Positions 1-64,000 of a stretch of 64,000 nucleotides of DNA are shown one piece after another. Each line of letters starts with the position of its first letter. Positions within the stretch are counted from its first letter, which is position 1. A program made the translations under genes and the position numbers. Under the pieces are notes generated by a model. The model was not told the origin of the DNA and did no database searches. It worked only from the letters and a program-made list of their open reading frames with translations. This stretch comes from Klebsormidium nitens (taxonomy: Eukaryota > Plantae > Klebsormidiophyceae), in contig DF237086.1 in NCBI GenBank assembly GCA_000708835.1, positions 111,079-175,078 on the forward strand, given 5' to 3'.

Positions 1-381
1 AGACTGCGGGCCTGAAAGACAGCACTCTCTCTTCATTTCCGACGTCCAATGCAGCTGCATATCACACAGAAAGCCTTCGTAAGAACAGCTCCTGCTTTCG
101 CCACGGTCTCAGAGTGCCGCCATGCTTCCAAGGTGGAAAAGTGCTCTGGGAACCAGGTTAGCCTTGAGAGCCACCTTGCCACCATGCTATAGCGTGTCAA
201 GCACTGGGAGCTTTACTATCGACATACCTACATGCGGTCTAGAGGAGAATTGGAAGGAAAAAGTATCCCAAGAGTCAGGTATGAAACACCCAATCAGAAA
301 CACCCGGTCAACTAAATGAAAACTTCCTTTACAAAAAGCAGCGTCCAGTCTTCCTCACTATCGTTTGGTCCCCTCAAGAGC

Positions 382-1296
382 TCAGATCTTGGTCTTTTTC
401 TTCTCCTTGGCCTCCTTGGCGGCGCGGATCTCTTTCAGTCTCTCCTTATCTTCGCATCTTCTTGCCACGAGGCGTAGCTCCTCGAAATCCCCCTTCCCTT
501 CTGCATACCATTCCAGAAACGCCATGCGAGCAGGCTTCGTGGAAATCGTATGGACGCTGCTCAACATATCTAGAAGCTCTTCCTCGTTGATCTTAAGTGC
601 GATGCTCGCCAAGACGCCAGTCTCAGGATTCTCCCAGCTCAGATCCCCTTTGCTGACGTTGACGTCACCTGTATACACAACATTTCTGTAGCGTTCCACA
701 GCAGCATGTGGAAACTCTTCCAAAGCGGACACTACGATCATGGAGCCATCCTCCGTCAACCTTGGTGGTTTCATGCTGAAGACAATTGGCCACTGAGTCC
801 CTTCCCTTATCTGCAGCAGCAACTTGTGGCAACGAACTGGGGGACCATCTTTGGTCAGTAACAGCACGTCTGCCGACTGCATTCCCTGCTCAGAAAGCAG
901 TCCTTGGAGACTTGGAGCCAAGCGGTTGAGCTTGTTCAAGATCAAGCGACCCTCGACGATTGTCCCACTAGCTATTTTTGCTGAGTTGGGAAGGCTGACA
1001 TTGCAGCCTTCCATGTTGGACTCTTGCAAAATCTGTACTGTCTTGCCATCAATCGTGAAGTTCGTTTGGAACATGATACTCGCCGGTTCCTTACCAGAGG
1101 GATACGGGGTTCCATTCTTATCACAGACTACGGCGCTGAGAACTCTGAGTCCAGAGTATACTTTCATTCGGAGCATGATGTCTGGATTGTACCAGACAAA
1201 AACTGCGCTAAGAATTTCGGAGCTCCTCGGTTTGATGGTGAAAGGAATTGTTGCGCAGCTAGTCGAACTGCGCAGCGGTGGCTCTGCGGCTGCCAT
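382..1296 (-). CDS. Intronless BTB/POZ-like protein (~304 aa, starting MAAAEPPLR)
   Basis: Long stop-free ORF. The first real ATG is at 1296; the track's 1605 start is a non-ATG extension. SADVLLLTKDGPPVRCHKLLLQ resembles the BTB N-terminal motif (DV-x5-DG-x4-HK-x-LL). Lys/Glu-rich tail. Family call is from motif recognition only. Confidence 0.55.
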   Translation of the reverse strand: MAAAEPPLRSSTSCATIPFTIKPRSSEILSAVFVWYNPDIMLRMKVYSGLRVLSAVVCDKNGTPYPSGKEPASIMFQTNFTIDGKTVQILQESNMEGCNVSLPNSAKIASGTIVEGRLILNKLNRLAPSLQGLLSEQGMQSADVLLLTKDGPPVRCHKLLLQIREGTQWPIVFSMKPPRLTEDGSMIVVSALEEFPHAAVERYRNVVYTGDVNVSKGDLSWENPETGVLASIALKINEEELLDMLSSVHTISTKPARMAFLEWYAEGKGDFEELRLVARRCEDKERLKEIRAAKEAKEKKKTKI

Positions 1297-1875
1297 TTCC
1301 TGAAGACAGTGTTCCCAGAAGCCAGCCGTTTTGAACCTCAAAAAGCAATTGAGTTCGTCGACTGTTTCGATTGCAGACCATATATTGCCACTCTCAGTCT
1401 GAGCGCGCCGGGGCCGCCCTGCACGGGGGCCGCGTACGCCGGTGCGCACTGCAGCCGCGACTCCCGCAGCCGGGGTTTCCAGGGGGTTTACAAGCCACAA
1501 GCCTTTCGGATCAGAGCTCCTGTTTCCAAGTATCGAACGGCTGTCAGAGAAAGTAACCAATGCCGTAGCGAGCGTCGATTCGACAGAGTTCTCAAGCTGG
1601 AACATCGTACGGCCCAGCTTGACCAGAGCTTATCAAGCTGCGCACAGAGCTGTCCTCACGTTTGCAAGTTCATACACCACAGGGCGCACTGCGGCAAGAG
1701 GCTGATCAGCAGTGAACTGTGAAGGCTGAAGAAGGCGTCTGGCTGTGAACGAGCGCTGGTGGAGTACCACCAGTAGGGCTTTGTGGGGTCAGGAAAAGCA
1801 ACCCTTAAATGGGCAGAGGATTTAGTAGTCGCAGGGTTTCAATGGAGTGATCAGGGGCGACTTGAAGCAGAAAAG

Positions 1876-4800
1876 ATGGTGGGCCTTCCAAAGGTTGGAT
1901 TGCCCAAGCTGCCCTTTGGCGGGAAGGGGAAGGGCGAGGACGATGAGTTCCAGTATCGCAAGTTTGGGGATGACCGTGAGTATCCGACCTCAAAAACTTC
2001 TTCTGAGTCGTTTGGAAAGCGAATACCCTCGTTTTGTCATCAGAGTTTTGAAAGACCATTACCAAAGCAGGTCAAATGTTGCGCACGGCTTTGGCAGTTT
2101 TTTCTGTATGTCCGCACGTAGTCTGCACCAATGCGCAGGCTTTTGTGCCTTTCAATACCGATGTCCTTCAATGCGTCTGCAGCAGCTCTGATTCATCGAA
2201 CACTAAAGCAGATTGCTTTGCACTGGAATGCTGCAATTGAGAGCGCCACACTCACATTGCATGCTCTGAGCATTCAGCTGCAGTCAAAGCCCCGCCACTT
2301 TTCGATTGCACATAAAAGCCTGACAAGTTTTGAGGCACCGTTTGGCGTGCTGCTTGCTTTCAATGCACAGCGCTGCCAACAGGACTCAGCAGACTCGTGC
2401 CAAAGCACGAGCTACTTGTGAATGCCATGTCGAGCTGACAAGCAGCGACATTGCTGCTAGGATATCAGAGCAATGGCATGACACCAGATTGCAATGAAAG
2501 AGATTTTGACTTGCTGCATGAATTGGCCCCTGCCCAGGGGTTGGTTGTGCTGCCTGGTTTCACAAAAGCAGCTCCGAAGAGTGGCATAAAGATGACATGG
2601 CATTCCTTTGCAATCGGGGTTGCTTTGACAGGACAGCGAGCATCCTTTTTCTGCAGACCGCCAAGCTTTGGCCAGACTAGTTGAGTACTGCGAGCATGTT
2701 CATGTTCTGTTAGTAGGAAGGTCATGCAAGCAAGTGGCAAGCGATAGCCAGTATCTGGCAGATGTCTGAAAGCTTGAGCTGCCGCTTAATAGGGCCAGAA
2801 AGGCAACTTCGATCCCGTCAAAAACATTTCAAAGTGCAGACTGCTGTATTTAAGCGCTTGCTCATCATCTGCTGGCTTCACCATGTTCAGTCCATTTCCT
2901 CGTTCTTACCCCGCGAAGCTCCACCAGTCTATTGCTTGGCGTACTACCAGTCCAATGCTTGCAACCAGCCTCTGTTTGATTGTTCCTTTGCATCCCTTGT
3001 CAGTTGCCTTGGCCTGCATTTTGACCAGCCGGTTAGCAGCTCGAAGACAGCCTTGGGCGCTTCTTTTCTTCCAGCCTTTCCGCCTTTGCTGCTTCGAAAC
3101 CAAAGGGTTTGCTGCTGGGAAATTGCAGAACAAATGCAAGATGTCGCTCAGAGACTCTCAAGTCATCTCTTCCACCACTTCCATCCAGCTCACTGCGTCA
3201 TATTCATGCAGCGACTGTCCTCCACCAGTGTCCCAACGTTTCGTCAGTTTCCTTTGGCCCGGCCTGTTCTCAACCTGTTCACAGCTTAGGTGGTCCTACA
3301 GACGTCCTCAAGCGAAGGCCCTCATTGCGTCCCTACCTCCCTATGTTACCTCCCTTCTGGCCCGCTGTGAAAGAACTTTCGTCTTTTTCCCTCACTCTTC
3401 CCTTCTCCAAGTGACAGTCCTCCAGCCACTCTATCCAAGCTCGATTGGGCCGGTCACTGATGTCCTGCTGAACACTCGTCAACTTACCTCAACATATACC
3501 AACCTGATCATTTGGAGGACTCCTATACCACACTTGCACTTCTCCTCATGATGGTGGTCAAGTACTGCTAACAACTTCCAAACCCTTCCCTCCTCGTTCC
3601 GTGCATGCAGCCAAGACCCGGCCGGTCAACGATGACCTGCTCGGGTACTCGGACTTCCAAACGGACCCGAGAAAGATGAAGCGGCGCACGCTGTCGCCGT
3701 CGGAAAAGGGAGAATGGATCGGCGGGCTGCAGGGGGCGGTTGCGGAGCGGCGCGCCTTCCGGCGGCTGCATGCGCGCAACTGGAAGTTGTGGGACATCTT
3801 CGATTTGGGGAGGCCGGTGGACGTTGCGTACATGTCGGGGGGGGAGGCTGTGCATGAGAAGTACTGGCGGAAATGTGAGTGGGATAGATGTAGAAACTAG
3901 GTTGCAAGCAGAGCTGGAGAAAGATTGTTGCATGAAAGTGCTTCTGATGGAGGTTACATGCATCAAGGAAGTGTGAGCGGTTTTCAGAAAGCTGCTGAAT
4001 TGGCTACTTGCAATATCAGGGTCCCACTCTTAGATTCTTTGCTTATTTGTGCCCTCGTGCCATTTCGATTTTCAGCCGGGAAACTGAACTATAGAACCTG
4101 TTTTCGATGTACACTCGGTCTGGTTTAGCCTCTGAGCAACCCAGAATTCCTCGACCGCTTTTGCTCGGCAGTTTCTTGTTTTTGTGAGAAGGTTAACAGT
4201 CAAGTCCACAAGTCTCTGCCGGCAAGATCAATAAAGTTACGTGTCGCGCCCTTGAACAATAACCATCCCCTTGATAGTTGCACCGAGTGGGACTCTTAAG
4301 GAGCTGACTTCCCCTTATTTACACTTGCGCAGGGCACCGTGTGTCCATGGGCTCGCAATACCGCGAGCGTATCTACTACAAGGATCGTGTTGGGCTCACT
4401 CGAGGCCCTGCCAGCCACCAGGACCTGAGGTTGGCCTACGCGTCGGGCCTGATCGACCGTGACACGTTTGTGTGGGCAGGAGAGATGGACGAGTGGGTGC
4501 CGCTCGCGTGCGTGTACGGCCTCGACGGACTAGTCGTCACGCCCATGTGTAAGTGCAATACACTGCTTGTGTAAATGCCTCTTTGCCGTTTTTATTTGAG
4601 TGCATCCAATTGCAGTCTGCATCCTTTTGAAGGCTATTTGGCTCCGCTGTTGTGAGTTGACTTCCGCTACTTTTCATTTTCGAGCAGCAACGTGCGAACA
4701 TGTTGTATCTTGAAGGCGTCTGCTTTGCTTCGTGTGGTTTTGTTATTGCTGCGATTCACATCTTTCAGCAGCAGTGCACCCGAAGCCCTTCATTTATCTC

Positions 4801-7800
4801 CTGCCTTTGGTTGTACAAGCATACTGTATCCTCTTCTGCATTTGCTTTTCAGAGCACTTTGTGGGCAACTTTGAAATGCTTGTCCTTCGTCCATAAAATT
4901 GCCCAACCCTTACCCGCTTTTGATAATCCCCACGCAGCTGTCGGCACGCGCGCGATCACGCTCGGCATCCTGAGCGCGCGCCACTCCGTCAAGAAGATTG
5001 CCAACAAGCAATGGGGGGCCATCAAAGTGCCCCCCATCGCCAACTGGAAGCTGGACCCCTTCGCGGGCGCGGGCCGCGACCGGGAAGAGCCCGTCCAAAA
5101 AACGAAGGAGAACAAGGGCCAGTTTGAGGCGGACCATGAGGCGTACGAGGACGACGTGGCGCGGGCAGGGACGGTGGACTTTCTCGAGAAGCGGGTGAGT
5201 GGACGAAATTCTTTTGGTAATAATCATTATATGTATGTTCTTCTCGGGCTCTATGTTTGGGTTGTTTGAGAACGATGTAGAGCGGGCAGGGACGGTGGAC
5301 TATCTCGAGAAGCGAAGCGAAGCGTGAGACTTTGAACCTTTCAAAATGACGACTTCTGATTCATCTTAAAGCCACTCGACCACGCTTCGGGCCCGAGTCA
5401 ACGCCCCAAGAAGTTGGACGAGTGACATCAGCACAAAGTTACTTTCCCTCTTAACCCACATTCAGTCAAGTCAAACAGGCATTCAATACAACGAGTTCTG
5501 ACTGACCCAATTTTTAACGCCTACCAGGCGTCCGGCCGGAGCGGGCGGCCCGAGAAGCTGGACGCCATCGACCAGGATCCGGACCCGGACGCGCGGTCCA
5601 AGGCCGAGATTCGGACGCCCAAAGAACGCGCCAAGGATTTGGAGCACAAGATCCTGGCGCCGCGGCTGGCGAAGCAGCTGTCGCCGGACGAGTTCGATGA
5701 GCAGATGGAGGAGCGCGACAAGAAGGACAAGCTGGAGCACTTCCTCAAGACCGTCACGCGCAAGGACGTCCTCGAGGTGCGGGAATTTTGCAAAGTTGCG
5801 AAGCCTGGGGTGTCAGATTTTCAAGACTCTGCTGTTTGACATGTCAGGGACGTCGTTGAGGTGGGTAAATCGAGGGGTTGAGGACTGTAGGGTTAGAAAT
5901 GGTGTTGCGTGGAGCAGTGAGAAGCGCGCTAAGAAGGACAAGCTGGAATATTTCCTCAAGACCGTCATGCGCAAGGACGTGCTCGAGGTGGGGCAGCTAT
6001 TGCCTTTGAATTTGTGAAGTTGTAGATTCAAGAGGTTCAGGGGGCTGAAGATGTCACGAGTCTACGGAGCTGCGTCATAAGAAGGAAAAGGCCGGTGCTG
6101 GCCTCAAGCCACAACCCAAATCAAGTAATTTATGCAGAACCGGTCTTCTTCCAAGGGCCGCCTGATGTCGGAAGGCGTGGACGTGATCGGCGAGTACCAC
6201 GAGGTGGCAGTAATCGCCTTTGCCGCAAGAAAGATCTTCGCTCTAAGACTCTATCCCGACCCGTTAAGGCACCCAATCGTGGCTCCGTACCCGCCTCTAG
6301 CTTATTCTCGAACACTGTTCTGCAAGGCAACCGTTTTTCAGTAACCTTATTTGTAACCTGCTGTAAATGCTGGTTTGCAGGGCCGCCCGATGCCGGAGGG
6401 TGTGGATGTGATCAGCGATTACAACGAGGTGGCAGTGATCGACCGGCCGGCGCCGGGCAGCCAGGAGGAGAAGGAGATCTGGGACGACATCCAGGCGCGC
6501 GACGACGAAGACCGCGTGGTCACGGGGCCCTGGCACGAGGTGTTCGAGCGGGGGCAGGACGAGCGGGACAAGCACGCGGTGCCAGGTAAGGGGTTTGGGA
6601 TTTACTTTTTAGTCTGCAGTGGTTTTGTTGATTTGATTCAAAATTGATGATACTTGAAACCGGTTTTCGCTCTCGGCTGATGACATGAGGTGTTCGAGCG
6701 GGGGCAGGACGAGCGCGACAAGCACGCGGTGCCAGGTAAGAAGGGGGTAACTGTCAGGATACAGTGGATGTCCCGAGTTATGCTAGGAGTTCTTCAGCTT
6801 ATGTGCTCAGATGCCAGTGAATGCAGTGGAGGGCTCTGCCAATCTGCCAACGGCTGACTCACTTCTGCTGGCTTCTGTCACCCGGTTGCAACAGATTGTT
6901 TCAGCTCTGCTTGCACCACCCAAGTTATGAAAAATCCCTGAAATACGTAGAAAGCTCTACGTGTGACCAAGTTGGTCCTCCACCTCTTGTTGTACCTTCA
7001 CAGAACGACATCCGTCGAAAGTCTGTCATCAGCGTGCTTTAATCACAACCGAATGCAACTTCCGAAGTTTGGCGGCATCCAAACGGTTTCCTCAGTTCTC
7101 CCTAACCCTGTCCCGCAGAGGGCATCCGCCACAAGCCGCGCGACGTGAACGAGCAGTGGCGCTTCAACCTGCCCAAGATCGACCCGCGCCTGAAGGTGCC
7201 CCTTTTGGAGGCGATCCAGAAACGGGTTATTAAGGAGGTTAAGGAGGCGTTCGCGCCCGAAGTCGAAACGCCGCCCGAAGAGCAGACGTGCCGCTTCCCT
7301 GACTTCCCCTGGACCAACGGCAGCGGGGGGCTGCCCTACGACGGGCTGTTCGATCTTACGCGCCCCAGGCAAGTCTGCTGACGTTATTGGTTTGACCTTG
7401 GCGCGGGTTGGCCCTGCCTGAATGCCCGACCTTGAGAAATACAGAGCACAGCCCTGGCCGAAGTTTAAGGACGTAGTGTAGGAGGTGAAAGCATGCACTG
7501 GGATTTTACGGAAAGATTCAAAGCCTGGTTTCTGGTGGAATGTCTGCCAACGGTAGTTGGCTCTCAAGCACATACGGACCGATATATTGGATCCGTCCAA
7601 GCGTACTGGTAGCGACAAAGACATGGAAGGAGTTTGCGAGGTTGGTCAAGTGCAGAAGAGGGCTCGCACCGGATATTGGGGGTGCCGTCACACGAAGAGG
7701 TGTCCAAAGAACCACGCCCGTTTAGGAGCGTAACGGCTGTTCACCTTGTCATCCATCAGTCAAGGTGGCTGCTTGCCACTGCACCCATTTCAAGAGAAAT

Positions 7801-10800
7801 GCAAACCACTTCTCACGGGAGTTGATTGTTTTCGTGGGTTGCTGCGCAGGGGCAAGCGCATGCCAGGCGCGATTCAAGACGCAACGCGCCAGGGCGGCTT
7901 CGCCGTTTTCATTCCGGCCCTCACCATCGTTAATGTATCTCGCGAAACGCCAATCAACGTAAGAAATGATGGCTGATTTGACTCAAACTTTGATACGCAG
8001 GGGCAAGCGCATGCCCGGCGCAATTCAGGACGCCGCGCGCCAGGGCGGCATCGCCGACCGCAACCTAGCCATATAATTGCAGAACAACTTTTCAACAACG
8101 GCTGACTTTATTTGTGGATGCAACGCAGGGGCAAGCGCATGCCCGGCGCGATCCAGGACGCCGCGCGCCTGGGCGGCATCGCCGACCGCGACATGGCGCT
8201 CATGGAGTCGTGGTACATCAACATGCTCCACCCGCTGGACGATCCCGACCTGCACGCGCAGTGGCACGGCCGCTTCAAGCGCATCAAGGAGGAGCGCTTC
8301 ATGGAGAAGATGCTGGCGGGGCCGTGGCGCGACCCGACGCGCGCGCTGCGCTGGTTCCCCGAGGAGGACTGGGACGACCCGTACAAAGACCACGAGTTTG
8401 TGAGTGGCGTTCCAAGCAATCTAGCGTCGGCCCGCTCTAGAGCCCTTACGTTGTTTGCTTACACGGCCTTTGGTGGGGTTGAGGTCCCGAAAAAAGACGC
8501 CTCCAGGCTTTCCCGGCCGATGATTGGGGTCAAAGATACTCTGTATCCATTTTCAAAACGATTCCTTTCTTGGTGCAGCCCTCACTCTCATGATTTGTGT
8601 CGCGTGCTTAGCTCTCCCACCGGTCGCCCTTCCTGAAGTCCTCCTCAGCTCTGTCGCACTAAGCGAACAGATTCTCATACGTTTCTGATACCTCTGCCTT
8701 CTTCTCCGGCAGTCGATTAGCAACAAAGCGTCCGGAGACTCCCATTTTTCTGCACCGCTTTGTAGTGCCTCTACTATAGTAACGGCATGTCGCAACCCTC
8801 CCCTAATGCCACTGTAGGCCGTAGTTCGGCGCACTCAAGACCCCTTGCGCTTCTCGCAGATCAAGCGGTCCGTGTGAAATTTCTACCCATTTCTAATCTA
8901 TTGATATTCCCTGATCTTCTCTTCTCTCAATGTCAATCAGCGATTAGCCTGCTTCTTCTTGTTTCCGGCCGTCAACCAGCGCAAGGGCGTCGGACGCTAC
9001 CCTTACAACGAGCCAGACGAGTATTAGTACTTATGTCTCCCATCGTGCAGTCTTCCTAGCAGTCTTTCGCTTCCTCCCAAGAGGTTCCTTAACGATTCGA
9101 ATCCGGTTGTCTTCAATGCAGGCCGTCGACCAGCGCAAGGGTGTCGGGCGCTACCCGTACATCAAGCCGTACGAGTACCAGTCTGCGCCGATGCCCCTCG
9201 AGTTGGACGGATTCGGGCGCCAGTTCGCCCCGGGGCTTAAGAGCCTGGACGATCTCCCGCCCGATGACCCGACCCACGTGCCGTACGATGGGAAACTGGA
9301 CAGGTCGCCAATCGCCGACTGGGAGCGGCCCGAGGGCTTCGGTGAGGCTTCGCAGCTTGTGTCGCTTGAATTTTTGGGTCTGGTTCCGTCTGGTTCGAAT
9401 GGCTGGCCGGCAGTTAGGATGTCGCTGTTCGGCTTATCAGGATTTTACGACATTGTCAAAGCCACGTGCCTTTCATTGGCAAACTGGACAGGTCGCTCAT
9501 CGAGGAACGGCCCGAGGGCTTTGGTGAGGTTTCGCAGCTTGGGCGTTTTCAAAGCGCGGGTTTCTTGGCTGATCTTTTGAGAGTGGCAGGGTGTCAGGCT
9601 TTGGGTCTGTCTGTTTCCCAACAACTAAAACTTCCTGTCACACCCTCTGTGTATGTGCACGTGCATATCAATCCTAGAACGATGTTAGTCTTCAATTTTG
9701 ACCCGGCCCGGATTGCCAAGCTCCAAGTTATGAGGCTCGACATTCAACCGAGTGCGTCTCTTTCCTCGAGCATGTTCACAGTCGTTGGGTGGCACAAGCC
9801 GAGCCGCAACTTGTCTTCGGCTTTCAGGGTTCGTTTAAGGATCTGAACGCCTTAATTTGGACAACCGACGATTGCCGGCTTTTCCCTCTAGGCGATTTTA
9901 CATTCTCCAAGGAGCGTAAGCTGAGCTGCAACTTTCACTTTTAGGTTCAAACGCTTCATCTTAGATGGACGACTAATCCTTTGCCGCTCTCCCCTGCAGG
10001 CATGTTCACATTCCCCGGTTGGCGCAAGCTGAGCCGCGACATGTCCCCGCACAAGGTGGAGAACGAGGAGGAGCTGCGCGCGGAGCGTAAGAAGCTAGAG
10101 AAGGAGTTCAAGGACCTCGAGAAGAAGGAACTAGATGTGGTCAACAAGTACGTGGAGGCCAACAAGGCGATTCGGAGCCAGCCGGGCTTCTGGGAGGAGA
10201 AGGCGGACTCCATGTGGTTCCGGAACGACTCCATGGACGAGCTGATGCGGGTGAGGGATCCCCCGCAGTAACTCGGCAGAGAGATTCGCTTTTTGGGCTT
10301 GTGTGGGTTTCTGTCCTGGTGGTTGAGCTCGCAGTTTTTAAGTGTTCTGGGTGTGAAAGTCTGGGATTTTGGCAAGTGGGTTAAGGGGTTTCAACTGTTC
10401 CATGTGGTTTTGGAACTCCACGGGCGAGGTGATGCGGGTAAGTGGCAGGATTGACGTCGAGCGACCCCCTACTGTCAGGTGACATCATGAGCATGACAAG
10501 TGAAGCCGCAGCGAAGTAGCGGGGGTTTGACATCTGTGGCTGGGAAACGTCGCAGTTTGCGTGTTCAGGGCCTCCGATGTGGAGTTTCGCACAAGGTTTA
10601 CACTCTGGGGCTTTGAGGATGTGGGGTTTCAATGAAGGGTTGCAGACGGCGTAATTCGAGGATAGGCGGTTTAGGAGACTTTGAAAGTTGCGCTTGAAAT
10701 CAAAGAGTGTTATGACCGTTTTGGTTCATGAGTCCTGGGTTCAAAGGTTCAAGGCTGCGGATACCACGAGCTCCGACTGGAAGCTGCTTTGCTACTGTGG

Positions 10801-11254
10801 GCCTGCCGCGAGGTTCGTGTAGGTAGCGACGAACTACCGTCCTGCCCGCTTGGGAAGTCCTCATCGGAAGCTATGTAATTGCGCGAATTCTCTGCAGTAC
10901 CGCTTGGAAGATTAAGGGACTTCGAAGTTGGAATCCGAGATCTGGAGCCTTGCTTCTCCGACAACCAAAGCAGGTCCAAATTAGACATACAAAATCCTCG
11001 CCTTGAGACTGATGTCCTTGTATCTCATCGATATCCTCCTCAATGCGCAGAACATCAAGTGGCGCTTCAACAATCGGGAGAAGATCGACAAGGTGCTGTC
11101 GGCGACGAGCAAGCAGAAGATGGTGGCGGAGCAGGCCAAGCGGCGCGCCAAGATGGAGGTCCTCAGCAGGGCCAAGGTGTCCGCCGCCAAGAAACTAGAG
11201 ACGGACCGGCGCGCGCTCGAGATCGCGGACGAGGACGAGGCCGAGGAGGATTAG
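1876..11254 (+). CDS. TIC56: TIC56-like chloroplast inner-envelope translocon component with GYF_2-type domain; 11 exons, 828 aa model
   Basis: Exons 1876-1975, 3611-3874, 4333-4548, 4938-5194, 5528-5776, 6381-6585, 7119-7368, 8129-8399, 9122-9341, 10000-10250, 11051-11254 join in frame (2487 nt). Junctions are GT-AG except one GC-AG. GRPVDVA...YYKDRVGLTRGP...AYASGLIDRDTFVWAGEMDEWVPLACVYGL matches the TIC56 core as I recall it. Exon 1 and any extra exon in the 1.6-kb first intron are less certain. Confidence 0.8.
3448..10440 (+). repeat. Intronic direct copies of exon edges plus splice sites in the TIC56-like gene (11 copies)
   Basis: Copy versus template positions: 3448/3620, 5282/5161, 5931/5720, 6154/6379, 6684/6534, 7001/7116, 7846 and 7997/8125, 8967/9121, 9481/9293, 10431/10244. 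Example: gaggtgttcgagcgggggcaggacgagcg(g/c)gacaagcacgcggtgccag|gtaag occurs twice, 150 nt apart. The 3448, 7001 and 10431 copies are short or diverged. Confidence 0.85.
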
Positions 11255-12977
11255 TTGAGAACAGGGCCCATTTTAGGAAGGAGCGCAGAGTTACTTTGAG
11301 ATGCAGAACCATGCGGGAGTATGAAGGGGTCTACGACAAGGTACTGCTCACAGTAAGCTCGTTCGAGGCTCATTTTTGACTTGAGGAGGTGGACACAATC
11401 AGGTATTGGTCCTTCGAGTGACGGTTGGAAGTGGAAGTTGGTAATGGACCATCAAAAATGTGTCCTCTGCAATCGTGGATTCGGGCCTGGCGCTGTTGGT
11501 TCAAAGTCAGCATGCGCAGGTTTATTCCGAAGTGAAGCCTGTGGCAAGTCAATTGCATTTCTGTGCCTTGGCCGGTCAACTGTGGATCGGTTGAAGCACG
11601 AATGACGATTAAAGGGCAGGGAGCCGTTGTCTTCATCGCGGCAACTTGCCAATTACACGGCACAAAGGCTTGCCGCTCACTTCAGAAAGAATTGGGTCAG
11701 TTCTACGTACATATGCATCGACAGCTCCCTCTAAGTATCTCGTAGCTACTTACTTCACATGAGCGCAATGGCCCGCTACTGTAGCTAACTGGAATGGTCA
11801 AGCTTCAATCTCAGTCCAAGGGTATTCTGCGAACAGATTCTTGTGGGCGGGCGATCGCCAGATTTATTTGACTCAAGTCGAGCAAGGATCGCCCGTGCAC
11901 CTAAAATGATTGCTCTATTAACCTAATCCATGTGCATTTCAACTTGTCTTGCGTTGATCCGAACCGCGTCGGGTAGAACATAATATGTGCGCCCAATTCA
12001 TGAGGATCTGATCAGGATCTCCACTTAGGTCATGATATGTGGAATTAAGCCTGCCCATGCATGCCACACTACTAGGCAAACCGTGTTGGCGCCGCCCCGG
12101 TTCGATTCAAATTATGATTGATTGATGATTGAACTCGATCATCAATCATCAATTTATATAATATAATTCCGATCAATTAACTCTAATGTTTCTAGCTTGA
12201 AGCAGTGGGTACCATGCAGCTTCGGCGGCGCATAGTGCGGAGCCTGTCTGCCCGCTTCCGTCATGCGAATTGTCGAGATACAAATTGCACATGACTTATG
12301 TACAGGTGTTGAGTTCAGGCCTGACGTGTACAATATCATGTCTATTCAATCTATAGAAATGCGGATCACTGAGGTTCATGTCATTCATTTGATTGAGTCA
12401 ATGATCGACACATCCGGTTCCCGCTTTGTCCAATGTCTTGTACGCCGCCAAGCATGTCCACGGAAAAGCTCGTCCAAGGACACCAAGTTCGGAAAATCAG
12501 TATCGCGCACGCCAGCAAACTCTTAAACAAAATGTGAAGCTAGCTTTTACTTGAAGCTCGCATGTTAAGGGGCGTACGTGTTGTAGGCCTCGAGTTGGAA
12601 GTCCGACGAGTTGCTCATACCTAGCGCGGCACAAGCTCGGATGTGACAATTGCTACGCATTGAACTCAGAACTTCGGATGCAATGAGTCACCCTCGATCG
12701 GATGTCGTCCAACGTTCATGCATTGTATCATATGACGAGCTGGTTCACCGTTTGCAAGTATTTACCATTCAGAACTGAACACAGCGTACCCAATTGCTCC
12801 GTACTTCCAGATATATCATAGTCTGTTTCCTTCTTCTGCATTTGATAGACGCTCTTTCAATCGGCCCTGTATCCGACGAGACAGTCTCTCAAAAACAAAA
12901 CAATAGTCCGACCACCAAACAAGCACGAGTTCCAGTCAGATCACGTATCGTTCACGGCAGTCCGCTCTTCGTCGTTC

Positions 12978-14669
12978 CTAAGAAGCCGGCTTACGGGTCG
13001 CGCCCGCTTGGCAGTGAACCTTGTGAGTTGGCCAGTGTAGCTTCTGGTGATCTTTGCTGCAGAGATAGATTTGCACCTCAATTGCTGAAGCTTGCAGAGG
13101 AAAAAGGCAAGATACTCACAAGATACGCAAAGCAAAGTCAGGAGGTATCTCTGAGTAGAATTACCGCGTGCCAAGCGAATGCGTCAAAAACATTCGAGAA
13201 CAAGGATTATCAACACGGGATGAACATTATGCCTCAGCAGGGGCAGGAGCACAGGGCGAGAAGTATGGCGTGAGAGAAAACGCGTCTAGCTCACTCATCA
13301 GGCGCATCTTCTCCTTGAACTACCTTTGGGGATAGCTTAAGGCTCGAAGCGGCGGAGGATCAGCAGGGTTTCTATGATCCGATTACAGGCATTTATGCAA
13401 AACCTTGCCCTGTGCTTGACAGTTGCATTTAAAACCTACAGAGGCCGCTTGCGTGCGGAAAACTGAATTCTCCTTGCCACACTGACGCCGCGAATGCTCA
13501 ACATATGAGCGAAGCCTCCCCGATTCATCTCTGAAAACTTACCTGCAGTAACGTGATACTTGACAGATCGCGCACTTGCCAAACTTCTTCCCAATCACGG
13601 GCTCAGGGCCTGCCTTGCACAGCTTCCACGAGCAAACCACCGGAGTTCCAACTGCTTCGTGTCCAACACCTGTTTCCGCTCTGACCTTCCACTGCTCAGG
13701 GCAGCGCGGTTGCGTCATCATCGTCACCGGGTACTTTCGCAGCTTCGCTTCAATGTGTCGCCAAGGCTTGAAGGGCAGCTCTGAACAGTTGATCTTCTGC
13801 TTGTGGGGCTTGAAACCTGAGAGTGCATTGTGCACGCGCATCCTTTCTGCAGTGGCCTCCATCTCGAGTAAGTAGAGAAGGAGTGCAGTGCATCGCACGA
13901 ACGGAGAGCCAATCCGTTTTGATTCCTCTAGGGGCGAGGCTTCGTAGATTGCTGCAATCAGTTTGAGGAGGCCCCTCTCTAATGCCCAGAGCTGGCTGTC
14001 GGCGGCGAACGCAAGCGACGTCACCAATCGAGTCATCCAAGCACGGACACCGAATGAATCTTCAGCAGGTAGCTTATTGAGGAAGTCCTGTGAAAGGAGA
14101 GGTCCAAGGTAGTCGAAAAGGCTTTGCTGCTCTGCAACTTCCCGCATCGCTTCTCGGAAGGCTTCTGAACCCCGTGCAAAGTTGGCCACAATTTGCAGAG
14201 GGGCCGTCATCATCACTCGAAAATTGAGCTCTTCATATGTCTCTTCGCCTTTCTGAAGCAAGCGCGCTTCTTCGACGAACAAACCGGACAATTCGCGGTA
14301 GATCTTGCAAGCAGCCTGTCTTTCTTTTGCTCCTATTGCAGACAACCTCAAAGTTCTTTCAACAAAAACCTTGCTGGAAGAGAGATAGGCAAGCGCCGTA
14401 CCGTAGACAACCATAAACTTAAATGCTGTGAAGTCATCCTGGCGTGGAACCTGCCCGAGCGTGCCGATCCAAAGTTGATTCAAGACTACGCCCCCATGGT
14501 ATGCTGTAATCTCTTGAGCAATCCTCGCAAATCCAAGCTTCTTTCCTTCGCCCTCATTCATGACGAAGAAGCTTTGTAGAATCTCAACGCCTCTGTTGAT
14601 TTCTTCAGGGACCTCCGAGCTCAGCAAGACCGCGCATCTCTTGATCAACTGATCGAAGTCCTCGTCCAT
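12978..14669 (-). CDS. MYND-type zinc-finger protein with long helical N-terminal region (401 aa, 2 exons)
   Basis: Exon 14669-13543 ends ...CAICQVSRYC-AG|GTAAG. Exon 13056-12978 follows ctctgcag and gives (S)KDHQKLHWPTHKVHCQAGATRKPAS*. The joined motif CSWKLC..CAIC..YCSKDHQKLHWPTHKVHC is a MYND finger with His at one usual Cys position. Confidence 0.8.
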
Positions 14670-15901
14670 TTTGCTGTCCCACCGCCAGGCGCTATGAGAA
14701 CTGTGGTGCAGAGTCTCTGCCGCTCGGAATCTGAGGCCGCTTCTCTGGTATGTGTAAGAAGCTACAGCAGATTCTGGGCTTCCAAATCAGCAACCTTCTG
14801 CAGCTTCGCTCATTGGATCATGTGTTCTTGCACTGCGCCTTACTCGCCTGAAGAATGATAATCCTTATTTGCGGCATGCTTCAAACGCTGGAGCAGCCAA
14901 ATGTCAGCATTGCATGGGAGTCTGACTCTTCGAAAGTGGTCGCTAGCGCTTGCGTCCCCCGGAACTTATAACAGTTTCTTCAAATCGGAGGGTTCGACCT
15001 CTTTAAGCTGTCTTTTGAGTTTGAAAAATCCGAGGTGGTTCAAACAGATACAAATTACATGCAATATAGTTGATTTTCATTCAAATCAAAGGAGGCAATC
15101 CAACACTTCAGGCCTCGATCTGAATGTCCTGCGCAGTATGGTGATGTCATCAGAGGCCTCGAAATTGGCGATTCAACAATTCCAGCTCCGATTGTCGCGC
15201 CAAATTATTTGACACCAGCTACGCGCAACAATCAGGCGCAGTAGCTAAGTTTCATCAGGGTCTGCGCACAACATATGAATGTGTCATGAAGAACTCGTAC
15301 AGCAGCTCTAGATTCTCGAAGATCCTCGAATTGAAGTACGTCCACTGCACTGGTCAGCCATCAATGTGCAGCGTCATGCATGCCTTGACTATGGTTACAT
15401 GCCTCATGTTACCAAGTCAATAACAACCTTCAGGCTTGCGTCGCCCAATTCTGGTAGGGTCCTCTGGAGCAGACGTGTTCCACTTCGATGTCTACAGCCT
15501 TCTCGTTCGTCAGAGATCTAGGAATATGCTTCATCCAGACTCCAAACAGTGTGTACATGTTGCTTTTTGCTGCGTGTATACGCAACGCTGAATTTCGCAG
15601 GGTGAAATGCTGAGGAGAAGCTGTGCTTCAGGCCTTTATTATATGGGCGCCTTGGTGCCATGCAGCGCAGGCAACTTTTCTGGTTGGAGCGAGCGGCCAA
15701 GGCGACCTCATAGCGCCTTTGACCAAGTTCAAAATTTTGCGAAGACGTTGCATGCGCTCACGCGCTATAGACGTGAGTCCTGATACCTGGACTTCTGAGC
15801 GCGCGCATGCACCTAAAAACCCCCTCTCAGCAGCAGCAGCGGGTGCAAGAAGAGCGGCAACATCTGCTAGCTAGAGGTTCGGCCGCTCAACAGCATAGAA
15901 G

Positions 15902-17745
15902 ATGGAAGACGATCTTGACCAGATTGTGCACAAGTGTGTCGCCATGCTGATGTCAAATGACCCAGAGCTGATCATGCAAAGCGCTGAGTTACTGCAGGCC
16001 TTGATGAAGGAGAGGGAAAGTATGGAGAAAGTCGCCAGAGTCGTTCAGGAGATTGCAGCATACCGTGGTGGCGCTGTTTTGAACTTGATCTGGATGGGGA
16101 CATTAGGAAGAAATCCCAGCAACACAGGCGGGGACAAAGCATGCGAATACTTCATCGTCTGCACCGCAGCATTTCAGGTCTTCACATCAAGCAAGGCAGT
16201 CGTGGAGCGCTACTTGACAACAATAGGGGCAAACGAGAGGGAGAGTGCTCGGGCAATCTACGAGGCACTCTCTTCCCGGCCTTTGAGCACTGCGCAGGCT
16301 TTCAGCCGAGGAAAGAAGACCCTGCTGATTGAATCCTTCATTATCAGGCCTTTAGACTGCCTGGCAAACTTTGCAAAGGGCTCCAAGGTCTTCCGTGATG
16401 TAATCAAGGACTTTGCAGAACAGCGTTCCATCTTCGATACCTTCGGGACATTTTTGTCGGCTGAATTTCTGGGCGACCTAAGGGCTGAAGATCAGTGGTC
16501 AGTGCGGGTCGCCCTAACCAGTCTTGCGGAAGCGCTTGCATTTTCCAATGACAGCCAGCTCTGGGCGCTAGACAAGGGCCTGCTTAAGCTGATCTCAGCA
16601 ATTTACGAACACTCACCCTTGGAGGATCTGAAAAACAAGTCGAAGCCTGCTCTCAAGCACAAGGCCATCCCGGTGATGCGCTGCACTGCGGTTCTCATGT
16701 ACTTGCTGGAGAGAGAGTCCACGCTAGAGAAGCTGCGTGCTCACAACGCCCTTGCAGGCTTCAAGCCCCACAGGCGCAAGATCGATGCTGCAAGCATGAA
16801 TTGCTATAAGTCCCATGGTGGAAAGGTCAACGGCGCTACAATTCTCGAAGGACGATACTGGGGTTACATGGAAGCTAAGTTGCAAGGCGTGCCGGTGACT
16901 CTGGCCCTGGGGAACGAAAGGATTCCCCCGGGGTACTTGAGGAAACAAATGCGGGGCAAAGATGGAGGCATGGACGTCCAGGTGGTGTGCTCATGGAAAC
17001 TGTGCACGGCAGGCGAAGAGCAGATTGGTCGGAAATTTGGCAAGTGCAGCGTTTGCCAAGTCGCCCGCTACTGCAGGTAAGAAGTCAGTCGCCATGGACG
17101 AAGTTGCCATGATGACTTTCAAAGGAATGCTTAAAAGGGCGCCACTTCTCTGGGTTTTCAATTCGATACAATGAACGGCGAACAAACGTGAGGAGATACT
17201 CAGCATAAGTTGTCAAAGTCAGAAGGCTAAGCAGATTGTCCAGAGTGGTTTTACGTTTTTGCGAAAGCTGTCCATTGAGGTTGTTCGATGCGATTCAAAG
17301 CGACAGCCAAGGTCATATTTGTGGCAGTAAAGCGATCGACAGTCTTATCAAAGGCAAAAAACCACTGGTCAGCTTTCGATCCGATCTGAAGCGATCTAAA
17401 GCGACAGCCAAGGTTACTTTTGTGGCAGTCCCTTGTTGATCCTTGTTGATCCCTTGTTCCAGGTCGTCGAGTTTTATTCCTCGTCCATAATCTAGGAGCG
17501 AGTGACATCACTCTGATCATATCACGGCCTTCTTATTGAATCGATATGATCTTTCAGATTACTTCCACGTAACCTACGAGACATTTTTCGAATCGGGTTT
17601 GCCAAGCTGACTGCGCCTGCTTCCTTGCAGCAAGGAGCATCAAAGCCTGCACTGGCGGACCCACAAAGTTCACTGTCGGGCCAAGGATTCTGGCGGGTCC
17701 GTAGGGACGTCTGAAAGGGAAAGGCCTTCAGAAGGGGAGCAATGA
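15902..17745 (+). CDS. MYND-type zinc-finger protein, paralogue of the 12978-14669 gene (429 aa, 2 exons)
   Basis: Exon 15902-17076 ends CSVCQVARYC-AG|GTAAG. Exon 17631-17745 follows ccttgcag and gives (S)KEHQSLHWRTHKVHC...*. It shares blocks with its neighbour (NFAKGSKVFR/NFARGSEAFR, DSQLWAL, VVCSWKLC, KFGKC) and the same phase-2 intron. Confidence 0.8.
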
Positions 17746-19425
17746 GTCATGTAATCCACGGACATGGGTAGTAGGTAGCGCAGTCACTTTGTCCAAGTTT
17801 TATTGCGCCATGGTTTAGATGCCGGTCCGTTCCAAGAAAGGACTCCTGCCGATTGGTGAAAGTCCGGTCAGAACCGCGGCATTACATCTGATCGAGGAAT
17901 TCATTCAACATGACGTTTAAAATCTTGCGAGGAATGTCTGAGCAATTTCCAATGGACGGATGGACGAATCGTCTACGCTAAGTATAAGCGGCTGGATAGA
18001 CCATGCGAAAGCGCGGCAGGACAAGTCGAGGTGGTATCCCGCCATTTCTTTACTTGGTATTTTGAATTGTAGTGGCTCAGAATAGATGACAAGTGGTTCT
18101 CAAACCCTCGGAAACTTAACCGGCCAAGTGTAGGATCCTATCTGCACCGTCCTGAACTCACTAACACGCTGGACGGGCGCTATGCAACCCGTGGTCTCAA
18201 GCTCCTGCGACTCTTCCGGTTGATTGCCCTCAATTTCAACGGCGATGTCTTGAAGAAAACAGTTGCACCGTCTTACACGTACAATATGAGCGGCACAGCT
18301 TCTCAACGGCCCATACCCATGTAGCATCCCCCTATGACCCACGGAATCAGCTTGCTGAAAAGTACTCAAACCTGCATGAAGGTGTGTAGCATGGAATCAC
18401 TGATCGCCCTTGTTTATCATATCACCTGGCCTTCGATGAGCCCATGCAAGAATTCAGGCCCATCACTGTAAACGGATTCTCCTGATTAAGATGCGGCTGC
18501 CAAGCCTGTAATTGGAGGCGTGTTGAGTCCATCTTTTTCAAGTCGGCTTTTTCAAGCCTTTTCATTTTGCTAGACTGCTATTCGACCCAATCCAATCGTG
18601 ACTCAAATCGCTGAATCTTCTTATCTCCTCAGCTCGAAGGCGACTTTAGTCCCCATTTAGTCATGCTCGCAGCTAGCTCACGTTTGTATTATTGTATATA
18701 TGTCCGTTCAAGGATGTCGCCTGGCAACGCAGATGGTCATATTCAAAGATCTAGCTTCGTCAACACATCGATAACGTCAGTCAATTATGATTCACAGCAA
18801 ACGGTGCTGAACACGATGCTTTTTACTACCGTCAGGCATGCTACTCACAATGGCGAGCTGATGCTACTGCGGCCGCGGTACTGAATTAGAGGTCGCAATG
18901 GCGCGGATCACGGCCGGCCGGCCGCCTAGCTAGGCTGGCCCGTAGATGAGCAAGGGTTTATGGTTTTCCAAAAGTCAGGGTTTTACTGTTGATGTTGATC
19001 ATGCACAGGAATTTCTCTTGAATGAAAGTTTCATTGCACCTGATCTTAGCCTTAGGCTTAGGATCCTAGCTGCTCAAGGCGCTTTTAAAATCCTTGAGTC
19101 TGGACAAAGATGCTGCTGATACGTGCAAGATTATCTTATGTCCTCAAGGCGAGCTCAGCATTTCGCAATCTGGCATCCAGCAAGTTGAAAGAGCCTGGTT
19201 ATTGCCTCTGATTGTGATTTCTCTATCCCCGGACTTCTTGTAGCGCCAGAAGATTCAGACAACCACCAAGGGGATTGGAGTGGTGTCTGTTCATAGTGGG
19301 CACCAACAGTCGGTCTGTGCGCTTCGAAAGCATATCTCAAACTGCATCTCGTACTGCTGGCGATTAGAAGGTTTCTCTGAGGCAATTCGCGGTGGTTTCT
19401 TTTAGTTTGCGTCTGCAACACAACT

Positions 19426-22400
19426 ATGTCGAATGTGTATGTCGTAGAGCCACCAACGAAAGGGAAGGTGGTGTTCACAACCACCTACGGCGACATTGAC
19501 ATCGAGCTATGGGCGAAAGAAGCGCCAAAGACGGTGAGCTTGCGATCCTTCACTGTATCTCCCCACCACTACTCCTTGGTCCAACATATCCTGCAAGAAG
19601 AGAAGGATGTTCCAAAGTCTGCGGCCCTCCCTCTGCTGCCCATAGCAAATTTTGCACCACCCCCACCGCTGCTGAAGGCAGTGGTCATCAATTCTTATGC
19701 AGTTGCTCTTGTTCAACAGCTTTTGCGGCCCACTCGCACGTCCGAGCTAGTACCATTCAGTCAGCCCTCCTCAGGCGCTTCCTTTTCACAGAAAGAAAGT
19801 CCATCTTTCTGAGTTACTCTGGCTTGTCAAATGCCATTGTTGATCTAGATGATTTCTATTGTGTCCACTGCACACGCAGAGAAATATCGCGGTTTTTATT
19901 GCAGGTACGCAACTTCGTGCAACTGTGCCTGGAGGGTTACTATAATGGCACTGCTTTCCACCGGGTCATCAAGGACTTCATGATTCAGGCTGGGGATCCT
20001 ACCGGCACTGGAGAAGGTGCGCAACATATTCAGAACTTAGCTAACTCAGCAAGTCTTTCAGATTGGGGCATATTGCTGCAGCATCTGTCTTGTTGTGATA
20101 GCAAGCTGCTTCACAAATCTTAACATCATTGATCGTTGTGTCAGCAAGCCTATGCTGCCTGACTCGTGCTAGCAGCTCTGATTTGCTTTCGATTTCCCAG
20201 AGCTGTGTCCCTGCCCAAACCTCAAGGCGAGGCTAAACCTTCTTTTTAACAATTCAACCTTGGTAGCATCAACCTCAATTAGGTGAGGTGGAGTGGACGG
20301 GGAAGCAAAAAGACTCTCATTGAGCTGGTTGTAGAAAAGCGAGAACCAGAATCTGCTTTCTTACCTTCCAGAGTGATAGAAGGTGAAAGGGTATTTGAAT
20401 GCTGGCAAACGTTCATTAGCAGGGGGCGCGTCCACCTACGGGCCCTACTTTTCTCATATGCAAAGTTAAAATAGTGATTGAAAGATATTGGGTCCCAGTG
20501 GGTGTGTCTCTGCAGGGGGCGAGTCCATCTGGGAAAATTACTCTCCGGTCTTTCAGAGTCGAGAAGGTAGCTGTGATGATAACGAAAACTCAGTGAACGT
20601 CTGTTGGCAGGGGGTGAGTCTATCTACGGGGGCTACTTCCCTGACGAGTTCCACTCCCGCCTGCGCTTCAAGCACCGGGGCCTGGTGGCGAGCGCCAACG
20701 CCGGAACGCCTGACACCAACAACTCACAATTCTTTGTGACGCTCGACCGATGCGACTGGCTGGACAAGAAGAACACCATCTTTGGGAAGGTGAGGCAGGA
20801 AGGTTGATTGTCCCATTTGATAGGACCGAAAAAGCAGAACTCCGAAGCCTGGGGTGGTCTATTTGAGGAGCCTACTTAATTGGATGCGCAGATGGAGGGT
20901 GTATATTTGTCTTACGGCAGACGTGAGGTGTATGCTACCTTTGTTTGTAAAAATACAATACGCCCCCACTCACCATTGAGATGTGCGGGCAGATTTGGAA
21001 GAGGACTTCGCGATTATACCTTCTGCACCGTACAGGCGCGACTTTACAACATTCTTTCACATGGACATAGACCAGTACACAATAGTATTGCCTTCGTAGG
21101 ACACGAGGAGGCAATATTATTGTCACACCAAAACATATTTGCAGCGCAAGGTAGCTTAAATCTGATGTGATCCGTGGTCATCTGATCTTCTCTATAATTG
21201 GACGTTTCAGGTGACTGGTGAGACAATCTACAACGTACTGAAGATTGGCGGTCTGGAGGTGGATGCAAACGACCGCCCCATCGAGCCGCCCAAGATCATC
21301 TCAACGGAGGCAAGAGTCCTTGCTCTGCGAATCGCAAGCCGAGACTTTGAAGAGTCCTTTCTCCTTAATTCATCGTACTTTGAAGCTTTCGTTCTTGTGG
21401 CAAAACGACCGTCATCCTCTGTGCCGATGGGCGACAGCAACATTGTGCATCCTTCGATTTCGTGTCAAGCCCCACTTGATAATACTAGTTTGTGCTCCAT
21501 CTCGTCTGCTACATCCTACGGATTCGGTTGCGGTCGCTGCCAAAACGGCTTGATAACCCTCAGCTTCTGAACTCAATCAAGAGAAGCCCATTTTACTGCA
21601 AGTTTTTCCTTCCTCACGGTTTTCTGTCGACCATATCCAGGTACTTTGGAACCCGTTCGACGATCTCGTACCTCGGCCGGAGAAGCTAGCGGCCGCAAAG
21701 GCCGCGCAGGAGGAGCCGCAAAAGAAGCCTCGAAAGAAGGAGAAAAAGTGAGCCCCATCTCTTATACCTCAAAGCTTTAGCGATCAGAAGTACGCTACAC
21801 TAGTTGCGAAAACGGCCGGTCCGCAGAAGGATTCTCGTGAAGGAGCCCCGTCGCCACCTCCATCGTTCACATGTCGAGAGTTCGCAAGGAGCATATAGAC
21901 TCTGGTGATATTGGTTGTGGATCTGCTCGGTCGCGAACGTGACTTCTCGCTGTCCTGTGAAGCTACAGAGGCATTTGTGGCATCGGTGGCACTCTCTGTT
22001 GTAGAATAAGCCCGGTTTGCCCGGCCTCTCACTTTCTTCTGTCCAAAACCCAAGCATGGACCGCCAGACGGAAAGAATCAGCTGCTGGCACTTGGAAGAC
22101 TGACGCACCTTCTCTTACGTCCTCCCCTCTTCACCAAACCTACCTGCAACCCCCGCGTCCTTCGAAAGAAAAAACAAAAGTATAAATCTGTCCATGGAAA
22201 TCGTGCAGGAGAGCAGAAAAAGGTCGAAATTGCCCTCCTTGCAGGAACCTCGCGCTCCTGTCTTTCGGTGAGGACGCAGCAGAGGAGGATGCGGTGCCGG
22301 CGGTCGTTCCCGTAAAGATCAAGAGCGCGCACGACATCCTGGACGAGAAGCGGCTCCTGAGAGAAGAAGCGGAGGGCGAAGAAGCTGAACTGGTGAGGAA

Positions 22401-25400
22401 TTGCCACTTTCTTCGTTGGGTTGTATTTTGGAGCACAAATATCAAAGTCTAGAATACAATATGTAGCGGATCCCCAGCAGGGAGCGTCAGCAAGAGGCGC
22501 CTCAACGGTGCCTGTGGGGATAACTTCAAGATGCTCAGAGTGTCCGCAGATATGAAGGGGTGGACTTGCGTTGTCTCAGAGGCCGCAGCTAGAAACCGCC
22601 AGTGAAGACTGGTACTTCTTATGAGACTCCTCGATGCTTTTGTTTGGCATCGATGCTCGCAATGTCGTCGTTGTCGGAGAATAGGCCAGATCTTGTTCCC
22701 GAATTCCGCTCATCTTTCACCTTTGAGTTCCCCCGCGTTCCTTGCGTTCTTTTGAACCCCAGATTTTTCTCTTCTTCTCTCGAGAGGATTATCAGGGCCG
22801 CTGTGGACCTTATCTATGCCAAGTTGCTTTCACAGTCATCGCGTCGCTGATCCTAATTCCTTATACGTGGCTGATAGCGTATGGTTCGTCCATCCACAGG
22901 AGCCGGAGGAAGCTCAGCGGCGGCAGGCCCTCAAAAGCAGTGTCCGCCAGGCGCTGGGCGGCGCTTCGAAAGTCTCGAAGTCGAACGAGGACGAGGGGAA
23001 CGAAGGCGAGACGGATCACGATTTCGATGCACGCATGCGGCGGCAGGTGCTGGACCGGAGACGGAAGATCGGGGTACCCGAGCCGGCGAAGAAGCCGGAA
23101 CGGCCGAGTGAGTGTGGAAATTGTTGCTCAACAATGCGGGCCACAACAGATATGCTGTTTACGTATATGCACTTTGAGCTGGGCGTTTATGTTTTGTGGC
23201 ACTTTCGTGATGTGTCGGCCATGTCTTGCTCACTGTGTCTGAAGTGGGTGTCGATCAGCGCTCCTGCAATGGTAATGGCTTCGCCTTCGTAAGCAGAGAG
23301 TCTCCAGAGAGATTGACCGTTCCGTGGCACCAGTTTTGTGCTGACGCAATTCTTGAGGCCGTCGCTGTGCTTCCTCTGGAGGTTGAAAGATGAGGAGGCA
23401 CTCTCCCGCAATGGGGTTTACCTTCGCCCCCCTTTTACAGACTCGTTCTGCGTCGAATCCCCTAGATGGATTTGGATAGGTTTGATCTGACTGCAGTCTT
23501 GTTAAGTGCTGCAAGATGCAAGCTTTCTGCGGATACCTGTGGCGTAGCGCTCCTCATTGTCTGATCATCTGACGAGAGCTTTTACCATTGTTGCAGAAGT
23601 AGAAAGAAGGGACGACCCGTCACCCTCAGCAGACGCCAGGGAAGAAGAGTCGGATACGGATGGGTAAGCTTCGCCGACAAGATCTGCCGTTTGTATGCTC
23701 GACAGGGGCGTAAGCTCATAGCTTGACAGGGGCGTAAGCTCATAGCTTGACAGGGGCGAAAGCTCATAGCAGACCTATATGTATGCACGGCGACATCGAG
23801 GCAGTAAAACAGTAAAATCGGTCTCGGAGTCGCTGCAAGGAGCACCATCAGCTACGTCATCTGGTGCATTCAGGAGTGTTACCTAGAGCCTTCGGGCGCC
23901 AGTTCGGTGACGGAATTTGCGGCGGTCGTTTCGAGTCTAGCAAGCCTTTGCGGGGGCCATGAAAAACTGCGAGAACTAGAACTGGACTTTCCTTGGAGCA
24001 GGGACTCTGGGGATGACGGCCGGCGAAAGGTAGATCCGCTGAAGCTGCGGCGGCGGAAGGAGATGCTGGGGTCGGCGGCACGGGCGGAACTGGCGGAACA
24101 GCGGAACGAGGACCTGCAGATGCTGACGCCGCTCGAGCAACAGCGGGCCAAGTACAAGCAGAAAAAGCGGGCGATCGGGAACAGGGAGGCCGAGGTGGGT
24201 TTGGTGTTGGTTTTGCGCTTTATTAAGATCTGGTTTAGCGAATGAGCATGGCTTTGGTTCGAGAGAACTCCGCAAGTGGACGAGCAAGGCTTTTGGATCT
24301 GATGACCCGTTGAGTCAAGCAGGGCGGCTGAGGACAGGGAGGCCGAGGTAAGCGCAGTGTGGCCCTGATTCGTCTTGGCAGTCTTAACAGTGATGGCACC
24401 AGCGCTGTTGAAATTTGTGGAGTACAAGGAGGAGAAGCGGCGCGTTGGTAAACAGGGACGCCAAGGTGACAACTCCGGATTGTTGCCCTTCGTTCCAGTA
24501 GTGAACAGAAGGGAATGAATCGCAAACTTTCTTGTCCTGTGAAGAAGCAAGCGAATGTGAACCGGAAGGACGAGGGGGTGCAAAGAGAAAGTGCGCGTGC
24601 TTTCTGCGAGTCCCGTCTTATTGCGGAATCAGGGCGGTCGGACGTTGCTCTTTGCGGGCCGTCAGCGCAGGTGTTGCCTGCGGAAGGACGACTCGGTGGG
24701 TCATGAGTGGCAGAGGGAAGTCTTACAGAGCCGTAAGGCATCTTTGAGCCAGGCGGTGCCGCCTCTCGCCCTCTGAGCGGATAAATAATCTTGAATAATC
24801 CTTCTTAGCGCTTGAAGAAAAACGCCGACGTCACGCCCACGTCATTTTGCAGACACTCGCGAAGCTCGCCAAGTTTAAGGGCTTCCTCTCGGGGGCGGCC
24901 AAGGGAGCCCCGGGGGAGCCGCCTGGTAAGAAACTTGCGCTCGGGAGGGACGAGGAAGAGGACGAAGAGGACCCGGGGTGGCTCAACCATTCGCTCGAGT
25001 TTGCCCCAGACCCAAAGTCAAAGGTGAGCGTGGCGGTGTCCCCAGATCTACGTTCTTGGATGGTGCGCGCTTTGCTTAGCTAAGGAATTTTGCTTCTGTA
25101 TTGGTTGCGCCTTTCTGCATGTGTGGGAGGCCGCTTCTGGTAAAACAGCCGTTCGGTAGCGGAAGGCATGCCGAGAAGCACCGAACTTTGGAACCCTCTG
25201 GAGTGACATTTTCCAAACAACAATGGAGCGGATTTTTTTTTCAATGGATCTTTGCTGTTGCGGTGCTTCTGTTGTATTCCATGCCTGTCCGGAGAAATTC
25301 CATCTGGCCTACTTGTTGGCCAGCACCGTAACCTGGATACGGGAAGATGGGCACATAGCCCTCCCGACCTTTGTGCTGCATAACGGGTGTTTGGGTAAAC

Positions 25401-25622
25401 ACTGAGCTATGGAAACGACAAGGGCGTGTCATCAAAGATGCTCACGGGCGCGCTTTCGTGTTGCAGGCGAAGGATAACATGGCCCGGAACGACGACCCCG
25501 ACCAATACGCTGTGGTAGACCCTTTGTTGGCGAAAGGCAAGGACGCAAAGTTGAGCAAGTTGCAAGCGCAGATGAAGAAGCGAAGTCGAGAGTGGGGGAA
25601 GACGTCTGGCCTGAAAGGGTAA
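19426..25622 (+). CDS. CWC27: Spliceosome-associated cyclophilin CWC27 / plant CYP57 orthologue; 11 exons, 515 aa
   Basis: Exons 19426-19533, 19905-20016, 20611-20789, 21211-21309, 21641-21747, 22245-22392, 22900-23107, 23597-23663, 24002-24194, 24853-25023, 25467-25622 join in frame (1548 nt). Motifs: [76 protein letters not shown]. Confidence 0.92.
20419..24470 (+). repeat. Intronic echoes of exon edges in CWC27 (2 acceptor-side, 2 donor-side)
   Basis: gcaggggg(c/t)g(c/a)gtc(c/t)a(c/t)ct occurs with its AG at 20421 and 20514, and at the real acceptor 20609. The exon-9 end acagggaggccgag|gt (24181) is echoed at 24334 and, more diverged, at 24421-24470. Confidence 0.85.
23701..23770. repeat. 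24-bp tandem minisatellite, ~3 copies, intronic
   Basis: gacaggggcgtaagctcatagctt at 23701 and 23725, plus a near copy at 23749; no spacers. Confidence 0.95.
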
Positions 25623-25680
25623 ACTGAACTTGACCTATTTACGATCACCATGTTAAGGTCGATCGTCACTCTGGTGTTGT

Positions 25681-25766
25681 CGTCCGCACCGACATCCTAG
25701 ACCCTGCGCACGANNNNNNNNNNNNNNNNNNNNTCGTGCGCAGGGTCCAGGATGTCGGTGTGGACG
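25681..25766. repeat. 33-bp inverted repeat directly flanking a 20-N assembly gap (25714-25733)
   Basis: The reverse complement of 25681-25713 matches 25734-25766 at 31/33 positions. Confidence 0.9.
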
Positions 25767-26756
25767 GCGGGCGGCGAAGCGTCTGCCGGTGCGGGGTCGG
25801 CAGGTACACATTTATGGGTAGTTCCTGAAGCAGCAATGCCGCCAACACCTTGGCAAATGACACATCCGAGATTATGCACATTGTGTCGACTCCACATGCG
25901 ATTGAATTTCATTGCTGTCAAAGAATAAAGATCGCATCTCAACCACCAAGGAACGCAGCACAATGGCCTCGTCTCAATCTTAAGTGTCAGTCATGTAATG
26001 TAGGATTCAATTTAGGGTTATATAAGGTTATGCTGGCACGGCGGCTACCATGTTGGAGTGGCCGGATGGTTGCATCGGGTCCATATGGGATAGCTCAGTC
26101 CTGCATGGTGCACCTACCTTACAACTAGGCTCAATATCAGATCGTCCGCATAAAGGCTACACGCGTACATGGGTGGGTATTACGCGGATAATACTTCATA
26201 CGTGGGTATATAAAAACTAGTACCGTGCTCATAATAATCAGCACTATAGCCAAAGTGCATGAGGCGCGTTCGCAGTTGCACTGAGCCCATCATTTCATGG
26301 CATGCTGCATGCGGCACTGTGATGGTTTAGAAGCTGTATAACTTCTGCCAGACATGCTCAACCACCCCCAGAACTCATGGTGACAGCGAGCCTGGCAGCA
26401 TTCAACGGAAATGCACGTGCAATTGATGCAAGCGACATGTGCCGCCCTGGCAGAGACTCTCTGAGAACATTGCAAAAACAAAATCTGCTGTGAGCTGGGG
26501 AGTCCGGTCAGGCTTGAAACCACTGCATGCACTTAAATTCAAGATAGCTCATATGATAGGCAAATATAGCGCAGTTGAATCACAGCCGCCTTATCTGGCC
26601 CTCAGAATATGAGTATATTGAAGCAACACATCCACCTTTCTTCACCTTAGCAGCACGGAGAACCCATGTGGACCATGCCTTGTGCTCAGTTCCAACAACA
26701 ACATTCTTTGCCTGCTTCCGAAAAGGGGAAACCCAACCCGATCAAGGGCGCCCCGC

Positions 26757-29103
26757 CTACTTCTTCTTGCCAGCCTTGCCAGCCTTTCTACGGATGACCT
26801 CGCCCTGGAACTTGATACCCTTGCCCTTGTACGGCTCTGGCGGCCTCCACCGCCGAACGGACGCCGCAAACTGTCCGACCAACTCCTTGTCGCGCCCGGA
26901 GATGTTCATCCTCGTGTTGCCCTCTACCTTAACGTTGATACCCTCGGGGATCTCCATGACAACCGGGTGGCTGAAACCCAGGTTCATGGTTAGCGTCTGA
27001 CCCGCCACGGAGGCACGGTAACCAACACCAATCAGCTCTAGGTCCTTCTTGAAGCCGGTGGAGACGCCGTTGATCATGTTGGCCGTGAGGGTCCTGCGAT
27101 TACGGGTCAGGAAACGGTAAGAGGTGCTCGAAAGAGTGCTCCGGCAGCGCAAGTATTCCCTACGAGAGGATCTTCAGAGGATGACGAAGAAGCCCACAAG
27201 GCTGCCAGTCATGAGAAGTGGTCAGAAGAACTTTCCCGCAGAGATCTTTGCCTCAGTCTCACGAAAAGTATCAGCAAGAGGAGGTCATGGCAAAAACCTT
27301 TCAGCTCATACATTCCAACCAATTTTCAGAGAGCTGATTTGAACGTAGAGTAAGAGCAGGGCAACCGACGCGGGACGTTTCTAATCAAGCAAATTGGCAA
27401 CCTTTAATTGCACATCCAAAAACGTCCCTGGTTGCGCACCTTCACGATTACAAGCGATGAACAGCTATAGGCTTCATCAAAGCGCTTTTCCCAAAAGCAA
27501 ACCAACCCGCTCTGCCCTCACCTGAAGAGGCCATGCATCTGCCGCGACCGCCTCGTCTCATCTGTCCTGAACACCGACACCGACTCCCCTTCCTTCTCCA
27601 GCCTCACTTCACGGGGGTACTCCCGTGTGAGCAGCCCCAAGGGGCCCTTCGCCTCCAGGCTCTTGTCCTTCAGAGTGACGGTGACTCCCTTCGGGATGGG
27701 GATCGGCGCCTTGCCGATACGAGATTCTTTGCACACAATGGCAGGGGTAGGGAGCACCGCGCGCTGGCTGGTGGAGCAGACGGGGGGAAGATGGTGCGCT
27801 CCGGAGAGGAAAGTGTTTCTGTAGCAGACAGCGAGGAATAATATGTTCAGGTTCTCAGCTTACTATGCAGAAGGATAGGTTGGGGGAAGGGCCGTGTGGG
27901 AGTGCAAACGAGCCAGGGTCTCTCTCACCAAGGAACTACTCTTCTAATGAGCAGTAAAGAAGGTACTTGTGTCGTGGAAAGAGCGGTCCAATAGCTCCAA
28001 CATTCAATTGATGAGCAGAGTGCGTAATCTTGCCGAAAGTGGTGGTGTAACAATAGCAGGTTCTTTCCGCAATACCAATTCCAATCCGTCCAAAACTACC
28101 ACGTTCAAAAGCATACGGGCATTACAAAGCGGAGTCGTTGCAAGATTGTGACATCTGTAGAGAGCTACCTTGTTGACATCGTCTCTACGAAACGTTCCAG
28201 CCCACATTGCTGCTCTGCTAGCTGCCCCGTTGTGCCCAAGCAGGACTTAAGGTCGGACAATTCTGAAATGGAACTCTTATCCAAGTACGCACACTGAATG
28301 TAGCACCAGTGTCTCCAACAGTGACTCGTGAAAAGGAAGTCGTGGCTGAGCTGAAGTTGCATTGCAAACCAAGGGGGTAGCAGCTGATCCATCATCGGTG
28401 TCACATCAGCCGCAATGCAGTGCCTGAGGGGCATGCGTACAGCAACTCCTGCTTGCGCGCCCTTGCTAATCTCACAGCAATACTCACCATAGCGGACCGA
28501 AAGACTACAGGGCACTGACAGCAAATCTAACAGCACTATGACCACTTTGCGTCAAACCCCTAAAATGCAAATTTGACAGTACGCCAGAGGGCCTCCATAA
28601 ATAACAACTGACCTGGATGCCTGGAAGGATCCGCAACCCTGCAAGAAACAGGCAAGCGGGCTCGGTTATGCTGCTCGCTGACCTGTGACTTCTATGGCTA
28701 CTTTAGACCGTTACCAAGCGAACCCCAGACCATTGCAAAGGGTAAACAGCAAAATGCAGGTACATCATTAAAAGATTTTTTGCTCACACAATGTGTAGCA
28801 TGGGCCTAACCCTACCAAACCCAGCGATAAGTGCATTACAGCTCGAATGTTTGATGACGAAGATACCAGCAAATGGGCGACACATAGGCGGGCAAACGAG
28901 GGAACAGCGTCAACTGGACCTTCCCAATGCAGGAACACAGACGTGCAACTAGTCCCTACTGATAGGGTCCTCGTAGAGACAATGCGAAATGCACTTGGTG
29001 AGTGCAACATTGCTGAAAAGTTGTTCGCTGTGCGCACCTTGTCTAAAGCAGGAGTCCAGGACAAGGCCCCTGCACACGACCCTACAGCAGCCATCGCCGC
29101 CAT
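26757..29103 (-). CDS. RPL6: Plastid 50S ribosomal protein uL6 precursor (nuclear encoded)
   Basis: Firm exons are 27818-27522 ([26 protein letters not shown]) and 27093-26757 ([38 protein letters not shown]). A Ser/Ala-rich transit-like start, [12 protein letters not shown], begins at 29103. The 5' exon structure between 29103 and 27818 is unresolved. Confidence 0.9.
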
Positions 29104-30066
29104 GATGGCCCCTTTCTGCGCGTCCCCGCTCTTCTATCACATACACAGCGTCCGATATTCGGGCCCCTCTCGCCCAATACTAAACAGACACCCACTCAGG
29201 GCAGAAGTAAACTGGCCCAGTGCGGGGTACAGCTTCGAGAACCTGACCTTTCCCTTTGTTTATCTGTCCCCCACAGGCTCCGTCCACCCTGCTCCAAACA
29301 AACACACACGAGCCTGCTCCAAAAGAAGTATTCCTGAGCTGTTCAAAAGCTCAAGCAGAGCCTAAGGCTTCCAAGTTTCAAGCGCCGCCAAACTTCCAAG
29401 TCTGCCCTATTAGAATCTGACTTATCGGACGTATGGCATTGGAAACTGCTTGCGTATGATCTTCTGCTCTGGTAATATACTGCGCTTATAACGTTGTCCA
29501 ATGTCGACTCTCGAGCTCTCCCTTCGAACTCGGTAAGACAAGATATATTCAGATCACGCTTCACGGCTCGAGTCGCGGCCGGCGGCGGCCTCCTTATGAT
29601 CTTTTTGAGCCTGCATATCCGCATGTTTCAAGCGCGTACACCGCCTTGATAGATGCCAATTTCTTAGGTTCCAAAATCCACGAATTCAAGCCACTGGCAA
29701 ATTTTGAAAGGAGGTTTGCTACCAAGAAATCGAACCTCCTCCAGAACCTGCTCCAGAAATATTTAAGCGTTGCTTTCCCAGGACCATCTGCCCTCCCACC
29801 TGTTGACAGCATTGCTGCTTTTGAGGTGTTTCAATGCTGCACCTGGCACCACCACCCCGTAATGCTTTTGAAGGTTCCTGAGTTCAATTGAGATCAGGCT
29901 TGAAACTTGCTGAATTCTTCTGTGGCGCCCTGCAATTTGTAAAGTCTTCAAGTGATAAGTGGAGTGGTAAGTGCATAAAGGCACTAGATTCAACTCATCA
30001 AACTCAGGCAGGTGCGCTGATCGCTGGGGCGGTCAGATTCTCGAGACGATTGTACGCGGACGGAGG

Positions 30067-31175
30067 ATGGGGTCCATAGCAAGGAGAGAGCTGGTCAATC
30101 TGGCCGCTCTGGCATCCAGGCTTTTGCAGGCTGGTAGACGTTCTGGCGCTGTCGAGGGGCCTGCAAGCTCAGCTGTAGGTGCTGGGATGCACGGAAGGCT
30201 GCTGCATTCCAGTGGTGCAGCATGTGCGCAGAGTGCGGCGGCGCCAGCCTCCGCTACAGATGACAGGTGCGTTGACGGGAGGTTCTCCCATTGATTTTTC
30301 AGCCCTGGTCATACGATTCGTAAGTATGTTTATGCAGTAAGATTGAGCAACAGGAGGAACAGCATTTTCTAGCCGATGTCAGCAATATCCACTTCTCAAA
30401 AACATTGTAGATTGCAGCCTTTTTGCCACGTTTTGCTATCAGAGTGCCGTACCTTCGTGCCGCTGATGCTGGTAGGCGCTCCACAAAGTAAGCACACAGT
30501 TTTGAAGAGCGTCTTTCCAAAGATCAAGTGCAAGGGTAACGTCGCACCACTGCTTTTGCATTCACAGAGGATGAGTGCGAAAACTTCACTGTGTTGCAGA
30601 ACTAATGGAGACTGCTTTCATTCAGCGCTTATGCCTAGGCCAAATGCGCTGGCTTTGACAAGCTTCTGAGTAACAGGAACGAGTGCTGGAGTACAGGAAG
30701 TGTCCTCTTTTGTTGGATACCAGTCCTAGTTCTGGGACTAAACGTCCAGGCCAAATGAGTAATTGTAAGCCGAGAATTCCTCAAAGAGATTAACAGCCAG
30801 TTCTGCTAGATACTTGCTCAGGCCCATCTGCGTCATCGTTCTTGCAGGCCGATCGGCAAAGAGGGTGCACTCAGTCTGGAAGATTGCTGCTTCAAAGAGA
30901 TGGAACTTGTGGGGGTCGGTTACAGAGCATCGGTGAATGAACGAGATCTGGTGATGAACCTGGGTTACAGTCATCCAGTTATTTTAAAAATTCCAGAGGG
31001 TTTGACAGTCAAAGTAGAGAGAAATGTTAGGGTAACAATAGCGGGTTATGACCGAGAACTGATAGGGCGTTTCTGTGCAAACATACGGGACCAACGACGT
31101 CCAGAGCCATACAAGGGCAAGGGTATCCGGTACTCAGATGAGATTATCACCAAAAAGGTTGGGAAGAAGAAGTAG
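30067..31175 (+). CDS. Second uL6-family protein: C-terminal L6 domain only, with N-terminal organelle-targeting-like peptide (175 aa, 2 exons)
   Basis: Exon 30067-30266 (MGSIARRELVNLAALASRLLQAGRR..RLLHSS..DD-AG|GTGCGT) and exon 30848-31175 (after cttgcag) join in phase. Contains [37 protein letters not shown]. Confidence 0.8.
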
Positions 31176-32171
31176 ACAATTCACTGCATCCCCACTGGAT
31201 CTGATACAGGCGTGTGTTTGTTGTTTCTCCTATTGACCTGTGGCAAGTGTGAGACACTGAGATCTCAACTTCAGACAATTCTAATCGGACCCTTTGAGCA
31301 ATTGTATTTGCCATGCAGCTCGATGTCTGCTTGAACTTGAAGCGGACTCTGATCGTTCAATGATCAATTACGAGATTTGGAACGTACGGAAAAAAAACTG
31401 CAGATCATTCCCCCCAAAAGCTTGTAGGTTGTGAACTTGACATGACCAATGCGGCTTCTACTTCTTGCACAGTGTGAGGTCTACATAAGGATCGTGTGCA
31501 ATGTGGCAAAGATCATTGCAAGAAATCATACGAGTCGGATGAAATTTCGCTTTCGTTGAGTCAAAAGTGAGTCTTAGGCAGATCATGTGACAAAATGATC
31601 GGGGGCCACGACATGGCCGTAAACATTCGCATCGCCATCACGCCACATGCATTCGAGGCTGCATGCGCCACTGGCATTGTATATGACGAACTAAGTTCGG
31701 AACTTACAGCTTTCTGAAGCAATGATACGTCACGAGACATGCATCGATCGATCATTGCATGAATGTAACCGGCCACAGCCTAGAACATGGATCAGACCAC
31801 GCACTGACAGAGTTCTTCGTTGAAAGTCTTTATGTACCATTGCGGACGGCACAGTAGCTACACGACTAGACAGCTTCTGACTGGTCACGAAGTCCGCTGG
31901 TGCCGCTGCTGATAAGCAAGCATGCAAGCGCCCGCTGCCTTCTTCCACAGAATTCTGGTTGTGACGTCAGCCTACGTGAGCTGCTTACCTTGTTCAGACA
32001 CTCATATAAGCGTGCTTAGATTATAAAGGAGAGGCTTGTACCTGAGCCGCGTTCACACTGCCTGCTTTGCAGGTAGACCTGATGAATCTTGGATCATTTA
32101 TAGTGGCCGGGACATCTTGTCGACAAAGATTTATGTACAGAGTTTCCGATTGTGACCAGGCTACGTCAAAT

Positions 32172-34407
32172 CTACTCTATCACGTGGTCAAGATCCCTGC
32201 CCGCAAGCACGCTGGAAATCCCCTTGGGCATCTCGCCCTTGATCATCCGCTTGACTGGACATCGGTCTGCAAGATAGAAATACGCCGTGATTTGGTGAAA
32301 GAATCCCTCTCCCCATGAAGTTTGAACCCGACTTTCATTTCTCTGGCGCTGAAACGTGTTGACTTTCGTCTCGTGGGTCATGGAACGAGGTCGTCAACAT
32401 TAATAGCCGTTCAGATAGCGAAAATCACCGAAAGTTCTGTCGTTGTCAACTTTACAGCAACTTTGCGAAACGTACCTGATCTAAGCGTGGCGGTGACATG
32501 ACGTCAGATAACAGATGGATTCCCCCCCGGGTACGGCTTGGCGCCAGAAGGAAGAAGAATAACAACGGGGCCTTCCGAAACTATGACGTCGCCCAGCGGC
32601 TTACGCTCCGTTTTCGGATGAACGGAGAAATCGAACAAGAAGTTGGACCAACCGCTGACTGAAGTGGTGCGAGTATACTGGAACCTTCCTTTTTTGCAAG
32701 CTCCCTCGCGGAAATGAGTGCGAGAACGAATCAATTTGCTGGCCGGTGTACGCCTCAAGTAAGACTTTTGAATGGAAGGAGAAGGCTTCCACGGTCTGCT
32801 GCTGAGATTTGTGCCCAGAAGAACAACGATCTGTAGATGCAGTGCGCCGAACAACGTGACAAGCGAAACGCTTTCGCTGCCGAGTGATCTCCCTCTCTTT
32901 CCAACCGCACCGCTTCCCTTTACGTCTTCCGCAAACCTTGACTGTGCTTCCGTGCTTGCAAGTGCAACCCCGATGGAATGATAGGGATCGTAGCGCGTTC
33001 AGTTGTCATCTGGTCACAACTTTCAGTGCAAGGGAATCTGGAATCCGACCCAATTTTCAAAGTTGCCACCGATTACTGTCAGCCGACGTCATCGCTTGGG
33101 AGCGACCATCTGCCCGTTCGCTGACTCTGGTCGTTACCTCGTTCAGTGGCGGGGGCGAACATCGGCGTTTGCGTTCCCCGGCCAATTTGAGCAGGGACTT
33201 GGAGATGCGATCGTGATGATCTACCGGCATAGGGCAGTACGGCTCAAAGAGGAAAGTGGAAGTGCGCCTGTATGCGCTCACCTCCAATCTCGTGCAGGCG
33301 CGCGCGCTGCGCGTACGTCAGCTGAGGCCCTGTCAGATGCACCGTCACCAGCAGCTCCTCAGGTACGTGGGCCCCTGCGAGCGGGAACAAGGCCTTTTTC
33401 AAAGTTGAGCGCTTCTATTCCGTTTCACTTTGCTTCTCAAGTCCGCTATGGCGGAGTTCTAAAGTCCTGGTGGCTCAAGCCTTTCAGAAACGAGTTGCAC
33501 TTCAAGCTGAGAGCCTTCATTGGCAGGTGGTATTATTTTTATAATTATTAGTAATATTATTCTTATTACGAACGATCAATCAGGCCTTCAGATGTTGGAA
33601 TTCAAACGAGAAAATGTCGGGTGAATCCGATTCGAAATAACGAGTAACGAATTGAGAGCCCGCCGAAGTGCGGAGAAAGCTTCGCGAACCCTTACAGATG
33701 TGAGTGAGAATGTGAGATCCTGAGGATGGAAAATCCGTTTACCGGATCAGGGGGGTTTGAACCTGGAATCATTGAGGCCTAAAGGCGATGTCAAAGTCCT
33801 ATGCTCGTAGATGTTCGAGAAGCTGCTAGACTGCTTCAAGTGGGAAAGCTTGAGAATCGCCGTTAGGACGAAAGCGTACTACTGCTAGACCTTCCAGGAC
33901 CGCGTACCCTTTCAAACGAACGAGCGAAGATCTGACGTCATGACCACTGTCATTTTGCGGCTCTGCCCGGAGAAAAACGTCCCCAAGCACCCAGTTCGAA
34001 GCAGAAAGTTGCCTTTTTTATGAAGAACCGACTCCGGAAGGCATACTATCCACCACTGCCGAAAGTTGCTGCATAGCTTACCTATTGGATCTCGAACCTC
34101 TTTGATCTGTGTGTATGTCTTCAAAGGGTTCAAGGAATATCGTCAGATGATTTCCAGAAGGGACGGACGTCTGAGTATCCACGTTGAGCTTCTTACCTGG
34201 CTTAGTGAACTCCCTGACCTCCACGTTCACCCGCTCGAGGGGCCACTTCTTTCTGTCTGCATACTGAGGACGAATAGGATTGAATGCCGCTTGTCCTTGG
34301 TACCAGGCAAGCAGGCAAAGTACCACAATTGGGACGTAGCGTAGCCACTGCCAAATCGGGTGAATCGACAAGACCGAAACTGCCCTGCGGCCTTTTTGAC
34401 GACCCAT
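32172..34407 (-). CDS. Putative spliced gene for a small single-pass membrane protein; middle exons unresolved
   Basis: Candidate first exon 34407-34197 (MGRQKGRR..WQWLRYVPIVVLCLLAWYQ.., donor G|GTAAGA). Candidate last exon 32266-32172 (after tatcttgcag, same phase). No family recognised. Confidence 0.3.
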
Positions 34408-36375
34408 ACCAACTTGCTTCAGTGAGTCCCTTGGTCTGTGCATAAAAATCTCAAAGCAGGATGGAAACCAAGTCGATATTGAAGAAATGTCAACTTTCAA
34501 GAACCTGGTGTGGACGTCACATTAACGCGATATGTGTGTATCGAGGAGGATTGTACGAAGGTACTTCCTTGAAAAATTTCTTGCCGCACAATATCTGAAC
34601 CGATTGTCAGCTCTAAGTATGGTCTTTGCCTCACCATTCGAATCGTCATTGATGTACAGAGTCCAAGGCCTGACATTAGCAGCTCCTTTGGCCTGCAAAA
34701 AAAGCCACGATTATGTCCCCTTGTAATCCAATGCATTTCTTTTTCGGCTAAAAGAATCCAGGAGTGCTGTCAGCTCAAAATACAGATCCAATCTTTCAAT
34801 TTAGTATATTTCAAAAGAGCCACAGAAATCTTCGCCTCTTGTTCTGTGTCCCTCTCCGCTGCAGAGCTTTCTCGAGTACTGCCAATTGAATGTTTCTCTA
34901 ACATCTAATCAGTGCGTTTTGACTTCCTTAGCAATCAACGACCTGCTTGCTGTCTGGATCAAACTCCGAACACCAAGATGGTCAACTTGTACATGAATGG
35001 TGGCAGTATTCTGAGCGTGCAAGGAAACAGGCTGGGGCGCACAAGAAAGGCGAAATTATGAACAATTGCTCACTCACGATGGACCTTCATCAGTCCCCCC
35101 AGACTCCGGCGCGAGGTCACCCTTCAGCACGTGCCTGCCACTTCTGATGGTGTGGTGATATCGCACATCATCCTGCGCACGGCTCAAGGAGAGAGAATAT
35201 TCTATCGGTGGGTAAGAGGAATGGGGTATGGAATTGGCTCACACTACTTTCACTTTCTTCGGCGTTCAACAGTGACCAGCCACAAAGGAAGGTCACTTTC
35301 AAGATGGCTGACTGTCAGACTAAAAGGAGTGCAGTCTAGTGTGAGCTCAAGCATACAATTGGAAGCAGGCAACTCACTGGAGGCGTTCAGGAGGACAAAT
35401 CAACAAACTTCTTTCACCAGCGTAGAATATACTGCCACGTTGTTAGATGAAACACAATGTGGCCCATCTCAAAAAAGATTGCCTGCGGCAACTACTGCTG
35501 GTAGAAGACGCCTAACTCACCGGGTCTTCCTCAACCGTGACATGCTCTGGGCTGCCCGCACTCATGCACCGTACAGAGCTCATTTGCCACCAGGGGGCCA
35601 ATGACGCAAGGCCGTTGCGAGGAGCTTTATCAATTAATTTGCCCCTAGTGGCATTTCCCCAATGCGAGAATGGCCCCAGCGCCCTTGAGTGGTGCATTCT
35701 TATAGGTTGGTTGAGAGCGATTGCCGCAGTGAATCCGGTGACATCATTTAAGGCAACGCCAGCTGGTTCGCGGGGCAATCGGTGGAGAAGGCGGAGGGGG
35801 GGATGTGCACGAAAGAGTGCCCGTAGCGAGAGAGCTCGCGACATGGTGGCTGACACTCACAGAGCCACAATGCTGGCTGGAGAAATGCAGTGCATAAGTT
35901 CCACGAGCGGGAGAACTAGGCGCTAGGGCAGCGCGCGCTGAGTTGGCATTGATTGAAAGCACGGCAGCTGAACGTGAATGCGAAGGTGCTGGTTCTGCGA
36001 GCGTTCTGCACCGGTCAATTATCTGGCTGGAGAAGTGGATGATGCACACACTCCCAAAATGTTGGCTGTTTAATTGCAATGCAGCAGACCTGATGAAAAG
36101 TAGGACACGAACTGGTGGACATGACCATGAACGAGATGCAGCGGCGGGCTCGCAGCTAGATGCTCAGGAAACGACCAATTGTGAATGCTGCACCTCCTGT
36201 TGCGGCATTGGCCCCGCATTGCAGCTACTAGCTAGGGAGGAGGTGCATCTCTGCCGCGATGCCATGAAACATTGAAAGAGGCATGCTGCCAGTGCACCCT
36301 TCGTCTGTGCAAACTTGGAAGTTGGAGTCGCGACTCGCGAAATCAGAAGAGAATGGGCATTGACCAAACTGCCCT

Positions 36376-36515
36376 GATTGGCCGAGAACGCGCGCGCAGG
36401 ATCTAGAGAATCGGGTTTGCGCGCGCCTAGTACACGGTTGTCATTGGGTATCCTGAATCTGAGGATCTTTTACAGGTCCATGATTGGTCAAATTAGGCCA
36501 CGTCGGAATATAAAA
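36376..36515 (+). promoter_or_regulatory. Candidate CHLH core promoter (two reverse CCAAT boxes, ACGT-core element, TATA box)
   Basis: gattgg at 36376 and 36482, ccacgtc at 36498 and tataaaa at 36509, ~550 nt upstream of the CHLH ATG. Short motifs, no transcript evidence. Confidence 0.3.
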
Positions 36516-37058
36516 TCCAATGCAGCAAATCACGAACTCCATAAACTCCACGTCAAACGCACTTTATTGTGCGACGCCGGCCCCGCATTGGGTGAACAAT
36601 CCAGCGCAGATCGCGAGTTGTTGGTTCTAGACGAACGCTGCTTTGGTGCGATAACTTCGACCAAACTACGGAAAATACAAGCCGACCGGGACTCTTTTCC
36701 TGGTTAACCCTTTGTGGTAATCTTTAGTTTAACAATTTTACCGGTACATCCTTTCCGGGCTTACTTCGATTTTGGCGTTGGGGGCCGGGGCGGAATTAGG
36801 TCACACCAAAAGCCTCATTGTCGGGAATCTGAATCTTCGGAGAAGGAAAATCTCGAGGTGGATGAGGCTGAAACTTTCAAAGCTTCCGTTGGTTGAACAG
36901 CCTGAGGCAGCCATTACCAGCCAGCCAAAGAAAGTGAAGCCTGTGGAGGAAGAGGGATTGTACGACGTGCTTCTCGAGCAGCATTATAGCTGGGGGAAAG
37001 CAGGGGGCAATTGTGAGCTCAGCTGTACTTTGCGTGAGGTCAGCGAGCGGGGGGCAAG

Positions 37059-40000
37059 ATGCAGGCTGTGGCGGGCACTTTGGGTGGTGCAGCTTGCCCA
37101 CTCGCTGCTTGCAAACCCTCACAAGGCAGGGCGGCGCAGACAGGTGAGACAGCACTACATTTGGGTTCGCTTATGTTATCTTTTCATGACCAGATTGTGG
37201 CTTGTGAACTGCCTTCCCCGGCACAGGTGTATGTTTGCTGCAATCCTTTGAATTGCTGTTGAGTTGACTGATAAGGAAGCTAGCCTTCAGAGCATTCAGA
37301 GCAAGGGCATCATGATGTTGGAAGTAAAAGTCGTAAAAATATAATGTTTGCCACCTTTCATGATAATTTGAGCAAGGGTTGCTGAAAATTTGAAGCTCCC
37401 TGCAGGTTTGTCTCGCAATGTAGGGTTGGTTGGGCAGGCTTTCCAGGGCCTGCGGAAGGCGAACGCCATTGATGGCAGAAATGTAAGTGTGGTCAGTAGG
37501 ATATTCTGCAAATAGAATACAGCCTGCTCCTTTGATGTCCCTTGTTACGTCTGATGAGTTGTCCTTCTTGCCAGTGCATCCCTCCCAAAAGTATAAAAGG
37601 TCCAGAGTGCAAGATGATGAAGTCCCATTCTGGGAGATCTTTCTTTAACAATTTGCAACGGGTCTTGTCAGTCCTGGAGTTCTAATGAGTCCTTCTCAAA
37701 TATGCAGGCTTCAGTCAATGGGGCCGCACCACTCGCAGCACTTCCTGTTGTCGGCAGAGGCAGGAAGGTGAGATCTCCAGCTGACTTCCAATCTCTGCTC
37801 GTCAGATGCTTGGAATGTGCTGCAAAGGGCAAGGGAGGAATCCAAGCTGTGTTTTCAGGATACTTGTGACTTGAAGGACACTCTGCACTTAGTGAGCATT
37901 CCTGAGATGCATTCAAGCTTGGAATGTGGCAACTTAATCTCCTGGTTGTCCTCCAAGCTGCTGCAGTAATTGTCGGGTAGAGGGTCAAAATTCAGGGATG
38001 TTGCAATTTAAGGCTCAGCAGTGATGCAGATTAAGGTCCAGCAGTGTCCTGAGAGTGTCCTCTCCAACTGCGCAGACGATCACCATGTTCGGTGGCAACG
38101 GCCTCTTCACCCAGACGCGCCCCGACGTCAGGCGTATCGTCCCTGAGCCCCAGGTCGGCAAACCGACGGTCAAAATTGTCTACGTCGTCCTGGAGGCCCA
38201 GTACCAGTCCTCCCTCTCAGCCGCAGTCAGGAACATCAATCGGAAGCGGGATGACCTGGCCGTCGAGGTGGTCGGGTACTTGGTAGAGGAGCTGCGGGAC
38301 CCTGAGAACTACGAGTCCTTCAAGAAGGACCTCTCGGATGCCAACATCTTCATTGGCTCGCTCATCTTCATTGAGGAGCTTGCGGTGAAGATCAGGGAGG
38401 CGGTTGAGGTGGAGCGGGAGAGGCTGGATGCAGTCCTCGTGTTCCCGTCCATGCCCGAAGTGATGCGGCTGAACAAGCTGGGGACTTTCTCAATGTCGCA
38501 GCTGGGGCAGTCCAAGAGCGCCATCGCGCAGTTCATGCGCAAGAAGCGCAAGGAGTCAGGGTCCGGCTTTGAGGAGGGGATGCTCAAGCTCATCAGGACG
38601 CTGCCCAAGGTCCTCAAGTACCTGCCGTCTGACAAGGCGCAGGACGCGCGCAACTTCATGATGAGCCTGCAGTTCTGGCTCGGCGGCTCTCCTGAGAACC
38701 TCGAGAACTTCCTGGTCATGATCGCGGGAGCGTACGTGCCGGAGCTCAAGAGCAGCAAGCTCCAGTTCGAGGACCCCGTGGTGTTCCTGGACACCGGCAT
38801 CTGGCACCCCCTCGCGCCGTGCATGTACGACGATGTCAAGGAGTACCTCAACTGGTACGATACGCGCAAGGACCTCAAGGGCCTGCGCGAGACAAAGCCG
38901 ATCACCATCGGGCTCATCCTCCAGCGCAGCCATCTCGTGACAGGTGACGAGGGCCACTACTCCGCGATTGTGATGGAGCTCGAGGCGCGCGGTGCGCGCG
39001 TGATCCCCATCTTTGCAGGCGGGCTCGACTTCTCTGGCCCCGTCGACCGCTTCTACTACGACCCCATCACGCAGAAGCCGATGGTGGACTCAGTGGTGTC
39101 GCTCACCGGGTTTGCGCTTGTCGGGGGGCCTGCCAGCCAGGACCATCCCAAGGCGATTGAGTCGCTTACAAAGCTGGACGTCCCGTACATGGTTGCTCTC
39201 CCCCTGGTGTTTCAGACCACGGAGGAGTGGCTCGACAGCAGCTTGGGGCTGCACCCTGTCCAGGTGGCGCTCCAGGTGGCGCTGCCTGAGCTGGACGGCG
39301 GGCTTGAGCCAATTGTCTTCTCAGGGAGGGACAGCAGGACAGGTGAGGTCGGTAGTGGGGTTTGCTTGCATTATCGGGATTGTGTGGCAACATTGGCAGG
39401 AACAGGTTTGCTTGCATTGTTGCGGTTGCCTGACAAAGGCCTTGTCCTTGTAAACATCTGGAATGTGCGCGGAACTCTGTCAGCATTGCTTGGGATAGGA
39501 AGATGCTTACAGCACGAAACGGCTAGCTTCGTGCTTTGGATATCATGTAAGGAGAATGCTGGATCTGGAGGTCGCAAGCCTTCGGCAAACTCTGGATTGC
39601 CAATAGCACACACTTGGAGGCAGCTCTTTCAGAAAGGTTCACTCATCAAGTTGAACAGCTTAGCTCTTTTAGGAATTCTTGTAAGTGCTTTGAGCCTAGT
39701 CCCTGAAGAGGCGGGTTTGGTCTTCTTCTGCAGGCAAGTCTCACGCTCTGTATGACCGTGTGGAGTCCGTCTGCACTCGCGCCATCAAGTGGGGCAACCT
39801 GAAGAGGAAGGCCAAGGTAGGTTTACAGGCAGCGGTTGCTGACCTTGCTCAAAGCAGGGTGTCGGTTTCAATCTCACAGATTGTCCTGAGTGTCTCGTCA
39901 GGAGCAGAGGTTCCCGACGTCAGTCAATGCGCCTCAAGATTCAAGATTGGCCTTAGTCCAGTCTGTCTATCCTGTTGCGAAACTGTAAGTGCAACCTATA

Positions 40001-43000
40001 GAAGTCAGCATGTGTCTGAAGCAAGGGCAGCTGTGGAATCATCCACTCTCAGCATTGCTGCAAGCAGGGTTTCCAGAACATGCATGTCTCCAGCTCCAGG
40101 ATAAGTTCTCCAGCGAAGTTATCTTGCTGTGCGCAGCGGGTGTGCTAGAAGCTTTTAGCAACTGCCTACTGAGCACCACGCCTGACAGTCAGGTTATCAA
40201 CACCTAGGCAGCTTGCAGTTCTGTCCATTCCTTCCCAAAATTCACCACTCCACAAGTTCCTGAAGGCCGTTCCTCTGAAAGCCAGCCCTCCCAAGTACCC
40301 AGCAGACCAACTTCTCATTCTACCGTTCCTAGATTTTCTGCAGACCGACATGAAGATGGCCGTCACGCTATTCAGCTCCCCTCCCAAACAAGCTTCGCCC
40401 CTCTCGAGGAGGGTTTATACTGGTCCCTGGATTTTGTTCGCATCTCAGGCCCCTGAAACACTCCCCTTATGTGCAGGCTGACAAGAAGCTGGCTGTGACG
40501 GTGTTCAGCTTCCCCCCCGACAAGGGCAACGTTGGCACAGCCGCGTACCTCAACGTGTTTGGCTCCATCCACAGCGTGCTCAAGGAGCTCCAGGCAGATG
40601 GGTACAATGTTGGCGAGCTGCCAGAGAATCCGGAAGCGCTTATGGAGGAGATCCTGCATGACAGGGAGGCCAAGTACAACAGCCCCGACCTCAACATCGC
40701 GTACAAGTAAGGCTTCAGGAAGGGTTTCTTCTGGTATGCCGATTATGTGGGAGTATGACTTTGGTCAAGAAAAGCTGGCAGGGGAGTGCCTGGATCTTGT
40801 TCCGGGTTTGTAGTGGCTCTGTAAACCTTTGCAGGAAGGCAAAACGTCCTGAGGTAGCAGTGCAGCAAGTTGAAGCAGTTTGTTACAGGTTCTGGGGTTT
40901 TCAAAATGTGTTTCTGGTGGACTACAAACGGATGGTGGACTAGAGGAGTGCAGGCTTGTTTCCTCCATCCCACATCATTACAAAAGACCTTCGGTGTCGG
41001 GTTAGACAGGGGGACTGTTCTTGGCTGCCTGCCATTCTCTCCTGGTTCTCACCTTTTCTGAGCATGGTTGTGGTGGAAGGAGGACCAAGTAGTCAGCATA
41101 TCATTAGAGTGAGTCCCGGATGTCAGGGAAGCCTTTGAGGGGACACTCTTCTGGTTCGCCGCCGAGCTTGAAAGATCTGCACCTCTAAGTATCAAGCAGT
41201 ACGTCACCATGTCCCCTCTGTTGAGGACCAGCATTCCCCCTCTATTGTCGCTTCCAAAGCCGCTGTTTGCCAGAAATTTGAAGAGCTATCCCTCAAACCC
41301 TGTCCTTTGAGCTATCCCTCAAACCCTTTCCTTTTCCACCCTTCCCCCAAGGATGCCTGTGCGTGGATACCAGAAGCTGAACCCCTACGCTGAGGCCCAT
41401 TTGCAGAGTCTCCCCCAAAGGTGCTGTTTGCTGGTGATCTGCAACGTACCCATTCTAAACCCCATCCTACTCCTCTCCCCCCCCTCAGGATGTCTGTGCG
41501 TGAGTACCAGAAGCTGACCCCCTACGCTGAGGCCCTGGAGGAGAACTGGGGCAAGCCCCCCGGCCACCTCAACACTGACGGACAGAACTTGCTGGTCTAC
41601 GGCAAGGTCTTCGGGAACATCTTCATTGGTGTGCAGCCGACATTTGGATACGAGGGCGATCCGATGCGGCTGCTCTTCTCCAAGAGCGCTAGCCCCCATC
41701 ACGGGTTTGCGGCGTACTACACATACCTGGAGAAGATCTTCGACGCCGATGCGGTGCTGCATTTCGGCACGCATGGGTCCCTGGAGTTCATGCCTGGCAA
41801 GCAGGTGGGTGGGCAGTGGCAGTGATTAACCCGGCTTTGCTTTGCTTTTTGGGGATCAACTGGAATCGATGGTTTGGGTTTGGTGTGGCTCACGTTTTGG
41901 GCTAGGTTTCACTTAAAAGGTCTGCAAAGCACCATCGTAGAAAAGTCAAATTGCGAGCAAGCCGGTGCAGCATGATTAGATTTATTGGATCCAGCCAAGC
42001 ATCAACTTGTTTAGGGAGCAGCTAACTTTTCTTCTCTATCATTGGATGCAATGCTGAGGACTGTAAACTCTGTCTTGCCAGCTTTGATCTTGCACGCCAG
42101 CAAAGAGGAGTGCAAATCAGAGCAGACTTGGGACGAGTGCAGACTTCCTGATGTCTTGGTTTTACTACCTGCAGGTGGGCATGAGTGAGGACTGCTACCC
42201 CGACAGCCTGATCGGCTCCATCCCCAACATCTACTACTACGCCGCCAACAACCCCTCCGAGGCCACGATCGCCAAGCGCCGCTCGTACGCCAACACGATC
42301 AGCTACCTCACCCCCCCCGCCGAGAACGCCGGCCTCTACAAGGGCCTCAAGCAGCTCTCCGAGCTCATCGCCTCGTACCAGTCCCTCAAGGACACCGGTC
42401 GCGGTCAGCAGATTGTTGCAACGATCATCTCCACTGCGAAGCAGTGCAATCTCGACAAGGACGTCGAGCTTCCGGAGGAGGACGCCGAGCTGGAGAGCGA
42501 GGAGCGGGACACGGTCGTCGGGCGGGTGTACCAGAAGCTGATGGAGATCGAGAGCCGGCTGTTGCCGTGCGGGCTGCACGTGATCGGGGAGCCCCCGAGC
42601 GCGCAGGAGGCGGTCGCGACGCTGGTGAACATTGCGGGGCTGGACCGGCCCGAGGAGGAGATCTTTGGGATGCCGGGGATCTTGGCGGAGGCCGTCGGGC
42701 GGGACATTGAGGATGTGTACAGGAGCAGGTGAGAGGTCCAATGGAGAGGGCTTTTTCTGTTGGGGGCAGCCTGATATTTGAGACGGGTTACAGGATTGAC
42801 TGAATGGCACCATTCAGTGGCTGAAAACTTTGAGCTTGGCAAAGTCTGCGCGGCTTGGGAAGTTCTGTGAGGAAGTTGTCTGAAGGTGAAGTGGACATGC
42901 TGGGAATCACGAAGCACATGATTCCGATGTGCGAGACTTAGCTATTCCAGCAAAGATGCATCAGGAACGGTACAAACTCTCAAATCTCGTTGGTTCTTTA

Positions 43001-46000
43001 TCTTTGCACCAACGATCTACAATGTTGACAGTTCACCCCACAAGGTCGGTCTCAGTATTGTGCTTCACTATCATCAAGCGTTCTGCTGAACATTTCTTCC
43101 GCCTTTCTCCCCTTTGCAGCGACAAGGGCGACCTGGCGGACGTGAAGCACATCACCCTGGCCTTTTGTAACGGTGTCACATTGTTCGCAAACATTTTCTC
43201 TGACATGAAGCCCAACTCAATCACAAACCATTCCCCCCTTTGCAGCGACAAGGGCAATTTGGCGGACGTGCAGCTGTTGCAGGACATCACGCTTGCGTCC
43301 CGTAACGCGGTCGGCGCTTTCGTCGACACGACGGTCAACAGCAAGGGCCAGGTGGTCAATGTGGTGGATCAGTTGGGCGCGATCTTTGGGCGCAAGAAGG
43401 AGCCGTGGGTCGAGGCGCTCGCCAAGACCGAGTTCAAGAACGCCAACAAGGAGAAGATGAAGACGCTGTTCGACTTCCTGGCTTTCTGCCTCAAGCAGGT
43501 ACGGGGTGGAGCTGTCTCTTGAAAATCCGTTGGCACATGGTCTGTTCTTGCAGACTCCTGCCAGTCAAGTGTTTGGTAGCTTTTATGGCGATAGTGTAAC
43601 CACATCTGTCTCCCTGCGTTTGTTGCGGTTTCCCTTCACTGATTGCCTCGAGTCGCTCCTAGCACCTGAAGACTCGCATGGGCAAAAAGACGTTTTGCTT
43701 CCTCGCTAAACCTCCAGACCCGCGCTCAAACCTCAAACCTGGTTCCGCCTCTGCACCCCTGGACCATTCTGCTCGCAATTCCGTAACATCTTTGAATCAA
43801 ACCTCACCAAAGAGCGCCCCATGCAAATGCCTTCTTCAAATGGAGTATCCGAGCACCCAGAACTTCGCGGAAAACTGCAAAGCGTCCGGTGCTTCGCCCT
43901 TTGAAATGTCTCACAAGCTCTTCCCCCCCTTGCCAGGTCGTTGCCGACAACGAGCTCGGCGGGCTGAAGCAGGCGCTCGAAGGGCGGTACGTGCAGCCCG
44001 GCCCGGGAGGCGACCCGATCCGGAACCCGAAGGTGCTCCCGACCGGAAAGAACATCCACGCGCTAGACCCGTCTTCGATCCCCACTCAGGCCGCCCTGCA
44101 GAGCGCCAAGGTGGTGGTGGAGCGGCTGCTGCTGCGGCAAAAGGCGGAGAACGACGGCAAGTGGCCCGAGACCGTCGCGCTCGTGCTGTGGGGGACGGAC
44201 AACATCAAGACGTATGGGGAGTCGCTCGCGCAGGTGAGGAAGCTCTGTGAGCAACCTGGTGGGAGGAGCAAGGCGTGTGAGGAGGAAAGCTTATCTCAAG
44301 GGGTGAAAAACTCGAAAGAACTACTCTCAAAAGAACCACCTTCAAATTGCAAGCGAAGTTGGCAGGTCGTCAACAAAGTTCCCGAGTCACAGAGGTCGTT
44401 GCATACGATAAGAGACGCCCTCTTGATCCTGCTTGGCAGCATTCCTGGTCTGTGCTGTGACCGAGCTAGCCTAATCAATGCGTTCTTTTCTCTCCAGTCC
44501 TGCTAGAGTGGGAACAAGCAGAAGAACCGACTTGACGAGTTCAAGAAGCATTCTAGTCAAACGTTCCGTTTCGACTACAAATACTCCGGTCAAACGTTCC
44601 CTAGCTGACGCCGAACTGTTGTCGTACAGGTGTTGTGGATGGTGGGTGTAAAGCCCGTGCCCGACGCGCTGGGCCGTGTGAACAAGGTGGAGCCGGTGTC
44701 CCTGGAGGAGCTCGGCCGGCCCCGCGTTGACGTCGTGGTCAACTGCTCGGGAGTGTTCCGGGACCTGTTCATCAACCAGGTGAGAGATAGGAAACTCGAA
44801 AGAAAGTATGAAGAAGCACTGCGAGTGGGTGTTTTAACAACGATTGGCCCCTTCAGGACGGACGGGTGCTTGTTTGCAGTCTGTGGTGTTCTGCTGATTG
44901 CACCGTTGGTTTTGTTGGCCTCTTTCATGGAAGTCGTCGTTGTCAGCCTTTCGGCAAAGGCGTTTTTAACTTGGATCTGCTGAACTTTTCCACTCGGTCA
45001 GCCCCAATCGACTCCTTCGAGGTACTTTCTGTTTTTTTGTCTTTTAGGTTCCGGAGTAGAGTTTTAGGCTTGTCCTGAAGTGCTCCTTTCAGGTTTACCC
45101 CACCCAGGTTGTCGTTGCTTGATCCCCCTCTACTCCAAACGTTTTCTCAATTCTTTTCCCGTTTCTCTCGGGGGAATGGCTGGCTGTACCTCGAAGCGGT
45201 GATTCGCGGCCTGAAAGTGTACTAGTTTTATCAAATCTCTGACAACCAACACGACTTCCACTTTCTTTGTCCAGATGAACCCGCTGGAGCGCAACCCCCG
45301 CACTCATGCAAATCCCACTTTCTTTCTGTTCAATTCAACTAGAAAATTGAGAATTGACATCATTCCCGTCTCCAGATGAACTTGCTGGACCGCGCGGTGA
45401 AGATGGTTGCGGAGCTGGACGAGCCCCTGGAGATGAACTTCGTGCGCAAGCACGCGCTGGAGCAGGCGGAGGAGCTCAACTGCACCCTGCGCGAGGCTGC
45501 GACGCGCGTCTTCTCCAACGCGTCCGGCTCCTACTCGTCGAATGTCAACCTAGCGGTGGAGAACAGCTCGTGGAACGACGAGAAGCAGCTGCAGGTGAGG
45601 GGGTGATGGGGCCTGGTTTAAATGAAGTTGGATCTGCAGTGGAACGGGGTATAGAGTGGGATCTGGTCGACTTGGGAGTCCTTGCTTCCTAATGACGTGA
45701 GCAGTCTACCATGATAAAAGCAAAGGTGGTGCCTTGAAGGATTTTGAACTGGACCTTGATCTGGGCACACAACGGGTTTCGTGAGTCCTTCAAGTTGCTT
45801 CCCTCGAGAAGACAAAACTCAAATTGAACCTCTGGCGCATCTTTGTCTTTGCGTCCTGTCTGCCTTGCAAGCACGCAACGGCTTTTCTGACTTGCTGCAA
45901 GTAAGCTGGAAAGGGTCAACGCTCTTCTCGGCCCGTGACAACCATAAAAACAAGGCCCTCAACCCTCTCCTTCGGACCTAACACACTTCCGGACCGCTAC

Positions 46001-47567
46001 TCTCCTCCACCGGTTTTCACACGCATCTTCTTCCCTCCCCAGGACATGTACCTGAGCCGCAAGTCGTTTGCGTTCAACTCCGACGCCCCCGGGAGCGGCA
46101 TGATGGAGAGCCGCGCCATCTTCGAGAAGTCGCTCGCGACCGCTGACGCCACGTTCCAGAACCTGGACAGCTCCGAGATCAGCCTGACTGACGTCAGCCA
46201 CTACTTCGACTCGGACCCGACCAAGCTGGTGCAGGGCCTGCGCAAGGACGGCAAGAAGCCCAACTCTTACATCGCAGACACCACCACCGCCAACGCACAG
46301 GTGAGAACCGGGTTAAGGGCTTTTGACTTGTGTTTGGATCAGTCAAAGGGTTTCTTTGTCGAGTTCTGGGAAAGGGCAGGGCCTGCGAAAGGACGGGAAG
46401 AAGCCCAACTCGTACATCGCAGACACGACCACCGCCAACGCACAGGTGAGAAAAGGGTTTCTTTGTGGTTCTCTTTTTGGACGTCAGCTGTGGGTTTTGC
46501 AAGAACTTGGTTTTGGGCCATTCTACCCCGTTGAAGGCTGGTCAGCGTACTTTTGTCGAAGGTTGGTTAGGGGGTCTGAACGTGTCTGACGAAACGAAGG
46601 AGGTTTGAGGCTTTCCGGTCAAAGAGGTTGGTTGTAAGCGTTCTGTCAAAGGTTGGTAAGAGAGCAGGGTTTCTTTGGCTTGTTCAAGTCCTCCTGGTCC
46701 CTTGGACTCGAAAAGTCGTTCGAGTGCCAACCTGGCCCCTTCCAATTGTCACCTAGCAAATCGAGAATGGTAATCACTCTCGTTTGCAATGCCTTTCCGT
46801 CAAGCTTGTGATTCTGGCTAGTTCTGTACCCTAAGCCCGCTCTCTCGTCCCGTCCAGGTCCGGTCCCTGTCCGAGACGGTCCGGCTGGACGCGCGCACCA
46901 AGATGCTGAACCCCAAGTGGTACGAGGGCATGCTGTCCAGCGGATACGAGGGCGTCAGGGAAATCGAGAAGCGGCTGACCAACACGATGGGATGGAGTGC
47001 CACCAGGTGAGCAGAAGAGGGGGATTCTGTGCTGCTTTCTCGTAGCAAAGTGGAGTGTCCACCGCCGGCCTAGCTTCTTTGGGGCTTGTGTATCATGGCC
47101 GTTACCCCTGTCTTACGTTGCCCGGAACCTGTCTTACCTTCTTGCGATTTGCCAGCTTCCGCTTCGGAACGCCAAATTTGGCACCGGCGCAGTTGCCCTC
47201 TTTTGAAGCAGCTTGAGCCGTGCGCACATGGTTCTCTCGTTCTCGTTCTCAAGGGAGCACAACAGAAAAGTAGGGAGTTGGCCGAAAGAGAAGCACACCT
47301 TCTGAATATGCTGACAGGTTGAGACTTGCTATTTGCAGCGGCACCGTCGACAACTGGGTGTACGAGGAGGCCAACGACACGTTCATCAACGACCCCGAAA
47401 TGCAGAAGCGGCTGCTAGAAACGAACCCGAACAGCTTTAGAAAGCTGGTGTCGACCTTCCTAGAGGCCAACGGGCGAGGCTACTGGGACACTAGCGAGGA
47501 GAACCTCGACAAGTTGCGGCAGTTGTACGCCGATGTTGAGGATAGGATCGAGGGTGTTGACAAGTAG
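37059..47567 (+). CDS. CHLH: Magnesium-chelatase subunit H precursor; 15 exons, 1408 aa
   Basis: Exons 37059-37143, 37406-37482, 37708-37767, 38076-39342, 39734-39816, 40477-40706, 41489-41804, 42175-42728, 43246-43498, 43937-44233, 44630-44779, 45376-45594, 46043-46300, 46858-47006, 47339-47567 join in frame (4227 nt). Motifs: [88 protein letters not shown]. The first three small exons encode a transit-like peptide and are less certain. Confidence 0.97.
40339..46451 (+). repeat. Intronic echoes of exon edges in CHLH (4 acceptor-side, 1 donor-side)
   Basis: Copy versus template positions: 40341/40474, 41350/41487, 43117/43243, 45272/45373, 46377/46232. Confidence 0.9.
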
Positions 47568-49669
47568 TGTTGCGTAGACAGCAGCTCATTTGTTCGCGTT
47601 GCCTGGGGATGTCAACGGGGGAGGGGAATAAGAAAGCAAGTTTCGTAAAAAGACGATCAGCCATAGGTAGGAACGTTGTCAATTGGAGACAGTGGGTTGC
47701 ATTCAGGTGGATGCCGCCATTTTTGACCAGATCTGGAAGGAATCAATCAGTTTCTTGTCAGCGTTGGGTGCGTCCTCTCACCCGTGAATGGGATTTTGGT
47801 GTACACCGATGTTGATGTTCCTATGCCCACTTTAAGTTTCAAGAAAGGAGCAATCTCGCCACATGCCAGAATTGTGTAGCTGTGAATCTGCATTTATTGG
47901 TCATGCATTTATGTCACCGACTCTAAGTTGACTATATGTGGAAGCAGCCGCATGCACGCATGAAATTTTTCCAGACTTTATCATCCGACTTGAAAGGCTT
48001 CAATTTAAGTGATAAGATCCCGAAGTAACTTGTGGACCAAACTACCCCAAGGAAATTCTCAGTAGAGCTCGATCTGTATAAACCATGAATACGTATACCT
48101 TGCATGCTGGGGGATCTCCAGTGAGCTACATAAGTATAGGCTCAACCGTCTGAGCTGCCATGTGTGTGGTCCTTCAATACCGATCAATATTATTTGCAGA
48201 AGCTCGCACCCGGGCCGGGCATGGCCTTGCGGAAGGGGCATGGGCATCTAAAGCACGCGACCCTTGAAGTCACCATGTGTAGCAAGCTATAATCGAGAAG
48301 AGTTCTGCCAGCCTTTGGGACGTTATGAAGCTACTACGTAGCATGTTCGCATCAGTGCATTTCCCTTAACGAAGTCCTCGAATGATCCCCTTTCAACATC
48401 AGTGCAACTATATGACCCGAATTCCTGGATCGCGTATTCTCTTATCTCAGGGTACATGAAGAGCAGCAGACTTCACATCATTGCATGATCTGAAAGCACC
48501 TCGAGTCACGAGGAACATGGGATCTGGAAGGCTTGACCTTTGTATGCTTTTATCCGTGCCTATTAGTAAGTCTTGAATTTATGGTCTGTGAATCATTAAT
48601 CGTCGGAGTGCTGACAGTCGGCGGCACAGCTGCGCATGATGTGTGCACTTGTCCTCGCCCTACGGTAGACGTCATGAGAATCAGTGCGAGTGATTGTGTG
48701 GCATTGTGTTGAGCTGTAACAATGCCTAGAACGGAATTCAGAAGAATCAAACCCGTCGAAGGCACCTACTAAACTTGCTACTTGCTGGTTGAATTTGGCT
48801 TGGATTGAGAATTCATCTTTTCAACTCCACGCATGGCGATCATTGAACTCAGCAAGTAGTTTGTTTTTTCTAAGGCCAGTAATACTATATTGACTCGAGT
48901 CCTGATTGTACATTCGGTCGGATTTGAATGGATGCAATCAGAACTCCAGAAAGAAGACTTGACTCGCTTGCGGGTTCCTAAGACCATCTCGATCTTACTG
49001 TACATTAAAATGAGCGTTGACATGACTGTTTGAGTACGCGCCTCCACAAGCTTTGTTGTAGTCGCCAATAAAGTCAATCCTTTGCATGATACGAACCCGA
49101 TTGAACCACGAACTTGACATCCAAAGCTCTCAACCACCCATTGCGGTCGTCAATTTTACCTCATGCAGCGGCATATGGTTCTGATCAAAAGAACAAACCC
49201 ATATTCTTCTGACTACCGCGGTCGTCGAAGTACCCTCTGCACAAAACAACGAGCTCAGTTTATGATTTTGTCCAGCACATGCAGAACAGTAAATGCTTCG
49301 CAGAAAAGAAGGGCTCAGAATGTCACACAAGCTTGCACAGAAACGGAGCAAGCCTTCGACTAGGCAGGCAAGTACACAATTCAATCTCATGGCCGACGAG
49401 AAAGTAGGGGCACTCTGACCAAGACGAGCAACAACTGCAAAGAACGAAGGCGAGGCTGCAAAGTGGTCATTTTCAAAGAAGGCCGAAACTTAAAAGCGGG
49501 TGCCAAGATCCTAGGAGTTAAGGGCATCGAAGTCTAAAAGGAACAAGCCGAGATACCACTAACGTAACCTCACTGGGACGGGTAGGGTTAGAATGGTCGT
49601 CAGGGTGGGTCGGGGCGCGGAGCAGGTATCTTTTTGGGTTAGGGTTTTAGTGTTAGTCTGGGCTTAGTA

Positions 49670-52467
49670 TTATTCTGGCTTGTTAAGACACTTCTCGTGT
49701 CTCATTTCGAGGGCGCGTACCTGTTGAGGCGCAGGCCCCGTCCCCGCGGCCCCAGGCCTTTGCGAGGCTTGAGATTGTGGCTCAACGTCGCGCTCCCCGA
49801 GCCGATAGAACTTCGCCAGTGCTTGCGTGAAGAAGGGCCGGATCATGTTCACCTCCATTGCTGACAGGTTGTTGAGCTGCGAGGAAATCGAAAGAGAACT
49901 GACTCTCAAGTGTGAAGTTGCAGGCCGCCAATCTGGCGGTTGCCTTGTCCATAAAGTCCTCCAGAGTGCGCTCGTTGAACAAGGAAGCTTGCTGTCGACC
50001 CGAACGAATGTTGCGGCAACTTATCGGACTTCAGTCAGGACATTCAATGTTGTGTTAAAGCGGAGAAGCCGCAGCCAACGTCGCAAGGAGGCCACGACCC
50101 GGTGAACGAGAGAAGCGGACATAAAAAGCTTTCAGCTGTCAAGTAACCTGGAGTGAGCGAACCAGGAAGAGGAGGTGGAAGCCAGAGCAAGTGCCGACAT
50201 GAACAGGGCAACTTTAAGTGACAAGCATAGGCCCAATCAAGAACGACACGGCCGCAAAACCTGGCAGACAGAAACAGTCTCTGGTCGATCAGAAAGAGAT
50301 AATTCGCGAAAAACAGAGGGGATGAAGGAAGAGGGTAAAAGAAGGAAGATCTACGACGAGTGAGACGGAGTTGTAAGGACCTCCGCCCAAATTCTATGTC
50401 GATGTTAAGCAAATGGTCATTCTCAGCCGCAACTGTGGCAATCAAAGTCTTGAATAGGAACTAGAAGGGGCCCCTAAAGGAGTTGTACCCTAGTGCTTAG
50501 GTGAGGGATCGATGTGCATGGACACACCTTGGCAGCACTTTGGCGATTGTCAACCGTTTTGAGACCATCCTGGATCTTGCCGTATCTCACTTCTCGAAGA
50601 TCTTCCACCAAGGCTCGTACCTGGTAGAAACATTCAAAGTAAAATAATCGAGAAGAATGACGAGACACTACAAGCAATTGGAGGCAAACACAGGACGGTC
50701 CAGAAGCTTGCCGACTTCTGCCATAATACAATTTATTGCTTCAACTGTTATTGGAAGGCCCCAATCCGTACCTTATAGGAATTCGGGATGTCGTTCAATG
50801 CACTGCAGAAAAGGGATGAATAATCGTTTCAGTTAATATGGAACAGTCAAAGAGCAGTTTGCACATTCCATGCTCCGACAGTATTTCAAGCAATTTTGGC
50901 ACCAAATGAAGGAGTATAACAAGTTGCTGGATTCGGGCAAGCAGATTTCGTTTCGATTGAAAGGTTATCACTCACCAGTCAAACAGAATCTCGGAAATTT
51001 CAATGTAGTGGTAGTGCACGGGCTGGAACTCAGCAGCGTACTCTTGCTCCCTTCCAATTACGCTGGTCAGCTCGTCTGAAGATATACGAAAACAGAGTTC
51101 ACAAATGTATTGCACAAGGGCAGAGTTCTTCATAACTCAAGGTAGTACCGTGAGGGAAGGGTGAAAAGAACTCTGGAGAGGGAGTGAAAAAGACCATGAA
51201 ACGACATAAGCTTTTGTTGACAAATCAGAAGGATCCTAATGGCTGATTAGGGAAAATTGAAGGTTTACTACCCGTCTGATGATCTATCGCTGGCCCAGCC
51301 AGGGGGGCCTGCAATGAACCATATTGTAACACGATGTCTGAGAAGCAAGGGTGACAGGAGGCACGAGGATGAGACATGTGCCCTTAGGTTGAGGAACTGA
51401 CCCACACTCATCCACTCTGGCAATTGAATGGAACATTTGCCCCTCTTTTTCAGAAGCACGGCCAGCCAGATTGGTACAGTTGTTGGAATCTGCGGTCGGA
51501 ACGGCCCAAACTCGCCCTGCGAAATATGAAAAACTTTTTGAATTCAATCAGACCCCTCCAACGTTCATAAAGGAGTCCAGAGCTTCTAAGAAACTCAAAT
51601 GTGCATTCACTAGAAGCTTTTGACAACTTAACATTCAGTTGTGGGCCCCTCGTGTAACATGCTAGGCATGGACCACGTAAGCGACGTCTTCTGAGAATTG
51701 AATTCAATCAGACCCCTCCAACGTTCATAAAGGAGTTCAACGCTTTCAGAAAACTCAAAACGTGGACCAATAAAAAGGCTTATAAACACTGACATTAAAT
51801 TGTGGGGCTCGTGTAACATGCTAGGAATGGACCACATAAGCAATGTCTTCTGTGATTTTCTTCCACTTGTAGTCAGCCAGTGCAGAAAGACTTACCTTTA
51901 TCATATACAAAGCGTCCAATCTAAAATTTGGGATTATGTCAATCAACTCGTCCTCAGCCTGAAACTCAACCTGCATTCAGAAAGACATGGTGATTGTAGC
52001 AGACGTGTACGCTACCTAGGCTTTTGAAGAAACTGCAGTTGCGGGAGCAAGGAGTCACATAATGATAGCGTCCATACTTTCTCTGGGGGGGCAACCTCAA
52101 TGAAGGATCCAGTAAAATCTGATATTTGTAGCATTTACAACAGCCACAGAGTTGTGTCACTACTTTTTCGTCAAATGATTGACACAGTCACAATATTTGC
52201 AAAGTGTCATAGCAACGCCATGATGATGGCAGCTTGGCGGTCATTCTTCCAAAAGGTGAATGTGATCGTCACTCTTTCAGAAGATGGATATGAAGATGGT
52301 AGGTCATGCGCAAATGAGTTGACAATCATGACTTTTTCTCAATCAGAATGTTGAGAGCAAGTGCCCACTTTTTGCCATGGAAAGCATGGAAGGTGGATGC
52401 AAACCAAACCTAGTCTGACCTCAGAGGGTAAGAAATGCCCTGACTTCGCGGAGAATTGGGTCACCAT
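49670..52467 (-). CDS. PSF2: GINS complex subunit PSF2 (DNA replication)
   Basis: Exons 52467-52420, 51970-51896, 51516-51402, 51075-50976, 50802-50772, 50620-50528, 49876-49721 are phase-consistent: VEFQAEDELIDIIPNF, GEFGPFRPQIPTTVPIWLAVLLKKRGKCSI..PEWMSV, HYIEISEILF, VRALVEDLREVR..KI, LNNLSAMEVNMIRPFF. The final short exon or read-through stop is unresolved; 49670 is the read-through stop. Confidence 0.9.
51538..51854. repeat. ~160-bp tandem duplication inside PSF2 intron 2
   Basis: ttgaattcaatcagacccctccaacgttcataaaggagt at 51538 and 51698; ctcgtgtaacatgctagg(c/a)atggaccac is also present in both copies. Confidence 0.92.
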
Positions 52468-52636
52468 TTTGGGGGTCACTGCACGCGGCATCTGAAAGTC
52501 ACTACTTATTACTCACTTGCAGGCCAAAAGAAGGAGCTGTAAGCACTTTCTTTATATAGATCAGCGCCACTGCTTCCCTTCCATAACACCAGATCGCACT
52601 CTTTCTTATCGATTCAGGAACTCTTCTAATATCTTT

Positions 52637-55587
52637 TCAAGATTTCATGAAAGTATTGCAGTCGGTGGGGATAGCGGTGATGCGATGATGTGACGTTTCC
52701 TCCATATCCTCACAACCCTCCTGTCAGCATGTGCGTCATGTTTGATCCAAAGTGGCACATTTCTAAGAACCCCATCTATGGGCGCCTATTCGATTGCAGT
52801 CTCCGAAAGTCAATCTACTTACGAACCCGGCAAGTCGCTCATTTGCACACAATTGCACTCCGGCTTCAGTCGGGCCCCTCACCGCTTCACATTAGACAAA
52901 GATACATGCAATGTTGCATTGGATACCGAGTCCTGACTCACTAACCTGAAGCCTGCTTCTGATACGGTTGTCCACCTCTTGCAACGTCGTTTCTTCCTCG
53001 ACTTCAATAACTCCTCGGAAGGAGCAACCTACCAGCTACACAGAGAAGTTTCCCACCTCTGCAGGTGCCAATAACCATCCTGAGGCTGCAACCTGCTCCG
53101 GGCTGTCGAGCTGTCTACGCACACATGCACCTGTCTACGCAAACATGCACCTGCGTCTGTCAGGAAGCACCATCGCCGCTTCTGCGATGCAGAATGAAGT
53201 CTGCGCATGGCAAATGGGGGACCTCCAATCTGCCTCCAAATTCCAATGCCCTAGGCCCGGGGCCGTAGCGTTGTTCATGACCGAGACCAGCGCTCTTTTG
53301 CCATGCTGTCCAGAGCTCCTCCCACCTACCTAATCACACTAGATATCAAAAGTACGGTATCATCGCGAAAATACTATAAACTCAATACGAGGGGCCTGCA
53401 GGAGCTGTTCTTATCGTATGAAAGCTAGAAAAGAGCAATATATGGATTTCTGTGAATGCTTTTGGCTTTTCTTTTTTGGCCATGCAACTTCAGTCTCGGT
53501 ATGTTTTGACCTCCAAATGCGTCACATAATAAACAAGCATTATATGTGGAGATGATTGGTCGATAGGTCGACTTTCCACACCCCTCAAGAGCCCTTAATA
53601 TTATGTGTAATAGTGGGTTATGGCGGGCTTGCCGCTGCTTTTCATTGTCAAGTTCAAGGCGTTCTCCGCTTCAGTGAGAAGACGTTTTCCTGACGCCCGG
53701 CCCGCATTGGGCAGTACTCGCCTTGCCAATGGCAACAGCAGATGTCACGACAGAACGTTCCTGTAGGGGGGATTTGAAGTTTTGGCTGCTAGCGAGAATT
53801 CTTCACAAGGCACTTGAGTAGTTGCTTGCAAGAAAGAAGTGAAGTGGGGGAAGAACAGGGGAAGAACACGAAGTGTCCTATTAGTTTGTGCATTTACTGC
53901 GCTAGAAACAATAGCAACCACCAGCCTTCGACAGCCGGGCTGATCCACGAAGTCAGCATGTCAGTGGCGGTTTCTCTGGTCAGCGCCCAGGCCGGGGGAA
54001 GGGCGTTGAGTTATCGGTGTATTCCGGCAGGACCTGGGAGTAACATGCGAGGAATTTCAGGTACCTCGTCAACTTTCGGATGCAATCACAAAAGTTGGAT
54101 TGGCCTGCAACCTGGGGGCTATGAGGTCCAGGATATCAAAATTTTCTGTAAACCAATGGTGGCAGCGCATCCATCCAGACTCACCAGAACAGGGTTTGCT
54201 GTTCTGCCGTTTGTGTTCGCTGCGTTGTGCAGATGGTTGACCAGACAAAACAGCAGCCATGGATAATGTTGAGTTGCTTCTTTGTCCAGGGGACTTTCTC
54301 AAGCAGGGACATTCTTGTTGTTGCTTGTTGACAGCTTTGCAAGCCTGCAAGCAGGTCTGCTTTGCAAAATCTGCAGGCTCAGTCTCCTTAGAAAAGTTGG
54401 TTTTGGGTACAGTTTCATTGACGTGAAATCTCTCTGATGCTCCTGGACCTTTCGTGTTGTCCAGGTCAAGCGCTTTTCGCCGCCCCATCCGCGCATCGCC
54501 TCCAACAACGGGCAGAGCATCGACGATTTGAGCTTTGTGCGGGATATGGCGGTGTGGTGAGGGCGGAGGAGCAGGGGGAGCGGCCCAGTCAGCACAACGT
54601 GCGTTTGTTTTCTTACCACTAAGCAAAGTTATATGTGGTTTTCTTTTTGTACCACTCCGCTGAATTTCTCAGTGTTTTGGGAAATCCATAGCCTTGTCTT
54701 TGTCTTACTTCAGCGGTGTACATGTATCTCAGGTTTGCATTTCATATTTCCATGGAGCACTTTCTCAAGCACCAGCCAGCTTGAATCTCCGAGCCGGTAC
54801 GTACGGCTGTATGAGAGTGATTGCTGGAGTCTGGGTTTACAACGGGGGTGCTCGTGAGCAACATGGTCAAGGCAGGGAGTGCTGCAAAAAGCCTTCAGAT
54901 TAGAGCCAAGGATGGCCCATTGAGCTGGAGACAGGGCAGGTGCATGCACCATGAGAAGTCAGCACTCCGCAATGGGCTAGAGTATGGTCATAGTGCACCT
55001 GTTCCGCGAATTTGTGGTGTCTGCACCTACTGTATAGACACTCCCAAACCCGCACAGAAGCAAAATTAGAAATGGTCAATCAAGGAGGTAGTCACCACAA
55101 TCCACCCGGTAGATTTGTCTGTTGTCGACCAGGTTCCTCGCCCCACCTGGAGCACGTTGGCCTGGGAACGTCCCTCTGCTTGTCTTCCTCTGGTTGCCTG
55201 TCCCTTCAGAAGTAGTTGTCACGGATTCTAATGAAACTTTCTTTGAAGTTGTGTTTTGAGGCCATCTTGGTACTTTTTGTTGAATGATGCCACTTCTCGT
55301 TTATCGCCAGCCCTGCAGATGCTGGACTGCCTGGAACTCAAAACTACGAAAGAGGTCGTACAACAACATTCAATGGTGTGTATTCTTGGGTGGCCACCTT
55401 CACTCCTGACCCTGTACTTAAGAAGCGTTAAAATCTGGCTCAGCTCTTCAGGTGCATAAGCACTGCTGCTGGTCATTGCTGACCATTCGTCGACACCGTA
55501 CTCGGAGCGGGGGTCGGTGCCAGGGGTTTTGACTGGTTTTCTTAAGCAGAAACGAGGGCGGCTCGGTTTGTGCTCAAGCTCAGGCAT
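52637..55587 (-). CDS. Putative multi-exon gene of unknown function; upstream exons unresolved
   Basis: Two phase-0 exons with good splice sites: 53035-52946 (LVGCSFRGVIEVEEETTLQEVDNRIRSRLQ) and 52720-52637 (EGCED..FMKS*). ORFs at 54069-54626 and 55228-55587 may supply upstream exons, but I could not build a full model. Confidence 0.3.
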
Positions 55588-55699
55588 GTCATCCAGTCAA
55601 ATTATGAGTTGGTATAATGACTGAACAACGACATTTAAATTGAGTGTGGCAAGAAAGTTTGGCTAAAGCTTTTTCTGAAAAGACTCAACTCATTTGCAG

Positions 55700-56639
55700 G
55701 TGGTTACTGTCCATGTCAACGACGACGACCTGACCTTCACATCCGACGCACCCGCGCATGCCATCCTGGCGCACCTGGAGGTCATCGCCGGACCGGGCAT
55801 CCTTGTGCGAGCCGGCGACTTTTACTCTCCACTCAAAGACGAAAAGGTGCCAGCTGGAGACTATGCGTTCAGAACAGGTGAAGGACTGCGGTCTTTTGGT
55901 CCCAAGCTGCCATTTGCGACTTGTGCGTACTAATCAAGACCCATGGATCTACGATTTCTTTTAACTCATGACGCTTACTACTGAGGTATTGCTTTTTTAA
56001 TGTCGTCTGCTTACAAGTTGGCAGTGGGATCTGTTGGATATCGAAGGGGCCTCGACGAGCTCTGATGCTGAGTTGGAAAGGTGGAAGACCACTTTGAAAT
56101 GGTGCAACCACGGATTTATATCCTTGTGGTGTGTCCTAGTGGCTGTGAGACCGACAAGGACATGTTCTTAATCGAGTTGACTTCTCCACACTCCAGCAGT
56201 CGAAGTTCTCATCATTGTTGTGGAACACTGCCCTATCAGTGCCCATATTCGTCTCTCAAGATGTATTCAGAGTCAATGGGCCAATAGTCAGTGCGCTTAT
56301 GTGTCCAATAATCTCTCATCATATTGGTCTGTGGCAGCATGTAATGTAATCGTACCTCCAAATTGGTCATTTTCACGGAGTCTCACGATCAGCTTGAACT
56401 GGGATTCCTTTTCCATGGTCCGCTTTTTCCAGTCTTGATCGGGTAGCTCCAATTAGGTCTTCTACGTCAATTCTATCGCATTTTTGACTTTTAAACCGCC
56501 TCTTCGCAGCCTCTACGCCTTTTATTGATTGTCTTCTTGGTGCTGATATTCAGGTGAGTCGAAGGCCGTTGTCGGCACAAGGGAGCAGGCCGCAGTCTCG
56601 CAGGAACTGCAGGCGATGAGAGCAGAGATTGCCAAGATG
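55700..56639 (+). CDS. Two spliced exons of an unknown gene (beta-rich N-terminal segment, then coiled-coil-like segment); ends unresolved
   Basis: 55700-55877 (VVTVHVNDDDLTF..GILVRAGD..VPAGDYAFRT) and 56554-56639 (GESKAV..QELQAMRAEIAKM) have canonical AG/GT sites and matching phase 1. Confidence 0.4.
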
Positions 56640-58981
56640 GTAAGTGGCCAGAATTCATTCCTACTGCTCGGCTTGGACTACTTTTTTCGCAAAGCTTTTA
56701 CTTAGTATGTTTCTTGGTGATAACGTATGAACCTTCAGTATGGAGAAGCTTGAGAGACGCGTTTGCTTAATGGAGATGTCAAAAGGGGTTTCAAGGTTTG
56801 GCAATTCAAATGATGTTTACCTTCTTCTGGCAGCGATTAAGACGCAAGTACTTCCTGTAAACAGGCATCCGAGGCCCCTTCGTTGGGGGAGTTGTGGAAG
56901 AACTGGGTGGTGGTAGGCGGCTATTTTCCGGCCACATGGGGACCCCCGGCTTTGAGGGTAGTAGGCACGATTTTAGAAAAAGATCTAGATTTCTTGGATT
57001 CCGTTCTTGGCGCCGCGAAGGATTCTTTGGGTCCCTTCGTGGTGGTTAGATAGACTGCGAAGAAATCTTGCGGAGGGCTCGGTTGAAGGATGGAGCTGGC
57101 GATTGAAGCAAGAGGAGGACGAAGGTGGAGTCCGGGAGGTAGAGGAAGCATGTTTTCTGTCCGCGTTACAGTATTTACATTGCGATTGAGAAATGGCACC
57201 ATGTTGTCTTGAGTCCCATATTTGGATGTAAGATGGATTAGAGCGCTTAGTTTCAAACAAGTAATCCAAGCATGTCGATTCTCTATTTGCGTTGCAAGAC
57301 AATGGGAAGGTTCTGACGAGTGCGGCACCGCGCATGTTACGAGACGGCTTCACACCATGTAACCAATCACCAACTCTACTCGAAGTGTGTGGCGACTATT
57401 GCATTGCACCGCTCTGAAGTATGGACGGTCTGCAGAAAATTGATCGATTTTCGCATCGTGGCACTCACTGGTGCTACATATCGATCTACATGCACCCATT
57501 TGTTTGCAATGAGTTCGACGAGGCAAACGCATGCCAACTCATCAATAGATCAACAAAACCTTGAAGCCTGTAAGTTCCACCTCATCTGGTATAAATTGGT
57601 CGGATTCAAATGATGGAAGCCTGACCAAGCAGATACGTTTATATACTCCCGCCCTAAATCACCAAATTTTACATTGATCTCTTTTCGCTTAGATTTGAAA
57701 GAGAACTGCGTTCATGGCGTTTCCACCTTGCATTTACCCTCTCACTTGTTGCATGAACTACCCAAGTTCAAACAAGCGGTGAACCGATGGTCACTTCTTT
57801 TTATACACGCTTTAAAGCCTCACATGGGCCCATATGATAGCGCAGAAACAAGCGCCGCCGGAGTTTGGGCTTCATCAAATATGTTACTGTTCTAGTTACC
57901 GAGCAGTCACTAACGCGACAAAGCAACATGACTATCATGCCAATGCTACATGTCACCAAAATGTTTATTGGCACTGGCTTAGCTGCAAGTGACCAAGTGC
58001 TTAGCTGCAAGTGACCAAGTTACTATATCGGCGACCTAACGAAAGCCTATTTATTATTCAACTCAGTTGCCCTTCTTCTTCGAGCAGTTATTGCCAGCCT
58101 TCGGCAAGTTCCGGAGCAGCAGCTGGATGATCTCGCCTGCATTACCGGAGCAGGCACCGCCGACCGGACGCCAATGCCTGCGCCGCAGCTGCACGCCCCG
58201 CATCCAGCGCCGCATGCCGCCTGTGGCGGCAGTGCCAGTGGCTGCCCGAATAGCCCGGGCCGCAGAAGATCCGTGAACCTCCCGTCCCGGTTGTGTTCGC
58301 CCCCGCAAATACGGTTCCCGCCGCCCCCCAATTGCGCCGAACTGAATCTCTCCACAACGAGTCCAAGATGCGCTAGCTTCTCCTCATAGTTTCCCAAAAA
58401 GCGCTCCCCGGTGCAGTGATCGGGGAAGCATATGGCCCACGTTTTGAGCGGCAGGCCAACTCGCGACCCGGGCATGTCCAGTGCTGCGTGAGCACTTCAA
58501 GGACGGCAATGCTCGATCAGTCCCCCTGCGGGGGCAGGTGGGTACTGAGCCGAATCTACATTTTCCAGACGGATTCACAAAAGTCATATCGGAAGCGTCC
58601 GATGAATTTTCACGTCCTCAGAACCGCTGATCATGTGATTCGTTTCGAAGAAGAAGCCGGGGCTCTGATAAATTTGAACAGACTAATGATGAGTAGACTG
58701 CAGTCCCAACCTTGATTGGGATCATGACAAAGCTGAATGTTGCGACTTTGAGCTGGTGCCATGGCTGCGGCAGCTATAGAATCTCAAGCTGTGGCACCAC
58801 CACAACTCGAGCGCACAGCTACCTCTTCTTGTCAGAAGCATGTTCCTTTCTCACCTATAAGCTAATGCAAGGCACATGCTGCACATGGCATGTTCTTTCA
58901 GGGGACTGCACCGAGCCGCCAGCCCGCAAGTCTGCGCAAGAAGGGTTTGAAGGTTTGAGCCCGCCAGGGAAAATTGCACCG

Positions 58982-59197
58982 ACGAGGCGGGCGGAGCCCG
59001 CCAGCCTCGTTCCGTCGGGCGGGCGCAGCCCGCCAGGCGGGTTCCGCCCGGAGGGCGGAACTAGCTAGGCGGTTCCAGTCTAGCGGGCGCAGCCCGCCAG
59101 GGCGCTGTTCCGCCCGAAGGGCGGATGCCAGCCAAGCGGTTCCGCTCTGGCGGGCGCAGCCCGCCAGGCTGGTTCCGCCCGGAGGGCGGAAGCCAGC
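58982..59197 (+). repeat. GC-rich array of seven GNA-triloop hairpins with ~65-bp period
   Basis: Type A, ggcgggc-G(C/G)A-gcccgcc, has loops at 58993, 59025, 59089, 59156. Type B, ttccgccc-G(G/A)A-gggcggaa, has loops at 59050, 59116, 59181. Confidence 0.9.
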
Positions 59198-60365
59198 AGC
59201 CAGGCGTTCCTCCACAAAAATCCGCAATATTCTCATATGTCTCAAAAACTCAACCGAGAAGAGTTGAGAATGTCATGAAGTTCTGCCGCCCCTCGTTAGA
59301 AACCTCCGATCTACAGCCCGAATCAGTACCCAAACCGCGGATTGTGAATTTTTAAGTCGATGTTTTCGCAAAATGGGAAGAAACGACCCATATTAGCTCA
59401 AAGCGTCAATTGTTTTAAGGGAGACTGGAGCTTTGAACTTCCACTCTCGTCTTGACTGTTGCAAGCACATCTCTGTCCAGGCTCTGAGACTGTAGGCCAG
59501 ATCCATCTTTGGAGATGGCTACCATACAAAGCTGGCAAAGGGTTGAACGCTTCAGAGACTGCGTGCTGCACTAGGAAAGGTTTGAGAAAGGTTGCTGAAC
59601 CGATGTTGTTGTGGCAGCCTGGACTGGTCAGCTGGTCAGCAAGTAGACTAGCTAGGTTCTGCAGTGCTGGTAATCGTATGTCCTGGAGCGGGCTGCTCTG
59701 TGTCCATTGTACATGTTGGAGCAACGGAGCAAGGCATCATGGGTAAGGCATACATTTGAAGATGTTTCCAATGCGGGGGTGGATCTCAAAAGATTGTACT
59801 TCCAGAAGCTTCTTTTAGATTGGGCGCCTGAGTTTGTGCTGTCACTTTCTTTGTACGTTGTTATGTTCAGTGTTGAGCGATGCTTGACTTTAGAGCCAAC
59901 TCTGCATGCTTCTAGCATTCAATGGTGGGCGCAGCTTCAACAGAGCAACAGTGCAAGGTTGCCATCTGCAAACTCATGTTGTCGATGCACAAGTTAGACA
60001 TTGGGTGGAAAGCTTCATAGCCAGATTTTATATATATTTTTGAATGCTTTATGCACTAAATGAGGAGCACTGCAGGAATTGATCTGCTTGTCAAGCCTTT
60101 TGAATTGTTTTTGAAACTTCCTGATGGTTGAACGCAGCTTCTGCCCTGGAGCAAACTGAACTGTGTTCAAGTACTCTAACCGAAAGCAGCTAGGTTCTTC
60201 TGCTGTTCAAGCTGCGCCTTGGCTGCGATTTGCACCCAAGAGCTCAACTGCACTGTGAACTAGACATTCTTTGGAACTCATAGTGAAAAGCCCTTATAAA
60301 GCTAGCGGCCTGCCAGTGATTGTCGTTCACATCAGATTGATCGGTGAAGATGCTCAACCTATCTA

Positions 60366-62634
60366 GTGAAATCTGCAGATGATAACTCAAACAACGTCAA
60401 CCGAGAGCCATGCGTAATGCCTGGGTGCAAGCAAGAGGCGCCACCTGTGCATGGTTGCAAACAGGAGGAGTGCGGCGGGGCTGTCCACAACCTTTGCTGT
60501 CAACTCTGGATGGGGCGTGCCTATGTTGAGGGTCAGATCCTGAGCGATAGGCACGCAGGCCCCCAGTCAAGCTTCCACAGGGGGGCTCGCACTCGGTCTG
60601 GAGAGCGAAAGCGAGGAGAACGAGGAGGGGGGGCGGGGGGTGCCCCGGCAAGGAGCAAGTGAGGAGTTGGGTTTGGCGAACGACGGGATCGATCCTTCCG
60701 GTGGATCAGACGGTGCTGGTGCACATCAGATCTCTGCTGGAAATGAGAGAGGCTTCGTAGGTCTGGATGATCCCCTTGCAATGGAAGAACGGCGCCAGCT
60801 TCGTGAGCAGAGAAGCATGGAGCGCGCTGAGCGGAAAAGGAAAAAGAGTCGGAGTCAGTCTGCTTCTGACTCCGAGGAGTCCCTGGAGAAAGGGGACCCA
60901 AAAGAGAAGGTGTAGATAGGGGCAGAGAAACGGAGTGGGAATAAGGATGGCAGTAGGGTGGGAAAGACCAGAGGACAGGCGGAGCAAAAGAAGCCACAGG
61001 CGCAGGCGGCGATCGCGTCGCTTCCCAAGTTCGTCTTCGAGTGGAGACAGCGACTCCGAGTTGGAAAGAAAGGAGCGCAAACGGGCCCGCAGAAAGAGAA
61101 AACACCAGAAGTAGATAAGCTCCGAAAGCTCTGGGGACGAGTACAGCGCGGAGTCAGAGAGCGACTCCTTGTCGGAGGAGGAAAGGCATCGCGCACGAAA
61201 AAAGGAGAGGCGGCACCGCGACAGGGGATCAGAGGGAGAGGGGCGAGGCCGCAGCGGACGGCGGAAGGAGAGGCAACGTGGGGCGTCATCAAAAGGTGGT
61301 GCGAGTGGGCTGGGAGGGGACACGCACGTCACGCGACGCCCATGTAAGTACCAAGATCAGTCTTTGTTCAGTATTTCTGAGATCTGTGGTCAGCAAAGTG
61401 GAGCTGCTATTGTGCTTGGGGTGTTCATTTCTGTATGCTTTCCGGATTTGCATCCAATACCTGCGTAATCAGCTCTGGCTGCATTGTTTTGGTTAGACCC
61501 GTAGAGGGCACTCAAGGTTATTATAGCACAAGAAACCTTGAAGGAAGTACGCGCATTTGCTTACCTTCTGCTTGACCATGACCGGAAAACGGAATCCAAG
61601 CAGGTTGCCAGTGATTACATTGCTTCACAGGATCGGAAGTTGATCAATTGTTTGCACTTACATTTGTGTACCTGCGTTTTGCAGCACCCCAGATCCCCGC
61701 ACCTGTCCGGGAGGGCGCAGTTGCATCCCGTGGTGCGGAAACAGGCTCCAGCAGTCAGCTGCCCCAAACAGCCGCACAACCAGCAGAGCCCCCAAAGGAG
61801 CGTCATCTGGACAGGGTATTGTGGCAGCGGGCGCTGCGGGACTTCCATGGGGGGGCTGCAGGAAAATACAAGGAGGCCTTGGGGCAGCCCCACTACAGCA
61901 ACGTGAGAAACATGTTGCTGCGAGAGAGCCGGAAGGGGTGCAGAAACCGAAGTATGGGCCCCGTCGCTGTCTCTACAACTCTTGACAAGAGGACACTGAT
62001 CTGGGGGCCGGAGAGTGGGGACGCTGTGGAGCACCGAACGAACTTGGATCTGGCGCGGCAAGGGAGGCGCGTGGTAGTGGCTGCCTGCTTCCCTTGGATC
62101 GAGTCCCCCAAGCACTGCTGCCAGGTTCCTCCAAATTGCTGAATCTCTCAAGGTTGAGAATCGGTCAGGAGCAGTGGAGGAGGGGGCAAAACATCCGGAC
62201 TTTGAGAGCTAGTCCCCCGATTGGAACGGTCTCAACCCGTGAGACTTCGAGTGCTACGGTCAAGTCGATCCCAAGAAAGCCAGTGTCTGGTTCGAGTGCG
62301 TGTTCTTTGGAAAGAGCAGGTCAAGGGCGAGGAGGGTTACAAGTATGCCGGTCAGGGCCTCAAGGAGCTGGGAAAGCATGCTGGGACGAACCAGCATCAA
62401 GAGGCGGCAGCTTGGCTAGAAGCTGGTAAAAAGCCTGCGGTGCGCTTTCCACTGGTCCGCTCAAAGCCAAGCACGGGGGGTAGGAAACCCCCGACCACAG
62501 ACGAGCAGAGACCAAAGAAGCTGCACGATGCGGGGGAGGAGCTTGGTCAGCTGAAGCTTTCGTTCCTGGTCAAGAAGAGTTCTAGGGATGCGGCGCTTCA
62601 ACAGGCGCCAGGACGTGCGGACACGCCAGCTTAG
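60366..62634 (+). pseudogene. Degenerate spliced gene, possibly transposon-derived: Cys/His cluster, RS/acidic low-complexity block, C-terminal zinc-finger-like motif
   Basis: CVMPGC..HGC..CGGAVHNLCCQ at ~60410-60500. An R/S/E-rich reading frame at 60640-61343 is broken by stops and frameshifts. Intron-like gap 61344-61684. GLKELGKHAGTNQHQEA at ~62355 resembles the L-x2-H-x2-S/T-x2-H-x2-A end of TTF/BED-type fingers. Confidence 0.35.
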
Positions 62635-62872
62635 GGTGCCAGAGCGGGGCGTGTCAGCTGGCGACAGGGGGAACAGGCACGTCGGCGTCGGCAGGGGGGC
62701 CAGGTGCAACAGCTGGGGGGGTGTCAGGCACGCCGGCGGCGGGGGAGACTGGCGTGCCTGCATCAAGATGGCCAGGCGCGCCGGCGGCAGGGCCTGCACT
62801 TCAGATGGCGGGCGTTCCCAGGGGGCCAAGCATGGCTTCCGAGGACCCCCCCGGTGCTAAATGACAATCAAC

Positions 62873-62892
62873 NNNNNNNNNNNNNNNNNNNN
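62873..62892. other. Assembly gap (20 N)
   Basis: Run of 20 N between GC-rich repetitive flanks. Confidence 1.
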
Positions 62893-63394
62893 GGGGCGGG
62901 GGTTGCGGGGGACCTAGGAGGAGCGGCGATTGGGGAACCCAAGCATGGGGTAGGCAGGTCCGTGTGGTTGATGTTTGAAGTTGGGGCCAGGCCAAAAGTG
63001 TTGGGAGATCATGAGGCTCAAATTGTGGCGGGAAGCAGGCGGAAGTTGGGTGTGCAAGGAAGTTTAGATACTTATAGGTGGCGGGAATACCGAGTTGTGC
63101 ATTGCCAAGGGGCGGGCTGGCAGCCAGCGTACCGTCAGTTCCAGGGAGATGCGGTGCACAGTATGGCGGGTGTTCCTCTTGCAGTGCCCCCTATGGCTGC
63201 ACTTGTTCCCCCATCACCAACCTATGCAACATGTATTGTTGCAATGTTTGACGCATACTAGACAGCTCAAGATTCCTTAATGAACATGCCCATATCACAT
63301 GTGAGGCTCAGTCTATTGTCACAGGGAGTGATGCAGTTCGGGTGTCTGTTCTTATGAAGCTGAACAACCCGGTAATACGGCTCGCATGAATGCG

Positions 63395-63960
63395 ATGGCC
63401 AATCAGTTGCAACAGGCCCAGAATACGGCCAACGCGGCGTAGCAGGTTGCTGATGCTGCTAATGGCGGCTGGTGCTGTCAAGGCTGCACTGGCTCCCTCG
63501 AAGTTCGAGAACAAGGAGAGTGGCCCTGATATTCGGCAGTGGTTGCCTATGATTGAGGAGTACCTGCAAGCTACTCCTGGCAATGCAGTATACATGTTCG
63601 GTTGGCTGAACGTCCTACCTGAATGGCCCAGCCAAGGTCTTATTGGATGTCCCAGTGGGAAGTGTGGCAGGCAGCCAATTCTGGAGCGTATCCCGGAAAC
63701 GCACCTAACCCTGGTGGGTACGCTGGGAATGCTAGTCAGTTTTTCCGAGACATTATGATTAGGGGCTATACTGAGTTTACGTACTCCCTGTTCAGGCTTT
63801 TTGGGATATCTGGAACAAGTTGTCCCAGGGGTCCAAGAGTGTCGCGACGATTATAACATTGATTTCGAGCAGACCAAGGTTTACCTGCGAGGTGAGATTA
63901 CGGAGGAGGCCGTCAAGATCGAGAAGTATTGATCTGGTCTTCAGGCCGATCTTAGCCTAG
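63395..63960 (+). mobile_element. Degenerate Ty3/Gypsy-type retrotransposon gag remnant
   Basis: Motifs appear in gag order across frameshifts and stops: PSKFENKESGPDIRQWLPMIEEYL, SYLNGPA / RSYWMSQW, LSQGSKSV-DYNIDFEQ, EEAVKIEKY*SGLQADL. No LTR or PBS recognised in the window. Confidence 0.7.
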
Positions 63961-64000
63961 ATGAAACGTTCTTACCCCTTTGTGAGCATGGGAGAGGCGC

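Follow-up and report, generated by a model that had tools for sequence, protein, structure and literature searches.

The combined evidence makes it probable that a half-size, working uL6 gene of the streptophyte alga Klebsormidium nitens was born from a plastid gene and provides a stand-in for mitochondrial uL6, for which import into mitochondria and incorporation into the ribosome are the steps that we infer. Descent from the adjacent plastid paralogue (RPL6) is the firmer part of this reading and is very likely, and it follows mainly from gene structure and position rather than from the tree. More tentatively, this exon-level RPL6 duplicate may have replaced the mtDNA-encoded rpl6 in Klebsormidium, which would make it a plastid-to-mitochondrion substitution in a streptophyte alga.

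In the scenario that we favour, the candidate gene would have arisen by a DNA-level, inverted and partial duplication of the adjacent RPL6, in which the copy retained the last exon, encoding the C-terminal domain, together with the splice acceptor of the ancestral phase-2 intron that precedes it, and then gained a new first exon coding for an amphipathic, Arg-rich leader. Transcribed divergently from the plastid gene and spliced once, it would give rise to a 175-aa precursor, whose leader would direct mitochondrial import and be cleaved near the conserved GRLLHSS, between its His and first Ser. The mature protein of ~130 aa would then take the position of uL6 in the large subunit of the mitoribosome, close to the sarcin-ricin loop and the site of factor binding.

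Gene models, expression and constraint

The window analysed here, a stretch of 64,000 nucleotides of contig DF237086.1, contains two uL6 genes only, the candidate and its neighbour. The candidate gene consists of the following features:

29621..30066, forward strand: 5' leader of at least 340-446 nt; RNA contigs start at 29621 (X6) and 29731 (X12) and run through to the exon 1 donor
30067..30266, forward strand: coding exon 1, with the ATG at 30067 and a GT donor; a 66-aa presequence plus the AG of a split codon
30267..30847, forward strand: the sole intron, GT..AG, phase 2; counterpart of intron 3 of the neighbour
30848..31175, forward strand: coding exon 2; starts with the last base of the split codon and an 18-aa stretch, followed by the C-terminal domain of uL6 and the TAG stop
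31176..31341, forward strand: 3' UTR, end approximate; RNA contigs end at 31290-31345

The spliced reading frame of 528 nt encodes 175 aa and is preceded by an in-frame stop at 29968, and the 5' leader carries ATGs at 29623, 29653, 29834 and 29862 that open short upstream ORFs. Exon 2 matched PF00347 (E 6.8e-21, 75 bits against a Pfam cut-off of 27) and positions 84-175 of the 175 positions of TIGR03654 (E 8.5e-38), the latter with a score of 129.8 bits, which lies below the equivalog cut-off of 168.55 and shows that the protein is not full-length and carries one of the two tandem uL6 domains. No Pfam match was obtained for exon 1. All columns of the uL6 C-domain that are invariant in our alignment A1 were retained by the candidate, and the 18 aa at the start of exon 2 are a degenerate remnant of the last helix of the N-domain.

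The neighbouring gene lies on the reverse strand and is organised as follows, together with the gap that separates the two transcripts:

29038..29103, reverse strand: coding exon 1, with the beginning of the transit peptide; the whole exon reaches to about 29328; defined by RNA joints
28613..28638, reverse strand: exon 2, a 26-nt micro-exon; both flanking joints in three runs
27522..27818, reverse strand: exon 3, the remainder of the transit peptide followed by the N-terminal domain of uL6 (PF00347; TIGR03654 positions 1-68), ending with the AG of a split Arg codon
27094..27521, reverse strand: intron 3, phase 2, in an Arg codon split AG/G; counterpart of the candidate intron; defined by RNA joints
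26757..27093, reverse strand: coding exon 4, the uL6 C-terminal domain with a KAGKAGKKK tail of plastid/cyanobacterial type and TAG; 3' UTR to about 26514
29329..29620, no strand: gap between the divergent transcripts; contigs of the first exon of the neighbour end at 29318-29328 and those of the candidate start at 29621-29731

The spliced coding sequence of the neighbour (726 nt, four coding exons) specifies a 241-aa precursor with both uL6 domains and a Ser/Thr/Ala/Pro-rich transit peptide, and its frame closes only when the 26-nt micro-exon is included. Since its best matches among those listed were uL6c of land plants (69-72%), Trebouxia (69%) and cyanobacteria (65-67%), the neighbour is by sequence comparison the plastid uL6 gene. 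The gap between the two transcripts is probably a shared bidirectional promoter region.

Much of this arrangement had been noticed in the initial annotation, which was made by reading the letters alone. It had placed the divergent ATGs of the candidate (30067, forward) and the neighbour (29103, reverse) 964 nt apart, a separation that we confirmed, and had counted 53 identities over 88 ungapped positions between the candidate and the C-domain of the neighbour by hand, for which BLASTP gave 51/85 (60%, E 3e-40), likewise without gaps. It had also reported that the N-terminal L6 domain is missing and that an Arg-rich leader takes its place, in agreement with the restriction of the TIGR03654 match to the C-terminal half and with the presence of GRLLHSS within the 66 aa of exon 1, which matched no family. 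The KKVGKKK end that it had read at the C-terminus is present, and its remark on a lower GC3 in the L6 exon is borne out by values of 0.48 in exon 2 of the candidate and 0.80 in the exons of the neighbour.

Expression and selection relative to relatives had been proposed as checks at the same time, and both showed that the candidate is an expressed gene under strong purifying selection. When contigs from four public runs were mapped onto positions 26500-31400, three of the four runs behaved like RNA, with exon depth far above intron depth, and the splice joint of the candidate (30263 to 30845, cut +3, GT..AG) was recovered in all three, as were the three joints of the neighbour. In these three runs exon depth was about 50-190 for the candidate and about 470-2100 for the neighbour, and the ratio of candidate to neighbour varied between runs from about 1:4 to 1:40, indicating that the two genes are not tightly co-regulated despite transcript starts that lie only ~300-400 nt apart.

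Two orthologues were found, one in a Logan assembly (L002), with identities of 97% in exon 2 and 85% in the leader, and one on a JGI metagenome contig (L001), with identities of 90% and 53%, respectively. Both keep the leader exon, the place and phase of the intron and the head-to-head plastid uL6 neighbour. By the Nei-Gojobori method, exon 2 showed a dN of 0.011, a dS of 0.81 and thus a dN/dS of 0.013 against L002, and a dN of 0.06 with saturated synonymous sites against L001. A metagenome scan for further orthologues returned bacterial L6 only. Since no protein identical to the candidate was present among the listed matches of a search of 5.8 billion proteins, to which a length window was applied, the gene seems to be absent from public protein sets.

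Shared intron, layout and phylogenetic position

The most informative feature of the candidate is its intron, which lies in phase 2 within an AG/G codon that is separated by 18 codons from E-L-V-G-V-G-Y. Intron 3 of the neighbour is also in phase 2, in an AG/G Arg codon from which E-L-I-G-V-G-Y is likewise separated by 18 codons. By mapping the plastid uL6 genes of the angiosperm Corchorus (L092) and the chlorophyte Trebouxia (L091) onto their own proteins, we located a phase-2 intron at the corresponding Arg codon of both, indicating that this intron is older than the chlorophyte/streptophyte split and characteristic of the plastid gene in the nucleus. As genes of mtDNA have no spliceosomal introns, a gene derived from mtDNA would have needed to gain one at that very codon and in that phase. 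The two orthologues of the candidate carry the intron at the identical place and phase, and the split codon of L001 reads GG/G, so that Arg itself is no longer constrained while place and phase have been kept.

The head-to-head layout with the plastid paralogue was observed in three genomes, that of the window and those of L001 and L002. Such adjacency is a prediction of a local inverted duplication, and an independent insertion at this position is very unlikely. It speaks against a plastid origin that a search for a relic of the N-domain exon near the candidate found none and that the non-coding parts of the two genes showed no similarity. Their final 21 nt, TAG included, are 90% alike. The tail of the candidate, VGKKK, lacks the plastid/cyanobacterial GK[AVR]GKK(K) and its GKKK is of the alphaproteobacterial type; loss of one AGK repeat unit from GKAGKKK would explain it.

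A phylogeny of plastid and mitochondrial uL6 had been suggested by the initial annotation as a check, and its outcome was mixed, with neither mtDNA-encoded rpl6 nor land-plant uL6m among the rows of our trees. For the full-length alignment (70 rows x 179 columns) a two-domain backbone was used and the candidate was cut at KEMELVG. In the careful maximum likelihood tree from this alignment the candidate joined green plastid uL6 (UFBoot 93 / SH-aLRT 91), and constraining it to group with its neighbour gave the highest likelihood found, 0.42 lnL above the free search. Grouping it with alphaproteobacteria cost 9.8 lnL and was not rejected (AU p 0.33). The trees of the C-domain, however, disagreed with each other: a quick tree (109 columns, 134 rows) placed the candidate with plastid uL6 (SH-aLRT 87), whereas in a careful tree (78 rows) its place was next to proteobacteria, weakly supported at 44/74, and AU tests did not reject a clade of the candidate and all green plastid uL6 (p 0.40) or a clade of the candidate and its neighbour (p 0.44). 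With the C-domain alone, the long stem of the candidate shifts its place with taxon sampling. One further tree was discarded because MAFFT had set the RPIGK of the candidate against SRIGK, a motif in the N-terminal part of L6 proteins of full length.

Similarity searches were also carried out. An exhaustive phmmer search against 1.84 billion cluster representatives, run without a length filter, matched 7400 L6 clusters, and the sole close match was the candidate's own cluster (206 bits). The next match scored 126 bits, and of the ~22 matches after the candidate's own cluster at least 12 were plastid uL6 of streptophytes, including Triticum uL6c at 63% identity. Spinach uL6c topped the list of a PDB search with 120 bits, while Chlamydomonas and Arabidopsis uL6m scored 109 and 79 bits, respectively. 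The candidate shared neither of the two green-plastid signature columns, and diagnostic columns are too few to decide its affinity; in a scan of genome contigs, its nearest bacteria were scattered across many phyla in a sample of 80 loci from the listed matches. A search of the protein atlas for mitochondrial uL6 returned bacterial fragment clusters only, no stray organelle contigs were found among the viral contigs scanned, and an Rfam scan of the window gave no match. Altogether, the local inverted duplication and truncation of plastid uL6 that the initial annotation had put forward is well supported, as the phase-2 intron, the adjacency in three genomes, the best tree and the nearest matches are all in line with it.

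Leader, likely site of action and rival explanations

The 66-aa leader of the candidate is rich in Arg and Ala, with six Arg and no Lys in its first 45 aa. Its residues 9-26, LVNLAALASRLLQAGRRS, form an amphipathic helix with a hydrophobic moment of 0.50, compared to 0.28-0.33 in the transit peptide of the neighbour. Two blocks of the leader, RELVNLAxLASRLLQ and GRLLHxSG, are conserved into L001 despite a leader identity of 53%, and the latter resembles a site for a processing peptidase, in which Arg would occupy position -3. The leader thus looks mitochondrial, as predicted from its amphipathic, Arg-rich and partly conserved sequence. A further indirect pointer to mitochondria is that transcript depth lies 4-40 times below that of the plastid copy. 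If the plastid origin is right, mitochondrial targeting would be likely.

The retention of the invariant uL6 columns and the tight constraint on exon 2 suggest that the C-domain is most likely still seated on a bacterial-type ribosome. Since the plastid ribosome is served by the full-length and far more highly expressed uL6c, the mitoribosome, as the other bacterial-type ribosome, would be the likely site. The part of the report of Turmel et al. (2013; PMC3814193) available to us states that several ribosomal protein genes were lost from the mtDNAs of Klebsormidiales, and the cluster genes lost from both of these mtDNAs are named there as rps8, rps10, rpl2 and rps19, but not rpl6; going by that part, rpl6 may still be present in one or both of these mtDNAs.

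Other explanations were weighed against a mitochondrial stand-in of plastid origin. That the candidate is a decaying, functionless partial duplicate of the plastid gene might be suspected from a truncated copy adjoining its parent with a GC3 below that of the parent. Such a pseudogene is ruled out by the intact frame and the spliced transcripts in three runs, by the dN/dS of 0.013 against L002 and the 90% protein identity to L001 at saturated synonymous sites, and by the conservation of leader exon and layout in three genomes. It is unlikely, though the most probable of these alternatives, that the plastid-derived protein serves plastids, both organelles or some other place, and acts there in ribosome assembly or in association with ribosomes instead of as uL6m. 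The evidence on origin is identical for this explanation and for the mitochondrial stand-in, the leaders of plastid and mitochondrial proteins overlap in their properties in green algae, and the mtDNA of Klebsormidium may retain rpl6, to judge from the same part of PMC3814193. On the other hand, the leader is sharply unlike the transit peptide of the neighbour in Arg content and amphipathicity, and the very strong purifying selection with all invariant uL6 residues kept points to a real ribosomal site. In the plastid such a protein would face competition from a full-length uL6c expressed 4-40 times higher, and the sole other bacterial-type ribosome is that of mitochondria, of which the Arabidopsis version uses a C-domain-only uL6m.

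The alternative already raised in the initial annotation is that the candidate is a true mitochondrial rpl6 of alphaproteobacterial ancestry, already reduced to the C-domain, which was transferred to the nucleus, landed beside the plastid paralogue by chance and acquired a presequence exon. The GKKK tail and the NIR.. stretch do look alphaproteobacterial, the careful C-domain tree set the candidate beside proteobacteria and the AU test left the alphaproteobacterial clade standing; moreover, land plants have lost rpl6 from their mtDNA several times, once in the ancestor of seed plants (bioRxiv 10.1101/2022.12.23.521604). This explanation nevertheless needs a chance insertion beside the plastid paralogue, with a layout then kept in three genomes, as well as the gain of an intron at the exact codon and phase of an ancient plastid-gene intron. 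Exon 2 also starts ~9 residues earlier than the aligned first part of the C-domain-only protein of Arabidopsis, and the best trees and the nearest library matches are of plastid type. We therefore consider a transferred mitochondrial gene improbable, and descent from the plastid gene followed by service in mitochondria is the reading that we retain.

Comparison with known systems

A few angiosperm lineages provide cases of the kind of event proposed here, in which a nuclear paralogue of plastid descent takes a mitoribosomal role. In rosids, the mitochondrial rps13 was reportedly found by Adams et al. in 2002 to be substituted by a nuclear paralogue of chloroplast type. The mitochondrial rpl10 of Brassicaceae and monocots was substituted by a duplicate of the nuclear gene for its chloroplast counterpart (PMC2818186). 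In contrast to these two angiosperm examples, the candidate is found in a streptophyte alga, concerns uL6 and is a half-size, one-exon copy that still lies head-to-head with its parent. In the known cases the steps have usually been blurred by time, whereas here the scar of birth would be readable from a parent and copy that are neighbours, a copy that starts at the ancient intron of the parent and a product that is half a protein. Should localisation confirm our reading, this would be a clean case, in an alga that branches close to the origin of land plants, of exon structure letting a plastid gene seed a mitochondrial one, and it would provide a natural test of what portion of uL6 a mitoribosome requires. 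The gene model of the candidate would also correct the annotation.

The half-protein matches the odd C-domain-only uL6 of the mitoribosomes of flowering plants. The initial annotation had referred to a land-plant uL6m of ~100 aa that is limited to the C-domain, which holds for Arabidopsis, where the protein is encoded by AT2G18400 (PMC6953067) and chain Af of PDB 6xyw comprises 102 aa. Residues 5-100 of that chain align to the domain of the candidate, of which it is the presumed functional equivalent. Its score to the candidate is nonetheless lower than that of spinach uL6c (see above), and, unlike the candidate, a chain of 102 aa is too short to include a long N-terminal leader. If the replacement of mtDNA-encoded rpl6 is true, a uL6 limited to the C-domain would have evolved twice, here and separately in land-plant uL6m, and the mitoribosome of streptophytes would need only the C-domain half of uL6.

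Green plastid uL6c, represented by the neighbour and the spinach protein (PDB 5mmi/4v61), is of the same family as the candidate and shares with it the phase-2 intron before the C-domain exon and 60-63% identity. The candidate differs from it in the missing N-terminal domain, in a leader that is Arg-rich and amphipathic rather than Ser/Thr/Pro-rich and in a tail ending in GKKK instead of GKAGKKK, and from the neighbour also in its lower GC3 and its 4-40 times lower transcript depth. Chlamydomonas uL6m (UniProt A8J503, PDB 7pkt) is, like the candidate, a nuclear-encoded protein of a green alga with which a mitoribosomal role is presumably shared, but, in contrast to the half-size candidate, it has both domains in full within its 207 aa, of which residues 32-195 are modelled. 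The database name of A8J503 is 'Plastid ribosomal protein L6'.

Leader and second exon of the candidate gene

Three transcript features, in window coordinates, concern the candidate mitochondrial uL6 gene and its plastid uL6 neighbour:

29621-30066, plus strand: long 5' leader of the candidate transcript, at least 340-446 nt
30849-30863, plus strand: PIGK at the start of candidate exon 2, with a split-codon Arg just before it
28613-28638, minus strand: micro-exon of the plastid uL6 gene, 26 nt, confirmed by spliced RNA contigs from three runs

Upstream ATGs at 29623, 29653, 29834, and 29862 give the 5' leader of the candidate between two and four short ORFs, which might reduce translation of the candidate. 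At the start of exon 2, the split-codon Arg together with PIGK resembles the N-terminal SRIGK of full-length uL6, a likeness that misled MAFFT in one alignment. The orthologous locus of a related alga (L001) does not preserve the motif and reads LAPKG at this position. Most likely the resemblance between PIGK and SRIGK is a product of chance.

The plastid uL6 gene and its relatives in a metatranscriptome

The micro-exon of the plastid uL6 gene falls within the transit-peptide region, and the reading frame is closed only when it is present. In the plant-associated metatranscriptome X20, contigs were 90-95% identical to plastid uL6 exons (26759-27086 and 27637-27784), indicating by sequence identity that this sample contains relatives of the alga. 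A short X20 contig also overlaps the final part of the candidate, at 31101-31133, but has flanks that mismatch the window.

The candidate among public proteins and other unusual uL6 proteins

No protein identical to the candidate (30067-31175) was found among the 5.8 billion public proteins searched, and the gene is therefore probably absent from the public annotation of this genome; the top match, from a related alga, was 97% identical. The nearest matches in a phmmer search of 1.84 billion cluster representatives included two proteins designated P0244 and P0245. P0244 is a uL6 of 210 aa from a marine eukaryote (cluster member from MMETSP), in which the usual N-domain seems to be replaced, over the first half, by a degenerate second C-domain copy. 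P0245 is a 680-aa protein with a uL6 C-domain at its end. The uL6m of the Chlamydomonas mitoribosome (PDB 7pkt chain, UniProt A8J503), which may be a further plastid-derived uL6m or may simply have been misnamed, is entered in the database as 'Plastid ribosomal protein L6'.
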